From: Ranitomeya imitator
Lineage: Eukaryota
Length of the DNA stretch: 64,000 nt
Assembly (NCBI RefSeq): GCF_032444005.1
Contig: NC_091282.1
Location: 644,800,001-644,864,000 of the forward strand
Direction of reading: 5' to 3'
This document shows positions 1-64,000 of the stretch, piece by piece (positions within the stretch are counted from its first letter, which is position 1; every line of letters starts with the position of its first letter). The notes under the pieces are model-generated. The model searched no databases, had not been told where the DNA came from, and was given only the letters and a program-made list of their open reading frames with translations. A program made the translations under genes and the position numbers.

Positions 1-369
1 GACGTGGATATGGGTGTGACTAGTTTTGAAATGGGTCTAGTCAGAGGCGTGGCCTAAAATTTGCCGCGGCGCACTACACGCGCCGCAAACTTTATACCTC
101 CTTCCCTTCTTCAAAAGTTGGGAGGTATGGTACCACATTTGCCAGATCACGGCAAGTGCCGCAAATCCCATAGAGAATGACTGAGGCCGAACGCAGTGTT
201 GCCATAAGTGATCCGTTACGCGGAAGATGCAGAAAAACTGCCCGATCTGCTGCAAAAGGCGACTTTCACATCAGCGATTTTTGCCAAAGTCACTGCCGAT
301 AGTGTCATACTCACCAAAAGGGGAGGCAGAGCTAAAAGTGCCTAGGGCAGCAGAAACTCTAAATACGGC

Positions 370-880
370 CCTGGGGGGCTACATTATATTCTGTGGGGGG
401 ACTGCATTATACTCAAGGTACTACATTATATTATGGGGGCTACATCATACTATATGAGGGGTTACAGTATACTCTATGGGGGGCTGCATTATATTCTGTG
501 GTGGGGCTGCATTATTCTCTCAGGGGACTACATAATATTATGGGGGCTACATCATACTATATGAGGGGGCTACAGTATACTCTATGGGGGGGCTGCATTA
601 TATTCTGTGGTGGAACTGCATTCTCTCAGGGGACTACATTATATTCTGTGCTGGGTGGCATTATACTATATGAGGGGGGGCTGCATTATACCCTATGGGG
701 GTGCTACATTATATTCTATGGTGGGGACTGTGTCATACCTGAGAGGGTTGCATTATATTTTGTGGGGTGCTGCATTATATTCTATGAGAGGGGACTGCAT
801 TATATTTTATGAGGGGGCTACATTATATTCTGTGAGGGGGCTACCCCAACCCTTGCTACATTATTAAGACGTGAACTACC
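370..880. repeat. Degenerate GC-skewed minisatellite (~21-23 bp, ggggctacattatattctgtg-like), probably internal to an old non-autonomous DNA element
   Basis: Recurrent ggggg-ctgcattatattct(a/g)tg units; overlapping G/Y/I-rich ORFs are repeat translations. Confidence 0.8.
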
Positions 881-1009
881 TTATATTATACCCTGATATT
901 AGCGCTTTTTACCGCACAATTGGTGGTCTTGTATCTATTTCTATGTAGCTACATAGTGGGCCCCAAGAATGATTTTCTCTGGTGGGCCAAAGGTGCTGCA
1001 GTCCGACGC

Positions 1010-1195
1010 TGCCGGCTTCTATGTAGTGGAAGAACGGGCTGGTGACATTACCCAGACTCCTGTGATGTCACCGGCTTCTATGTAGTGGAAGTACAGGCTG
1101 GTGACATTACTCAAACTCCTGTGACGTCATCAGCTTCTATGTACTGAAAGTACAGGCTGGTGACATCATCAATGTCTTCTGTGATGTCACCAGTT
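1010..1195. repeat. Three tandem ~58-bp units, each with an internal inverted repeat
   Basis: ggcttctatgtagtggaagtacaggctggtgacat...gtgatgtcacc repeated 3x; GGTGACAT/ATGTCACC inverted pair in each unit. Confidence 0.8.
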
Positions 1196-1310
1196 TTAAC
1201 TAATTTTACCCATGCCACTAGAAATTTAGGGACCTCCCAGAATAATCACATGATGCAACCTCAACCGATTGGGCTTTTGTCACACTAGACTTTTGCAACT
1301 CCACATCGAA

Positions 1311-1949
1311 GGCCGGCGTCACACACAGCGTAAAACAATACGGTCCGTAGCTCCTCCGTAGGCAGGGTGTGTCAGCGTTTTTTGCGCATGGCATCCTCCG
1401 TATGTAATCTGTATGGCATCCGTACTGCGTGTTTTTCTCGCAGGCTTGCAAAACCAACATACCGCTATAGAAGGGATCCATGTGTCACCCAAAAAAAAAA
1501 ATATATATATATACTGTCTATATACATATATATATATATATACATATATATACATATATATATATATATACATATATATAGATGTGCCTTTTCTGGGGTG
1601 GCTGGGGGCAGATGTTTTTAGCCAGGGGGAGGCCAATAACCATGGACCCTCTCCAGGCTATTAATATCTGCCCTCAGTCACTGGCTTTACTACTCTGGCG
1701 GAAAAAATTGCGCGGGAGCCCACGCCAATTTTTTCCGCCATTTAACCCTTTAATTTAGTAGATAGAACGGCCAAATTTTGCATATACACACTACTAACAT
1801 TAGTAGTGTGGAATATGCAAAAAAAAGGTGATATGACATGGTTTACTGTATGTAAACCATGTCTCATATGTCGGGTTTAGGAAGGAGATAGCAAAAGCCG
1901 GTAATTGAATTACCGGCTTTAAAGCTATCTCGCGCTGGAAGAAATATTA

Positions 1950-1988
<39 letters not shown>

Positions 1989-1999
1989 TGTGTTTCACT

Positions 2000-2036
<37 letters not shown>

Positions 2037-2179
2037 ATTCTATGTGTACACATTTATTCTACCTATTCTTCTGTAAGCTGTCAGTGTGATTTTACTGTAC
2101 ACCGCAATTGAATTAACGGCTTTAAAGCTATCACGCGCTGTATGAAGTAATAATATATATATATATATGTGTCTCACTG

Positions 2180-2215
<36 letters not shown>

Positions 2216-2594
2216 CCTATTCTATGTGTACACATTTATTCTACCTATTCTACTGGAAGCTGTCAGTGTGATTTTACTGTACACCGCACTGAATTGCCGG
2301 CTTTTCTCTCTAACACCGCTGCGTATTTCTCGCAAGTCACACTGCTGGTCCGTGTGTAATCCGTATTTTTCAGGCTTCCATAGACTTTCATTGGCGTATT
2401 TCTTGCGCAGTACGGTGACAAACGCAGCATACTGCGATTTTCTACGGCCGTAGAAAGCCGTATAATACGGATCTGTAAAATACGGCAGATAGGAGCAGGG
2501 GCATAGAGAATAATTGTGCCGTTTGTTTTGCGAGTTTTACAGACGTATTTTCTGCGCTCATACGTCCGTAAAACTTGCAAGTGTGACGGCGGCC
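1311..2594. mobile_element. PIF/Harbinger-like non-autonomous element (MITE) with internal (TA)n tracts
   Basis: TIRs ggccggcgtcacac (1311) / gtgtgacggcggcc (to 2594); flanks gaa/taa resemble a TNA TSD; internal ~200-bp duplication and (TA)n runs. Confidence 0.7.
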
Positions 2595-3849
2595 TAAAGG
2601 TTGGCAATGGGGTCAGTATGTATGTAGTGCAAACATAACCTTTAGGGGTTTTGGTAATAGATCGCCCTTGAATTTGCAGCACGCAAAGCAATTGTAACCC
2701 ATTGGGTTTTGCCGATGTTCCACCACTTAATGTTGCCATCACTCTAAAATAAGGAAATCTAAACATTTTTTAAAAACATAAATTTAGTATCTGTTGTGTC
2801 CATAAAAGTCAGATGTATCAAAGTACAAAATGATTTAATCCATATGTTAAACATACAGAATTCTCGTATGAACTTGCTGTTGGTAAAAATAAAAAGTTAT
2901 GGATCTTGGAAGAAAAGAAGAAAAAAAGAAAGAACAATAAAAAGAAACAATGGCAGAGGAGGGAAAAATCCTTTTGTTCATGTCCCATATCACAGTCGCT
3001 GAGATCCCCATAGACACAGAGGCTTTGTGCATTATATACCGTGCCTTGCTGCTATTAGTGGGTTTTATATATGCTGCCATTTGTTACATCACATCCATTT
3101 TCTTGATATTTCCACACAAAAAATATATATAAAATATTTAATGAAAATCCGCTACCAGCCACTTCACCCAGAATTTGTGCACTGAGCTGTTTGCTCTAGT
3201 ACTTTGCCATTTACTGCCGGCTGCTTCAAGCTTGTTAATCAAGCGCTGTCCCCGTTCTAAGCAAATCGTTAGCCAGATTTACGTCAACGGGCAAAGCGTT
3301 TCCAAGCAGAAAACTGAGGAAAGAAGAAAACATATATATACAACCAAAGTAACGATGAGCACATCTGCAAGCTCCACTCCACTCATCATGATCGTGTGCG
3401 ACGGACCTAAAAATGATGCGCGAGATCAGCTCTCCGACTGAAAAGCAGCCGCCGCGGACAAAGAATTTCCAGCAGCTCGGACCTTTCTGTAAAATAATGG
3501 TTAAGTGAGAAGCGAATGGGAAAATATAGAAGCGTGCGGATACTAATTATCTGGATTGAAGAACTTATGTGCTGACCAGACCTCGGGGGAAATCACAGTT
3601 CTGGAGGCATTAATGTAAAAAAAAAGTGCTACAGACAACACTATTAGTATATATGGCAAGTATCCGCCACAGAGAACACAGATTTTTTTAATTTAACAGC
3701 AAGTGCGAGGCCCATATATCATACTGGACCCTTGTACCAGACATATATGCTCTCGTTCTATTGTCTATCTGGTGACAATGGAATTGTGTAGAAATGAGAG
3801 GGAGAAGGCAGATTTCCTCTAGAGGTTTACAATGCATACTTACTATGAC

Positions 3850-5990
3850 ACCTATCTTATGTACAAAACTACTTTAATACTGCCCCTATGTATAAGAATA
3901 TAACTGCTATAATACTGCCCTCTATGTACAAGAATATAACTACTATACTACAGCCCCTATGTACAAGAATATAACTACTATAATACTGCCCCTATGTACA
4001 AGAATATAACTACTATAATACTGCCCCTATGTACAAGAATATAACTACTATAATACTGCCCCTATGTACAAGAATATATAACTACTATAATACTGCTCCT
4101 ATGTACAAGAATATAACTACTATAATACTGCTCCCTATGTGCAAGAATATAACTACTATAATACTGCTTCTATGTACAAGAATATAACTACTATAATACT
4201 GCTCCCTATGTGCAAGAATATAACTACTATAATACTGCTTCTATGTACAAGAATATAACTACTTTAATACTGCCCCTATGTATAAGAATATAACTGCTAT
4301 AATACTCCTCCTATGTACAAGAATGTAACTACTAGAATACTGCTCCCTATGTACAAGAATATAACTACTATAATGCTGCCCCTATGTACAAGAATATAAC
4401 TACTATAATACTGCACCTATGTACAAGAATATAACTACTATAATACCGCTCCTATGTACAAGAATATAACTACTATAATACTGCTCCCTATGTGCAAGAA
4501 TATAACTACTATAATACTGCTTCTATGTACAAGAATATAACTACTATAATACTGCCCCTATGTACAAGAATTTAACTACTATAATACTGCCCCTATGTAC
4601 AATAATATAACTACTATAATACTGCTCCTATGTACAAGAATATAACTACTATAATACTGCTTCTATGTACAAGAATATAACTACTATAATACTGCTCCCT
4701 ATGTGCAAGAATATAACTACTATAATACTGCTTCTATGTACAAGAATATAACTACTTTAATACTGCCCCTATGTATAAGAATATAACTGCTATAATACTG
4801 CTCCTATGTACAAGAATATAACTACTAGAATACTGATCCCTATGTACAAGAATATAACTACTATAATGCTGCCCCTATGTACAAGAATATAACTACTATA
4901 ATACTGCACCTATGTACAAGAATATAACTACTATAATACTGCCCCTATGTACAAGAATATAACTACTATAATACTGCTCCCTATGTGCAAGAATATAACT
5001 ACTATAATACTGCTTCTATGTACAAGAATATAACTACTATAATACTGCCCCTATGTACAAGAATATAACTACGATAATACTGCCCCTATGTACAATAATA
5101 TAACTACTATAATACTGCTCCCTATGTGCAAGAATATAACTACTATAATACTGCTTCTATGTACAAGAATATAACTACGATAATACTGCCCCTATGTACA
5201 ATAATATAACTACTATAATACTGCTCTCTATGTGCAAGAATATAACTACTATAATACTGCTTCTATGTACAAGAATATAACTACTATAATACTGCTCATA
5301 TGTACAACGATATAACTGCTATAATACTGCTCCCTTTGTACAAGAATATAACTACTATAATGGTTCCCCCTATGTACAACCATATAACTACTATAATACT
5401 GCCCCTATGTACAAGAATATAACTACTGTAATACTGTCCCCTATGTATGAGAATATAATTACTATAATACTGCCCCCTATGTACAAGAATATAACTCCTA
5501 TATTACTGCTCCTATATACAAGAATATAACTACTGTAATACTGCCCCCTATGTACAAGAATATAACTACTATAATACTGCCCCTATGTACAAGAATATAA
5601 CTACTATAATACTGCCTCCTATGTACAAGAATATAACTCCTATATTACTGCTCCTATATACAAGAATATAACTACTGTAATACTGCCCCCTATGTACAAG
5701 AATATAACTACTATAATACTGCCCCTATGTACAAGAATATAACTACTATAATACTGCTCCCTATGTGCAAGTATATAACTACTATAATACTGCCCCTATG
5801 TACAAGAATATAACTACTATAATACTGCTCCTGTGTACAAGAATATAACTACTATAATACTGCTCCTATGTACAGGAATATAACTACTATAATACTGCCC
5901 CTATGTACAAGAATATAACTACTATAATACTGTCCCTATGTACAAGAATATAACTCCTATAATACTGCTCCTATGTACAAGGATGTACTG
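3850..5990 (+). repeat. 35-36 bp AT-rich minisatellite, ~60 copies
   Basis: tatgtacaagaatataactactataatactgcccc tandem units. Confidence 0.97.
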
Positions 5991-6843
5991 AAGGAAGGCA
6001 TATAACAGCAGATTCGCTATAATTTTAGGCATAATTGTCCCTGTGTGAAACGCATTGGCGGTACAGAGAAAGGGTTAAAGGGTTAAAGTGAGTACAGAGG
6101 GGTCCTTGTTTTTCTGGTTCATCACTGGAGAGATGCCGCTCTCAGACTGGTGAATACAAGAAAATATTGCAATTATAGCATCCAGCGAGCGAGCAAAGGC
6201 AGCGCATAACTTGTGCTGAGAACAGTGTGCGGAGCCTGACATTTCGTCCTTAATAAAATGTGCCGCTGGGCTGGTGTAAAGTTGTCCCAATTACACCAGA
6301 AAATGTGCCTTTTTTTATCTTTCCCAGGCATCAGAAAGCACATTTATTATACCAAGAGAGGAAGGCAGGCAAGGTTACTCTGAGGAAGAAGTGTATTCTG
6401 TGCTGATTCCCTCTCTGTATCTGCCCACCATATTTAACCCTATAGGCGAGCACCTGCATACTACATAATTACGTCCTGTAATGTCTTCGCAGGTTGCATT
6501 TAATTATTGCATGTAAAGGCGGCAATAAGTACAAATTATTGGAAATTTTCCACTTGGGAAATGAAAGGTTGGTAGCCTGTGATTTGCAAGGAGATTAAGT
6601 TCCAGCAAGCTGCGCTCATCTATGACTGACGGGTTTCGCTTCTGCCTCTTGCTCCGCCATTACTCTAGATCCATAGGAAATATTTTTTAAATCATATCTC
6701 AATCTATAAAATTTCAGACATTCCAAATATAAAACCAACACTGGATTCTCTTGGAAACTGACTGAGACAACCTGTAGAATTTTGATTCCTTGATATTTTA
6801 CGGTGTGTTCACCTGTTGCGGTATTAATTTTTCCATCGTGGTT

Positions 6844-7970
6844 TTAAAGGGTTGTACCCAACTCCATAAATGGGAATTGTTGGATAGTGCGTGTAAATAC
6901 AAGCAATTTTGTAATTTACTTCTTATTGAAATTTTCACCCTTTCTTAAAGGGAACCTGTCACCCCCAAAATCGAAGGTGAGCTAAGCCTCTGTAATGCTG
7001 TAGATAAGCCCCCGATGTATCCTGAAAGATGAGAAATAAAGGTTATATTATACTCACCCAGGGGCGGTCCCACTGCGGTCCGGTCCGATGGGTGTCCCTG
7101 TCCGGGGCCTCCCATCTTCATACGATGACGTCCTCTTCTTGTCTTCCTGCCTTGGCTCTGGTGCATGCGTACTTTATCTGTCCTGTTGAGGGCAGAGCAA
7201 AGTACTGCAGTGCGCAGGCGCTGGGAAAGGTCAGAGAGGCCCGGCACCTGCGCACTGCAGTACTTTCCTCTGCCCTCAACAGGGCAGACAAAGTACGCCT
7301 GCGCCGGAGCTGCAGCGTGAAGACAAGAAGAGGACGTCATCTGATGAAGATAGGAGGCCCCGCACGGACCGCGACACCCATCGGACCGGACCGCCCGCCC
7401 AGGTGAGTGTAATATAACCTTTTTCTCATCTTTCAGGATACATCGGGGGCTTATCTACAGCATTACAGAGGCTTAGCTCACCTTCGATTTTGGGGGTGAC
7501 AGGTTCCCTTTAAGAAGTGGTGAAAATTTCAATAAGCAGTAAATTACAAAATTGCTGATGTCGGTGGGCTTACCTCACCTGCGATTTTGGGGGTGACAGG
7601 TTTCCATTAACATGAAGACTTTTCTTTTGTCTACAGCTCATTGCCATGGAGACTGACCACCGCTGCTAGACAGCAGAACATGCTCAGTGCTTACAAACTC
7701 TTTTCTATTGAGCTTATTACCATTTTAAACTGGACAGGATTACTGGAGAGCGCATGGTTAATGTTAATCCTGGCCAGCTGCAGCACAGTGCTTACCAGCT
7801 AGACAGCAGAAGTGGTCGTGCTCCTAGGCAACGAGTTGGAAACAAAAAGAAAAGTGTTCATATCTCAAAAACTACTAAGAATTTTAATAAGCAATAAATG
7901 GCAAAAATACTTATTTTTATAGGCACAATCTGACAATATTAATCTATGAAGAAGGGAATAACCCCTTTAA
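6844..7970. mobile_element. Old TTAA-flanked (T2-like) MITE hosting a younger insertion
   Basis: ttaaagggttgtaccca at ~6844 and ataacccctttaa at ~7958-7970; degenerate inverted arms (6902-6935 vs ~7880-7915). Confidence 0.5.
6949..7509. mobile_element. Palindromic T2/Kolobok-like MITE
   Basis: TTAA-AGGGAACCTGTCACCCCC ... GGGGGTGACAGGTTCCCT-TTAA; ~90 bp identical terminal arms, fold-back throughout. Confidence 0.9.
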
Positions 7971-9199
7971 GCCTTGAAAAATTCTAATAAAATATTGAAT
8001 TGCATTGAGTTTTTACACTATGGTTGACGGATCGATTTGAAGGACTCTGGTTCATCAGCCAGGTCAGTAATTTTTGACTCATGGATGGGAGCTCTGCAAA
8101 TTTTTTTACCTTCCAGGATCCCAAGCAAGTCTTTTTATTTGGTGTCACATCGTCTGTATGGAAGGTAAGATTTTCGCAATCCTTCTGTCCGGTAGTCAGA
8201 GACTTCTGACCTGGCGGATGATGGACCAAAGTCCCTGATGGGAAAAATTGTCACCCCAGTTGACAAGGACCACTCACCTTGCAAATATTTATCTTGCCAT
8301 TTTTCCAAACCAACATATGGGTCTTATTAAAACTAGCTTTCTTTACAAGTATAACCTGTGATCTAGTGTTCCTTTCCTCCCAGCCAGCGACTCATCCTTT
8401 ATTTCCATTTGAAACATGTTTTCGCCAAGAGAAAAGCATTGCGGCTTGGTCTACGGGCCCCGCATCAAATAAGTCTGAGCCTGACGCACTCAGCCAACAA
8501 TAGACCCAGATTGTACGGTATGTAGCGAGCTCCGACAAGGTCATTCTGAACACGGGGGCTGTGATTAAAAGCCGCTACTTCTGCAGTCAACAGAGGACAC
8601 AACTGGCCTTTTATCTTCCCAACACGAATTGGACGCCCACAGCAAGAAATTCACCTAGCACCAAGGAAAAATACCCGTCTCCATGTAGAAGCCACTGCAA
8701 ATATATATTTTTTAGCACAGTCTTTTTTTTCCTCCTTAACGCTTTCTCGTATTCAACTGAATCCGTATTTTTCCTTTTCTGTCTGAAATCAATCTTTTCT
8801 TCTTTTTTTTTTTGCATTTTCAACCTGTCATGTCTGTGAAAAACACCTTGAATGTGGTTAGCAGATGCCACAAGAAACGGCAGAAGAGCCGATAAGTATG
8901 ACTTTGGCTGAGAGGATGTAAATTATTCCAACAAGCTATTCGAAGATTGTTCACCTGGGAAAGGTTTCGGGTCGAGGTGCTAACTTTTTCAAACAATTTT
9001 TAAACCATGTTCACCTAACATTTTAGGTTCTGCACATATAGACTCAACGCGTCTGCAAATGGAGGACAAAAGATGGCCGTTAAACAGTATTCATCTAATC
9101 AAGTCGTGGAAGAAGAAAGTTAACATCCATCGAAGGCATCAGTTTCCTGAACCCTTAGATGGTGATCAGCCTAACGACAGCTATCCCTCCCACTTCCCC

Positions 9200-10640
9200 T
9201 ATAGACATGAACACTCAGCAAAGCATGAATGGCTTTTCAATGGGAAAAGTGTCAAAAACATTGGACGATTTATCTCAACATGTCTGATCTTTCCTTCCCC
9301 AACATCATCTTTTGGGAGGCCACCTTGGATGATTCCCTACGGGTGAATTTCACTTTTTCTTATAATGTTGTCCATACATATTACATAAATGTCATCCGAT
9401 TTTGACAATAAGGAATGTCTGATCTTTTCCCCCCCAACAAAATCTTTTGGGAGACTAACTTAGATGGTTCCCAATAGGTGAGGATCACCACTTCTTTTGA
9501 AATGTTGCCTGTACACATTACATAAATGTCCAATTTAGCTTATAATGAATGCCTAATCTTTCCTTCCCCAATATGATCGTTTGGGAGGCCACTTTAGATG
9601 GTTCCCAATGGGAGAGGTCTAATGATGAGCGAGTATACTCGTTACTTGAGATTTGCCGAGCATGCTTGGGTGGTCTCCGAGTATTTCGGTGTGCTTGGAG
9701 ATTTATATTATGTCGATGCAGCTGCATGATTTGCGGCTGCTAGACAGCCTGAATACATGTGGGGATTCCCAAGCAAACAGGCAACCCCCACATGTATTCA
9801 AGCTGTCTAGCAGCCGCAAATCATGCAGCTGCGTCGACATAAACTAAATCTCCAAGCACGCCAAAATACTCGGAGACCACCCAAGCATGCTCGGGAAATC
9901 TCGAGTAACGAGTATACTCGCTCATCACTAGTGATGTTCAGCACTTTATTGAAATGTTGCCCATACACATCACATAAATGTTGGACAATTTCGAGCATAA
10001 CAAATGCCTGATCTATTTTTCCCTCAACATTATCTTTTGGGATACTACCTTAGATGGTTCCTAATTGCCAATATTTTTCCTGTAATGTTGCCAATGCACA
10101 TTGGATAATCATCATCTGATTTCGACCATAACAAATGCCTGATCTTTCCTTCCACAACATCATTTTTGGGAGGCTACGTTAGATGGTTCTCTAAGGGTGA
10201 GGTCCACTTTTTCCTGTAATGTTGCCCATACACATTAGATAAAAGGCAGATTTTGACCATAACGAATGCCTCATCTTTTTTCCCCAACATCATCTTTGAG
10301 GAGGCCACTTTAGATGGTTGCCAAGGGGGGAGATCCACTACTTTTTCTTTGTAATGTTGCCCATAGACATTAGTTAAACATCCCATTTTGACCATAATGA
10401 ATGACCGATATTTTTTCCCAATATCATCATTCGGGAGACTCCCTTAGATGGTTTCCATCTGGCGAGGGCCACCAATTTTCCCATGCACATTAGAAAAAAC
10501 CTTATCCGAATGCCTGATCTTTGGTTTCTCAACATGTTCTTTTGGAAGGCTACCTTAGATGACTCCCAACGGGTGAGGTCCAATACGTTTTTGTATTGTT
10601 GCCCATATTCATTAGATAAAAGTCATCCGATTTCGACCAT
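9200..10640. repeat. Degenerate ~120-bp tandem array (~10 units)
   Basis: Recurrent ctgatctttccttccccaacatcatcttttgggaggccaccttagatggttccc...tgttgcccatacacattaga. Confidence 0.8.
9620..9930. mobile_element. Palindromic hAT-like MITE inserted in the 120-bp array
   Basis: Termini ta(a)tgatgagcgagtatactcg / cgagtatactcgctcatcacta; ~145-bp near-perfect inverted arms; 8-bp TSD not seen. Confidence 0.8.
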
Positions 10641-11517
10641 AACGAACGATCGTCATCAGTTTCGGTGAAAGTTGGCTTTGATCGATGACCATACGATAAA
10701 CATTCATAATGGTCCACACACCATTCATTAAGGTTCATGGGGAAGGTAGATCGATGAAGTCTGTGATGTATTTTGAGCTGTCTTAGTTGGCCAAATTTAA
10801 TCTAATGTGTATGGAGGCCTTACGATGTATGAGGAATATTAATTAATTCTCCAGGATAATGAGTTGCAATTGGGCTCAGTGTGGACCAAAAAATATTTCA
10901 AGGTTCTGGGAGGTTTTGATGCCATTGCCAATATCTGACATGGCATCTTCATCTTGTACCATGGCAACACAGCGTAAAGTCGGAGGATATGAGATATCAC
11001 TAGCAAATGGCTGATTTGTTAGCGGCAGGTCCATTTATACATTTACTGATTCTTAAATCTTGACACTTTTTAAGTGGCCGGTGATGAAAAGAGCGTTAAG
11101 TTACTGTTTTCCTGATGCCCAATGGACTCGTATACAGACATTATTGATTATCTCACTAGTTTAATTGCTCTCAGTTGCACTATATATCTCATCGGTACTA
11201 TGATCTAATCACATTTACATTGACGGCATCACAGAAAGTTCTCCAGCTTTTACAGTGCTCCTTCACATTAAATAGCTGATTAAAAAAAAGAGAAGTATGT
11301 AAATAACTGTTGTCCATAAAGAAAAAAATCAGGACTTTTTGTGAGTCTTTAAAGCAGATCTTGTGATGCCCTTACTCCATCATAAGTTAAAACTGCTTTT
11401 GGTCAACACACCAGACCAATATGTTCAAGAACTGTCTTGATTCTCCAGCTATCTAACTTGTCATCCTAACATTTAAAGTAGGCGGTTTCCTTTCATTAGC
11501 ATTCTGACAGCAGTATA

Positions 11518-13169
11518 CAGTGGATACAGAAAGTACCGTATTCAGATCCCTTTAAATTTTTCACTCTTTGTTTCATTGCAGCCATTTGGTAAATTCAAAA
11601 AAGTTCATTTTTTCCTCATTAATGTACACTCTGCACCCCATCTTGACTGAACCACATCCCCCAGAAATGTAGTAATTTTTGCAAATGTATTAAAAAGGAA
11701 AAACTGAAATATCACATGGTCATAAGTTTTGAGACACTTTGCTCAGTATTGAGTAGAAGCACCCTTTTGAGCTAGTACAGCCATGAGCCTTCTTGGGAAT
11801 GATGCAACAAGTTTTTCACACCTGGATTTGGGGATCCTCTGCCAATCTTCCTTGCAGATCCTCTCCAGTTCCGTCAGGATGGATGGTGAACGTTAATGGA
11901 CAGCCATTTTCAGGTCTCGCCAGAGATAATGAATTGGGTTTGGGTCCGGGTTCTGGCTGAGCCACTCAAGAATGGTGAGAGAGTTGTTCTGAAGCCACTC
12001 CTTTGTTATTTTAGATGTCTGCTTAGGGTCATTGTCTTGTTGAAAGGTGAACCTTCGGCCAAGTCTGAGGTCCAGAGCACTCTGGAAGAGGTTTCCATCC
12101 AGGATATTCCTGTACTTGGCCACATTTATGTTTCCTTCAATTGCAATCAGTCGTCCTGTCCCTGCAGCTGAAAACCACCCCCATAGCATGATGCTGCCAC
12201 CAACATGTTTCACTGTTGGGATTGTATTGGGCAGGTGATGAGCAGTGCCTGGTTTTCTCCACACATACCGCTTAGAATTATCACCAAAAAGTTTTATCTT
12301 CGTCTCCTCAGACCAGAGAATTTTATTTCTCATAGTCTGGGAGTTCTTCATGTGTTTTTTTAGCAAACTCTATGAGGGCTTTCATATGACTTGCAGAGGA
12401 GAGGCTTCCATTGGGCCACTCTGCCATAATGGCCCAACTGGTGGATGGCTGCAGTGATAGTTGACTTTGTGGAACTTTCTCCCATCTCCCTACTGCATGT
12501 CTGGAGCTCAGCCACAGTGATCTTGGCCCTTGGGGTTCTTCTTTTCCTCTCCCACGAAGGCTCTTCTCCCACGATTGCTCAGTTTGGCTGGATGGCCAGG
12601 TCTAGGAAGACTTCTGGTGGTCCCAAACTTCTTCCATTTATGGATTATCGAGGCCACTGTGCTGTTAGGAACCTTGAGTACTGCAGAAATTCTTTTGTAA
12701 CCTTGGCCAGATCTGTGTGCCTTGGCCACAATTCTGTCTCTGAGCTCCTTGGCCAGTTCATTTGACCTCATGATTCTCATTTGGTCTGACATGCACTGTG
12801 AGCTGTGAGGTCTTATATATACAGATGTGTGCCTTTCCAAATCAAGTTCTATCAGTTTAATTAAACACAGCTGGCCTCAAATGCAGGAGTAGAACCATGT
12901 CAAGGAGGATCACAAGGAAATGGACAGCATGTGACTTAAATATGAGAGTCTGAGCAAAGGGTCTGAATACTTATGACCATGTGATATTTCAGTTTTTTCT
13001 TTTTCATTAAATTTGCAAAAATTTCTACATTTTGGCTTTTTTCAGTCAAGATTGGGTGCAGAGTGTACATTAATGAGAAAAAAATGAACTTTTTGGAATT
13101 TACCAAATGGCTGCAATGAAACAAAGAGTGAAAAATTTAAAGGGGTCTGAATACTTTCCGTACCCACTG
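11518..13169 (-). mobile_element. Full-length decayed Tc1/mariner transposon
   Basis: TA-CAGTGG...CCACTG-TA; ~220-bp TIRs; transposase motifs on the minus strand. Confidence 0.95.
11745..12771 (-). pseudogene. Tc1-family DD34E transposase, frameshifted
   Basis: Fragments MRSNELAKELRDRIV...GRP-like HTH, ILWSEETK, VKHVGGSIMLWG, FQQDNDPK, WLSQNPDPNPI spread across different frames. Confidence 0.9.
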
Positions 13170-13559
13170 TAGGTGCAAGAACTGCCTGGAATACTGCTAT
13201 AAAGTTGTTGGTTTTTTATTTGGATAAATAAAGTTTAAAGATTTTATGGATATGTGGAGCTTCATTATTTTGTGGACTACGCACTACCTTTATTCTCTAA
13301 CAATGGGGGATTTTCTCCTGGCTCTGCCATTTTCATAACAGGAAGAGAGCTTAACATTTTTTTTTAATCTTTGGTGTGGACTGCACTCTTACTTTCCAGC
13401 ATGCATTGCACATGCAATTATTCAATGACTTGCCTGCCCTGAATTGAAAGTCGGCCTCTGTGTTATGTCTGTATGCAGTTTGATTGACAGGAGAACAAGA
13501 CAGAAGAACAAGGGCAGAGAAACAAGCTCTCACATTGACACATACCCACCCCACTTTTT

Positions 13560-14390
13560 GTACAGAAGAACAACAAAGATATACCCTCACTTACTGTAGA
13601 GACACAGGAAGTGATACAGGATGAAGTTATTCCTGTAGAGATACAGTAACTCGCCCCACTTCATGTACAGTGATGAGGATCTGCCCCCAAATACTGTAGA
13701 GTGAAGAAGACCTGCTCACATTTCTTGTAGAGATACAGGAACAGATACAGGATGTGATACAGGAAGTTATTCCTGTAGAGATACAGTAACTTACCCCCAC
13801 TTCCTGTACAGTGATGAGTACCTGCCCACAAGTACTGTAGAGTGAAGACTTGCCCATACTTCCTGTAAAGAGACATAAACCCACCCCCACTTTTTTAAAG
13901 GCAAAGAGCTCCCCACTTCCTGTAGAGTGACAAAGACCCACTTCCACTTACTGTAGAGTAACAGAGGCTGCCCCTACTTCCTGTAGATTGACAAAAACCC
14001 ACTCCCACTTATTGTGGAGTGACAAAGACCTGCCCTCACTTCCTTTAAAGTGACAAAGATTCGACTCAATTACTGTAGAGTGAAAAGACCCGCCCCACTT
14101 CCTGTAGAGTAAGAAAGGCTATCCCTACTTCCTGCAGAGTGACAGAGACCCACCCCACTTCCTGTACAGTAACAAAGACTGCTCCTATTTCTCTGCAGAG
14201 TGACAAAGACCCGTCCTGCTTCCTGTAGAATAACAAAGGCTGCCCCTACTTCCTCTAGAGTGTCAGAGGCCCACCCCACTTCCTGTAGCATAACAGAAGC
14301 TGCCCCTACTTCCTGTGTAGTAACAAAGACCCGCCCCACTTCTTGAAGAGTAACAGAGGCTGTCACTACTTCCTGTGGAGTGACATAGAC
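13560..14390. repeat. Degenerate ~30-bp monomer minisatellite (ccccacttcctgtagagtgaca...)
   Basis: Variable monomers all sharing acttcctgtagag. Confidence 0.85.
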
Positions 14391-16620
14391 CAGCACCCAC
14401 TTCCTGTAGAGTAACAGAGGCTGTCACTACTTCCTGTGGAGTGACATAGACCGGCACCCACTTCCTGTAGAGTAACAGAGGCTGTCACTACTTCCTGTGG
14501 AGTGACATAGACCGGCACCCACTTCCTGTAGAGTAACAGAGGCTGTCACTACTTCCTGTGGAGTGACATAGACCGGCACCCACTTCCTGTAGAGTAACAG
14601 AGGCTGTCACTACTTCCTGTGGAGTGACATAGACCGGCACCCACTTCCTGTAGAGTAACAGAGGCTGTCACTACTTCCTGTGGTGTGACATAGACCGGCA
14701 CCCACTTCCTGTAGAGTAACAGAGGCTGTCACTACTTCCTGTGGAGTGACATAGACCGGCACCCACTTCCTGTAGAGTAACAGAGGCTGTCACTACTTCC
14801 TGTGGAGTGACATAGACCGGCACCCACTTCCTGTAGAGTAACAGAGGCTGTCACTACTTCCTGTGGAGTGACATAGACCGGCACCCACTTCCTGTAGAGT
14901 AACAGAGGCTGTCACTACTTCCTGTGGAGTGACATAGACCGGCACCCACTTCCTGTAGAGTAACAGAGGTTGTCACTACTTCCTGTGGTGTGACATAGAC
15001 CGGCACCCACTTCCTGTAGAGTAACAGAGGCTGTCACTACTTCCTGTGGAGTGACATAGACCGGCACCCACTTCCTGTAGAGTAACAGAGGCTGTCACTA
15101 CTTCCTGTGGAGTGACATAGACCGGCACCCACTTCCTGTAGAGTAACAGAGGCTGTCACTACTTCCTGTGGAGTGACATAGACCGGCACCCACTTCCTGT
15201 AGAGTAACAGAGGCTGTCACTACTTCCTGTGGAGTGACATAGACCGGCACCCACTTCCTGTAGAGTAACAGAGGCTGTCACTACTTCCCGTGGAGTGATA
15301 TAGACCGGTACCCACTTCCTGTAGAGTAACAGAGGCTGTCACTACTTCCCGTGGAGTGACATAGACCGGCACCCACTTCCTGTAGAGTAACAGAGGCTGT
15401 CACTACTTCCTGTGGAGTGACATAGACCGGCACCCACTTCCTGTAGAGTAACAGAGGCTGTCACTACTTCCCGTGGAGTGACATAGACCGGCACCCACTT
15501 CCTGTAGAGTAACAGAGGCTGTCACTACTTCCCGTGGAGTGACATAGACCGGCACCCACTTCCTGTAGAGTAACAGAGGCTGTCACTACTTCCTGTGGTG
15601 TGACATAGACCGGCACCCACTTCCTGTAGAGTAACAGAGGCTGTCACTACTTCCTGTGGAGTGACATAGACCGGCACCCACTTCCTGTAGAGTAACAGAG
15701 GCTGTCACTACTTCCTGTGGAGTGACATAGACCGGCACCCACTTCCTGTAGAGTAACAGAGGCTGTCACTACTTCCTGTGGAGTGACATAGACCGGCACC
15801 CACTTCCTGTAGAGTAACAGAGGCTGTCACTACTTCCTGTGGAGTGACATAGACCGGCACCCACTTCCTGTAGAGTAACAGAGGCTGTCACTACTTCCTG
15901 TGGAGTGACATAGACCGGCACCCACTTCCTGTAGAGTAACAGAGGCTGTCACTACTTCCTGTGGAGTGACATAGACCGGCACCCACTTCCTGTAGAGTAA
16001 CAGAGGCTGTCACTACTTCCTGTGGAGTGACATAGACCGGCACCCACTTCCTGTAGAGTAACAGAGGCTGTCACTACTTCCTGTGGTGTGACATAGACCG
16101 GCACCCACTTCCTGTAGAGTAACAGAGGCTGTCACTACTTCCTGTGGAGTGACATAGACCGGCACCCACTTCCTGTAGAGTAACAGAGGCTGTCACTACT
16201 TCCTGTGGAGTGACATAGACCGGCACCCACTTCCTGTAGAGTAACAGAGGCTGTCACTACTTCCTGTGGAGTGACATAGACCGGCACCCACTTCCTGTAG
16301 AGTAACAGAGGCTGTCACTACTTCCTGTGGAGTGACATAGACCGGCACCCACTTCCTGTAGAGTAACAGAGGCTGTCACTACTTCCTGTGGAGTGACATA
16401 GACCGGCACCCACTTCCTGTAGAGTAACAGAGGCTGTCACTACTTCCTGTGGAGTGACATAGACCGGCACCCACTTCCTGTAGAGTAACAGAGGCTGTCA
16501 CTACTTCCTGTGGAGTGACATAGACCGGCACCCACTTCCTGTAGAGTAACAGAGGCTGTCACTACTTCCTGTGGAGTGACATAGACCGGCACCCACTTCC
16601 TGTAGAGTAACAGAGGCCTG
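14390..16620. repeat. Homogeneous 61-bp (31+30 dimer) tandem array, ~36 copies
   Basis: cacccacttcctgtagagtaacagaggctgtcactacttcctgtggagtgacatagaccgg; the register shifts by 1 nt per 60-nt line. Confidence 0.98.
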
Positions 16621-17362
16621 CTCCCACCTCCTGTAACCCCAGTAACTCTGCCACTAGAGACAGATTAACTTGGAACAGGCTATGTAGAGTAAACAAGACA
16701 GGAAGGGAGCACCTCTTGGTCGGGTACTTTGTATTATTTTTTGGGGGCAAGTCAACATAATTAATGATTTGCAAATATCACATTTATTACATTAGTAATT
16801 TATTAGATTAGTGTAAAGAAGAACTATACCGGTCACCTGACAAAGCACAGGATTCAGTGGTGCTTCCAAAACTCTGTGTCTGAGAACAGCAGAGATCCTA
16901 ACATGTTTTTACAAGAGTATCAGACACTTTGCCCTGAGAAATGGGACCGAAGTGCAGTCCACAAAACGTAATGATTTTCTGTGTTAACACATCTGTGAAC
17001 ATAATCAATGGTGGAGCTCCCTTTTTAATATTAACCATTATAGTGTAAAGCTAGATGTATTGAAAAACTCTGAGGGGTTAACACAAAGTAGTTGGAGGCA
17101 GTCGGATAAGTCTCGCCTGGCACAAGTGTAACGGTAGCTACAACAAAACCTTTTAACCAACTGACATGGATGGGTTTCTGTCTAGGGGGTTGTCAAGAGA
17201 ATCCAGGAAGGAGAACGGGCTGAGCTGTAACAGCGATATTAATCATTTATAGCATCAAACGCGCTTTCCAACCTTTAAAAGCAATGGACCTGTATAAAAA
17301 GCTGTTAAACGTTGGTTGCAATCCAGCAACTTCACAAAAAGAAGGATGCAGCGGGGACTTAA

Positions 17363-18181
17363 AGGGAACCTGTCACCCCGTTTTTTGAGATTGAGCTATA
17401 AATACTGTTAAATAGGGCCTGCGCTGTGTGTTCCTATAGTGTATGTAGTGTACCCCGATTCCCTATGTATGCTGAGAAATAACTTACCAAAGTCGCCGTT
17501 TTCGCCTGTCAATCAGGCTGGTCAGGTCGGCAGGGCGTGGTGACATCGCTGGTTCTTCCTCAGCTTTACGTTGGTGGCGTAGTGGCGTAGTGGTGAACAA
17601 GCAGCGCGCGATCTGCGCTGTAATCCCTTGCATCGGTGGGGGCGGCCATCTTCCTGGGGCCGCGCGTGCGCAGATCGAGTGCTCTGCTGCACGGGGCTTC
17701 AGGAAAATGGCCGCGGGATGCCGCGCGTGCGCATTAGAGATCGCGGCGGCCATTTTCCCAAAGCCGAGTTTGCATCTCGGCTTTGGGAAAATGGCCGCCG
17801 CGATCTCTAATGCGCACGCGCGGCATCCCGCGGCCATTTTCCTGAAGCCCCGTGCAGCAGAGCACTCGATCTGTGCACGCGCGACCCCAGGAAGATGGCC
17901 GCCCCCACCGATGCAAGGGATTACAGCGCAGATCGCGCACTGCTTGTTCACCACTACGCCACTACGCCACCAACGTAAAGCTGAGGAAGAACCACCGATG
18001 TCACCACGCCCTCCCGACCTGACCAGCCTGATTGACAGGCGAAAACGGCGACTTTGGTAAGTTATTTCTCAGCATACATGGGGAATCGGGGTACACTACA
18101 TACACTATAGGAACACACAGCGCAGGCCCTATTTAACAGTATTTATAGCTCAATCTCAAAAAACGGGGTGACAGGTTCCCT
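17363..18181. mobile_element. Near-perfect palindromic T2/Kolobok-like MITE (~820 bp)
   Basis: TTAA TSD (17359-62, 18182-85), AGGGAACCTGTCA termini, ~400-bp inverted arms; mirror-image 156-aa ORFs on both strands. Confidence 0.95.
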
Positions 18182-20079
18182 TTAACAGTTAGAGCGATGG
18201 AAACAAGTGGCTATCGCTCTTCTGTCATTTTCAGGCTATGGATAGATATTAGTTAGAATCAATTACATATATATACAATCTGCAGCTTGTCGCTAAAACC
18301 TACAGTTGACGGCAAGGCCGCTTGATTATTTCTGTATGATATAATTATTAATACCATTGCTGCTCTGTAACTTGTCATCCACTCTTTGACAGTACGTTGT
18401 TCCTTTTCATCAGTATACTGCCAGTATTATAGGTGCTGGAACTTCCTTTCCTTTGTGTTGTAACTCTTCTTGACTGGCTTACTTGAACTAAATTTAAAGT
18501 GCACCTCTCTGTTATGTCTGTATGAAGTTTGTCTCTCTACTCCTGTACCCCTGTCTTGTGAAAACCTACCTCCACTTCCTGTAAAGATGAAAAGATCCCC
18601 CCCACACACAATTTGTAGAATGATAACAACCTTTCCCCACTTCCTAGAGAGTCCACATCAGGACTCTTCCCTATGATTTTCTATGGTCAGATTACGTTAA
18701 CAGCACTCGGCTGGTGAGAGTATTAACTAAAGTAATTATATATGGTAATTTTTTTTTTACGAGGTGGAAATGCCACATTCTCCTGAATCCGATAATACTT
18801 GTGTTTTGTTCCTGCAATTCCCTGTTCCCAAGATATAGCCTTCTCTTCTCCATCTATAAATCTAGTATTTTTAGCCAACTAGGTGTGATCCTTAAGAGGA
18901 TGCCCATAGAGAACAGTTGAGGACTACACCCACTTGGCTAAAGAGACTAGATTTAGATACAGGGAATAGAATGCCATATGTCAGGAATGGAGAGGCGCAG
19001 GAAGAAGAGAAAAAGATCACCGGATTTAGAAGAACAGCAGCATTGACACAGCGTCAAAAATTACCTATTTAAGAGGTGTCAGGTTCTCTTTAAATGGTGT
19101 TTAGTGACCATAACTAGACAAAATATTCACACCGAGTATAAATATTAATGAGTTATATGGAGCAGAATGGGGACATATCCTATAAAGTTTTTTTGGGCAC
19201 TTCTTATCTCCACCCTTGTCTCATCTCCTTGGAGTGGAGCAAAATCCTCCCTGACAAATGAGTAAAATGATCTCGTAACACTAATGGTAAGAGCCATAGA
19301 CAGAGCAGATTTGGAAAATAGCTTTACGTGTAACCGTTCCCCGGGTGGTTGTTCTCTAATGTGAGACTACAACCATTTCCTAACAAGCACTCGTTCAGCT
19401 CCTCATCCTGGGAATTGTCTTTGTCTCGGTTTTTTTTTTTTTTGCCTTTCTTTTTTTATTGCCTTGTTACAAAACCCAGCTCTGTGCATTGGTGGAAATG
19501 AAGCAACAGCTCTGAGGGCATCGCTTCAGCCAGACACATGGAGACTCCCAGGGTTTTCCTATGATATCACTAGTCTGAGTCTGTGCTAGTATCTCAGCCT
19601 AGGCCCGCACATTGCAGATTGGTTCTAAAACACCAATATACGGCAATAAGACTATATTTGTATAGTGCCATTTTGCCTGGTAGTCCATAGCTGGTAGATA
19701 CATCTGTAAGGACATATTTACGCCCCCAGCCTATACTGTATATGTTCTTGTGTGCTTTGTAGACTATGCTAAACAATGGAGGTCTTAATATGGTTTCCCA
19801 AGACTGATAAACTGATGGCATATCCATAAAATAGGTTATTAATGTGAGATAGATGGAGGATGGACGTCTGGCTCCCCCCCCAGCTGAAAATCGTTCCGGG
19901 AACACAGCAGCCTCTTATATTACTTAGTGGTCATTGATGAGTACTGCGCTTTATCTCCCATTCGCTTGGGGGTCCGATGTCTAACACCCCCACCGATGAG
20001 CCAGAAAATGCTCCATCAGAAGCTGGCATAAGCAATGTATGGTGCTGAAGCTCCCACTCACTAGGAATAGCATTTGGTC

Positions 20080-20775
20080 ATGATTAAGAGTTAGTGTAGC
20101 TCAAAACGCATTGACCGTTATCATGTTTTTTTGTTCTTTTTTTCCTTTTCATGTTTTAAATCTACTAATAATTGTGAAGCTTAATGACTTTTGCGGTCGC
20201 TGAATTTTCCCACTTTCTTACCCCCTGACGAAGGAAAATTTCCAAAACGCGCGTCGGGGTGCGCTAACACAGGACGTGGCGGCTTATTCAGGTAGATATC
20301 AAGTAATCTTTCCCCCCCTCAGTTTGCACTTAGCACTTTTTTTGTCATTTAAAGACCTGCTATATATTGAGGCAGCGCCACTTTACACTTTGCACTTTGG
20401 ATTTGATTGATTGCTGCATCTGGAATGCTTTTGGCACTTGCAATTATATGAATTTTATAGTTTTATATTCACATTAGTTTCAGATATGAATTGCTGCTTT
20501 GCACATTGCACTTTTTTGTTTTTTTTCTGCCATTTTTTGCACTATTTACACCTGAGGGACATATGCATATATGAATTTGGTCGACCAGTAATAAATTGTG
20601 AAACAACGATATATGTTGTTTTCTGTCCTCTTATGCGCAGCGCACAGATACTTGTTGTTTTATTGTAGTTTCTGCCATCTTAATTAAATAAAGGCATTTT
20701 TATAATCTATTCCTGTGTGGTGCCTCCCTGGCAATCCGTAGATTGGTTGTTGTGTTGTCCTTCCATTTTCTTCAG
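20080..20775 (+). mobile_element. Penelope-like (pLTR-derived) fragment
   Basis: Hammerhead-like core at 20225, remnant aaacgcattga at ~20103, AATAAA...GTGCC tail at ~20688-20725; lies between inverted arms of an older MITE; TSD not found. Confidence 0.5.
20219..20261 (+). ncRNA. Type I hammerhead ribozyme-like motif with G12>A substitution
   Basis: tacccc-CTGACGA-a-GGAAaatTTCC-AAAA-CGCGCG-TC-ggggtg: stem I 6 bp, stem II, palindromic stem III, GUC site; GAAA is replaced by AAAA. Confidence 0.65.
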
Positions 20776-22479
20776 GTGAGCATTGCCTGGTAGTGAATGG
20801 GAGTAAAAGCGCAGTACCCATCCGCGACCATCACCGCTTACATCCAGCCTGTGCTGGATCGCTAATGGTGTCGGACCCCCACTACTCTCTTATTAATGGC
20901 TTATAAGAAGGGTTCGCCATCAATGTGTCAGTCTTGGACAATCCTTTTATTGGTAATTATCTAATAAAACATGGACCCCACATTGTAGGAGGTTCTCAGC
21001 CTTTGGACAATCCCCACTTGATAGAAAAGAGTCTCTGTACATTAAGAACATAGCAGTAAATATTTGATTTCTCACCAGCGCTACCTCTGGGAAAGTGAAG
21101 AATTACACCATGTTCATTCACATGAAAGTGAATATGTCAGCACGTTTTTGCTATGTAATCTGAGAGCATCATGATGTAGGGACAGAGACCCCCGATTCCA
21201 GCAATGTATTACTAGACTTGGGTTTGCTGTTTCAATAGAATAAGAGTTTTAACAGCAGTAGATTATCGCTACAGGACTAGGTGTCTCGTGCCACCTAGTC
21301 CAACCATGCCCCATCTCTGATTGGCAGATTTCTGTACAGTGTACATAGCAGCCAATCACTGGTGTGGGCGGGGTTATATGGGGCTCAGCATTCAGAGCGC
21401 TGCTAGATCTGTAGCAGAGAAAACTGATTGTATCACAACTGCTGCACCCAGTACATTAAGTGATACATCACTGGAATCAGCATCTCAGTCCCTACATCAT
21501 ACTGGAGTAGTTTTGCATTACTACTTGATCTAACCATGTTGTACATTTCGACAGGTTACCGTAAGCCACCTCTCCGCACCTGTCAGGTATTTCCCTGCTT
21601 TATGCTTAGTAGAGAAAATACATTTGTATCTTGGGGAAAAAGAAATCCAAAATTGCTCTTGTGCTGTCAATTATCAAACCTCAGCGTTCGCCGCTCCATT
21701 TTTAACTGTAAAGCGCAAATATATATACACTTCAGCATTTTGGAAAAAACATGACCGGGAGCAAAATATAACTGACAGTCTTATGCAAATGCCGGTAAGG
21801 TACAGCTTTCGGGTAAGAAAAAAAAAAAAGAAAAAACCTTCTCTTTGTGGAAATGCGTCGGTAAGCGCCAGAGGATCAGGATTCATTAGGGCTGATGAGA
21901 GTGACGGGAGGAGGTGGGGGGATGAATGGAGACAGGCTGTGGACTTGGGAAAGAGTTCCTGCATAAATTGAAGCTTTATTTCTGCCAGAGATAGTGTCTA
22001 CTGCCATTGCAAAACTGAGCGCGAAGATATTAACCTCTTCTTAGCCTGGAAGGATGCAAGGACTATCATAAAGTCAAGAGGGTTGCACTTTGCTTCTGTC
22101 TACTGCCTGGAATGGGTCATGTAGGTGGAGCCAAGTGATGGAATTCCCGCCAGGAGGATGGGCCTCATCGAGAGCTCTCCCGCTAATAGGTCATTGGTAC
22201 CACTTTATGCAACCAGACCAGAACACAAAAATCAAATGCATCATATAATAAAATGTAATACCTCACTTGATCTGCAGGTGGCCGAACCCATTGGCGATCA
22301 ACTGATCACTCTGTGAAATTTTTTTAAGGGTTTTTTCAAGCCTGAAAAAGTCATTGTGTGCATAGCAGGAGAACTTTCTCACGCGTGCGGTGCCCTCAGA
22401 TAGGGAATAGAAGTTCACAGAGAGATACGGTGCTCAGTGTGTCTACTGGATGACAGGCTGCATGGTCGCATCATGCAGC

Positions 22480-24922
22480 CTGCCATCTAGATGTAGCAGT
22501 GCTGGACTCGTTGTGGGACAAATGGATAAAAAGCATCTCTGTGGAAAGGTGAAGAATACAGTTGTTTGGTTTTTTAACCTCTTTTGCAGATGACGAGGGC
22601 ATTGGGGGAATAGGCGAGGTCGTATGTATGGTTTAATTAAGAATATTAAAATATTAAAGGAGTCTGTGTCTTTCCTTCAATTAAAGGACTTTTTTCTCGG
22701 TGTCTGTTTTCTTACAATGTGACTATGGGGTTAGTAATGGGGGCATCTTATTGAAGCCTCTACATTACTAACCTTGAGGATATCACCTAACATTGCCATC
22801 AACCCCCCAACTATCACCCCATTTGACACCGCTACAGGGCAAGTGGGAAGAATGAGGCTAACTGCCAGAATTGGCGCATCTAAGAGATGCGCCTTTTCTG
22901 GGGCGGATGAGAGTTGATGTTTTTAGCCTGGGGACCAGTATCCATGGCCCCTTCCTAGGCTATTAATATCAGCTTGCAGCTGTCTTCATAGCCTTTGCTG
23001 GTTATTAATTATGGGGGACCCCACGTCATTTTTTTTGGGTCCCCCATTTTAATAGCCATTGAAGGCTAATTATACAGCTGTGAGCTGATATTAATAGCCT
23101 GGGAAGCTCCATGGGTATTACCCCCTTCACAGGCTATAAACATCTGCCCTCCCTCTGCAGTTTACGAAAATTGCTTGGGAGCCCACGCCATTTTTTTCAA
23201 AAAAATAATCTTTTTATTAATTAAATATATGTACAGTAAGCTGCACACACACTGCACTAATTGTATTTGTCACTCACATTTGTATATCTACAAATTCTAT
23301 TTGTATTCACTGAATGTAATCCATTTCTTCTATCCTGTCGGCTCCTGCAGTGATTTTACAGAACACGGCAGATGAATTACCGGCTTTTCTTATATCTATG
23401 TAATATCTACTATATAATTGTCTAAGGGTCACTTCCGTCTGTCCTTCTGTCTGTCTGTCTGTCAAGGATATTCATTGGTCGCGGCCTCTGTCTGTCATGG
23501 AAATCCAAGTCGCTGATTGGTTGTTGCAAAACGCCCAGGACCATTGCCACAACCAATCAGCGACAGGCACAGTCAGTCGGCAAAATGGCCGCTTCTTCCT
23601 CCCCGCAGTCAGTGCCCGCTCCATACTCTCCTCCAGTCAGCCCTCATACAGGGTTAATAGCAGCGTTAATGGACCGCGTTATGCCGCGGTGTAATGCACT
23701 CTATTAACGCAGCTATTAACCCTGTGTGACCAACTTTTTACTATTGATGCTGTGTATGCAGCATCAATAGTAAAACGATCTAATGTTAAAAATAATAATA
23801 ATTAAAAAAAAAGGTTATTCTCACCCTCCGACGTGGCGCTGTCCTCGGCAGTGCAAGCGGCACGTTTCGGTGCTAAGGATGCTATGCGAGAAGGACTTTC
23901 CATGAAGTCACGGTCATGTGACTGCGACGTCATCACAGGTCCTGAGCTCATACCAACCCTAGGACTGGAAGCTGCCGCGTGCACCGCACACAGGTGCCAG
24001 GACTTCAATTGGCCTTCGGAAGGTGAGTATATGTTTATTTTTTATTTTAAGTCTTTTTAAACCATGCATATAGTGCCCACACTGCTATATGCTACGTGGG
24101 CTGTGTTACATACTGCGTAGGCTGCGTTATATACTACATAGCTGCTATGTACTACGTGGGCAGTGTTATATACTATGTGGGCAATGTTATATACTGCGTG
24201 GGCTGTGTTATATACTACATGGCTGCTATATACTACGTGGGCAGTGTTATATACTATGTGGGCAGTGTTATATACTGTGTGGGCTGCGTTATATACTGCA
24301 TGGCTGCTATATACTACGTGGCCAGTGTCATATACTATGTGGGCAATGTTATGTACTGCGTGGGCTGTGTTATATACTGTTTGGGCTGTGTTATATACTG
24401 CGTGGCCTATATTAACGTATCGGGTATTCAAGAATATGTTGCGGCCTGTGCTATATACTATGTGGCTGCTATATACATACATATTCTAGAATACCCGATG
24501 CGTTAGAATCGGGCCACCATCTAGTAAATACATATATATATGTGTGTCACTGACATCTATATACATATGTATTCTATGTATATATACAGTATCTATTCTA
24601 TTCTAACCTGTCACTCTGATTTTACTGAATGCAGCAAATAAATTGCCGGCCTTTCAAATAACACCAGTGCGTAAAAATCGGACAGCACTCGCATGGTCCA
24701 AGTGCTGTGTGATTTTTTTCTCACACCCATAGGCTTGTATTGGCGAGTCTCAGCTGAGTCTCGGTGACAATCGCAGCATGCTGTGATCTTACACACAAGC
24801 TGAATACACCAGAGAAAATAAACGATGATGTGAGCTGCCCCATAGATTAACACTGGTCCAAGTGCTATGTGATGTTTTCTCGCATAGCACTTGTAAGTAT
24901 TCTATGGTAGTGTGATCCCGCC
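22480..24922. mobile_element. Degenerate Harbinger-like element related to 1311-2594, interrupted by a Helitron
   Basis: Shared internal blocks (gatgcgccttttctgggg..., gggagcccacgcca, aattgccggc); right end gtgtgatcccgccc-taa; left end approximate. Confidence 0.55.
23406..24524 (+). mobile_element. Non-autonomous Helitron
   Basis: Inserted between A (23405) and T (24525); starts TC(TACTATATAA), ends CTAG; hairpin cccgat-N8-atcggg ~11 nt before the end; no TSD; internal minisatellite ~24080-24480. Confidence 0.85.
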
Positions 24923-24924
24923 CT

Positions 24925-25320
24925 AAGTGTATGTGCACACTGAGTCTTTTTACTGAGTTTTTGGAGCTAAAGCTGTAAGTTTTAGAGAAGTTTTTATTGG
25001 TGGAGGATTTTGAGAGTTTCTGCTTAGTTTCTGTTCCAAAAGCTCCAAAAAAAAGCTCCCCTCTGTGTGCATATATTCTAAGGGTATACTTTTTTTAAGC
25101 AGACTTTAAAGAAGATTTTCCTCTAGAATCCACATAAAAATTGCTTCAAATAACTATTTAAATACATGATTGGGCTTTGAGCACACAGGGTCTTTTTGCA
25201 GAGTGTTCAGAGTAGAACTTCCATGTTTTTTGAGGAATTTTGAGTATTTGAGGAGGATTTGGAGAGTTTCCGTTCGGTTTCTATTCTTAAAAACTCCTTA
25301 AAAAATCAGTGTGGACACAG
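24925..25320. mobile_element. Degenerate Harbinger-like MITE
   Basis: taa-gtgtatgtgcacactga ... tcagtgtggacacagc. Confidence 0.5.
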
Positions 25321-27269
25321 CTGGACAAAGTGCTGTTTTTCGCCATGTAAAAAGAAAGCTACATGTCCATTCCTGAGGCTTTGCTGTTTGAAAAATGTGC
25401 CATTGAATCAAGTGAAGCAGAAAAACTGCCCATACACGTCAAAATACCCATAGGAAAAAAACTGTGGTTTGACGCTTTTTTTTTCACATGGATATTTTTG
25501 TTTGAAAATTACACATAAAAAAACTCCATGTGAATATACCGAAACCAGTGAAATACAGAGCGACGGCATCCATATCTTGCTTTCAGGTACTGACACCTTT
25601 TAGAGACACAATCTAAGGTGCTGAAAGCATGGGTAGACTTGTGACCATCCAGAAAAAAAAAAGCCAAACCAAACACCTCATCAGGAAGATTTGTCGGCCC
25701 GTAAAGACGTCGCAGCCTATGAAGTAATGTGTTTTCACGTCCCGGTCAAGTAAGAAATATAGAGAAAGACGTGGAACTGCACAGCAAGGATGAAGGAGGG
25801 GCGCAGAGTGAGTAAAGAGAGGGGATTAATCCTGATTTAAGCACTTAGGCTGTAGGAAAAAAAGCAAAAAAATAAAATAATAATAAAAAAAAACTCCTGA
25901 AAATAGAAGATATTTCTCTGCAGGGATTAGCCCTGAGCTGTAGATTTTTTTTTCTCCTTGGCAAGACCAAGGTAAGAGAGGGCTGGATTTAGTCAAATAA
26001 AAAGCAGTGTAAGATTAATTTCCAGCTGTTTCGGGTTTATTGTGGCTGGGGGAGGCGGGAGGGAAATCGGCGACGTAAGCTGCTTTTGTGTGTAAATGTG
26101 TGTGTCGTTCTGCTGATGATTTTTCTGTCCTGAGAAATAAGTTGCATTTTTCTTTCGTCTTGGAGATGGAGGATCGAAAAAATAACCCAGAGACGATGAC
26201 ACGGAAAACTGAAAAGCCGTACATGGCGGTTTATTTGGTTGCCCTTCAGCTATGTCAGCTGTGCGTCGTCATGAGGTAACTCTGGATTGGATTACACATT
26301 GTCGGCTTGGCAAATTCTGATAGAAAAAAATGAAAATGGCTGCTGCTCCGTAGCCAAAGAGATACACTCAGAGCAATGGGGATTTCCTAGCATGTGAAAT
26401 TTGAAGTTTCTCAAGAAATCATGAAGAAATTTGGAGCCCTGTTAATAGCAACAACCGTGGAAGACAGATAAAAAGCGGCCATCTTGTGTGACAGGTTCCA
26501 GCAGGCTGTATTCACCCACATCTGACAGAAAAATGGCTGCCAAATAATACAGAGAGCCAGTAGAACTTCTTTATAAAGCTGCAAGGCGGGATGGCGTCCT
26601 CCATGCTGATGCCAGAGAGACTTGGCAGAAAACGGCTGCCATTTTGTTTGAAGAAGACAAATACAGCTGACCACACGTTACTTGAGTTGCACGGTCTCAC
26701 CCCCGTAACCTCCCCGAGCAATATTCTTCCAACTCTGGTTCAGGTCTTGGCTCCTGTCCATTGAGCTGGCTGGCGTCGTGTCCGCGAACAAAGGCCGTAT
26801 ATAAAAAGAAATTAACTGCACTCTTGCATATCAGAGAAAAAAAAGCCTCTGCCCCCATGATGCTCGCAGGATTGTAAATCCTTTTTTTCTCTGCTTAAAT
26901 GCACATTTACGTAAAGCCACACTTTATAGGAACGATTCTCGGAAAAAGAGGATGGAGAATGAAGGATCTTTTGTCACAGGAATTACACTGCTCCCTGTGC
27001 CAGATAGTCACTTTTTGATAAAGTTAGTACTTGGATACAAAAAAAGACATTTTAATTTTTTTTAACCAATATACAATCCCAGGTTTTACCTTTCTTTACA
27101 TAGTTGTGTATCACAATGCCAAAAATATTAATTTCTATTAAATCTAAATAGAAGAAGTTAGCTACTTCCTAACACAGTGATGCCATCATCAAATGATGTA
27201 ATTATCACTCACCCCTCCAAAAACAATCTGGTTGCCCTATAGGCTGTGAAGGCTGTGGCCTGCCTGATC

Positions 27270-28300
27270 TCCCTGCCTAATGGGGGACCTAAAAACAGAA
27301 GGAGGGAAAACCTCTAGGTGACCAGGTGAGCTAATATGGCCAATATGTGAGAGGAAGAAAGATAAAGCTCTAGGTGAAAAAGAAATTACCCCTATGTGAG
27401 CTAATATGGCTGACAGTAGACATGAGAGTGGAAGAAAGAGAAACCTCTTGGTGACCAGGTGACACAGAAATTACCTCAATAAGAACTAATATGGCTGACA
27501 AGAGACATGAAAGAGGAAGAAAAAGAAAACTCTAGATGACCAGGTGACGCAGAAAGTACCCCAATGAGAGCTAATATGGCCGACAGGAGACTTGAGAGAG
27601 GAAGAAAGAGAAACCTGTAGGTAATGAGATTATGCCCATGTGAGCTAATATGGCCCAGTTGGAAACATGGGAGAGAAAGAAAGAGAAAATTCTAGGTGAC
27701 ACAAAAATTACCCCAATGAAAGCAAATATGGCTGGTGGGAGACATGAGGCCGGGTTCACATTAGCGTATGTGTGCGTAGCCTATACCTGCGTACCGATCC
27801 GCATGCATCTTGCGTACATATATTTAACATTGTGTACGCAAGGACATGCGTTTACATCAGTTCTCATACATTTGCGTATGCATGCATTGCTTATCGGTGT
27901 GCGACAAACGCAACATGTTGCATTTTTTAAGGCGTCAAATATGTGCAGGCTATGGGAACACATTGGAATGTTAGGACATGCATACGCATGCATTCGATAC
28001 GCATGCGTACTAAAGACTGCGCATGTCCAGGAAATTATTTCACAACCTTCACCATGCGCATAAACAACACAAATGCATTTAACCGCATGCACACGCAGTG
28101 GGTATTTTTTTGCATCATGCGTAAGATCATGCAGAGTAAAAACGCAGCGTAAGCATGCGTCTGCATACGTTGTCGCATGCGTTTGCTCATGCAGATGACA
28201 CGCAGCGCACAGGTACGCTAATGTGAACTTGGCCTGAGAGAGGAAGAAAGAGAAACCTTTAGGTGACGAGAAGATGTAGAAATTGTACCCATGTGAGCTA
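27270..28300. repeat. Degenerate ~70-80 bp tandem array interrupted by a MITE
   Basis: Recurrent gagaggaagaaagagaaacctctaggtgaccaggtgac...gagctaatatggc on both sides of 27748-28234. Confidence 0.75.
27748..28234. mobile_element. PIF/Harbinger-like MITE
   Basis: TGA TSD (27745-47, 28235-37); TIRs ggccgggttcacattagcgta / tacgctaatgtgaacttggcc. Confidence 0.85.
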
Positions 28301-30629
28301 ATATGTCTGCCTCCGGTATTTATCAGGAAACTACTTCCTGTTCCACAAACTAATGGAAGGTATATCTATTGACACTAGGACTGCTCTGAGAAAATGCATA
28401 AAGTAGAAAATGGGCAAACAGCTTTATAAAATTTACACCATAGAGGACTTTGAAGAAGATGGAGTCCCCTAAGCACAACTGTTGAACTGTTAGAGATTTC
28501 CGTGACGATGACTCTCAGGCATGATTCAAACCCAACCACTCCATTATCGGGAGGACTTCCCCTTCTTAAAAGAGGAATACAAAATGGCCAAAGGCAATCT
28601 AAATAGTCATGCAAAACCGTTAAGTTGTTGCTGGCAGAAAATGAAAGCACAAAAGGATAGGAAAGGTATCCCTTCCAGTATTTCTTACACGGCTTCTTAA
28701 GCTTTTGTGTTTTATTCTTTTATCTCTACTCTACAATCTCGCCCTGAACTGCCGTAGGATGTTCTCGTATTTCAAAAGCACTTGCAGCCCCTTCCCTTCT
28801 CTCCTCTACCTTTCATACTCAATTCCTATGAATAACACCAGCTCTACATTATTTTTTAAATCCTTTTTCACATTTTTAGTACCCAAGTTTTTTTTCTGAA
28901 ATAACCATATAACACATATATCTATAATCTTAAAGGTGTTTCCCCTTCCACCCTCAGTAGAGATGGCCATGTTATGATCTAAACGTTAAAGTGTAACTCC
29001 AATCTAAAAAAAGTTTTACATTTTAGGTAGACCCTCCAATCTCTTAAATTATACAGGGATCAAAGTCAACTAACGTCTTAGCGGTAATTCGTTGAGTTGT
29101 GGATTTGAACAATCAGATCATCAACCTGCCCGATCAAACAGGGAGATAAGTGGAAAGCTAAATGGCTGTCTTCCCTAAACTGAGCACTCGTGTGTTTTCA
29201 TTGGGAAGGGAGGAGAAAGATGCTGACAGACTCCTCCCGTAGCATAGTACCTCCCTTGGATAAAAAGATCAGCTGCGTAAATTCCAACTGTCCAATACTT
29301 ATCTTCCCTATCCTTCGAGACTTGGGAGGCACCCAGATGGTTGACTGACTTTCAACTAATTTGTATGGAAGCCTTAAAAAAGACCTACTACCAGGTATAA
29401 AGTGGTAATAAAATAAGTTTTTGTCCCATAAATATTCCTTTTTTGTTTTAATGCATATTATTCCAGATATATGAGCCTTTTTAAGTAGTGCTGATTTTGA
29501 CAGTCTTTACTAAGGGGGAGGTGCTTTCAGGATAATTTTGTACAGACACGCCCCCAAGGATCCTGTGAGCTATGCTCTCTTAGAGTCGGAGGTCTCAAAA
29601 TTAGCCACATCAAATTAAGTCTGATTGAAAAAGGTAGTAATCAACCGTAGGAAGACTAATTGTTACCGAGTTTTCAAATAAAACAGATGTATGTAACAAC
29701 TGACTTGTCCAACCTGGGACTTATGGATTACGTTGGCCATTAGTCTGGTAATGTAATCACCAGGGTTGAATTTAATTCTTTGCAGGTAGCCAACGGGTTA
29801 CACTGGATGATTGGTGGAAACGATTGGCCAGGCCGTGCAGAAAGTGGTTCTCTTTACAACTGGCACAGTTAATAATCATAATTTCTGAATAAAAAGCTGC
29901 CGTGCCATCTGGTCTGAGGATGTAGGTTTTATGTTCCTCTTCGCTCCCGGGCTTTACAACGTTTTCAGGACCATGAGTATTCACAACTGTTTGCCGTGTA
30001 GTATTTTGGTTTTACTATTATGTTTGGGGAAGTGAAGCAAGAAAAAACAGGCTCCCCAGACACTGACTTGTTTTATCCCCTGACCATTCTTGGCTTCTTC
30101 GTTGGCTGCCAACTTCTGATTATCATCACTACTGGCTCGTGCTACAGTGCTGTAAAGCTGTGGCGAAGCTGCATGCAGGGGCAAATCCTTGGCCAACATT
30201 CCTGCTTTAGTCTTGACCATCATCCAAGGAAATGCCTCATAGTCAGTAAAGCCATCTGTGCCACCTCGTGAGACCCTAGTGATCGTCATAGGCGGTTATG
30301 GCACATTTTATTAAAGTGGGCAACCAGAAGACCATTCATTATTTAGAATAAATAATAGTTCTTCCCCGAACTGAGCTGTTTCTGTCCTTTGGCACACACC
30401 TTTATTGGTGGAAATATGAGAGCACCATCTGAGAACTCAACTAGTATAGCTACAGAGTGAAGATGCGTTCCAGAAAAGGCCGGACCCGAGGGCCTGAGTT
30501 TTTAAGGAATGTTCTGGAGCAGATCTGCTTCAAAGTATTCCCCAAAATATGCTTTGAAAACTCTTCCAATTAATTTCTATGGGAAATTTACTTTCCTGTT
30601 CGTTCATATGAGGAGTTTTTTGAGCCTAA

Positions 30630-31615
30630 GACTATGTTCACTTTGAGTCTTTTGAGATGGTCAAGAATGAGTGAAACTGCTTCAGGAAACGTTTCTTCTT
30701 ATTGGCTATGTGCACACGACAACTTTTTCAATCACATTCCTCTCCAAAAACTGCCTGAAAAAGCTTTTAAAAAATAAAAGTAACAATCAAAGGGATGAAC
30801 ATAAGCATTTATGTATAAAAAATAACTTGTTGTTTAGTCTTTTAAGCATCTTTTTACCGTCAAGATGCCAAGCGGTTAAAAGAAATGAATGAGCTATTCT
30901 TCAAGCGCTTTCTGCTTTGAAGACCCTATATATATTTACAAAACAAGTCAATGTAAAAGATCAAAAGATGCTTTGGGCATTTTTTTGAGCGTTTTGCTAC
31001 AAATCCCACTTGCAAATTCTTTAATATTTAGTGGCAACTGAAAAAACAAAAACACAGGAAAACACTATCAAAAATAAGTCCCAAAAACTATGTGAAAAAG
31101 CTGAAAAAAGTGGCCAAAAAATGTTGAAAAAGCACTCAAGAAACAACAACAAAAACGATACAAAAGATGCCAATGTTTCCTGAATCGCGTTCTCTTGAAA
31201 AACTTGGTAGTATTGTCCACCTGAAAAGACATCATGTCTAAATAATATCCTGAGTTTTTGGAGGAGTTTTTCTTTTACTGAAGTAGTTTTGAACAGTGGT
31301 TTTTCTAAGCCTTTTGAATTGCCAGTCTCTAGTTTGGAGCGGATTCCATCTGGATCATGCACTTTTTATTTTCCACTTCTTCAACAAAAGAAAACTAAAA
31401 AAACTATGCATAAAATTCACTTTGAAGTGAATCTTGATGGAATCCAGTCCAATCTTTGCAGCTGCAAAAGAACACCTGTTGAAGAAAAATTCTTTCAAAA
31501 CCACTTAGGGAAATGAAACACTCTTTCAAAAACTCCCCCCAAAAAATATCGTTTCCTGAAGCTTTTTCCATTTTGAAAAATGTGTCGATTTGAAAAAACT
31601 CAGTGTGAACATAGC
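30630..31615. mobile_element. Degenerate, probably nested Harbinger-like MITEs
   Basis: taa-gactatgttcact, internal ggctatgtgcacac, right end agtgtgaacatagc; A/T-run-rich interior. Confidence 0.5.
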
Positions 31616-32559
31616 AGAATGAAGACTTTTATACAAAAGTAACGCTAATAGTTTTGCAGCACTCCTCAAAGGATCTGCATGGGGCAGATCACGACGCTCG
31701 AGGCAGGTGACAAGTAATGATTTTTTGCAAGCTTTTTGTAATAAGATTATAAAATATCAGACAGTTTTGTGAGGACGCAGAGGGAGCTAAGATTTTCCCC
31801 ATATGTTTGGGTTGCTTTATTTTGAGAGTACGGCTTGAAACCATCTGTGATATCCAAAGAAGTTGGAGAGAACCGATCAAAAAGTTAATCACATGATGAA
31901 GTCATATGGTCTTGTGTGACATCACTTCAGTCATACTCTTTTCTTAAGAAACATAGGGAAAATTTATTTACATAACCATGGGCGAGTCATCTGATATGCC
32001 CAGGTTTGCCTGGTGGCAATGCCCGTCATGGTCATATTGCTTCTCACAAAACTTTTCTTGTTTGGGATTTTGCCAATATGGCCATAGCATCCATAGGTCC
32101 TACTTTAAAAGAAAAAGCCTCACAAAAATACAACAAAACACAGAGTGAATCTGGAGGAGAGCAAGAAATGTAATAAAGGTGGGTGGACATATTGAATTAG
32201 GTAGACACGCCAAATTGCGTTTGTTCTCTGAGATGTGGGGGGGTCTCACCGATGATGCGATTACAGCATGAAAACAAATCATAGGTCAACATTAAGGTCT
32301 AGAAATCAAACTTCCCCGTCCCATCAAGCTGCTCTGAAATTCCCTGGAGATCTGAACTGTGCACCTTTAACTTTGTTTCCTACAAGATAAGCATGGCGAA
32401 AATACAAATCCATTGGATGAAGTTATGAATTGATGAGGGTGGATTTAGTAGTTTTGCTATGTTCCCATCCGATTACAGATATCTGGGTATCTGTAATAAT
32501 CTCCTAAGCTAATTAGTTATAGAAAATGTGGTGAAAATTTATGTCAATTTTGGCCACTT

Positions 32560-32800
32560 TTTATCCATCTCATAATCATGTTTGCCTTTACAGCAGCTAC
32601 CTGGCATTGGTTGCTCCGGTAAAGTATATTATCCGCTAATATCTCCCAAAATAATTTTTTGTAGTAAAAAAAAAAATTGCTAGGTAATAATCGTAATTCA
32701 CCTTGATCCATAGATAAGTTGACGTATATGTTGTACTCAAAGAGTGTTGCCAAGATGAAGTTGACTGAGCTCAAAGCCTTTGAAAAACTAGAGCTACTAT
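32560..32800 (-). mobile_element. CR1-like LINE RT remnant
   Basis: Translation SNQCQVAAVKANMIMRWIK resembles the CR1 ORF2 motif QCxAAAxKANxILGCI; heavily decayed. Confidence 0.55.
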
Positions 32801-33044
32801 TCTAAGTTTAAGGTGTAGTTATTTATAGAATGTTAAAACTATATTTTCCTCATGGCCATCTCCAGGTACATTACAGAGTTTTGTTAGCCTTGGTGGCAGC
32901 TGCCTGGCATTGGTTAATGCAATTCAGTTTGCCACTTTTTGAAAAGTTACAGAGATGTATAGAAAATAAAAACTATTATGTACCCCTGGAATCCCTGGCC
33001 ACTCCAACAATGTTTGTCGGTACAGGAAGAGATGCTGCCCTAAC

Positions 33045-33298
33045 TAGAGATGAGCCATTAAATAGGGAGATCGCTGGTCCACTGGCCACATCCGGGATCA
33101 CCACCCTTACCTCTTTTGATTATATGGTCATCGAGTGATGTCACCGTTGTGGCATGACACGCACATGACTTTGTTCCAGGCTAGCTATCCAAATTAGGAG
33201 CCACGGAGACTGGCAAGGAGGAGGCTCCCAATTCGTGCCCATGGAGTTCTCATGTGGCTGCTGGACCAGTGTCTTGCAAATCGATTTGCTCATCTCTA
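33045..33298. mobile_element. hAT-like MITE
   Basis: TIRs tagagatgagc / gctcatctcta; flanks gccctaac / atctcaac may be a decayed 8-bp TSD. Confidence 0.65.
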
Positions 33299-33589
33299 AT
33301 CTCAACCAACAGTCAAGGACCTCAGCAATCAGGAGACTGATGGTCAGGACATCATCCCTATCCTATGTACCATTTTCAAAAGTAGTGGACAACAAATGAG
33401 TTTATAGTTGGAGATGAAAAAAAATCGATCTGCCCTAGTGCTGCACACCCAGTTCCGTCTTTGAGGGAGCCAGATCAGGGCAGTATTCACTTGTGTGCCG
33501 GCAATTCTCTGTCCAGCATAATGGATACTTCTTCCAGGAACGTCATGACATTGTGGTGCAACACACGTTATGATGTTGCGTGAGGTTCA

Positions 33590-34172
33590 GTGACCTAGGG
33601 CCTAGAAAGAAGTGTCATTGACAGAGAATGAACACTGCCATGATAGCCCATATAGGGCAGAGTAAAAGGAAGCTTAGGATCCTGAACAGAGGATGAATGC
33701 TGCCGTAGTCGATCATCTAGGACCTAATAAGAGGAAGCCCATGATCCCAGAGGATGAACACAATCATAGTCGAACATCTAGGACCTAGTAAGAAGAATCC
33801 TGTGATTTCAGACAAAGGATGAACACCATCATAATTGAACTTCTAGGACCTAGTAAGAGGAAGCCCAGTATCCCAGATAGAAAGTGAATACTGCCTTGGT
33901 CAACCACCTAGGACCCCAGTAAGAAGAAGCCCATGATCCCAGACAGATGATGAACGCCACCATGGTCAACCAACTAGTACCTAGTAAGAGGTGCTCAGTA
34001 TCCCTGACAGAGGAGGAACACTGCTATTGTCGACCAACTATGGCCTAGTAAGCGTAAGAGGAATCCCAGGATCCAGGACAGAGCAGGAACACTTGCCATG
34101 GTCGACCATCTAAAACCTAATAGGAGGAAGCCCAAAACCCAAGACAGAGGATTGTGGGTGAGTGAATACTGC
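33590..34172. repeat. Degenerate ~60-bp tandem array
   Basis: Recurrent gatcccagaggatgaacac...catggtcgaccatctaggacctagtaagaggaagccc. Confidence 0.75.
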
Positions 34173-35825
34173 TCTAATCCACTATTCTGCAACATCGATA
34201 TTGAAGGTTGAGCAGACTAATTTTAGAGTATCCGAAAATGATGTGAGGAGGCAGTTTAAGTCACTTAACATTGGTAAAGCTGCAGGACCTGATGGACTCA
34301 GCTCACGTGTCCTTAAAGTTTGTGCAGACCAGCTGTGTACTGTCTTTACATGCCTATTTAATGGAAGTCTACAAACACAGAGGGTACCAGTGTTATGGAA
34401 AACTTCCTGTCTGGTGCCGGTACCCAAGACGACTTCTCCTGCAACCCTAAATGACTATCGTCCTGTAGCCTTAACATCTCACGCTATGAAGGCCTTGGAA
34501 AGATTAGTGCTTGCTCACTTAAGACTGAGGGTCAATGCTTTTATCGATCCCCTTCAGTTTGCCTACCGACATAGATTGGGGGTGGATGATGCTATCCTTT
34601 CTCTGTTACATAGGGTACATTCATTTCTGGAGACTGACGGAACCACGGTGCGAGCGATGTTCTTCGATTTCTCGAGTGCATTTAACTCCCTGCAGCCACT
34701 TTTACTACACAAAAAGATGACTGATATGAAGGTTGAGGAGGGGATGAGAAATTGGATAACTGACTACCTATCAGATCGGCCACAGTTTGTACAGATGGGA
34801 GCAGTGGTGTCAAGCAGATTACTGAGCAGTGTTGGTGCCCCCCAGGGAACGGTGCTTGCGCCCTTTCTATTCACACTGTATACTTCAGACTTTCAGTATA
34901 AATCTGAACTTTGCCACCTTCAAAAATTTTCGGATAACTCTGTGGTTGTGGGATGCATTAGGGGAGATCAGGGGGATGAGGAATATAGAAGGGTGGTGTC
35001 GAATTTCGTGGATTGGTGCAATGGTAACTATCTACAACTAAATGTTAAGAAAACCAAGGAGTTGGTGGCCAACTATAGCAGGATAAAGATGGAATGCTTA
35101 CCGATCACTATTGCTGGTCAGGAGGTAGAGCAGGTGGAGAGTTACAAATATTTGGGGGTCCATTTGGATAGCAAACTGGACTGGAGATGCCACTCAGAGT
35201 TTGTCTACAAGAAGGGGATGAGCAGACTGTATTTCCTAAGGAAACTGAGGTCTTTTAATGTGTGCAGCAAAATGTTAGAAATGTTCTACCAATCTGTAGT
35301 GGCAAGTGCCATCTTTTTTGCAATGACGTGCTGGGGTAGTAGTGTGTGGGCCTCTGATGCTAATAAGCTGAATAAGATTATTAAGAAGGCAAGTTCTGCT
35401 GTCGGCTGTAATCTGGACTCTTTTGGGGAGGTAGTGGAGAAAAGAACTCTGAAAAAGTGTATGGCAATTATGAACAATAATGCACATCCACTATATGAGC
35501 TATTCATGAGACAGAAGAGCACCTTCAGTAACCGGCTAATACTTCTGAGGTGTAAGAAGGAAAAATATAGGAAATCGTTTGTGCCAACTGCCATGGGAAT
35601 GTACAACAATAACATTAGGGTTAAACCACCAAGGTGAATGTCTACTTATTTCTCTACATTTCAGTTCACTTGTTGTGTATGTCCTATTCTAATGTATAAT
35701 GTTCTTCTGTCAACAAACTGTCATGTCAACTATGTAATTCCTTTATTATTTTTATGATTTAAGTCTTGCTGCTGTGATACCATAATTTCCCACGGGATCA
35801 ATAAAGTGTATCGTATCGTATCGTA
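34173..35825 (+). mobile_element. 5'-truncated Rex1/Babar-type LINE
   Basis: RT ORF, 3' UTR ending tttcccacgggatcAATAAAgtg(TATCG)3; splits a host repeat unit at actgc|catgg with a short ctgc duplication. Confidence 0.85.
34174..35637 (+). pseudogene. Non-LTR reverse transcriptase (ORF2 3' part), open frame but no endonuclease domain or true start
   Basis: KAAGPDG, LVPVPK, NDYRPVALTS, DPLQFAYR, FFDFSSAFN, GAPQGTVLAPFLFTLYT, QKFSDN (expected SDD), YKYLGVHLD. Confidence 0.9.
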
Positions 35826-35924
35826 CCTGCCATGGAGGGCCAAATTGGATGCCGAACCTAAGTAATTTTATTGTTTTTGCTCATCTAAAGTAATCATTAA
35901 TAAATCTTAACTTTATTCCAAGAT

Positions 35925-36800
35925 CTCCCATAACCCTCGGAACAGCCCAGCCAAACCCAACCGGACCAGAACACCAATCACAACAACCTGACAAAAGCCG
36001 GAATCAGGAAGATGGCAGACGAAGGCCAGGAGAGGTATGTCAGTGACTGGAAGAATGATATCATCAGCTCACAGAAACTGACCATGTACCGGAGCCTACA
36101 GAGAGACTACAGACTGGCCCCATATCTGGAGAAACTCCCGGACCCCAGAGACCGCCAGATCCTGAGCCGATATAGACTCAGTGCCCACAGTCTGGCCATC
36201 GAATGTGGCAGACACAGGCAGAGCTACAAGCCCAGGGAGGAAAGACTGTGCCAACACTGTGACCAGGAGGCCATAGAGGACGAAACCCACTTCCTGCTAC
36301 ACTGCTCCAAATACTCAGCAGTGAGGGACACTCACTTCAGGAGACTCTCACATCTCTTCCCAGACTTCATCACCATGAAGGAGGAAGAGAAAACATATAT
36401 CCTGCTGGGGGAAGAAGAGAGAGCAGTGGAGATAGCAGCGCGGTATGTGAGCGAATGTCATAGACTGCGAGAAAGAGAACTATGATGCCATGGACTATAG
36501 CCCCCACAATGGATCTGCCCCATCCACCTCCCCTATGCCATGGACTATAGCCCCCACCCTGGATCTGCCCCATCCACCTCCCCTATGCCATGGACTATAG
36601 CCCCCACAATGGATCTGCCCCATCCACCTCCCCTATGCCATGGACTATAGCCCCCACAATGGATCTGCCCCCATCCACCTTCCCTACAGCTCCTACCCAA
36701 CATCCCCACAGTCCCTATCCCTATTGCCTTTATACACTTGCTTTGGCAAAACTGATGTGTATCTGGTCCTGCCAATAAAGCTTCTTTGAATCTTGAATAT
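35925..36800 (+). mobile_element. 3' fragment of a second LINE (RTE-X/L2-CR1-like ORF2 C-terminus with CCHC finger)
   Basis: ORF 36012-36485 with YRLSAHSLAIECGRH...ERLCQHC...EDETHFLLHC; 3' UTR with 50-bp repeat x4; AATAAA followed by a ttgaa-like tail. Clade assignment tentative. Confidence 0.75.
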
Positions 36801-36884
36801 CAATCCATATATATGGTGCTGGTGGCGTTGCAAGCCAGTGGCAGCCATTGCGTCGGGATGGTGTCTGACAATCACTATCTCTAA

Positions 36885-37470
36885 GGGTATGTTCCCACGG
36901 TCAGTCTTAGGCCGGGATCACACACAGCGAGATACGTCCGAGTCTCGCAGGTTAAAAACAAGCTCTGGCACTGGCACTCCGGATCGGAGCGTGCGGACGC
37001 ACAGCAATACATGGAGCTGCACGCTCCTCTCCGGAGTACCTGTGCCAGAGCTTGTTTTTAACGTGCGAGACTTGGCCGTATCTCGCTGTAGTGTGACTCC
37101 GGCCTTAGGCAGCGCTTTGGACACAGCACATGTCTACTCCATCCACAGCGCAGCCGGCTGTTCGGCACAGGTGATTCCGCATGTGTTCATTGAACCATGC
37201 AGAATCACCATGTCCAATACATTGCACTGGTGATATTTATCTTGTGGAGACTGAGCGTCTCCGCAAGATAAAAAGAAATGCTAGGGTCTGGAAAGACACA
37301 CCGAATGTGCGTATACGCAGGGAAGCCGGAGGCGTCCTTGCACGCATAGTGGAGATGGGATTTCTTGAAATACCATCCACTATATTTTAATAGCTGGCCG
37401 CTGCGGGTTGGACGCTGCGGATGTACGCAGCGTCCAACCCGTAGCGTTTACTGACCGTGGGAACATACCC
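36885..37470. mobile_element. PIF/Harbinger-like MITE
   Basis: TAA TSD; perfect TIRs gggtatgttcccacggtcag / ctgaccgtgggaacataccc. Confidence 0.9.
36910..37104. mobile_element. Small palindromic Harbinger-like MITE nested in 36885-37470
   Basis: TTA TSD (36907-09, 37105-07); ggccgggatcacac / gtgtgactccggcc. Confidence 0.9.
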
Positions 37471-38274
37471 TAAGTACTTACTCCTGGAGGTTACCAGACA
37501 TTTAATTTTCTCCAATTTCTGGTTTGTTTTCCTCCTCTGTTCTATTTTCTACACTATTCGCAAAGCTCCCTTGAGGCCCTGGGATGACCATCTGAGCTTT
37601 AGTGAATAGAAGCTGCTTGAAAAAAAAAAACAAAAAGAAAACTTTTTTTTAACTTAAAAATGGAACTCATTAAAGTTTGCTCACTCTTGGTGGTGATTTG
37701 AGACTCATTTTCGAGCAAGTATATTACATGGGCTTCTCTTTGACGTTTCAGTAGAAAGATTGCCGGGACCGGGAAGGAAAAAAAAAAACCATAATGCCAC
37801 AAATTTACTAAGCGGCGTTGCATGGTAAGACAGCTACTCAGAGGATAGATTCCAGGCTTTAACAGCTGGTGAGCTCTGCAGTAAATAACTCATCCGTTAC
37901 GGCTTTTTTCTTTTTTTTTTTTTCATTTCTTACTTGGCTTCCTACCGTATTTAATTTTGATAGTCTTTTTAAGGCAATGGTTATTTGCTGATATTTGTTT
38001 ATATTTTCCCCAAAACGAAAAAAATGTTTCAAATGTAAATATTTTGAAAAATGTAAAGAAACATATTCTTTTGAGGTAGTCACCGGGGATGGAGGCAGGA
38101 TTTCTAAGATGTCAAATTTCTTATTTTATGGCTTGAAATTACAGTTAAGATGCTTAAAAGCTAAAATTTCTGCACATAACAATAGAGAAGAAAATCAAAA
38201 TGAAAAAAGAGGGTGCTTATTTTCTTTTATGGAGATACCCTTTAACTCCTTTGTGACCATATAATTGAAATATA

Positions 38275-39904
38275 CAGTACAGACCAAAAGTTTGGACACA
38301 CCTTCTTAATCAAAGATTTTTCTGTATTTTCATGACTATGAAAATTGTACATTCACACTGAAGGCATCAAAACTATGAATTAACACATGTGGAATTATAT
38401 ACTTAACAAAAAAGTGTGAAACAACTGAAATTATGTCTTATATTCTAGGTTCTTCAAAGTAGCCACCTTTTGCTTTGATGACTGCTTTGCACACTCTTGG
38501 CATTCTCTTGCTGAGCTTCAAGAGGTAGTCACCGGGAATAGTCTTCCAACAGTCTTGAAGGAGTTACCAGAGATGCTTAGCACTTGTTGGCCCTTTTGCC
38601 TTCACTCTGCGGTCCAGCTCACCCCAAACCACCTCGATTTGGTTTAGGTCTGGTGACTGTGGAGGCCAGGTCATCTGGCGTAGCACCCCATCACTCTCCT
38701 TCTGGGTCAAATAGCCCTTACACAGCCTGGAGGTGTGTTTGAGGTCACTGGCCTGTTGAAAAATAAATGATGGTCCAACTAAACACAAACTGGATGGAAT
38801 AGCATGCCGCTGCAAGATGCTGTGATAGCGATGCTGGTTCAGTATGCCTTCAATTTTGAATAAATTCCCAACACTGTCACCAGAAAAGCACCCCCACACC
38901 ATCACACCTCCTCCTCCATGCTTCATGGTGAGAACCAGGCATGTAGAGTCCATTCGTTCACCTTTTCTGCGTCGCACAAAGACACGGTCGTTGGAACCAA
39001 AGATCTCAAATTTGGATTAATCAGACCAAAGCACAGATTTCCACTGGTCTAATGTCCATTCCTTGTGTTCTTTAGCCCAAACAAGTCTCTTCTGCTCATT
39101 GCCTATCCTTAGCAGTGGTTTCCTAGCAGCTATTTTATCATGAAGGCCTGCTGCACAAAGTCTCCTCTTAACAGTTGTTGTAGAGATGTGTCTGCTGCTA
39201 GAACTCTGTGTGGCATTGACCTGGTCTCTAATCTGAGCTGCTGTTAACCTGCGATTTCTGAGGCTGGTGCCTCGGATAAACTTATCCTCAGAAGCAGAGG
39301 TGACTCTTGGTCTTCCTTTCCTGGGTCGGTTCTCATGTGAGCCAGTTTCTTTGTAGCGCTTGATGGTTTTTGTCACTGCACTTGGGGACAGTTTCAAAGT
39401 CTTCCCAATTTTTCGGACTGACTGACCTTCATTTCTTAAAGTAACGATGGCCACTCGTTTTTCTTTACTTAGCTGCTTTTTTCTTGCCATGATACAAATT
39501 CTAACAGTCTATTCAGTAGGACTATCAGCTGTGTATCCAGCCGACACCTGCACAACACAACTGATGGTCCCAACCCCATTTATAAGGCAATAAATCACAC
39601 TTATTAAACCTGACAGTGCACACCTGTGAAGTGAAAACCATTTCCGGTGACTACCTCTTGAAGCTCATTAAGAGAATGCCAAGAGTGTGCAAAGCAGTTA
39701 TCAAAGCAAAAGGTGGCTACTTTGAAGAACCTAGAATATAAGACATATTTTCATTTGTTTCACACTTTTTTGTTAAGTATATAATTCCACATGTGTTAAT
39801 TCACAGTTTTGATGCCTTCAGTGTGAATGTACAATTTTCATAGTCATGAAAATACAGAAAAATCTTTGAGTGAGAAGGTGTGCCCAAACTTTTCGTCTGT
39901 ACTG
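38275..39904 (-). mobile_element. Full-length Tc1/mariner transposon with long TIRs
   Basis: TA-CAGTACAGACCAAAAG ... GTCTGTACTG-TA; ~260-bp TIRs that include the transposase 3' end. Confidence 0.97.
38438..39490 (-). pseudogene. Tc1 transposase, colinear 350-codon frame with two nonsense codons
   Basis: MARKKQLSKEKR...RKGRPR...VLWSD*SKFEI...FQQASD...SPDLNQIE...LW*LLQ; TAA at 39017-19 and 38564-66 where Glu is expected. Confidence 0.93.
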
Positions 39905-41530
39905 TACGTCATGTGGGCAAATCAGGTGTATGGAGCCGAGCCTGTACCATACCTGGTGGATACTGACCATGTTATACCATCGCTGATGACTGCTGTTTAG
40001 CCGTCATGTCAAATGGTGCTGTCAATGACCGTGGCTAGGTAGCCCTTGCTTGCCATGACTACCATTGGCCCCATCCATGATGCGATCGTGAGTTGCCAAT
40101 GGCTTGCCGTGACAGCCAGAGATCTACTGAAGGCTCCCATTGTTGCCATTTTGGGGGGCTTCTTCCTGGACTAAAAATGTCATCTCTGCGATCAAAAACA
40201 AGCCCTGACACAGCTCCATCGATTGAAGAAAATTTACGAATCAAAAATGTAAAATTCTGCAGAATATGTTGGGGCTATAGAAATAAAATTATTATTATTA
40301 TTATTTTTATTATTACTACAAGTCTCAGAAAATAATGACACCGTGCAAATTAAAAAAAAAAGTTCAGATTTTTGTTAAGCCACTAAATTATAAGAAAAAC
40401 AACTTGCATTTTTTATATTATTTACCGTAATTATTACTTTTATATGACTGGACATTGAACCATCGGAGTGTCGGCTTCTGTCACCCACTAGTGACTCATG
40501 TCCCAATATCACTCAGCTCACTGGTGACAGCTGTTTGTGTAAGCAACAAGCACAAGCAATATCGCTCACATCAGTCCTCTCTGGACATGGAAGTCAGAGA
40601 TCACTAATTAACAGCTAATGAATTAATGGGTTTTGCCATCAATAAGTTGTATATATATGTTTATGGTATTGGTGATTCCACCCCATGAACAGTCTATAGG
40701 TCTGAGCGATATATGGAAATGCAAAAGCTCTCCAAAGAGGCCCAGTCAGAAGAGAGAAAGGAGATTAGTTACCAGTGAGGAGGAGAGCTGTGCCGCCATC
40801 CGCCTGCTCCACAGTACAAGGGCTGTACTGCACAGGAACAATGAGAGATGCCTCCTTGTCCCGGGGAACTACTGTGTGCTACCTGTAGGGGGCAATGATG
40901 GGTCCTCAGATGTGGGCGACACAATTAAGGGTAATACTGATGGATGGCTTTACATTATCTATTTATCTATATCTACAGGATCTATCTGGGGCTTGAGAAA
41001 AGTTCTGTGAATTGAAACGTTGACATTTGGGCTTATTGGAGTCTGCTTTTTGCATCTATTTTTGGAGTGCGGACTCTATTTTCTATATCATCTATCTATT
41101 ACCTATCTATCTATCTCATATCTGTCCAATATCTATCTACAGTGGCTTGTGAAAGTATTCACCCCCCTTGGCATTTTATCTATTTTGTTACATTACAATC
41201 AACCTGTGGTTACATATTTTTGTACTCCAATATGTGTGATGTATCAGCACTAAATAGTCTATGTTGGTGAAGTGAGAAAAATAAAGGCATAAATTACATT
41301 TATATGATCAAATAACTAAAAATTGGCATGTGCATACATATTCACCCCTTTTGCAATTAAGCCCTTAAAAACTTCTGGTGCAAACAATTCCCTTCATAAG
41401 CCCCATGCTTAGTGACAGGATGTCCCCCCTGTGTGCAATCTAAGTGTCATATGTCTGTCAAAATATATACTTTACCTTTTCTGAAAAGCCACAGAGGCTG
41501 CAACACTATTAATAATAGGCACCGCTGACG

Positions 41531-41809
41531 AAACACCACCATAAACACCAAGGAGATCTCCAAACACCACCATGAAGACCAAGGAGATCTCCAAAAAACA
41601 CCATGAAGACCAAAGGGATTGCCAAACAACACCATGAAGACCAAGGAGAGCTCCAAACAACACCATGAAGACCAAGGAGATCTCTAATCAACACCATGAA
41701 GACCAAAGGGATCGCCAAACAACACCATAAAGACCAATGAGAGCTCCAAACAACACCATGAAGACCAGGGAGATTTCCAAACAACACCATGAAGACCAAG
41801 GGGAACTCC
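41531..41809 (+). repeat. 9 x 31-bp tandem amplification of the transposase start region
   Basis: aaacaacaccATGaagaccaaggagctctcc units; 41531 + 9x31 = 41810, where the single-copy sequence resumes. Confidence 0.95.
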
Positions 41810-42033
41810 AAACAAGTCAGGGACAAAGTTGTTGAGAAGTACAAGTCAGGGTTGGGTTATAAATAGATATCCCAATCTCTGATGATCTCCCGGAGCCCCA
41901 TCAAATCCATTATCATCAAATGGAAAGAACATGGTACCACAACAAACCTGCTAAGAGAGGGCGCTCAGTAAAATTCTCAGCCCTGGCAAGCAGGGCATTA
42001 ATCAGAGAGGCAGCACAGAGACCAAAGGTAACC

Positions 42034-42660
42034 TGTTATGACCTGGTGGTCAGGACAATAATGGACCTGGTGGTTAAGAGCACACGGAATGACCTGATAG
42101 TTACTGATAATAAAGGACGAGCTCTGGGACGTGGGAACTCTGCTGACCGCAATCCCTAATCCTATCACACACACTAGAAATAGCCGTGGATTGCTCCTAA
42201 CGCTCCCTATGCAACTCGGCACAGCCTAAGGAACTAGCTAGCCCTGAAGATAGAAAAATAAAGCCTACCTTGCCTCAGAGAAATTCCCCAAAGGAAAAGG
42301 CAGCCCCCCACATATAATGACTGTGAGTAAAGATGAAAATACAAACACAGAGATGAAATAGATTTAGCAAAGTGAGGCCCGACTTACTGAACAGACTGAG
42401 GATAGGAAAGGTTGCTTTGCGGTCAGCACAAAAACCTACAAAAAGACCACGCAGAGGGCGCAAAAAGACCCTCCGCACCGACTCACGGTGCGGAGGCGCT
42501 CCCTCTGCGTCCCAGAGCTTCCAGCAAGCAAGACAACAATAAAAATAGCAAGCTGGACAGAAAAATAGCAAACCAAAGAAAAACTAGCAGGAACTTAGCT
42601 TCTGCTGGGAAGACAGGTCACAAGAACGATCCAGGAGTGAACAAGACCAATACTGGAACA
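42034..42660. mobile_element. LTR fragment (probably Gypsy-type solo or partial LTR) inside the Tc1 transposase
   Basis: Starts TGTTATGA, ends ...GGAACA; Tc1 coding sequence resumes at ataaggagctgcag; no clear TSD. Confidence 0.6.
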
Positions 42661-43620
42661 ATAAGGAGCTGCAGATTCCCCAAGCAGAGACTGGAGTATC
42701 TGTCCATATGACCACAATAAGCCATAGACTACATAGAGGTGGCCTTTATGGAAGTGTGGGCATAAAAAGAGCCTTTACTTATACACAAAAATTGTAAAGC
42801 TCGTTTTGAGTCTGCCAAAAGACATGTCGGACACTCCCTAAATGTATGGAGGAAGGTGCTTGATCAGATGAAGCCAAAATTAAACTTTTTGGTCACAAAG
42901 ATAAACACTATGTCTGTTGCCAAACCAACACAGCTCATCACCCCCAAAACACTATCCCCACTGTGAAACATAGTGGTGGTAGCATAATGCTGTGCAGATG
43001 CTTTTGGGGAGCAGGGACAGGGAAAATGATCCAAGTCGAGGAGATGGATGGTGTGAAATACAGGGATATTCTTAAGTAAAACGTGTTTCAGTCTGTCAGT
43101 GATCTGAGATTGGGACCGAGGTTCACCTTCCAACAATACAATGACACAAAGAATATTGCTAAAACAACACTCAAGTGGCTTAAGTGGAGACTTGTAAAAG
43201 TTTTGGAGTGGCCGAGTCAAAGCACAGACCTTAATCTAATTGAGAATTATGTGGTCAGACTTGAAGATTGCCATTCACCAGAGGAAACCATCTAACTTGA
43301 AGGCGCTGGAGCAGTTTTGCCTTGACAAACGGGCAAATATCCCAGTGGCCAGATATGGAAAGCTCCAAAGGTACTTGCAGCTGTAATTGCCGCAAAATGA
43401 GGCTCTAGAAAGTACTGACTTTAGGGGGTGAATAGTTATGCACACTGAAGTTTTCGGTTATTTTTCCTATTTGTTGTTTGCTTCACAATAAAAAGAAACC
43501 CAAAGGTTCACAGTTGTAAGCATGTTCTTTACATGAACTGATTCAAACCCTCAAAAAGAGTGAAATTCCAGGTTGTGAGGTAGGAAAACACAAAAAATGC
43601 CAAGGAGGAGGGGGTGGAAT

Positions 43621-43814
43621 NNNNNNNNNNNNNNNNNNNNNNNNNNNNNNNNNNNNNNNNNNNNNNNNNNNNNNNNNNNNNNNNNNNNNNNNNNNNNNNN
43701 NNNNNNNNNNNNNNNNNNNNNNNNNNNNNNNNNNNNNNNNNNNNNNNNNNNNNNNNNNNNNNNNNNNNNNNNNNNNNNNNNNNNNNNNNNNNNNNNNNNN
43801 NNNNNNNNNNNNNN
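43621..43814. other. Assembly gap (194 N)
   Basis: Run of n. Confidence 1.
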
Positions 43815-44512
43815 TCCTCACCAGATCTCCCTCTGCCTCCCCCGCCGTTACTTCCATGCCGTATAGATTTCCGGTAACGTTGTCAGTCCCTTCTACCAGG
43901 GAACACTAATTGGAACATTTAATCGTTATAATTAATCCCAGTTATAAGGCGGCAGTAAACGCGGGCTGACTTTTTGAAGCGATTAAAACGGGAGGTCAGG
44001 TCAGTTCTATCCGTTTGACGACGGGGCCTGCTCCAAAATCAATATGTTTCTTTCTCGTGCTCATTGTGTGCAGGAGCCGGACTAAAATGACATTAAATGT
44101 TAATTCCCCCAAATGTATAAAAAATAAGGATAACAAAGATAGGAGGATTAAATAATTAAGCAACTTTTAATTTGCGCGCAATATGGTGTTATGAAATATT
44201 TAGGGGCATGCAATGTAGGATGTGTGTTAGCAGCTGTCACTTGCAAGGATAATTTCTTTTCTTCTTTTTGTTTTTCAGATGATGGATTTAAGTCCTGGCT
44301 AAGAAGAAAAAGAGAAAAAATGTTTCTGAAAACTGTCTCTTTGAGTTAACTGTGCCGCTCATAATAGAAGTTAAGAATTTATATACCAGTAGTTGTTTCT
44401 TAAAGGGAAACTCCACTTAAACTCAAACTTAAAACAACCCCGATAAATGTCTCAAGTAGTCATCTTGCCTTGTGTCCTCCGTTTTCCTCCTGTGACATTG
44501 ATCACTTTTCAG

Positions 44513-44901
44513 AGTAGTTAGAAACACATGTGCACAACCGTTTGAGGTGCACGGGTAGGTCCCAAACCGTAATCAGCAAATAATACAAAACCCGGCACTC
44601 AACTTTGTGGTGTGAAGAAACGAAAGATTTATTATCCCAAATCAGAAAACGTTTCCGTCCCACCGGTGGACGCCGCGATGACAGCACCTATATAGGCTAT
44701 AACTTCTCTTTCTGGGTATCCAATACTATATTGGTAGCAACCTCCGGGCAGGCCATATAGCCACTTGAATCTATACATTGTCCAGTAAACGTTACTGATG
44801 AAGGTCCAACTGTGGGACCGAAACGTTTTCTGATTTGGGATAATAAATCTTTCGTTTCTTCACACCACAAAGTTGAGTGCCGGGTTTTGTATTATTTATT
44901 A
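44513..44901 (+). mobile_element. 389-bp hammerhead-bearing insertion with inverted tail copy (Penelope-like, non-autonomous)
   Basis: 16-bp TSD attgatcacttttcag (44497-44512, 44902-44917); 94-bp inverted repeat 44578-44671 / 44804-44897. Confidence 0.8.
44787..44835 (+). ncRNA. Minimal hammerhead ribozyme-like core
   Basis: CTGATGA-a-GGTCC-aactgtg-GGACC-GAAA-CG-TT; all core nucleotides present, palindromic ACGT stem III; stem I pairing is weak. Confidence 0.55.
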
Positions 44902-44999
44902 ATTGATCACTTTTCAGTCCTATGGTGAACAGTTGCTTTGATTTGTTTTTTTACTTTACGTGGTTCTTAAGGATCATTGCATTCTAACCTTAAAGGGAA

Positions 45000-47900
45000 T
45001 GCAGCAAAGTGTATTGTCCTCATCCTTATCTACGCAATGCGCATGTGCCCACAGGAATCCTCTCCTGGACACATTTTCCTAGTGCATAAATCAGTAAAGC
45101 AAGATGTTATCCCTCTGCTTCATCTGAACAATGCGCATGGGCTCTCTGGACACCTATCCCAGATTCATCTTTATGGTGTATTAATCATTAATCAAAATGT
45201 TCTGCCCTCAGCTTAATCTACGCAATACACACATGCCCTCTTGACTCATTTTTGGAAAGTAGAAATCAATAAAGCCAGATGTTCTGCCCTTGGCTTCATC
45301 TGTACAATGCGCATGCGCCCACTGGACTCCTCTTCCCGACTCACATTTGTGTGTCCCTTGGTTGCATTTGAGCAATGCGCATCGCATGCGCCCACTGGAC
45401 TCATTTCTAGAATGTATAAATCAGTGAAGCAAGTGTGCACATCCTTTGGCTTCATCTGAACAGTGCGTATGTGCTCACTGGACTCCTCTCCTTGACTCAT
45501 CTTTGTGGTGTATAAAGCAGTAAATTTGAGATATGCTACCCTCGGCTTCGTCTGAGCAATGTGCATGCACCCACTGGACTCCTCTCTCTGACAAATATTC
45601 CTAGTATATAAATGAGTGAAGTAAGATATTCTGCCCTCAAATTCATCTGCACAATACATATGTGCCCACTGGACTCCCCTCTCATACTCATCTTTGTGGT
45701 GTTTATCTGAGCAATGTGCATGCGCCCACTGGACTCCCCTCTCATACTCATCTTTGTGGCGTTCATCTGAGCAATGTGCATGCGCCCACTGGACTCCCCT
45801 CTCATACTCATCTTTGTGGTGTTCATCTGAGCAATGTGCATGTGCCCATTGGACTCCCCTCTCATACTCATCTTTGTGGTGTTCATCTGAGCAATGTGCA
45901 TGTGCCCACTGGACTCCCCTCTCATACTCATCTTTGTGGTGTTTATCAGAGCAATGCGCATGCGCCCATTGGACTCATCTCCCGGAGTCATCCCTGTGGT
46001 GTATAAATTAGTAAAGCAAGATTTTCTGTCCTCGGCTTCATCTGAGCAATGTGCATGCGCCCACTGGACTCATCTCCCAGACTCATCCCTGTGGTGTATA
46101 AATCAGTAAAGGAAGATGTTCTGTCCTCGGCTTCGTCTGAGCAATGCACATGCGCCCACTTCACTCCTCTCCCAGACTCACTTATAGTGAAAAAATCAAT
46201 AAAGCAAGAAGTTAAAGGGAACCTGTCACCCCGTTTTTTCAGATTGAGCTATAAGTACTGTTAAATAGGGCCTGCGCTGTGCGTTACTATAGTGTATGTA
46301 GTGTACCCTGATTCCCCATGTATGCTGAGAAATACATTACCAAAGTCGCCGTTTTCGCCTGTCAATCAGGCTGGTCTGGTCAGGTGGGCGTGTTCACAGC
46401 GCTCTTTTCTTCTCCAGCTTTCCGTTGGTGGCGTAGTGGTGTGCGCATGTCCAAGGTCCGAATTCCCTGCGCCCACGTGAAGACACAGCGCGCGATCTGC
46501 GCTGTTATCCCTTGCATCGGTGGGGGCGGCCATCTTCCTGGGGCCGCGCGTGCGCAGATGGAGTGCTCTGCTGCACGGGGCTTCAGGAAAATGGCCGCGG
46601 GATGCCGCGCGTGCGCATTAGAGATCGCGGCGGCCATTTTTCCAAAGCCGAGATGCAACCCCACCGATGCAAGGGATTACAGCGCAGATCGCGCGCTGTG
46701 TCTTCACGTGGGCGCAGGGAATTCGGACCTTGGACATGCGCACACCACTACGCCACCAACGGAAAGCTGGAGAAGAAAAGAGCGCTGTGAACACGCCCAC
46801 CTGACCAGACCAGCCTGATTGACAGGCGAAAACGGCGACTTTGGTAATGTATTTCTCAGCATACATGGGGAATCAGGGTACACTACATACACTATAGTAA
46901 CGCACAGCGCAGGCCCTATTTAACAGTATTTATAGCTCAATCTGAAAAAACGGGGTGACAGGTTCCCTTTAAGCTCTCAGCTATATCTACATAATGCACG
47001 TGCATCTATTACACTCATTTTTGGAATGTATAAGTCAGAAAAGCAAAATACTCTTTCCTTGGCTTTATTTCAGAAATATGCATGCACCCACTAGACTAAT
47101 TTCGGAAATGTATAAACCAGTGAAACGAAAGGGCACGGCTTCATCTGAGCAATGCAAATACCCCCACTGGACTGCTATCCGGGACTTATCTTTGTGGTGT
47201 CTAAATCAGTAAAGCAAGATGTTTTGCTCTCAGCTTTATCTGAGCAATGCGCATGTGTCCACTGCACTCCTGTCCCAGACTCATCTTTGTGGTGTATAAA
47301 ATCAGAAGTTAAGATATGTTATCTTCAGCTTCATCTTTGCAAGGCGTATGTGCCCACCGGACTTATTGCCTGGACTCATCTTTATAGAGTATAAATCAGT
47401 AAGCGAGATCTTCTAAACTCTGCTTCATTTACATAATGTGCATGCGCCCACAGAACTTATAACTCCTCTTTGTGGTGTATAAAGCAATAAACTAAGATAT
47501 GCTACCCTTGCCTTCATCTGAACAATGCGCATGTACCAACTGAACTCCTCTTCCTGACACATTATCATAGTGTATAAATCAGCAAAGCAAGATGTTCTAC
47601 CCTCAGTTTCATTTATGCAATATGTATTCCCCACTGGACTCCTATCAAACTCATCTGTGTGATGTCCCTTGGCTTCATTTGATCAATGCGCATGCGCCCA
47701 CTGGACTCCTCCCAAACTCATCTTTGTGATATCCCTTGGCATCATCTGAGCAATATGCATGCTCTCGATGGACTTCTCCTAAACCCATTTTTGTGATGTT
47801 TCTTTGCCTTATTTGAGCAATGTTCATGCACCCACTGGACGCCTCCCAAGCTCATCTTTGCTGTGTCCCTTGGCTTCTTTTGAGCAATGCGCATGCGCCC

Positions 47901-48200
47901 ACTGTACCTCTCCCAAACTTATCTTTGTGGTGTCCCTTGGCTTCATCTGAGCAATACGCATGTGCCCACTGGACTCCTCCCAAACTCACCTTAGTGGTGT
48001 CCCTTGGCTTCCTTTGAACAATATGCATGCGCCCACTGGACTCCACTGGATGCCTCCCAAGCTCATCTTTGTGTTGTCCCTTGGCTTCATCTGAGCAATA
48101 CGCACCTGCCCACTGGACGTCTCCCAAACTCATCTTTGTGGTGTCCCTTGGCTTCATCTGAGCAATATGCATGCGCCCACTGGACTAGTTTCTGCAATGT
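45000..48200. repeat. Degenerate tandem array of ~60-100 bp units
   Basis: ggcttcatctgagcaatgcgcatgcgcccactggactcctctcccagactcatctttgtggtg recurring; a homogeneous 60-bp sub-array at ~45660-45960. Confidence 0.9.
46216..46968. mobile_element. Palindromic T2/Kolobok-like MITE, same family as 17363-18181, with an asymmetric central deletion
   Basis: TTAA TSD (46212-15, 46969-72); same termini; right arm lacks ~130 bp next to the centre. Confidence 0.95.
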
Positions 48201-49420
48201 ATAAATGAGGGAAGCAAACTGCACATCCCTCAGCTTCATCTGACAAATTCGCAGCTACTGACCTCACACATCCGTGATACATGATGCATTACTGCTTTGG
48301 CCTTAAGAGATCTGGGAAAGATGGGTACGGACTGTCATGGCGGCCATAAGGCTGTTGTGTAGCTTTCCCACACATGGATCCAGCTTAGAAACCTGACAGA
48401 AGAGGACGACTGAAGGACTTGCATTTCGTGAGGGATTTTTTTCTCGTTTTTGGTGGAAATGCTCTTTGATGTAATCGCTGGTGTTTATGTGGAGGATTTA
48501 TATAAATGTTAATGTCACAACATCTTGTGCTTCTCCGAGCCTGGATGGCGTTTATTAAATGCCTGAATATTATACGCCTGTTCGCCCTCGTTGTCTTTGA
48601 AGTCTCATGTAGAAGTCTCCGTTCTGCTCGGTGCTATGTTCTTCTTTGTTCCGTGACCTATTGAAATAGAAAAAGCCGCCTGCTTTGCAGGGGGAAGATA
48701 AGGGAGGAGAGCTGACGGTTTAAGAGAACGGAGCAGAGGAAATCAATTTCAGCATTTACGAGTGCGAGTCTACCAGGCAGAAGAGTGGTCCTACTCTGAC
48801 CCACCGTCACCCCGCGCTCTACAGGCTGCTGCGCCAGTGTGCTGCGGGTAAAGCAGCAAATACACTTAGAGACGGTGGCACAGTAGACCTTTGGTGCTCT
48901 CGGTGTAACATCTACATCTCTGTGTTTTAGCTTTTGAGTGTTCAGAGCACAAGGTTAAAGCGTTAAAATAATTTTTGCGGTTAACAATCAAGAAAGGTGG
49001 TCACCCCAGCCTCCTATTACTGCCCCCGCTGTCTGCCTGTGACAGGGACGCAGCACTGGAAAATTAATTGTACATGATAACATTTTAAATATGTGGCTGG
49101 TTATGTTGGAATTTATATTTTATAGTATTAAGTATGGAAATTTAGTACAAAGATACCGAGCACAACCAGGAAACATGATGATGCTCATCACAGCAATAGG
49201 GGCTGCAGTTATATTCTTGTACATAGGGGCAGTATCATGGCAGTTATCTTCTTGTACATAGGAGCAGTATTATAGTAGTTATATTCTTATACATAGGGGG
49301 CAGTATTATAGTAGTTATATTCTTGTACATAGAAGCAGTATTATAGTAGTTATATTCTTGTACATAGAAGCAGTATTATAGTAGTTATATTCTTGTACAT
49401 AGGGGGCAGTATTATAGTAG

Positions 49421-49828
49421 TCCATATAAAAGAAAGCGGATTGGCACATACCGTCCCGTGTAACAAAATCCTTTATTATGGCATCATCATACCAACAGCA
49501 GGCAGATAAAACAGTGGAGCAAATACAGACGACGATTGTTTCACGCTTACATTGCGCTTCAACAGGTTGACCTGTTGAAGTGCAATGTAAGCGTGAAATG
49601 ATTGTCGTCTGTGTTTGCTCCACTGCTTTATCTGGCTGCTGTTGGTATGATTATGCCACAATAAAGGATTTTGTTGCACGAGACGGTGTGTGCCAATCTG
49701 CTTTCTTTTATATGGACATACAGATTCTTTTTCTTTGGAAGTGGCACCCATAATCCCTGGTGTATGTGCAGCTTCACCAACCCCGAGGTCATACAGCTGT
49801 GCCTTTGTCCTGCTTCTCTTCTATGGTT
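49421..49828. mobile_element. Head-to-head palindromic insertion with degenerate hammerhead cores (Penelope-like)
   Basis: 298-bp palindrome 49420-49717 centred on ggt-tg-acc, plus ~110 bp extra; TSD tattatagtag (49410-20, 49829-39). Confidence 0.75.
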
Positions 49829-50121
49829 TATTATAGTAGTTATATTCTTGCACATAGGGGCAGTATTATAGTAGTTATATTCTTGTACATGGGGGCAGTA
49901 TTATAGTAGTTATATTCTTGTACATAGGGGCAGTATCATGGCAGTTATCTTCTTGTACATAGGAGCAGTATTATAGTAGTTATATTCTTATACATAGGGG
50001 GCAGTATTATAGTAGTTATATTCTTGTACATAGAAGCAGTATTATAGTAGTTATATTCTTGTACATAGAAGCAGTATTATAGTAGTTATATTCTTGTACA
50101 TAGGGGGCAGTATTATAGTAG

Positions 50122-50529
50122 TCCATATAAAAGAAAGCGGATTGGCACATACCGTCCCGTGTAACAAAATCCTTTATTATGGCATCATCATACCAACAGC
50201 AGGCAGATAAAACAGTGGAGCAAATACAGACGACGATTGTTTCACGCTTACATTGCGCTTCAACAGGTTGACCTGTTGAAGTGCAATGTAAGCGTGAAAT
50301 GATTGTCGTCTGTGTTTGCTCCACTGCTTTATCTGGCTGCTGTTGGTATGATTATGCCACAATAAAGGATTTTGTTGCACGAGACGGTGTGTGCCAATCT
50401 GCTTTCTTTTATATGGACATACAGATTCTTTTTCTTTGGAAGTGGCACCCATAATCCCTGGTGTATGTGCAGCTTCACCAACCCCGAGGTCATACAGCTG
50501 TGCCTTTGTCCTGCTTCTCTTCTATGGTT
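50122..50529. mobile_element. Second copy of the 49421-49828 insertion (701-bp tandem duplication)
   Basis: Sequence and ORF translations identical at +701. Confidence 0.75.
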
Positions 50530-51201
50530 TATTATAGTAGTTATATTCTTGCACATAGGGGCAGTATTATAGTAGTTATATTCTTGTACATGGGGGCAGT
50601 ATTATAGTAGTTATATTCTTGTACATTGGAGCAGTATTATAGTAGTTATATTCTTGTACATAGAGGCAGTATTATAGTAGTTATATTCTTGTACATAGAG
50701 GCAGTATTATAGTAGTTATATTCTTGTACATAGAGGCAGTATTATAGTAGTTATATTCTTGTACATGGGGGCAGTATTATAGTAGTTATATTCTTGTACA
50801 TTGGAGCAGTATTATAGTAGTTATATTCTTGTACATAGAGGCAGTATTATAGTAGTTATATTCTTGTACATAGAGGCAGTATTATAGTAGTTATATTCTT
50901 GTACATAGAGGCAGTATTATAGTAGTTATATTCTTGTACATGGGGGCAGTATTATAGTAGTTATATTCTTGTACATAGGGGGAAGTATTATAATAGCTAT
51001 AATGGTAAATTTTAGGCACTGGCACTGCACACATGTCCATGTCACTTATAATTGAGAAGTAACACTCTAAAGTTCAAACATAATCTGTACAATGTGTCAA
51101 GAAAAAAAAAACAGTTTGAGGTGGTACGCAGCTACAACAGTTTGTATATATGCACAAGATAAAGGCTGAACAAATAGCGACACCCACCATTGGTAACTTA
51201 A

Positions 51202-51584
51202 TGCTATGTGCACATCTTACGGATTCGTGCACGGATTTCTCCACACTGTTTTTGCAAAATCCGCAGGTAAAATGCAGTGCGGATTACCTGTGGATTCCTG
51301 CGGATTTCCTGCGGTTTTTGTGCGGATTTCACATGCGGTTTTACACCTGCGGATTCCTATTGAGGAGCAGGTGTAAACCGCTGCGGAATCCGCACAAAGA
51401 ATTGACATGCTGCGGAAAATACAATGCAGCGTTTCCGTGCTGTTTTTTCCGCACCATGGGGACTGCGGATTTGGTTTTCCATAGGTTAACATGGTACTGT
51501 ACAACGCATGGAAAACTGCTGCAAATCCGCAGCGTCAAATCTGCTGCGGATCCGCAGCAAAATCTGCAACGTGTGCGCATACCC
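51202..51584. mobile_element. PIF/Harbinger-like MITE
   Basis: TAA flanks; tgctatgtgcaca / tgtgcgcataccc; internal ccgcag/ctgcgg subrepeats. Confidence 0.8.
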
Positions 51585-52894
51585 TAAAACAGCATCTTTA
51601 GTGAGGGAACATGCACATGCTGTGGACCTGGGAAAGCAGAGACGAGTAGCAGCTCTTCTTCCGGCTCAAGAAGATACTGGAAGAAGCGTGTTTCACGCAA
51701 AACAGCTGTCGCTTGTCTCTGCTTTCCCAGCTTCACATCATGTGCATGTTCCCGCAATAAAGATGCTGTTTTAAGTTACCAGTGGTGGGTGCTGCTATTA
51801 TAGTAGATATTTCTTGCATATAGGAGGTACATCAATAATATGTTGTCACGTCCTAGGCGATAGTGAGCACAAGAAGCTCTTCTTGGGTTAAATAGAGAAG
51901 GAAACCTCTGCAACCACCATAACCCTTACTAGCACAGGCGCTAATTATTGCTTGCATGAGTGATGTCACGTGTGTACGGTATTTTATACGCAGCATGATA
52001 TCATTATGAGTTAGTAGTAATATGACATCTGATCCACACATTATAAGCGTCGCCTCCATCTGCTCCATGTGCACTTATTGGATAATGAATGTATTGAATA
52101 TGCTGTGGATTTTTAAGTGCACCTGTGCCATGTCGCCATTGTTTGGGCATCAGCCATAATGCACATTCTGGCTTTGGTGGAAGCTCGATGTAGGATACCG
52201 TGTGATTTTTTTTTTTATTTCGCTGCGCCGTTGTAAAAGCTTTGAGAACCTTTACAATCCTTTTTTTGAAATGTCAGTGTGACTTCAGCACCGCTCTCAA
52301 GTCAGACTGATGGGTAGATAAAATGACAAGCCCCAGATATGCTCGTTTCCCGGCTCCACTATATGGTAATTGGCTTCTGACTGCCGGATAAGGAGCTGAA
52401 ATAATCAAAGTCTTCCATTACCCATTCACCAGGAACAATGTCGCACAGGATCCCTCAAATCAGGCTAACCCATTCATTGCCAATGCTATTGCCTTTGCAA
52501 ACCCTAGAATGAAGGCAAAAAAGGAATCGTGATCGGTGAGGATCCCAGTTCTGATGCCCTATGAGTAGCTGATAACACCAAAGCTTGGCACAAAAGTTGG
52601 ACCTTACACCCTTTAACATAATAAAAAGTATTTTCGGTGCAGCAATAGCGCCACCACTAAATATGGACTATGCCCAATAATGTAGCCCAATGACTACTTC
52701 CTATTTCATGCAACCAGTTTAAAGGTTTTGTCCTGTTGAAGACTGATGTTTGATGACTGGTTGATGTTGATGAATTTGATGACTTGGCAATTTGGTTAAC
52801 CACAATATCGAACACTAGCTCTATTATTTAAAAATGGCCTTGAAATGGGAACCAGATAAGCCCTTTAATAGCTGTTTTCTTATTTTCCCTTTTT

Positions 52895-53215
52895 AAAGGG
52901 GACCTGTCACTTGCCACAAATATGTAATTTCTTTACCTGGTAATACATGGCGCTGTTCTCTTGAATCGGCGATGTTTTTCTTTTGTTCCTGCTCCTCTCC
53001 GTTCCTGAGATATGGCCCCTTTTTCCTTGCATGTAAATCTAGTCTTGGTACCTAAGTGGGCGTGGTCATTACATCTCTGAGGGTGTGTCTGAGAACCATG
53101 CCCAATTGGCTAAAAAGACTAGATTTATATACAAGGAAAAGCGGGAAAGGAGAGGCACAAAAACAAAAGAAAAATATCTCTGGATTCAGGAGAGCAGCAC
53201 CATTTCCACAAGGTA
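52895..53215. mobile_element. Truncated T2-like MITE fragment, related to a reverse-oriented fragment at ~18900-19093
   Basis: ttaaaggggacctgtcac start; internal similarity to the reverse complement of 18930-19093. Confidence 0.5.
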
Positions 53216-53994
53216 AAAAAAAATTCTGTCTTTTGCAACAAAAGACAAATCCACTTTAACTTTGCTCCAATCCAGTGAGTCGACGGAGGCGCAGTCGTGT
53301 GCTTCCTATAGTAAGCGGAGAAGATAAAACTCTTATTTTTTCAATTCTCCTGAATTGTTTGATGCACTTATTATTTTTAATGAATACAACAGAAATGAAA
53401 ATTAACTTACAGCGCCTGGAGGATCCTGCCACAATAGTGTTAAAATAAATAAGATTAGCATAAATAATAGAGCCGCCGCACTGTGCACAATAATCAATTG
53501 GACGCACGTACGCCCAGACTGTGCTCGGTTCTATACATGATAAAGGCTTAGGTCCCACAAAGTTGCCAAAAATTAAGTGGTCACCAGAAGTACGTGACAG
53601 GGAAAATGAAAAACTGGATTCATCACACCAAAACCTCACATTTTTCTAACACGGTCTGTGCAAGTGACCCGCTATCTTTGGTTAAATAAGCTAGAGACCT
53701 AATATCTGCCTCCTATAAAATAAATCACTAATATCAGAAAGAGGTTTTCGGAAATTGGCCAATAGGGGAATTTGACTAGAAAATTTAATTTTGCCCATAC
53801 GCAGTGGATTAATGTCTATGAATAAGTCTGTTTTGTTGGGATCGGCTGACAATCTAATGTGCAGGCGGTCTTCCTGGCTCTTCACACACAGTTGAACATA
53901 TACATTGGGAAAAAAGTCCAAGCCAAGTTACCGTATACCTCCTATGTAGTGGAAAAATTAGATGTGTAAAGATCCTATATCTTTTGTTATCGAG

Positions 53995-56900
53995 CAATGG
54001 TGACATCACTACAGGAGGACTGAGCAGTGGTGACATCACTACAGGAGGACTGAGCAGTGGTGACATCACTACAGGAGGACTGAGCAGTGGTGACATCACT
54101 ACAGGAGGACTGAGCAGTGGTGACATCACTACAGGAGGACTGAGCAGTGGTGACATCACTACAGGAGGACTGAGAAGTGGTGACTTCACTACAGGAGGAC
54201 TGAGCAGTGGTGACATCACTACAGGAGGACTGAGAAGTGGTGACATCACTACAGGAGGACTGAGAAGTGGTGACATCACTACAGGAGGACTGAAAAGTGG
54301 TGACATCACTAAAGGAGGACTGAGCAGTGGTGACATCACTACAGGAGGACTGAGCAGTGGTGACTTCACTACAGGAGGACTGAGCAGTGGTGATATCACT
54401 AAAGGAGGACTGAGCAGTGGTAACATCACTACAGGAGGACTGAGCAGTGGTGACATCACTACAGGAGGACTGAGCAGTGGTGACATCACTACAGGAGGAC
54501 TGAGCAGTGGTGACATCACTACAGGAGGACTGAGCAGTGGTGACATCACTACAGGAGGACTGAGTAGTGGTGACATCACTACAGGAGGACTGAGCAGTGG
54601 TGACATCACTACAGGAGGACTGAGAAGTGGTGACATCACTACAGGAGGACTGAGCAGTGGTGACATCACTACAGGAGGACTGAGAAGTGGTGACTTCACT
54701 ACAGGAGGACTGAGCAGTGGTGACATCACTACAGGAGGACTGAGAAGTGGTGACATCACTACAGGAGGACTGAGAAGTGGTGACATCACTACAGGAGGAC
54801 TGAAAAGTGGTGACATCACTAAAGGAGGACTGAGCAGTGGTGACATCACTACAGGAGGACTGAGCAGTGGTGACTTCACTACAGGAGGACTGAGCAGTGG
54901 TGATATCACTAAAGGAGGACTGAGCAGTGGTAACATCACTACAGGAGGACTGAGCAGTGGTGACATCACTACAGGAGGACTGCGTAGTGGTGACATCACT
55001 AAAAGAAGGACTGAGCAGTGGTGATATCACTAAAGGAGGACTGAGCAGTGGTGACATCACTACAGGAGGACTGAGCAGCGGTGACATCACTACAGGAGGA
55101 CTGCGCAGTGGTGACATCACTACAGGAGGACTGAGAAGTGGTGACATCACTACAGGAGGACTGAGCAGTGGTGACATCACTACAGGAGGACTGCGCAGTG
55201 GTGACATCACTACAGGAGGACTGAGAAGTGGTGACATCACTACAGGAGGACTGAGAAGTGGTGACATCACTACAGGAGGACTGAGAAGTGGTGACATCAC
55301 TAAAGGAGGACTGAGCAGTGGTGACATCACTACAGGAGGACTGAGCAGTGGTGACTTCACTACAGGAGGACTGAGCAGTGGTGATATCACTAAAGGAGGA
55401 CTGAGCAGTGGTAACATCACTACAGGAGGACTGAGCAGTGGTGACATCACTACAGGAGGACTGCGCAGTGGTGACATCACTAAAGGAGGACTGAGCAGTG
55501 GTGATATCACTAAAGGAGGACTGAGCAGTGGTGACATCACTACAGGAGGACTGAGCAGTGGTGACATCACTACAGGAGGACTGAGCAGTGATGACATCAC
55601 TAAAGGAGGACTGAGCAGTGGTGATATCACTACAGGAAGACTGAGCAGTGGTGACATCACTACAGGAGGACTGAGCTGTGGTGACATCACTAAAGGAGGA
55701 CTGAGCAGTGGTGACATCACTAAAGGAGGACTGAGCAGTGGTGACATCTCTACAGGGGGACTGAGCAGTGGTGACATCACTACAGAAGGGCTAAACAGTG
55801 GTGACATCACTACAGGAGGAGTGAGCAGTGGTGACATCACTACAGGGGGACTAAGTAGTGGTGACATCACTACAGGAGGACTGAGCAGTGGTGACATCAC
55901 TACAGGAGGACTGAGCAGTGGTGACATCACTACAGGAGGACTGAGCAGTGGTGACATCACTACAGGAGGACTGAGAAGTGGTGACATCACTACAGGAGGA
56001 CTGAGAAGTGGTGACATCACTACAGGAGGACTGAAAAGTGGTGACATCACTAAAGGAGGACTGAGCAGTGGTGACATCACTACAGGAGGACTGAGCAGTG
56101 GTGACTTCACTACAGGAGGACTGAGCAGTGGTGATATCACTAAAGGAGGACTGAGCAGTGGTAACATCACTACAGGAGGACTGAGCAGTGGTGACATCAC
56201 TACAGGAGGACTGAGCAGTGGTGACATCACTACAGGAGGACTGAGCAGTGGTGACATCACTACAGGAGGACTGAGCAGTGGTGACATCACTACAGGAGGA
56301 CTGAGTAGTGGTGACATCACTACAGGAGGACTGAGCAGTGGTGACATCACTACAGGAGGACTGAGAAGTGGTGACATCACTACAGGAGGACTGAGCAGTG
56401 GTGACATCACTACAGGAGGACTGAGAAGTGGTGACTTCACTACAGGAGGACTGAGCAGTGGTGACATCACTACAGGAGGACTGAGAAGTGGTGACATCAC
56501 TACAGGAGGACTGAGAAGTGGTGACATCACTACAGGAGGACTGAAAAGTGGTGACATCACTAAAGGAGGACTGAGCAGTGGTGACATCACTACAGGAGGA
56601 CTGAGCAGTGGTGACTTCACTACAGGAGGACTGAGCAGTGGTGATATCACTAAAGGAGGACTGAGCAGTGGTAACATCACTACAGGAGGACTGAGCAGTG
56701 GTGACATCACTACAGGAGGACTGCGTAGTGGTGACATCACTAAAAGAAGGACTGAGCAGTGGTGATATCACTAAAGGAGGACTGAGCAGTGGTGACATCA
56801 CTACAGGAGGACTGAGCAGCGGTGACATCACTACAGGAGGACTGCGCAGTGGTGACATCACTACAGGAGGACTGAGAAGTGGTGACATCACTACAGGAGG

Positions 56901-57940
56901 ACTGAGCAGTGGTGACATCACTACAGGAGGACTGCGCAGTGGTGACATCACTACAGGAGGACTGAGAAGTGGTGACATCACTACAGGAGGACTGAGAAGT
57001 GGTGACATCACTACAGGAGGACTGAGAAGTGGTGACATCACTAAAGGAGGACTGAGCAGTGGTGACATCACTACAGGAGGACTGAGCAGTGGTGACTTCA
57101 CTACAGGAGGACTGAGCAGTGGTGATATCACTAAAGGAGGACTGAGCAGTGGTAACATCACTACAGGAGGACTGAGCAGTGGTGACATCACTACAGGAGG
57201 ACTGCGCAGTGGTGACATCACTAAAGGAGGACTGAGCAGTGGTGATATCACTAAAGGAGGACTGAGCAGTGGTGACATCACTACAGGAGGACTGAGCAGT
57301 GGTGACATCACTACAGGAGGACTGAGCAGTGATGACATCACTAAAGGAGGACTGAGCAGTGGTGATATCACTACAGGAAGACTGAGCAGTGGTGACATCA
57401 CTACAGGAGGACTGAGCTGTGGTGACATCACTAAAGGAGGACTGAGCAGTGGTGACATCACTAAAGGAGGACTGAGCAGTGGTGACATCTCTACAGGGGG
57501 ACTGAGCAGTGGTGACATCACTACAGAAGGGCTAAACAGTGGTGACATCACTACAGGAGGAGTGAGCAGTGGTGACATCACTACAGGGGGACTAAGTAGT
57601 GGTGACATCACTACAGGAGGACTGAGCAGTGGTGACATCACTACAGGAGGACTGAGCAGTGGTGACATCACTACAGGAGGACTGAGCAGTGGTGACATCA
57701 CTACAGGAGGACTGAGCAGTGGTGACATCACTACAGGAGGACTGAGCAGTGGTGACATCACTACAGGAGGACTGAGCAGTGGTGACATCACTACAGGAGG
57801 AGTGAGCAGTGGTGACATCACTACAGGGGGACTAAGTAGTGGTGACATCACTACAGGAGGAGTGAGCAGTGGTGACATCACTACAGGGGGACTAAGTAGT
57901 GGTGACATCACTATAGGAGGACTGAGCAGTGGTGACATAA
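53995..57940. repeat. 30-bp minisatellite, ~130 copies, with 510-bp and 1741-bp internal duplications
   Basis: gtggtgacatcactacaggaggactgagca units; diagnostic variants recur at +510 and +1741. Confidence 0.98.
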
Positions 57941-58879
57941 CTATGAATTTGCATAATACAAGCTGCATAATGCATGTTTGTTTATTAAAATATTTCCATA
58001 GCAGAACTATCAATCACAGGACTAAAGACTCAGATTCATTGGACTGAAGGGAATCATTTCTGTCCCTCCATGCCGAGTTCTGTCAAAGGTGGGTTACCTG
58101 TGATATCAGAGTCAGTTAATGTGGCACCTGGTGACGGGAGCCGATGCAATGTCCTCCTCTGATCCCGGAATGTACCGGGTAATAAGACGGTGAGTAATGT
58201 GTATGGATATATTCATTATGGAAATCCAGGAGGGAGGCAGAGGTTTACGCGGGTGATGGGTGCGCACAATGCATAGTGTCCCTTTGATCTCACTACATTA
58301 AGCCCCTCATATCAAGTCTGCCTGTCACTCACCTTTCCCCCTCTTCCTCTGGTGCTTCTGACATCTCTTCCTCCCTGCAATAACCTAATGATTTCTCATC
58401 AAGCTGCCGGGGCCCGGAGCCTGGGCGACTCCTTTATTGGCTGTGACACCAATCTCAAAACAAATTTAGCACCTCATTTCGCAAACGATCAAATCTTCCA
58501 CCTCGATTATCCCGGCTGACGTGGGGACGGGAGATTTCCGCTTCCCAGGGAATAGCGGCGAAGGCCCTGCTGAACAGCACCGAGGATCAGGTCAACTACA
58601 GGGTAGAGGGTCAAACAACACAGGATCAAAAGCAGCTACAGTAATTAGATTGCAAGCTCCGTGGACAAGAATTTTCCACTATACTTTGTTTTACTTTTCC
58701 ATGAAATTGGCTGTAGCATCGGAGTTTTCTTCTTCCTATTGAAGCAGAGCTTAAAAACGTGACAACGAACACTCTGTGTCAGATATGTGCTCAGACCGGT
58801 TGTCACTTCCTTCCATCATCATTTCCCTTTATATCAGCAAAATGTAAGACAATTTTCTAGGGAAGCATACCACCATGGC

Positions 58880-60200
58880 GTACATATTCTAAACACCCTA
58901 CTGACATTATACAGCACTATTATGTGGACACTGTATGGTGGTATTATTTGGACACTTTACAGTACTATTATGTGGACACTGTATGGTGGTATTATTTGGA
59001 CACTTTACAGTACTATTATGTGGACACTGTATGGCGGTATTATGTAGGCTCTGTATGGAGGGACAATCTTGGCCTCACACATGCATTTTATTTAGCTCCT
59101 GTATGATACTGTTATGTAGACCCTCTTTGGTGGTATTATTTTGGCACTTTACAGCAATATTAGGTGGTCACTGTATGGCAGTGTTATGTAAGCTCAGTAT
59201 GGAGGGACAATCTTGGCCTCACACCTGCATTTTATTTGGATCCTGCATGATACTGTTACGTAGTCACTCTATGGTAGTATTATTTGAACAGTATACAGCA
59301 CTGTTATGTGGACACTGCATGGCAGTACTATTTGGACACTTTACTGTACTATTATGACGGTGTTATGTAAGCATTGTATTTTGAACTTATCTGAGCACAA
59401 TTCCTGCATTTTATGTGGATCCAGAATGACACAGCCATGTATACTCTCTATGGTGGTATTATTTAGACATTCTGCAGAACTGTATGGCGCTATTATGTAT
59501 ATGGCGTATCTTCTGGGCCTCATTCATGCATGTTATTTAGATCTTGGATGACGCAGCAATACAGATCTATGTAAGAAATATTTGGACACTATGCAGCACT
59601 GTTATGTGGACACGGTATGGTGCTATTATTTAATTACTCTATGGAGATATACTGGTTCCAGTAAATTAATGTTATGTGGATCCTATATGATACTGTTATG
59701 TAAACACTATATGATGCTATGATTTGGACAATAAGCAGCACTAATATGTGGACACTGCATGTCACTATTATGTAAGCACTATTTGGTATTATCTGGGCAC
59801 CATAAATGCATATTATTTGGATCCTATAGGATACTGTAATGTTAACACCCTACAGTGGTATTATTTGAATACCATACAGCACTGTTATTTGCACAACATA
59901 TGGAATTATAATTTTGGCCTTGCACATACATTTTATTTGGATGCAATACGATACTGTTACATAAACAGTCTATGGTGGAATTATTTGGACACTATGCAGC
60001 ACTATTGTGTGGACATTGTTTTATGTAAGCCCTGTATAGTGGTATAATTTGGGCACCATACACAGTTTTTATTTGGGAACACTTTATGGTGGTATTATTT
60101 GGGCACTGTACAACATTATGGTGCAATTATGTAACACAGTTTGGCTGTATAAGGGTGGAAACTACACTGCACGGTGGTATTATATGGGCACAATATGGCA
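58880..60200. repeat. Degenerate ~48-bp / ~130-bp tandem array
   Basis: tattatgtggacactgtatggtggtattatttggacact recurring. Confidence 0.8.
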
Positions 60201-61303
60201 CTATATATCAATCTGACATTTTTTATTTTCTTCCAGGAGATAAGAAAGGCAGAAACAGGACAGCAATATACTCTGTTATTTAGTCCTGAGCTGGGGGCCC
60301 GTTTTGACTTTGTTTTGGGATACTTCCTCTCTCGTGCTACAACCCTGTGGCTTATTTTTTAAGTGTGATATTCACTTGTATGTGAAATTTCGTCCAGCCA
60401 AATGTTCACCGGCTGGTGTCCAATCATTCAGTGCGCATCCCTGTTCCAAAATGGTTTACTAATGTTAATAATGACTGTATTCCGGGGGCAAAAAAATATG
60501 ATAATTCTTGCCCATATTTCATTTATCTGTTCTTGGATCCACAATCTGCTGCCCGAGGGTAAGAGAACTATTTAATTATGAGTGTGTACTGGAGAACTCG
60601 TACAAGACGAGGGGAGCTGGCATATTAATGAACTATCTATGGGTATGAAAAGACCAAGCACACAATATTGGGCCCTTAGGCTCGTGTATCACAAACAGGG
60701 CAAATAGACTGAAAAATCTGGTGCCCAAATTTTGTGCCAATGTACAGTCGTTCCTACTTCCAAGTAGTGTCAGCGCCAATGATGCGGTATATACATCAAA
60801 TAATGAGGCAACATATTTATGCCAAAAAAAGGCATACAAGTGTTCCAGTTGTCAATAAAATGTTAGACAGTACAAGGGGAATTCACATTTGACAGACGTG
60901 CCACACGAAATTTTACAGCAAATTGTCAAGGTTTGGTCATTTCTATTTTTGATCATTTGGTTAAAACCATTTCAAAAATTGCCTATCAGGCACGCTCAAT
61001 TGGAACTCCCTCAGGAATAAATAGGGCGTGACGCTCATGTGCAGTCCCCTCGCCGTGCTGCAGTACCAATTTTAGTGAGCTTCACCTGTGCTTGACGCAA
61101 AATTGAGGTAATTTGAGTTAAAACCTTATGAAAAATTGCCTATTGGGCACGCTCAGTCATTTTTGGGACTCCTTTGCAAACAAATAGGGAGTGCTGCGCA
61201 TGTGTGGCCACCTTTCTATTGACAGTGCCTGCTGCAAAACCGAGTTAAAACCATTCCAAAAATTGTTTAGCAGAACTCCCATACAAATGTATAGGGACTA
61301 GGG

Positions 61304-61486
61304 CAGCGGTGTCAAACTGCATTCCTCGAGGGCCTCAGACCATGCGTGTTTTCAAGATTTCCTTAGCATTACACAAGGTGCTGGAATCATTCTGTGCAGG
61401 TGATTAAATTATCACCTGTACAATACAAGGAAATCCTGAAAACATGACCTGTTTGCAGCCCTCGAGGAATGCAGTTTGACACCTTG
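61304..61486. mobile_element. hAT-like MITE
   Basis: cagcggtgtcaaactgcattcctcgagggc / gccctcgaggaatgcagtttgacaccttg inverted termini. Confidence 0.8.
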
Positions 61487-61539
61487 TGCTTTTTCAGTAC
61501 TTTATGGTATGGATCATTCTTTTCCATGTAATCATGTAT

Positions 61540-62240
61540 TTTGGACAAGGATACAGTTATAGAAACACTGTATAACGCATTTTTTGGACACAAAACTATT
61601 ATGTGGACACTGTATGGCATTATAATTTAAGTACTGTATGGAGGTATTACCTGGGCCTCATACATTCATTTTGTTTGGATCCTGTATGATATTATTATGT
61701 AATTTTTTTTATGATGTTGTCCTGTGTACACTATCAAGCACTATTATATAGACGCTGTATGGCGGTATTATGTAATCACTGTATGGAGGTATAACAAGGC
61801 CATGATAATTGTGTTAAATTTGTATTCTGTTATATAAATACTTTACAATGATATTATTTGGATACTACAGCACTATAATGTGGACACTCTATGGCGCTAT
61901 TATGTACATGGAAACATAAACTTGGCCTCATAAATGCATTTTATTTGGATCATGTATCATAACATTATGTAAACACTCTCTGGTGGTTTTATTTGGAAAT
62001 TACACAGTGCTATTACGTGGACAATGTATGGTGGATGGTGGTATTAGGTAAGCACCATATGGTGGTATAATCTAGACCACATACATGTATTAGATTTGGA
62101 TCCGGTATAATACCATTATGTAAACACTGTATGGTGGTTTTATTTGGACACTACACAGCACTATTTTGTGGACACATTATGGTGCTCTCATGTTAGCACT
62201 GTATGGCAGAATTGATTGGGCACTATATGGTAGTATGAGG
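61540..62240. repeat. Degenerate array of the same family as 58880-60200
   Basis: Same tattatgtggacactgtatgg core. Confidence 0.75.
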
Positions 62241-62599
62241 TGACCCTGTATGCCGGGATACAGGTACGGGTAGGCATGCCTGAGGTCTGTAGCCCGGGAA
62301 GTTTTCTGTCAGGTTCCCACGCACACATTACAATTAACAATCTGCAATTAGAAACTCATTTACACGCACAGGAAAAAAGGAAAAGAGTTGGAGCGCACAA
62401 TTCTCAGCGTCCTCCTGCTGCACCGTGAGCGAGGAATGAAACCAAACCTCCGCCTGCTGCACCGCGAGCGAGGAATAGGGAAAGGAATCAATCGAATATT
62501 TACTGTAAATAAACGGCCTGGAGCGAAAGGAATAATCGCAGCCTCCGCCACCCCGAGTAATACAGGACTGAATACCGCTCTGCTGCTTAACTCCATCAT

Positions 62600-64000
62600 C
62601 ACTGCACCCTATCCTGTGCGATACTGTCTGCTGAGCAGTGTATCTAATCCTGTGTGATACTGTCTGCTGAGCCGTGTATCTAATCCTATCCTGTGTGATA
62701 CTGTCTGCTGAGCCGTGTACCTAATCCTATCCTGTGTGATACTGTCTGCTGAGCTGTGTATCTAATCCTGTGTGATACTGTCTGCTGAGCCGTGTATCTA
62801 ATCCTATCCTGTGTGATACTGTCTGCTGAGCCGTGTATCTAATCCTATCCTGTGTGATACTGTCTGCTGAGCTGTGTATCTAATCCTGTGTGATACTGTC
62901 TGCTGAGCCGTGTATCTAATCCTATCCTGTGTGATACTGTCTGCTGAGCTGTGTATCTAATCCTATCCTGTGTGATACTGTCTGCTGAGCCGTGTATCTA
63001 ATCCTATCCTGTGTGATACTGTCTGCTGAGCTGTGTATCTAATCCTATCCTGTGTGATACGGTCTGCTGAGCTGTGTATCTAATCCTATCCTGTGTGATA
63101 CAGTCTACTGAGCCGTGTATCTAATCCTATCCTGTGCGATACTGTCTGCTGAGCACTGTATCTAATCCTGTGTGATACTGTCTGCTGAGCCGTGTATCTA
63201 ATCCTATTATGTGTGATACAGTCTACTGAGCCGTGTATCTAATCCTATCCTGTGTGATACTGTCTGCTGAGCCGTATATCTAATACTATCCTGTGTGATA
63301 CTGTCTGCTGAGCTGTGTATCTAATCCTCTCCTGTGTGATACTGTCTGCTGAGCCATCTATCTAATCCTATCCTGGGTGATACTGTCTGCCAAGCTGTGT
63401 ATCTAATCCTATCCTGCGTGATACTGTCTGCTGAGCCGTGTATCTAATCCTATCCTGTGTGATACTGTCTGCTGAGCTGTGTATCTAATCCTATCCTGTG
63501 TGATACTGTCTGCTGAGCTGTGTATCTAATCCTATCCTGTGTGATACAGTCTGCTGAGCTGTGTGTCTAATCCTATCCTGTGTGATACTGTCTGCTGAGC
63601 CGTGTATCTAATCCTATCCTGGGTGATACTGTCTGCTGAGCCGTGTATCTAATCCTATCCTGGGTGATACTGTCTGCTGAGCCATATATCTAATTCTATC
63701 CTGGGTGATACTGTCTGCCAAGCTGTGTATCTAATCCTATCCTGTGTGATACTGTTTGCTGAGCCGTGTATCTAATCCTATTCTGTGTGATACTGTCTGC
63801 TGAGCCGTGTATCTAATCCTATCCTGTGTGATACTGTCTGCTGAGCCGTGTATCTAATCCTATCCTGTGTGATACTGTCTGCTGAGCCTTATATCTAATC
63901 CTATCCTGTGTGATACTGTCTGCTGAGCCATCTATCTAATCCTATCCTGGGTGATACTGTCTGCTGAGCCGTGTATCTAATCCTATCCTGTGTGATACTG
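62600..64000. repeat. 41-bp minisatellite (36-bp variants), continues past the window end
   Basis: atcctatcctgtgtgatactgtctgctgagccgtgtatcta units. Confidence 0.97.

Follow-up and report, generated by a model that had tools for sequence, protein, structure and literature searches.

What kind of insertion occupies positions 44497–44917 of the 64,000-nucleotide stretch of Ranitomeya imitator DNA analysed here (hereafter the window)? An initial annotation, made from the sequence alone, described a small element that carries a hammerhead ribozyme and an inverted tail between target-site duplications (TSDs), and proposed a non-coding, ribozyme-processed unit mobilised in trans, possibly an uncatalogued family. 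Comparison with other copies in the same genome leads us to a different reading: the insert almost certainly copies, as DNA and head to head, the triple-spliced 5′ leader of a Penelope-like element (PLE) with two ORFs. It covers the front ~310 bases of a Penelope-type element, with all three introns missing, and is composed as follows.

44497–44512, plus strand: TSD, left copy, 16 bp, an exact direct repeat of the right copy
44513: 1-nt filler
44514–44663, minus strand: inverted arm with the long end, running through exon 4 from that end to within stem II, with a substitution at 44656
44514–44577, minus strand: PLE ‘tail’, leader positions ~249–313, between the short and long 3′ ends
44664–44695, plus strand: leader exon 1, positions 14–45, followed in the parents by an 81-nt GT-AG intron
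44696–44747, plus strand: leader exon 2, 52 nt, followed in the parents by a 90-nt GT-AG intron
44748–44791, plus strand: leader exon 3, followed in the parents by a 216-nt GT-AG intron
44792–44897, plus strand: exon 4 to the short 3′ end (position 248)
44795–44827, plus strand: minimal hammerhead as defined in PMC4209133, with CTGATGA, an extra A, a 5-bp stem II, GAAACGT and U17
44898–44901, strand unassigned: 4-nt filler from the short end to the TSD
44902–44917, plus strand: TSD, right copy, 16 bp

The 16-bp TSD, the inverted arms and the hammerhead core all lie where they had first been placed, but several parts between them take on another meaning. The ~65 bp described as extra sequence are present, but belong to the element itself, being its 3′ tail in minus-strand orientation, and the supposed ~130-bp spacer consists of three spliced exons. 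The inverted arm is real; its true overlap with the sense arm, however, is ~86 bp (44578–44663 against 44812–44897, with the single mismatch at 44656), and the 94-bp alignment reported originally overruns the junction. Only one of the three mismatches assigned to stem/loop II is a substitution (44656); the other two are not ribozyme variants, because the alignment continues past the junction and takes in the 5′-most bases of the sense arm (44664–44671). A compensatory stem II change between the arms is thus ruled out in favour of junction run-on plus one substitution. The first 13 nt of the leader were lost at the arm junction, and exon 3, 45 nt in the parents, is one base shorter in the window. 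The sense arm is identical to the joined exons of locus L063 at 228 of 235 positions. As a whole the insert folds with a z-score of −19, which is not chance, and the frame from the hammerhead ATG ends after 11 codons, in agreement with the view that the unit is non-coding. No empty allele of this site was seen in the sequences examined, in which its flanks are uncovered.

The intron-bearing form of this leader corresponds to a pLTR of 1663 nt, which belongs to a two-ORF element and is found in direct and inverted copies. ORF1 is an open frame of 283 codons that starts ~30 nt after the long 3′ end (the end of the PLE tail, leader ~313, lies ~30 nt upstream of the first ORF1 ATG). ORF2, 827 codons from stop to stop, holds reverse transcriptase (RT) motifs, CxxCxxC and GIY-YIG; its RT matches Pfam RVT_1 at E = 1e-6 with 28.9 bits, slightly below the cut-off of 29.6, while Pfam gave no match for a GIY-YIG domain in the 827-codon frame, where the motif VYLIKC...LYIGET was recognised by eye. 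Both frames are open, and overlap in different frames, in the full-length parents L122, L123, L125 and L127, indicating that the family is young. The pLTRs are arranged in tandem and inverted, with the long end on one arm and the short end on the other, and their hammerhead has the core, the extra nucleotide before stem II and the palindromic ACGT described in PMC4209133. Judged by the RT with its C-terminal GIY-YIG, the pLTR layout and the minimal hammerhead, the parent is an EN+ PLE, so that both the Penelope-type origin and the autonomous partner foreseen in the initial annotation are borne out. A CX2-5CxxC motif upstream of GIY-YIG is described for Neptune and Nematis in the cited part of PMC8557442; the parent carries such a motif, CLHCAQC, by which alone we place it provisionally in the Neptune clade. 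In the parents, a TATA box lies 31 nt upstream of the common 5′ end of the copies, and three GT-AG introns of 81, 90 and 216 nt separate exons of 45, 52, 45 and 171+ nt. Some long copies have been interrupted by other elements, which we recognised by eye from translations: L063 by an RT-coding LINE-like fragment, and L064 and L065 by Tc1/mariner-like transposase frames.

Within its own genome (5.96 Gb searched) the family has hundreds of matches, including 887 first-look candidates of which 40 were scored. Our set of 101 spliced loci (113 fetched, less 4 duplicates and 8 unspliced) was picked by best similarity or from the first 100 junction matches listed, a choice that favours young, long copies. 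These copies have a common unit of ~313 nt, whose 5′ end is fixed and whose 3′ end falls at either of two fixed points. Exact junction matches numbered 220 spliced versus 75 unspliced, counted as arms rather than loci; the first 30 exon-4 matches comprised 20 spliced, 7 unspliced and 3 truncated copies, and in a search with the 3′ half of the unit, intron sequence broke into the unit or lay ahead of it at 8 of 30 loci. The introns are either all removed or all kept: 135 arms without intron 3 show neither of the other introns, and the 8 arms that keep intron 3 contain no spliced junction. Three loci (L081, L093 and L096) hold leader retrocopies in which exon 2 was skipped. All three GT..AG joints also occur in contigs of sequencing runs presumed to be RNA, although these joints say nothing on expression, as the joined form exists as DNA and the loose ends of the contigs match genomic flanks. 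In one such contig (run X6, contig 27), a cluster of A>G differences covers L123:3420-3702, over the long-hairpin region of two-arm copies; it could reflect A-to-I editing or an allele.

Spliced copies could in principle descend from a SINE-like element that arose once from a spliced cDNA and was then amplified in trans from its own loci. The unit is very uniform, at ~313 nt, two spliced haplotypes have no unspliced match among the 29 pLTRs examined, and non-autonomous PLEs are reported in Chlamydomonas in the cited part of PMC8557442. The window's exon-2 haplotype, however, occurs at 26 places, 7 of them unspliced, among which L136 and L137 (one insertion) carry it behind the end of ORF2, and three further spliced haplotypes, making four in all, likewise match intron-bearing pLTRs. 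This sharing favours repeated production from parent promoters over a separate master element. In addition, the copies have no TATA box and so no promoter of their own, their 5′ ends carry a fresh G and coincide with the start predicted for the parent, and exon-skipped isoforms require introns in the template locus. A tRNA- or Pol III-derived head found no support by eye, and Rfam returned nothing at gathering score for the window, the region or the full unit, neither a hammerhead nor a tRNA-type match; a missing hammerhead match is expected there, because this hammerhead is minimal. We consider a self-propagating element of this kind improbable. The distinct non-autonomous family suggested at first is instead the autonomous element's own spliced leader.

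The 5′ ends of the copies bear on the template itself. Among 166 arms, 120 begin at −2 to +16, that is within 16 nt of the start site predicted 31 nt after the TATA box, 45 are truncated further in and one reaches −19. Alignments that keep intron 1 behave differently, as none of 46 starts at +1 and nearly all extend past the TATA box (overlapping loci are counted repeatedly here). Where a non-templated, non-C base precedes +1, it is G in 41 of 43 copies genome-wide, an excess with P of about 1e-10 even at a 50% background, with the caveat that by eye about 7 of the 17 G cases among the examined loci may represent the opposite arm or snap-back. An extra G at the 5′ ends of L1 insertions reflects the mRNA cap, as presented in the cited part of PMC11702581, while terminal transferase activity can add G without a cap, R2 adding G and T (cited part of PMC13000458). 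We infer that the template RNA probably starts at leader +1, is capped and runs in the sense direction. The leader's 5′ end coincides with a predicted transcription start bearing a cap-type G rather than with a ribozyme product.

This bears on a hypothesis put forward for head-to-head PLE insertions in the cited part of PMC3846280, which proposes an antisense template, copied by self-priming, and leaves an unspliced sense template open. Palindromic junctions would fit that route, as would the all-or-none retention of the three introns in long copies. Yet the removed introns are GT-AG on the sense strand and the 5′ ends carry the cap-type G, indicating a sense RNA template for the short copies, and the long unspliced insertions have the same long and short ends and 11–20-bp TSDs in 8 of 8 tested. 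A general antisense origin is hence very unlikely; an antisense template for the long copies alone is compatible with the short-copy data.

How, then, did two arms arise in opposite orientations? The 3′ ends of the 166 arms fall into 79 long, 61 short and 26 other. The 65 two-arm loci include 45 that pair a long with a short end, none with two long ends and one with two short ends. A TSD of at least 8 bp (median 14) flanks 55 of these 65 loci; among the 36 single-arm loci, 7 have one and 29 have none. The two arms of a locus agree at 425 of 442 polymorphic sites (17 discordant sites, 3.8%), against a mean discordance of 32% for shuffled arms, the lowest of 1000 shuffles being 23%. Only 18 of 97 rare variants occur in both arms, indicating that the arms also diverge after insertion. 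Exon 2 is skipped on both arms in L081 and L093, while in L197 and L201/202 the two arms both end at the rare hammerhead site. The long+short pairing, the TSDs and the common haplotype and isoform suggest that both ends were primed on one sense RNA. An in vitro study of a lizard PLE lends this a biochemical counterpart, as both strands were extended there and two internal start sites bound the tail (PMC11167929). That both DNA ends of the break were primed on a single RNA is, on this pattern, probable.

Two arms could instead stem from two RNAs of one locus, from gene conversion or from fold-back of a cDNA, with the identity of the spliced leader unchanged. In support of these routes, the protein of the lizard PLE has been predicted to dimerise (PMC11167929), many junctions are palindromic and 17 sites are discordant. 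Two separate RNAs, however, would seldom both lack exon 2 or both be cut at the hammerhead, and gene conversion would not preserve a long/short asymmetry with distinct 5′ ends. Simple fold-back is ruled out at loci where neither arm contains the other: 17 of the 45 long+short loci, the window among them, have a truncated long arm and a short arm without the tail, so that neither can be a copy of the other. Taken together, these routes are rather unlikely, but they are the most serious competitors. Our overall explanation, a spliced PLE leader whose two ends were primed on the same capped sense RNA, is by comparison highly probable.

The sequence of events would be as follows. The RT/GIY-YIG protein would cut the target, with a 16-bp stagger for the window insertion, and the parent promoter, with its TATA box at −31, would make a capped RNA. 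Both target DNA ends would then prime on this same sense RNA at two fixed internal sites, RT starting at leader ~248 and ~313, upstream of ORF1, so that only the leader is copied. The trailing RT may displace the first cDNA, and the two cDNAs would meet near their 3′ ends by microhomology and be filled in. The resulting leader copies, having no promoter, are likely dead; new active elements would come only from unspliced read-through RNA that contains the promoter, which would account for the introns still present in working copies. As for the hammerhead, it is probably carried along as a passenger, cleaving only a small share of the templates.

The ribozyme itself is complete in the window, with CTGATGA at 44795, stem II at 44803–44819 and GAAACGT at 44820, and its cut is predicted between 44827 and 44828. 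A retrozyme-like origin, in which self-cleavage sets the unit and the RNA is circularised before being copied, draws on this complete core, of which N7 varies between families and the other bases are kept, and on three loci that begin at the cut site. Cleavage does not define the unit, though, as the 25-mer immediately downstream of the predicted cut has 334 exact matches and the cut-spanning 25-mer 319, nearly all arms crossing the site; by our count it is read through in about 95% of arms. None of the 101 loci contains a head-to-tail array, only head-to-head or single arms being present. H17 is U, and stem I, already noted as poorly paired, pairs poorly whether or not the RNA is spliced (about one base pair beside the core in the window) and is not conserved, so the structure departs from the canonical type I hammerhead, which has both helices I and II. 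The exon 3/4 junction of the spliced form, AAACG/TT, is moreover predicted to pair with the hammerhead's GAAACGUU strand (GAAACGU; 0.8–0.9; window 44787–44826). With all this, a retrozyme-like origin is hardly credible. Splicing might lock the ribozyme through this predicted junction helix; the AAACG/TT junction is not conserved in the second PLE family described below, where exon 3 ends differently, and the unspliced monomer is also predicted to misfold.

Three small head-to-head insertions (L197, L199 and L201/L202) begin exactly at the predicted cut site, matching the position of ~44828 first given for the window. A probe for ends at this site had 6 matches, of which 2 are substitutions and 4 are arms in these 3 loci, two of which start there on both arms, to within a base. 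Probes for the two neighbouring positions yielded just a substitution and, from one cut-site locus, the partner arm. From the sampled truncation rate, 0.24 cut-site starts were expected (P = 0.002, or about 0.01 by hand estimate when the denser truncations at 169–177 are considered). The three loci are a hint, not proof, of rare cleavage in vivo, and we regard the chances that the hammerhead is active in vivo as about even.

A second PLE family, 78% identical in exon 4, conserves the splice sites, the TATA box and the hammerhead core apart from N7, while most intron interiors are not conserved. The spliced junction predicted for this family has 13 matches at 9 loci (two of them a duplicated segment), 7 with TSDs of 14–15 bp. 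By these genomic matches, the second family makes the same kind of spliced leader copies.

Several known systems share parts of this behaviour. Neptune-type EN+ PLEs, as described in the cited parts of PMC8557442 and PMC3846280, likewise have an RT followed by a C-terminal GIY-YIG with an upstream CxxCxxC, a separate overlapping ORF1, a pLTR with a TATA/Inr-like start, a hammerhead, an inverted 5′ copy, a tail at one end and a TSD. Those papers stress intron retention, whereas here most insertions are intron-less and leader-only, and their tails measure 30–40 nt against ~65 nt here, with three leader introns. In PAc, a Poseidon of Anolis (PMC11167929), two internal RT starts also bound the tail, both strands are extended and uncut RNA is the main template; in our element, by contrast, these sites are located upstream of ORF1. 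Splicing is not mentioned in that paper, which found no reads at the hammerhead cut site, where three genomic loci begin here. The Drosophila virilis Penelope leader, in the cited parts of PMC2377424 and PMC4209133, has its first intron 45–46 nt after the start, as here, and an intron end that abuts the hammerhead, so that helix I differs between spliced and unspliced forms; it differs in having one intron and an internal TATA-less promoter, and spliced genomic copies are not described in those parts.

Twin priming and processed pseudogenes of L1 resemble the present copies in spliced cDNA, a cap-derived G, 5′ inversion and a discrete TSD (cited part of PMC11702581). Unlike L1, poly(A) priming is absent here and both primings occur at fixed sites; the arms abut in L1 and overlap by up to ~245 nt here. 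The non-LTR retrozymes of metazoans, in the cited part of PMC7229834, are also non-coding units of ~300 nt with a type I hammerhead, possibly mobilised by PLEs, but consist of head-to-tail repeats with canonical hammerheads and circular RNAs. Our literature search, whose scope did not extend to Arkhipova 2003, Evgen'ev and Arkhipova 2005, Repbase/Dfam or supplements, brought up no account of PLE leader copies that are spliced or lack introns. Within the literature searched, the element belongs to a known kind, but the form that dominates here is undescribed.

The window locus by itself is ordinary, one dead copy among more than 100. The leader copies as a whole preserve in the genome a record of templates that were sense, spliced and likely capped, in head-to-head layout, in numbers large enough for model testing, and bear on the question of sense versus antisense templates. 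Through them, the two internal start sites seen in vitro can be related to actual insertions in a genome. We lean slightly towards a joint reading in which PLE integration is twin priming at two fixed sites, with four corollaries. If true, a single step would account for the TSD, the head-to-head arms and the presence of the tail on one side only. Start sites near the mRNA 5′ end would make most insertions dead spliced-leader copies. Intron retention in active copies, whose significance is called unknown in the cited part of PMC8557442, would reflect nothing more than selection for read-through RNA that includes the promoter. Such by-products would account for many of the ‘solo’ minimal hammerheads in animal genomes, and the three cut-site loci would record minimal-hammerhead cleavage in vivo.

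Other repeats accompany the insertion in the window. A degenerate satellite with periods of 60, 67 and 95 bp adjoins it at 45000–48000, and a long short-period minisatellite with an internal duplication, open in several frames, occupies 53858–58044. At 17476–18068 lies a near-perfect palindrome of about 590 bp, of which the translations of both strands are almost equal, and open frames of 491 and 183 codons at 34162–36482 appear, by eye, to resemble a LINE reverse transcriptase.
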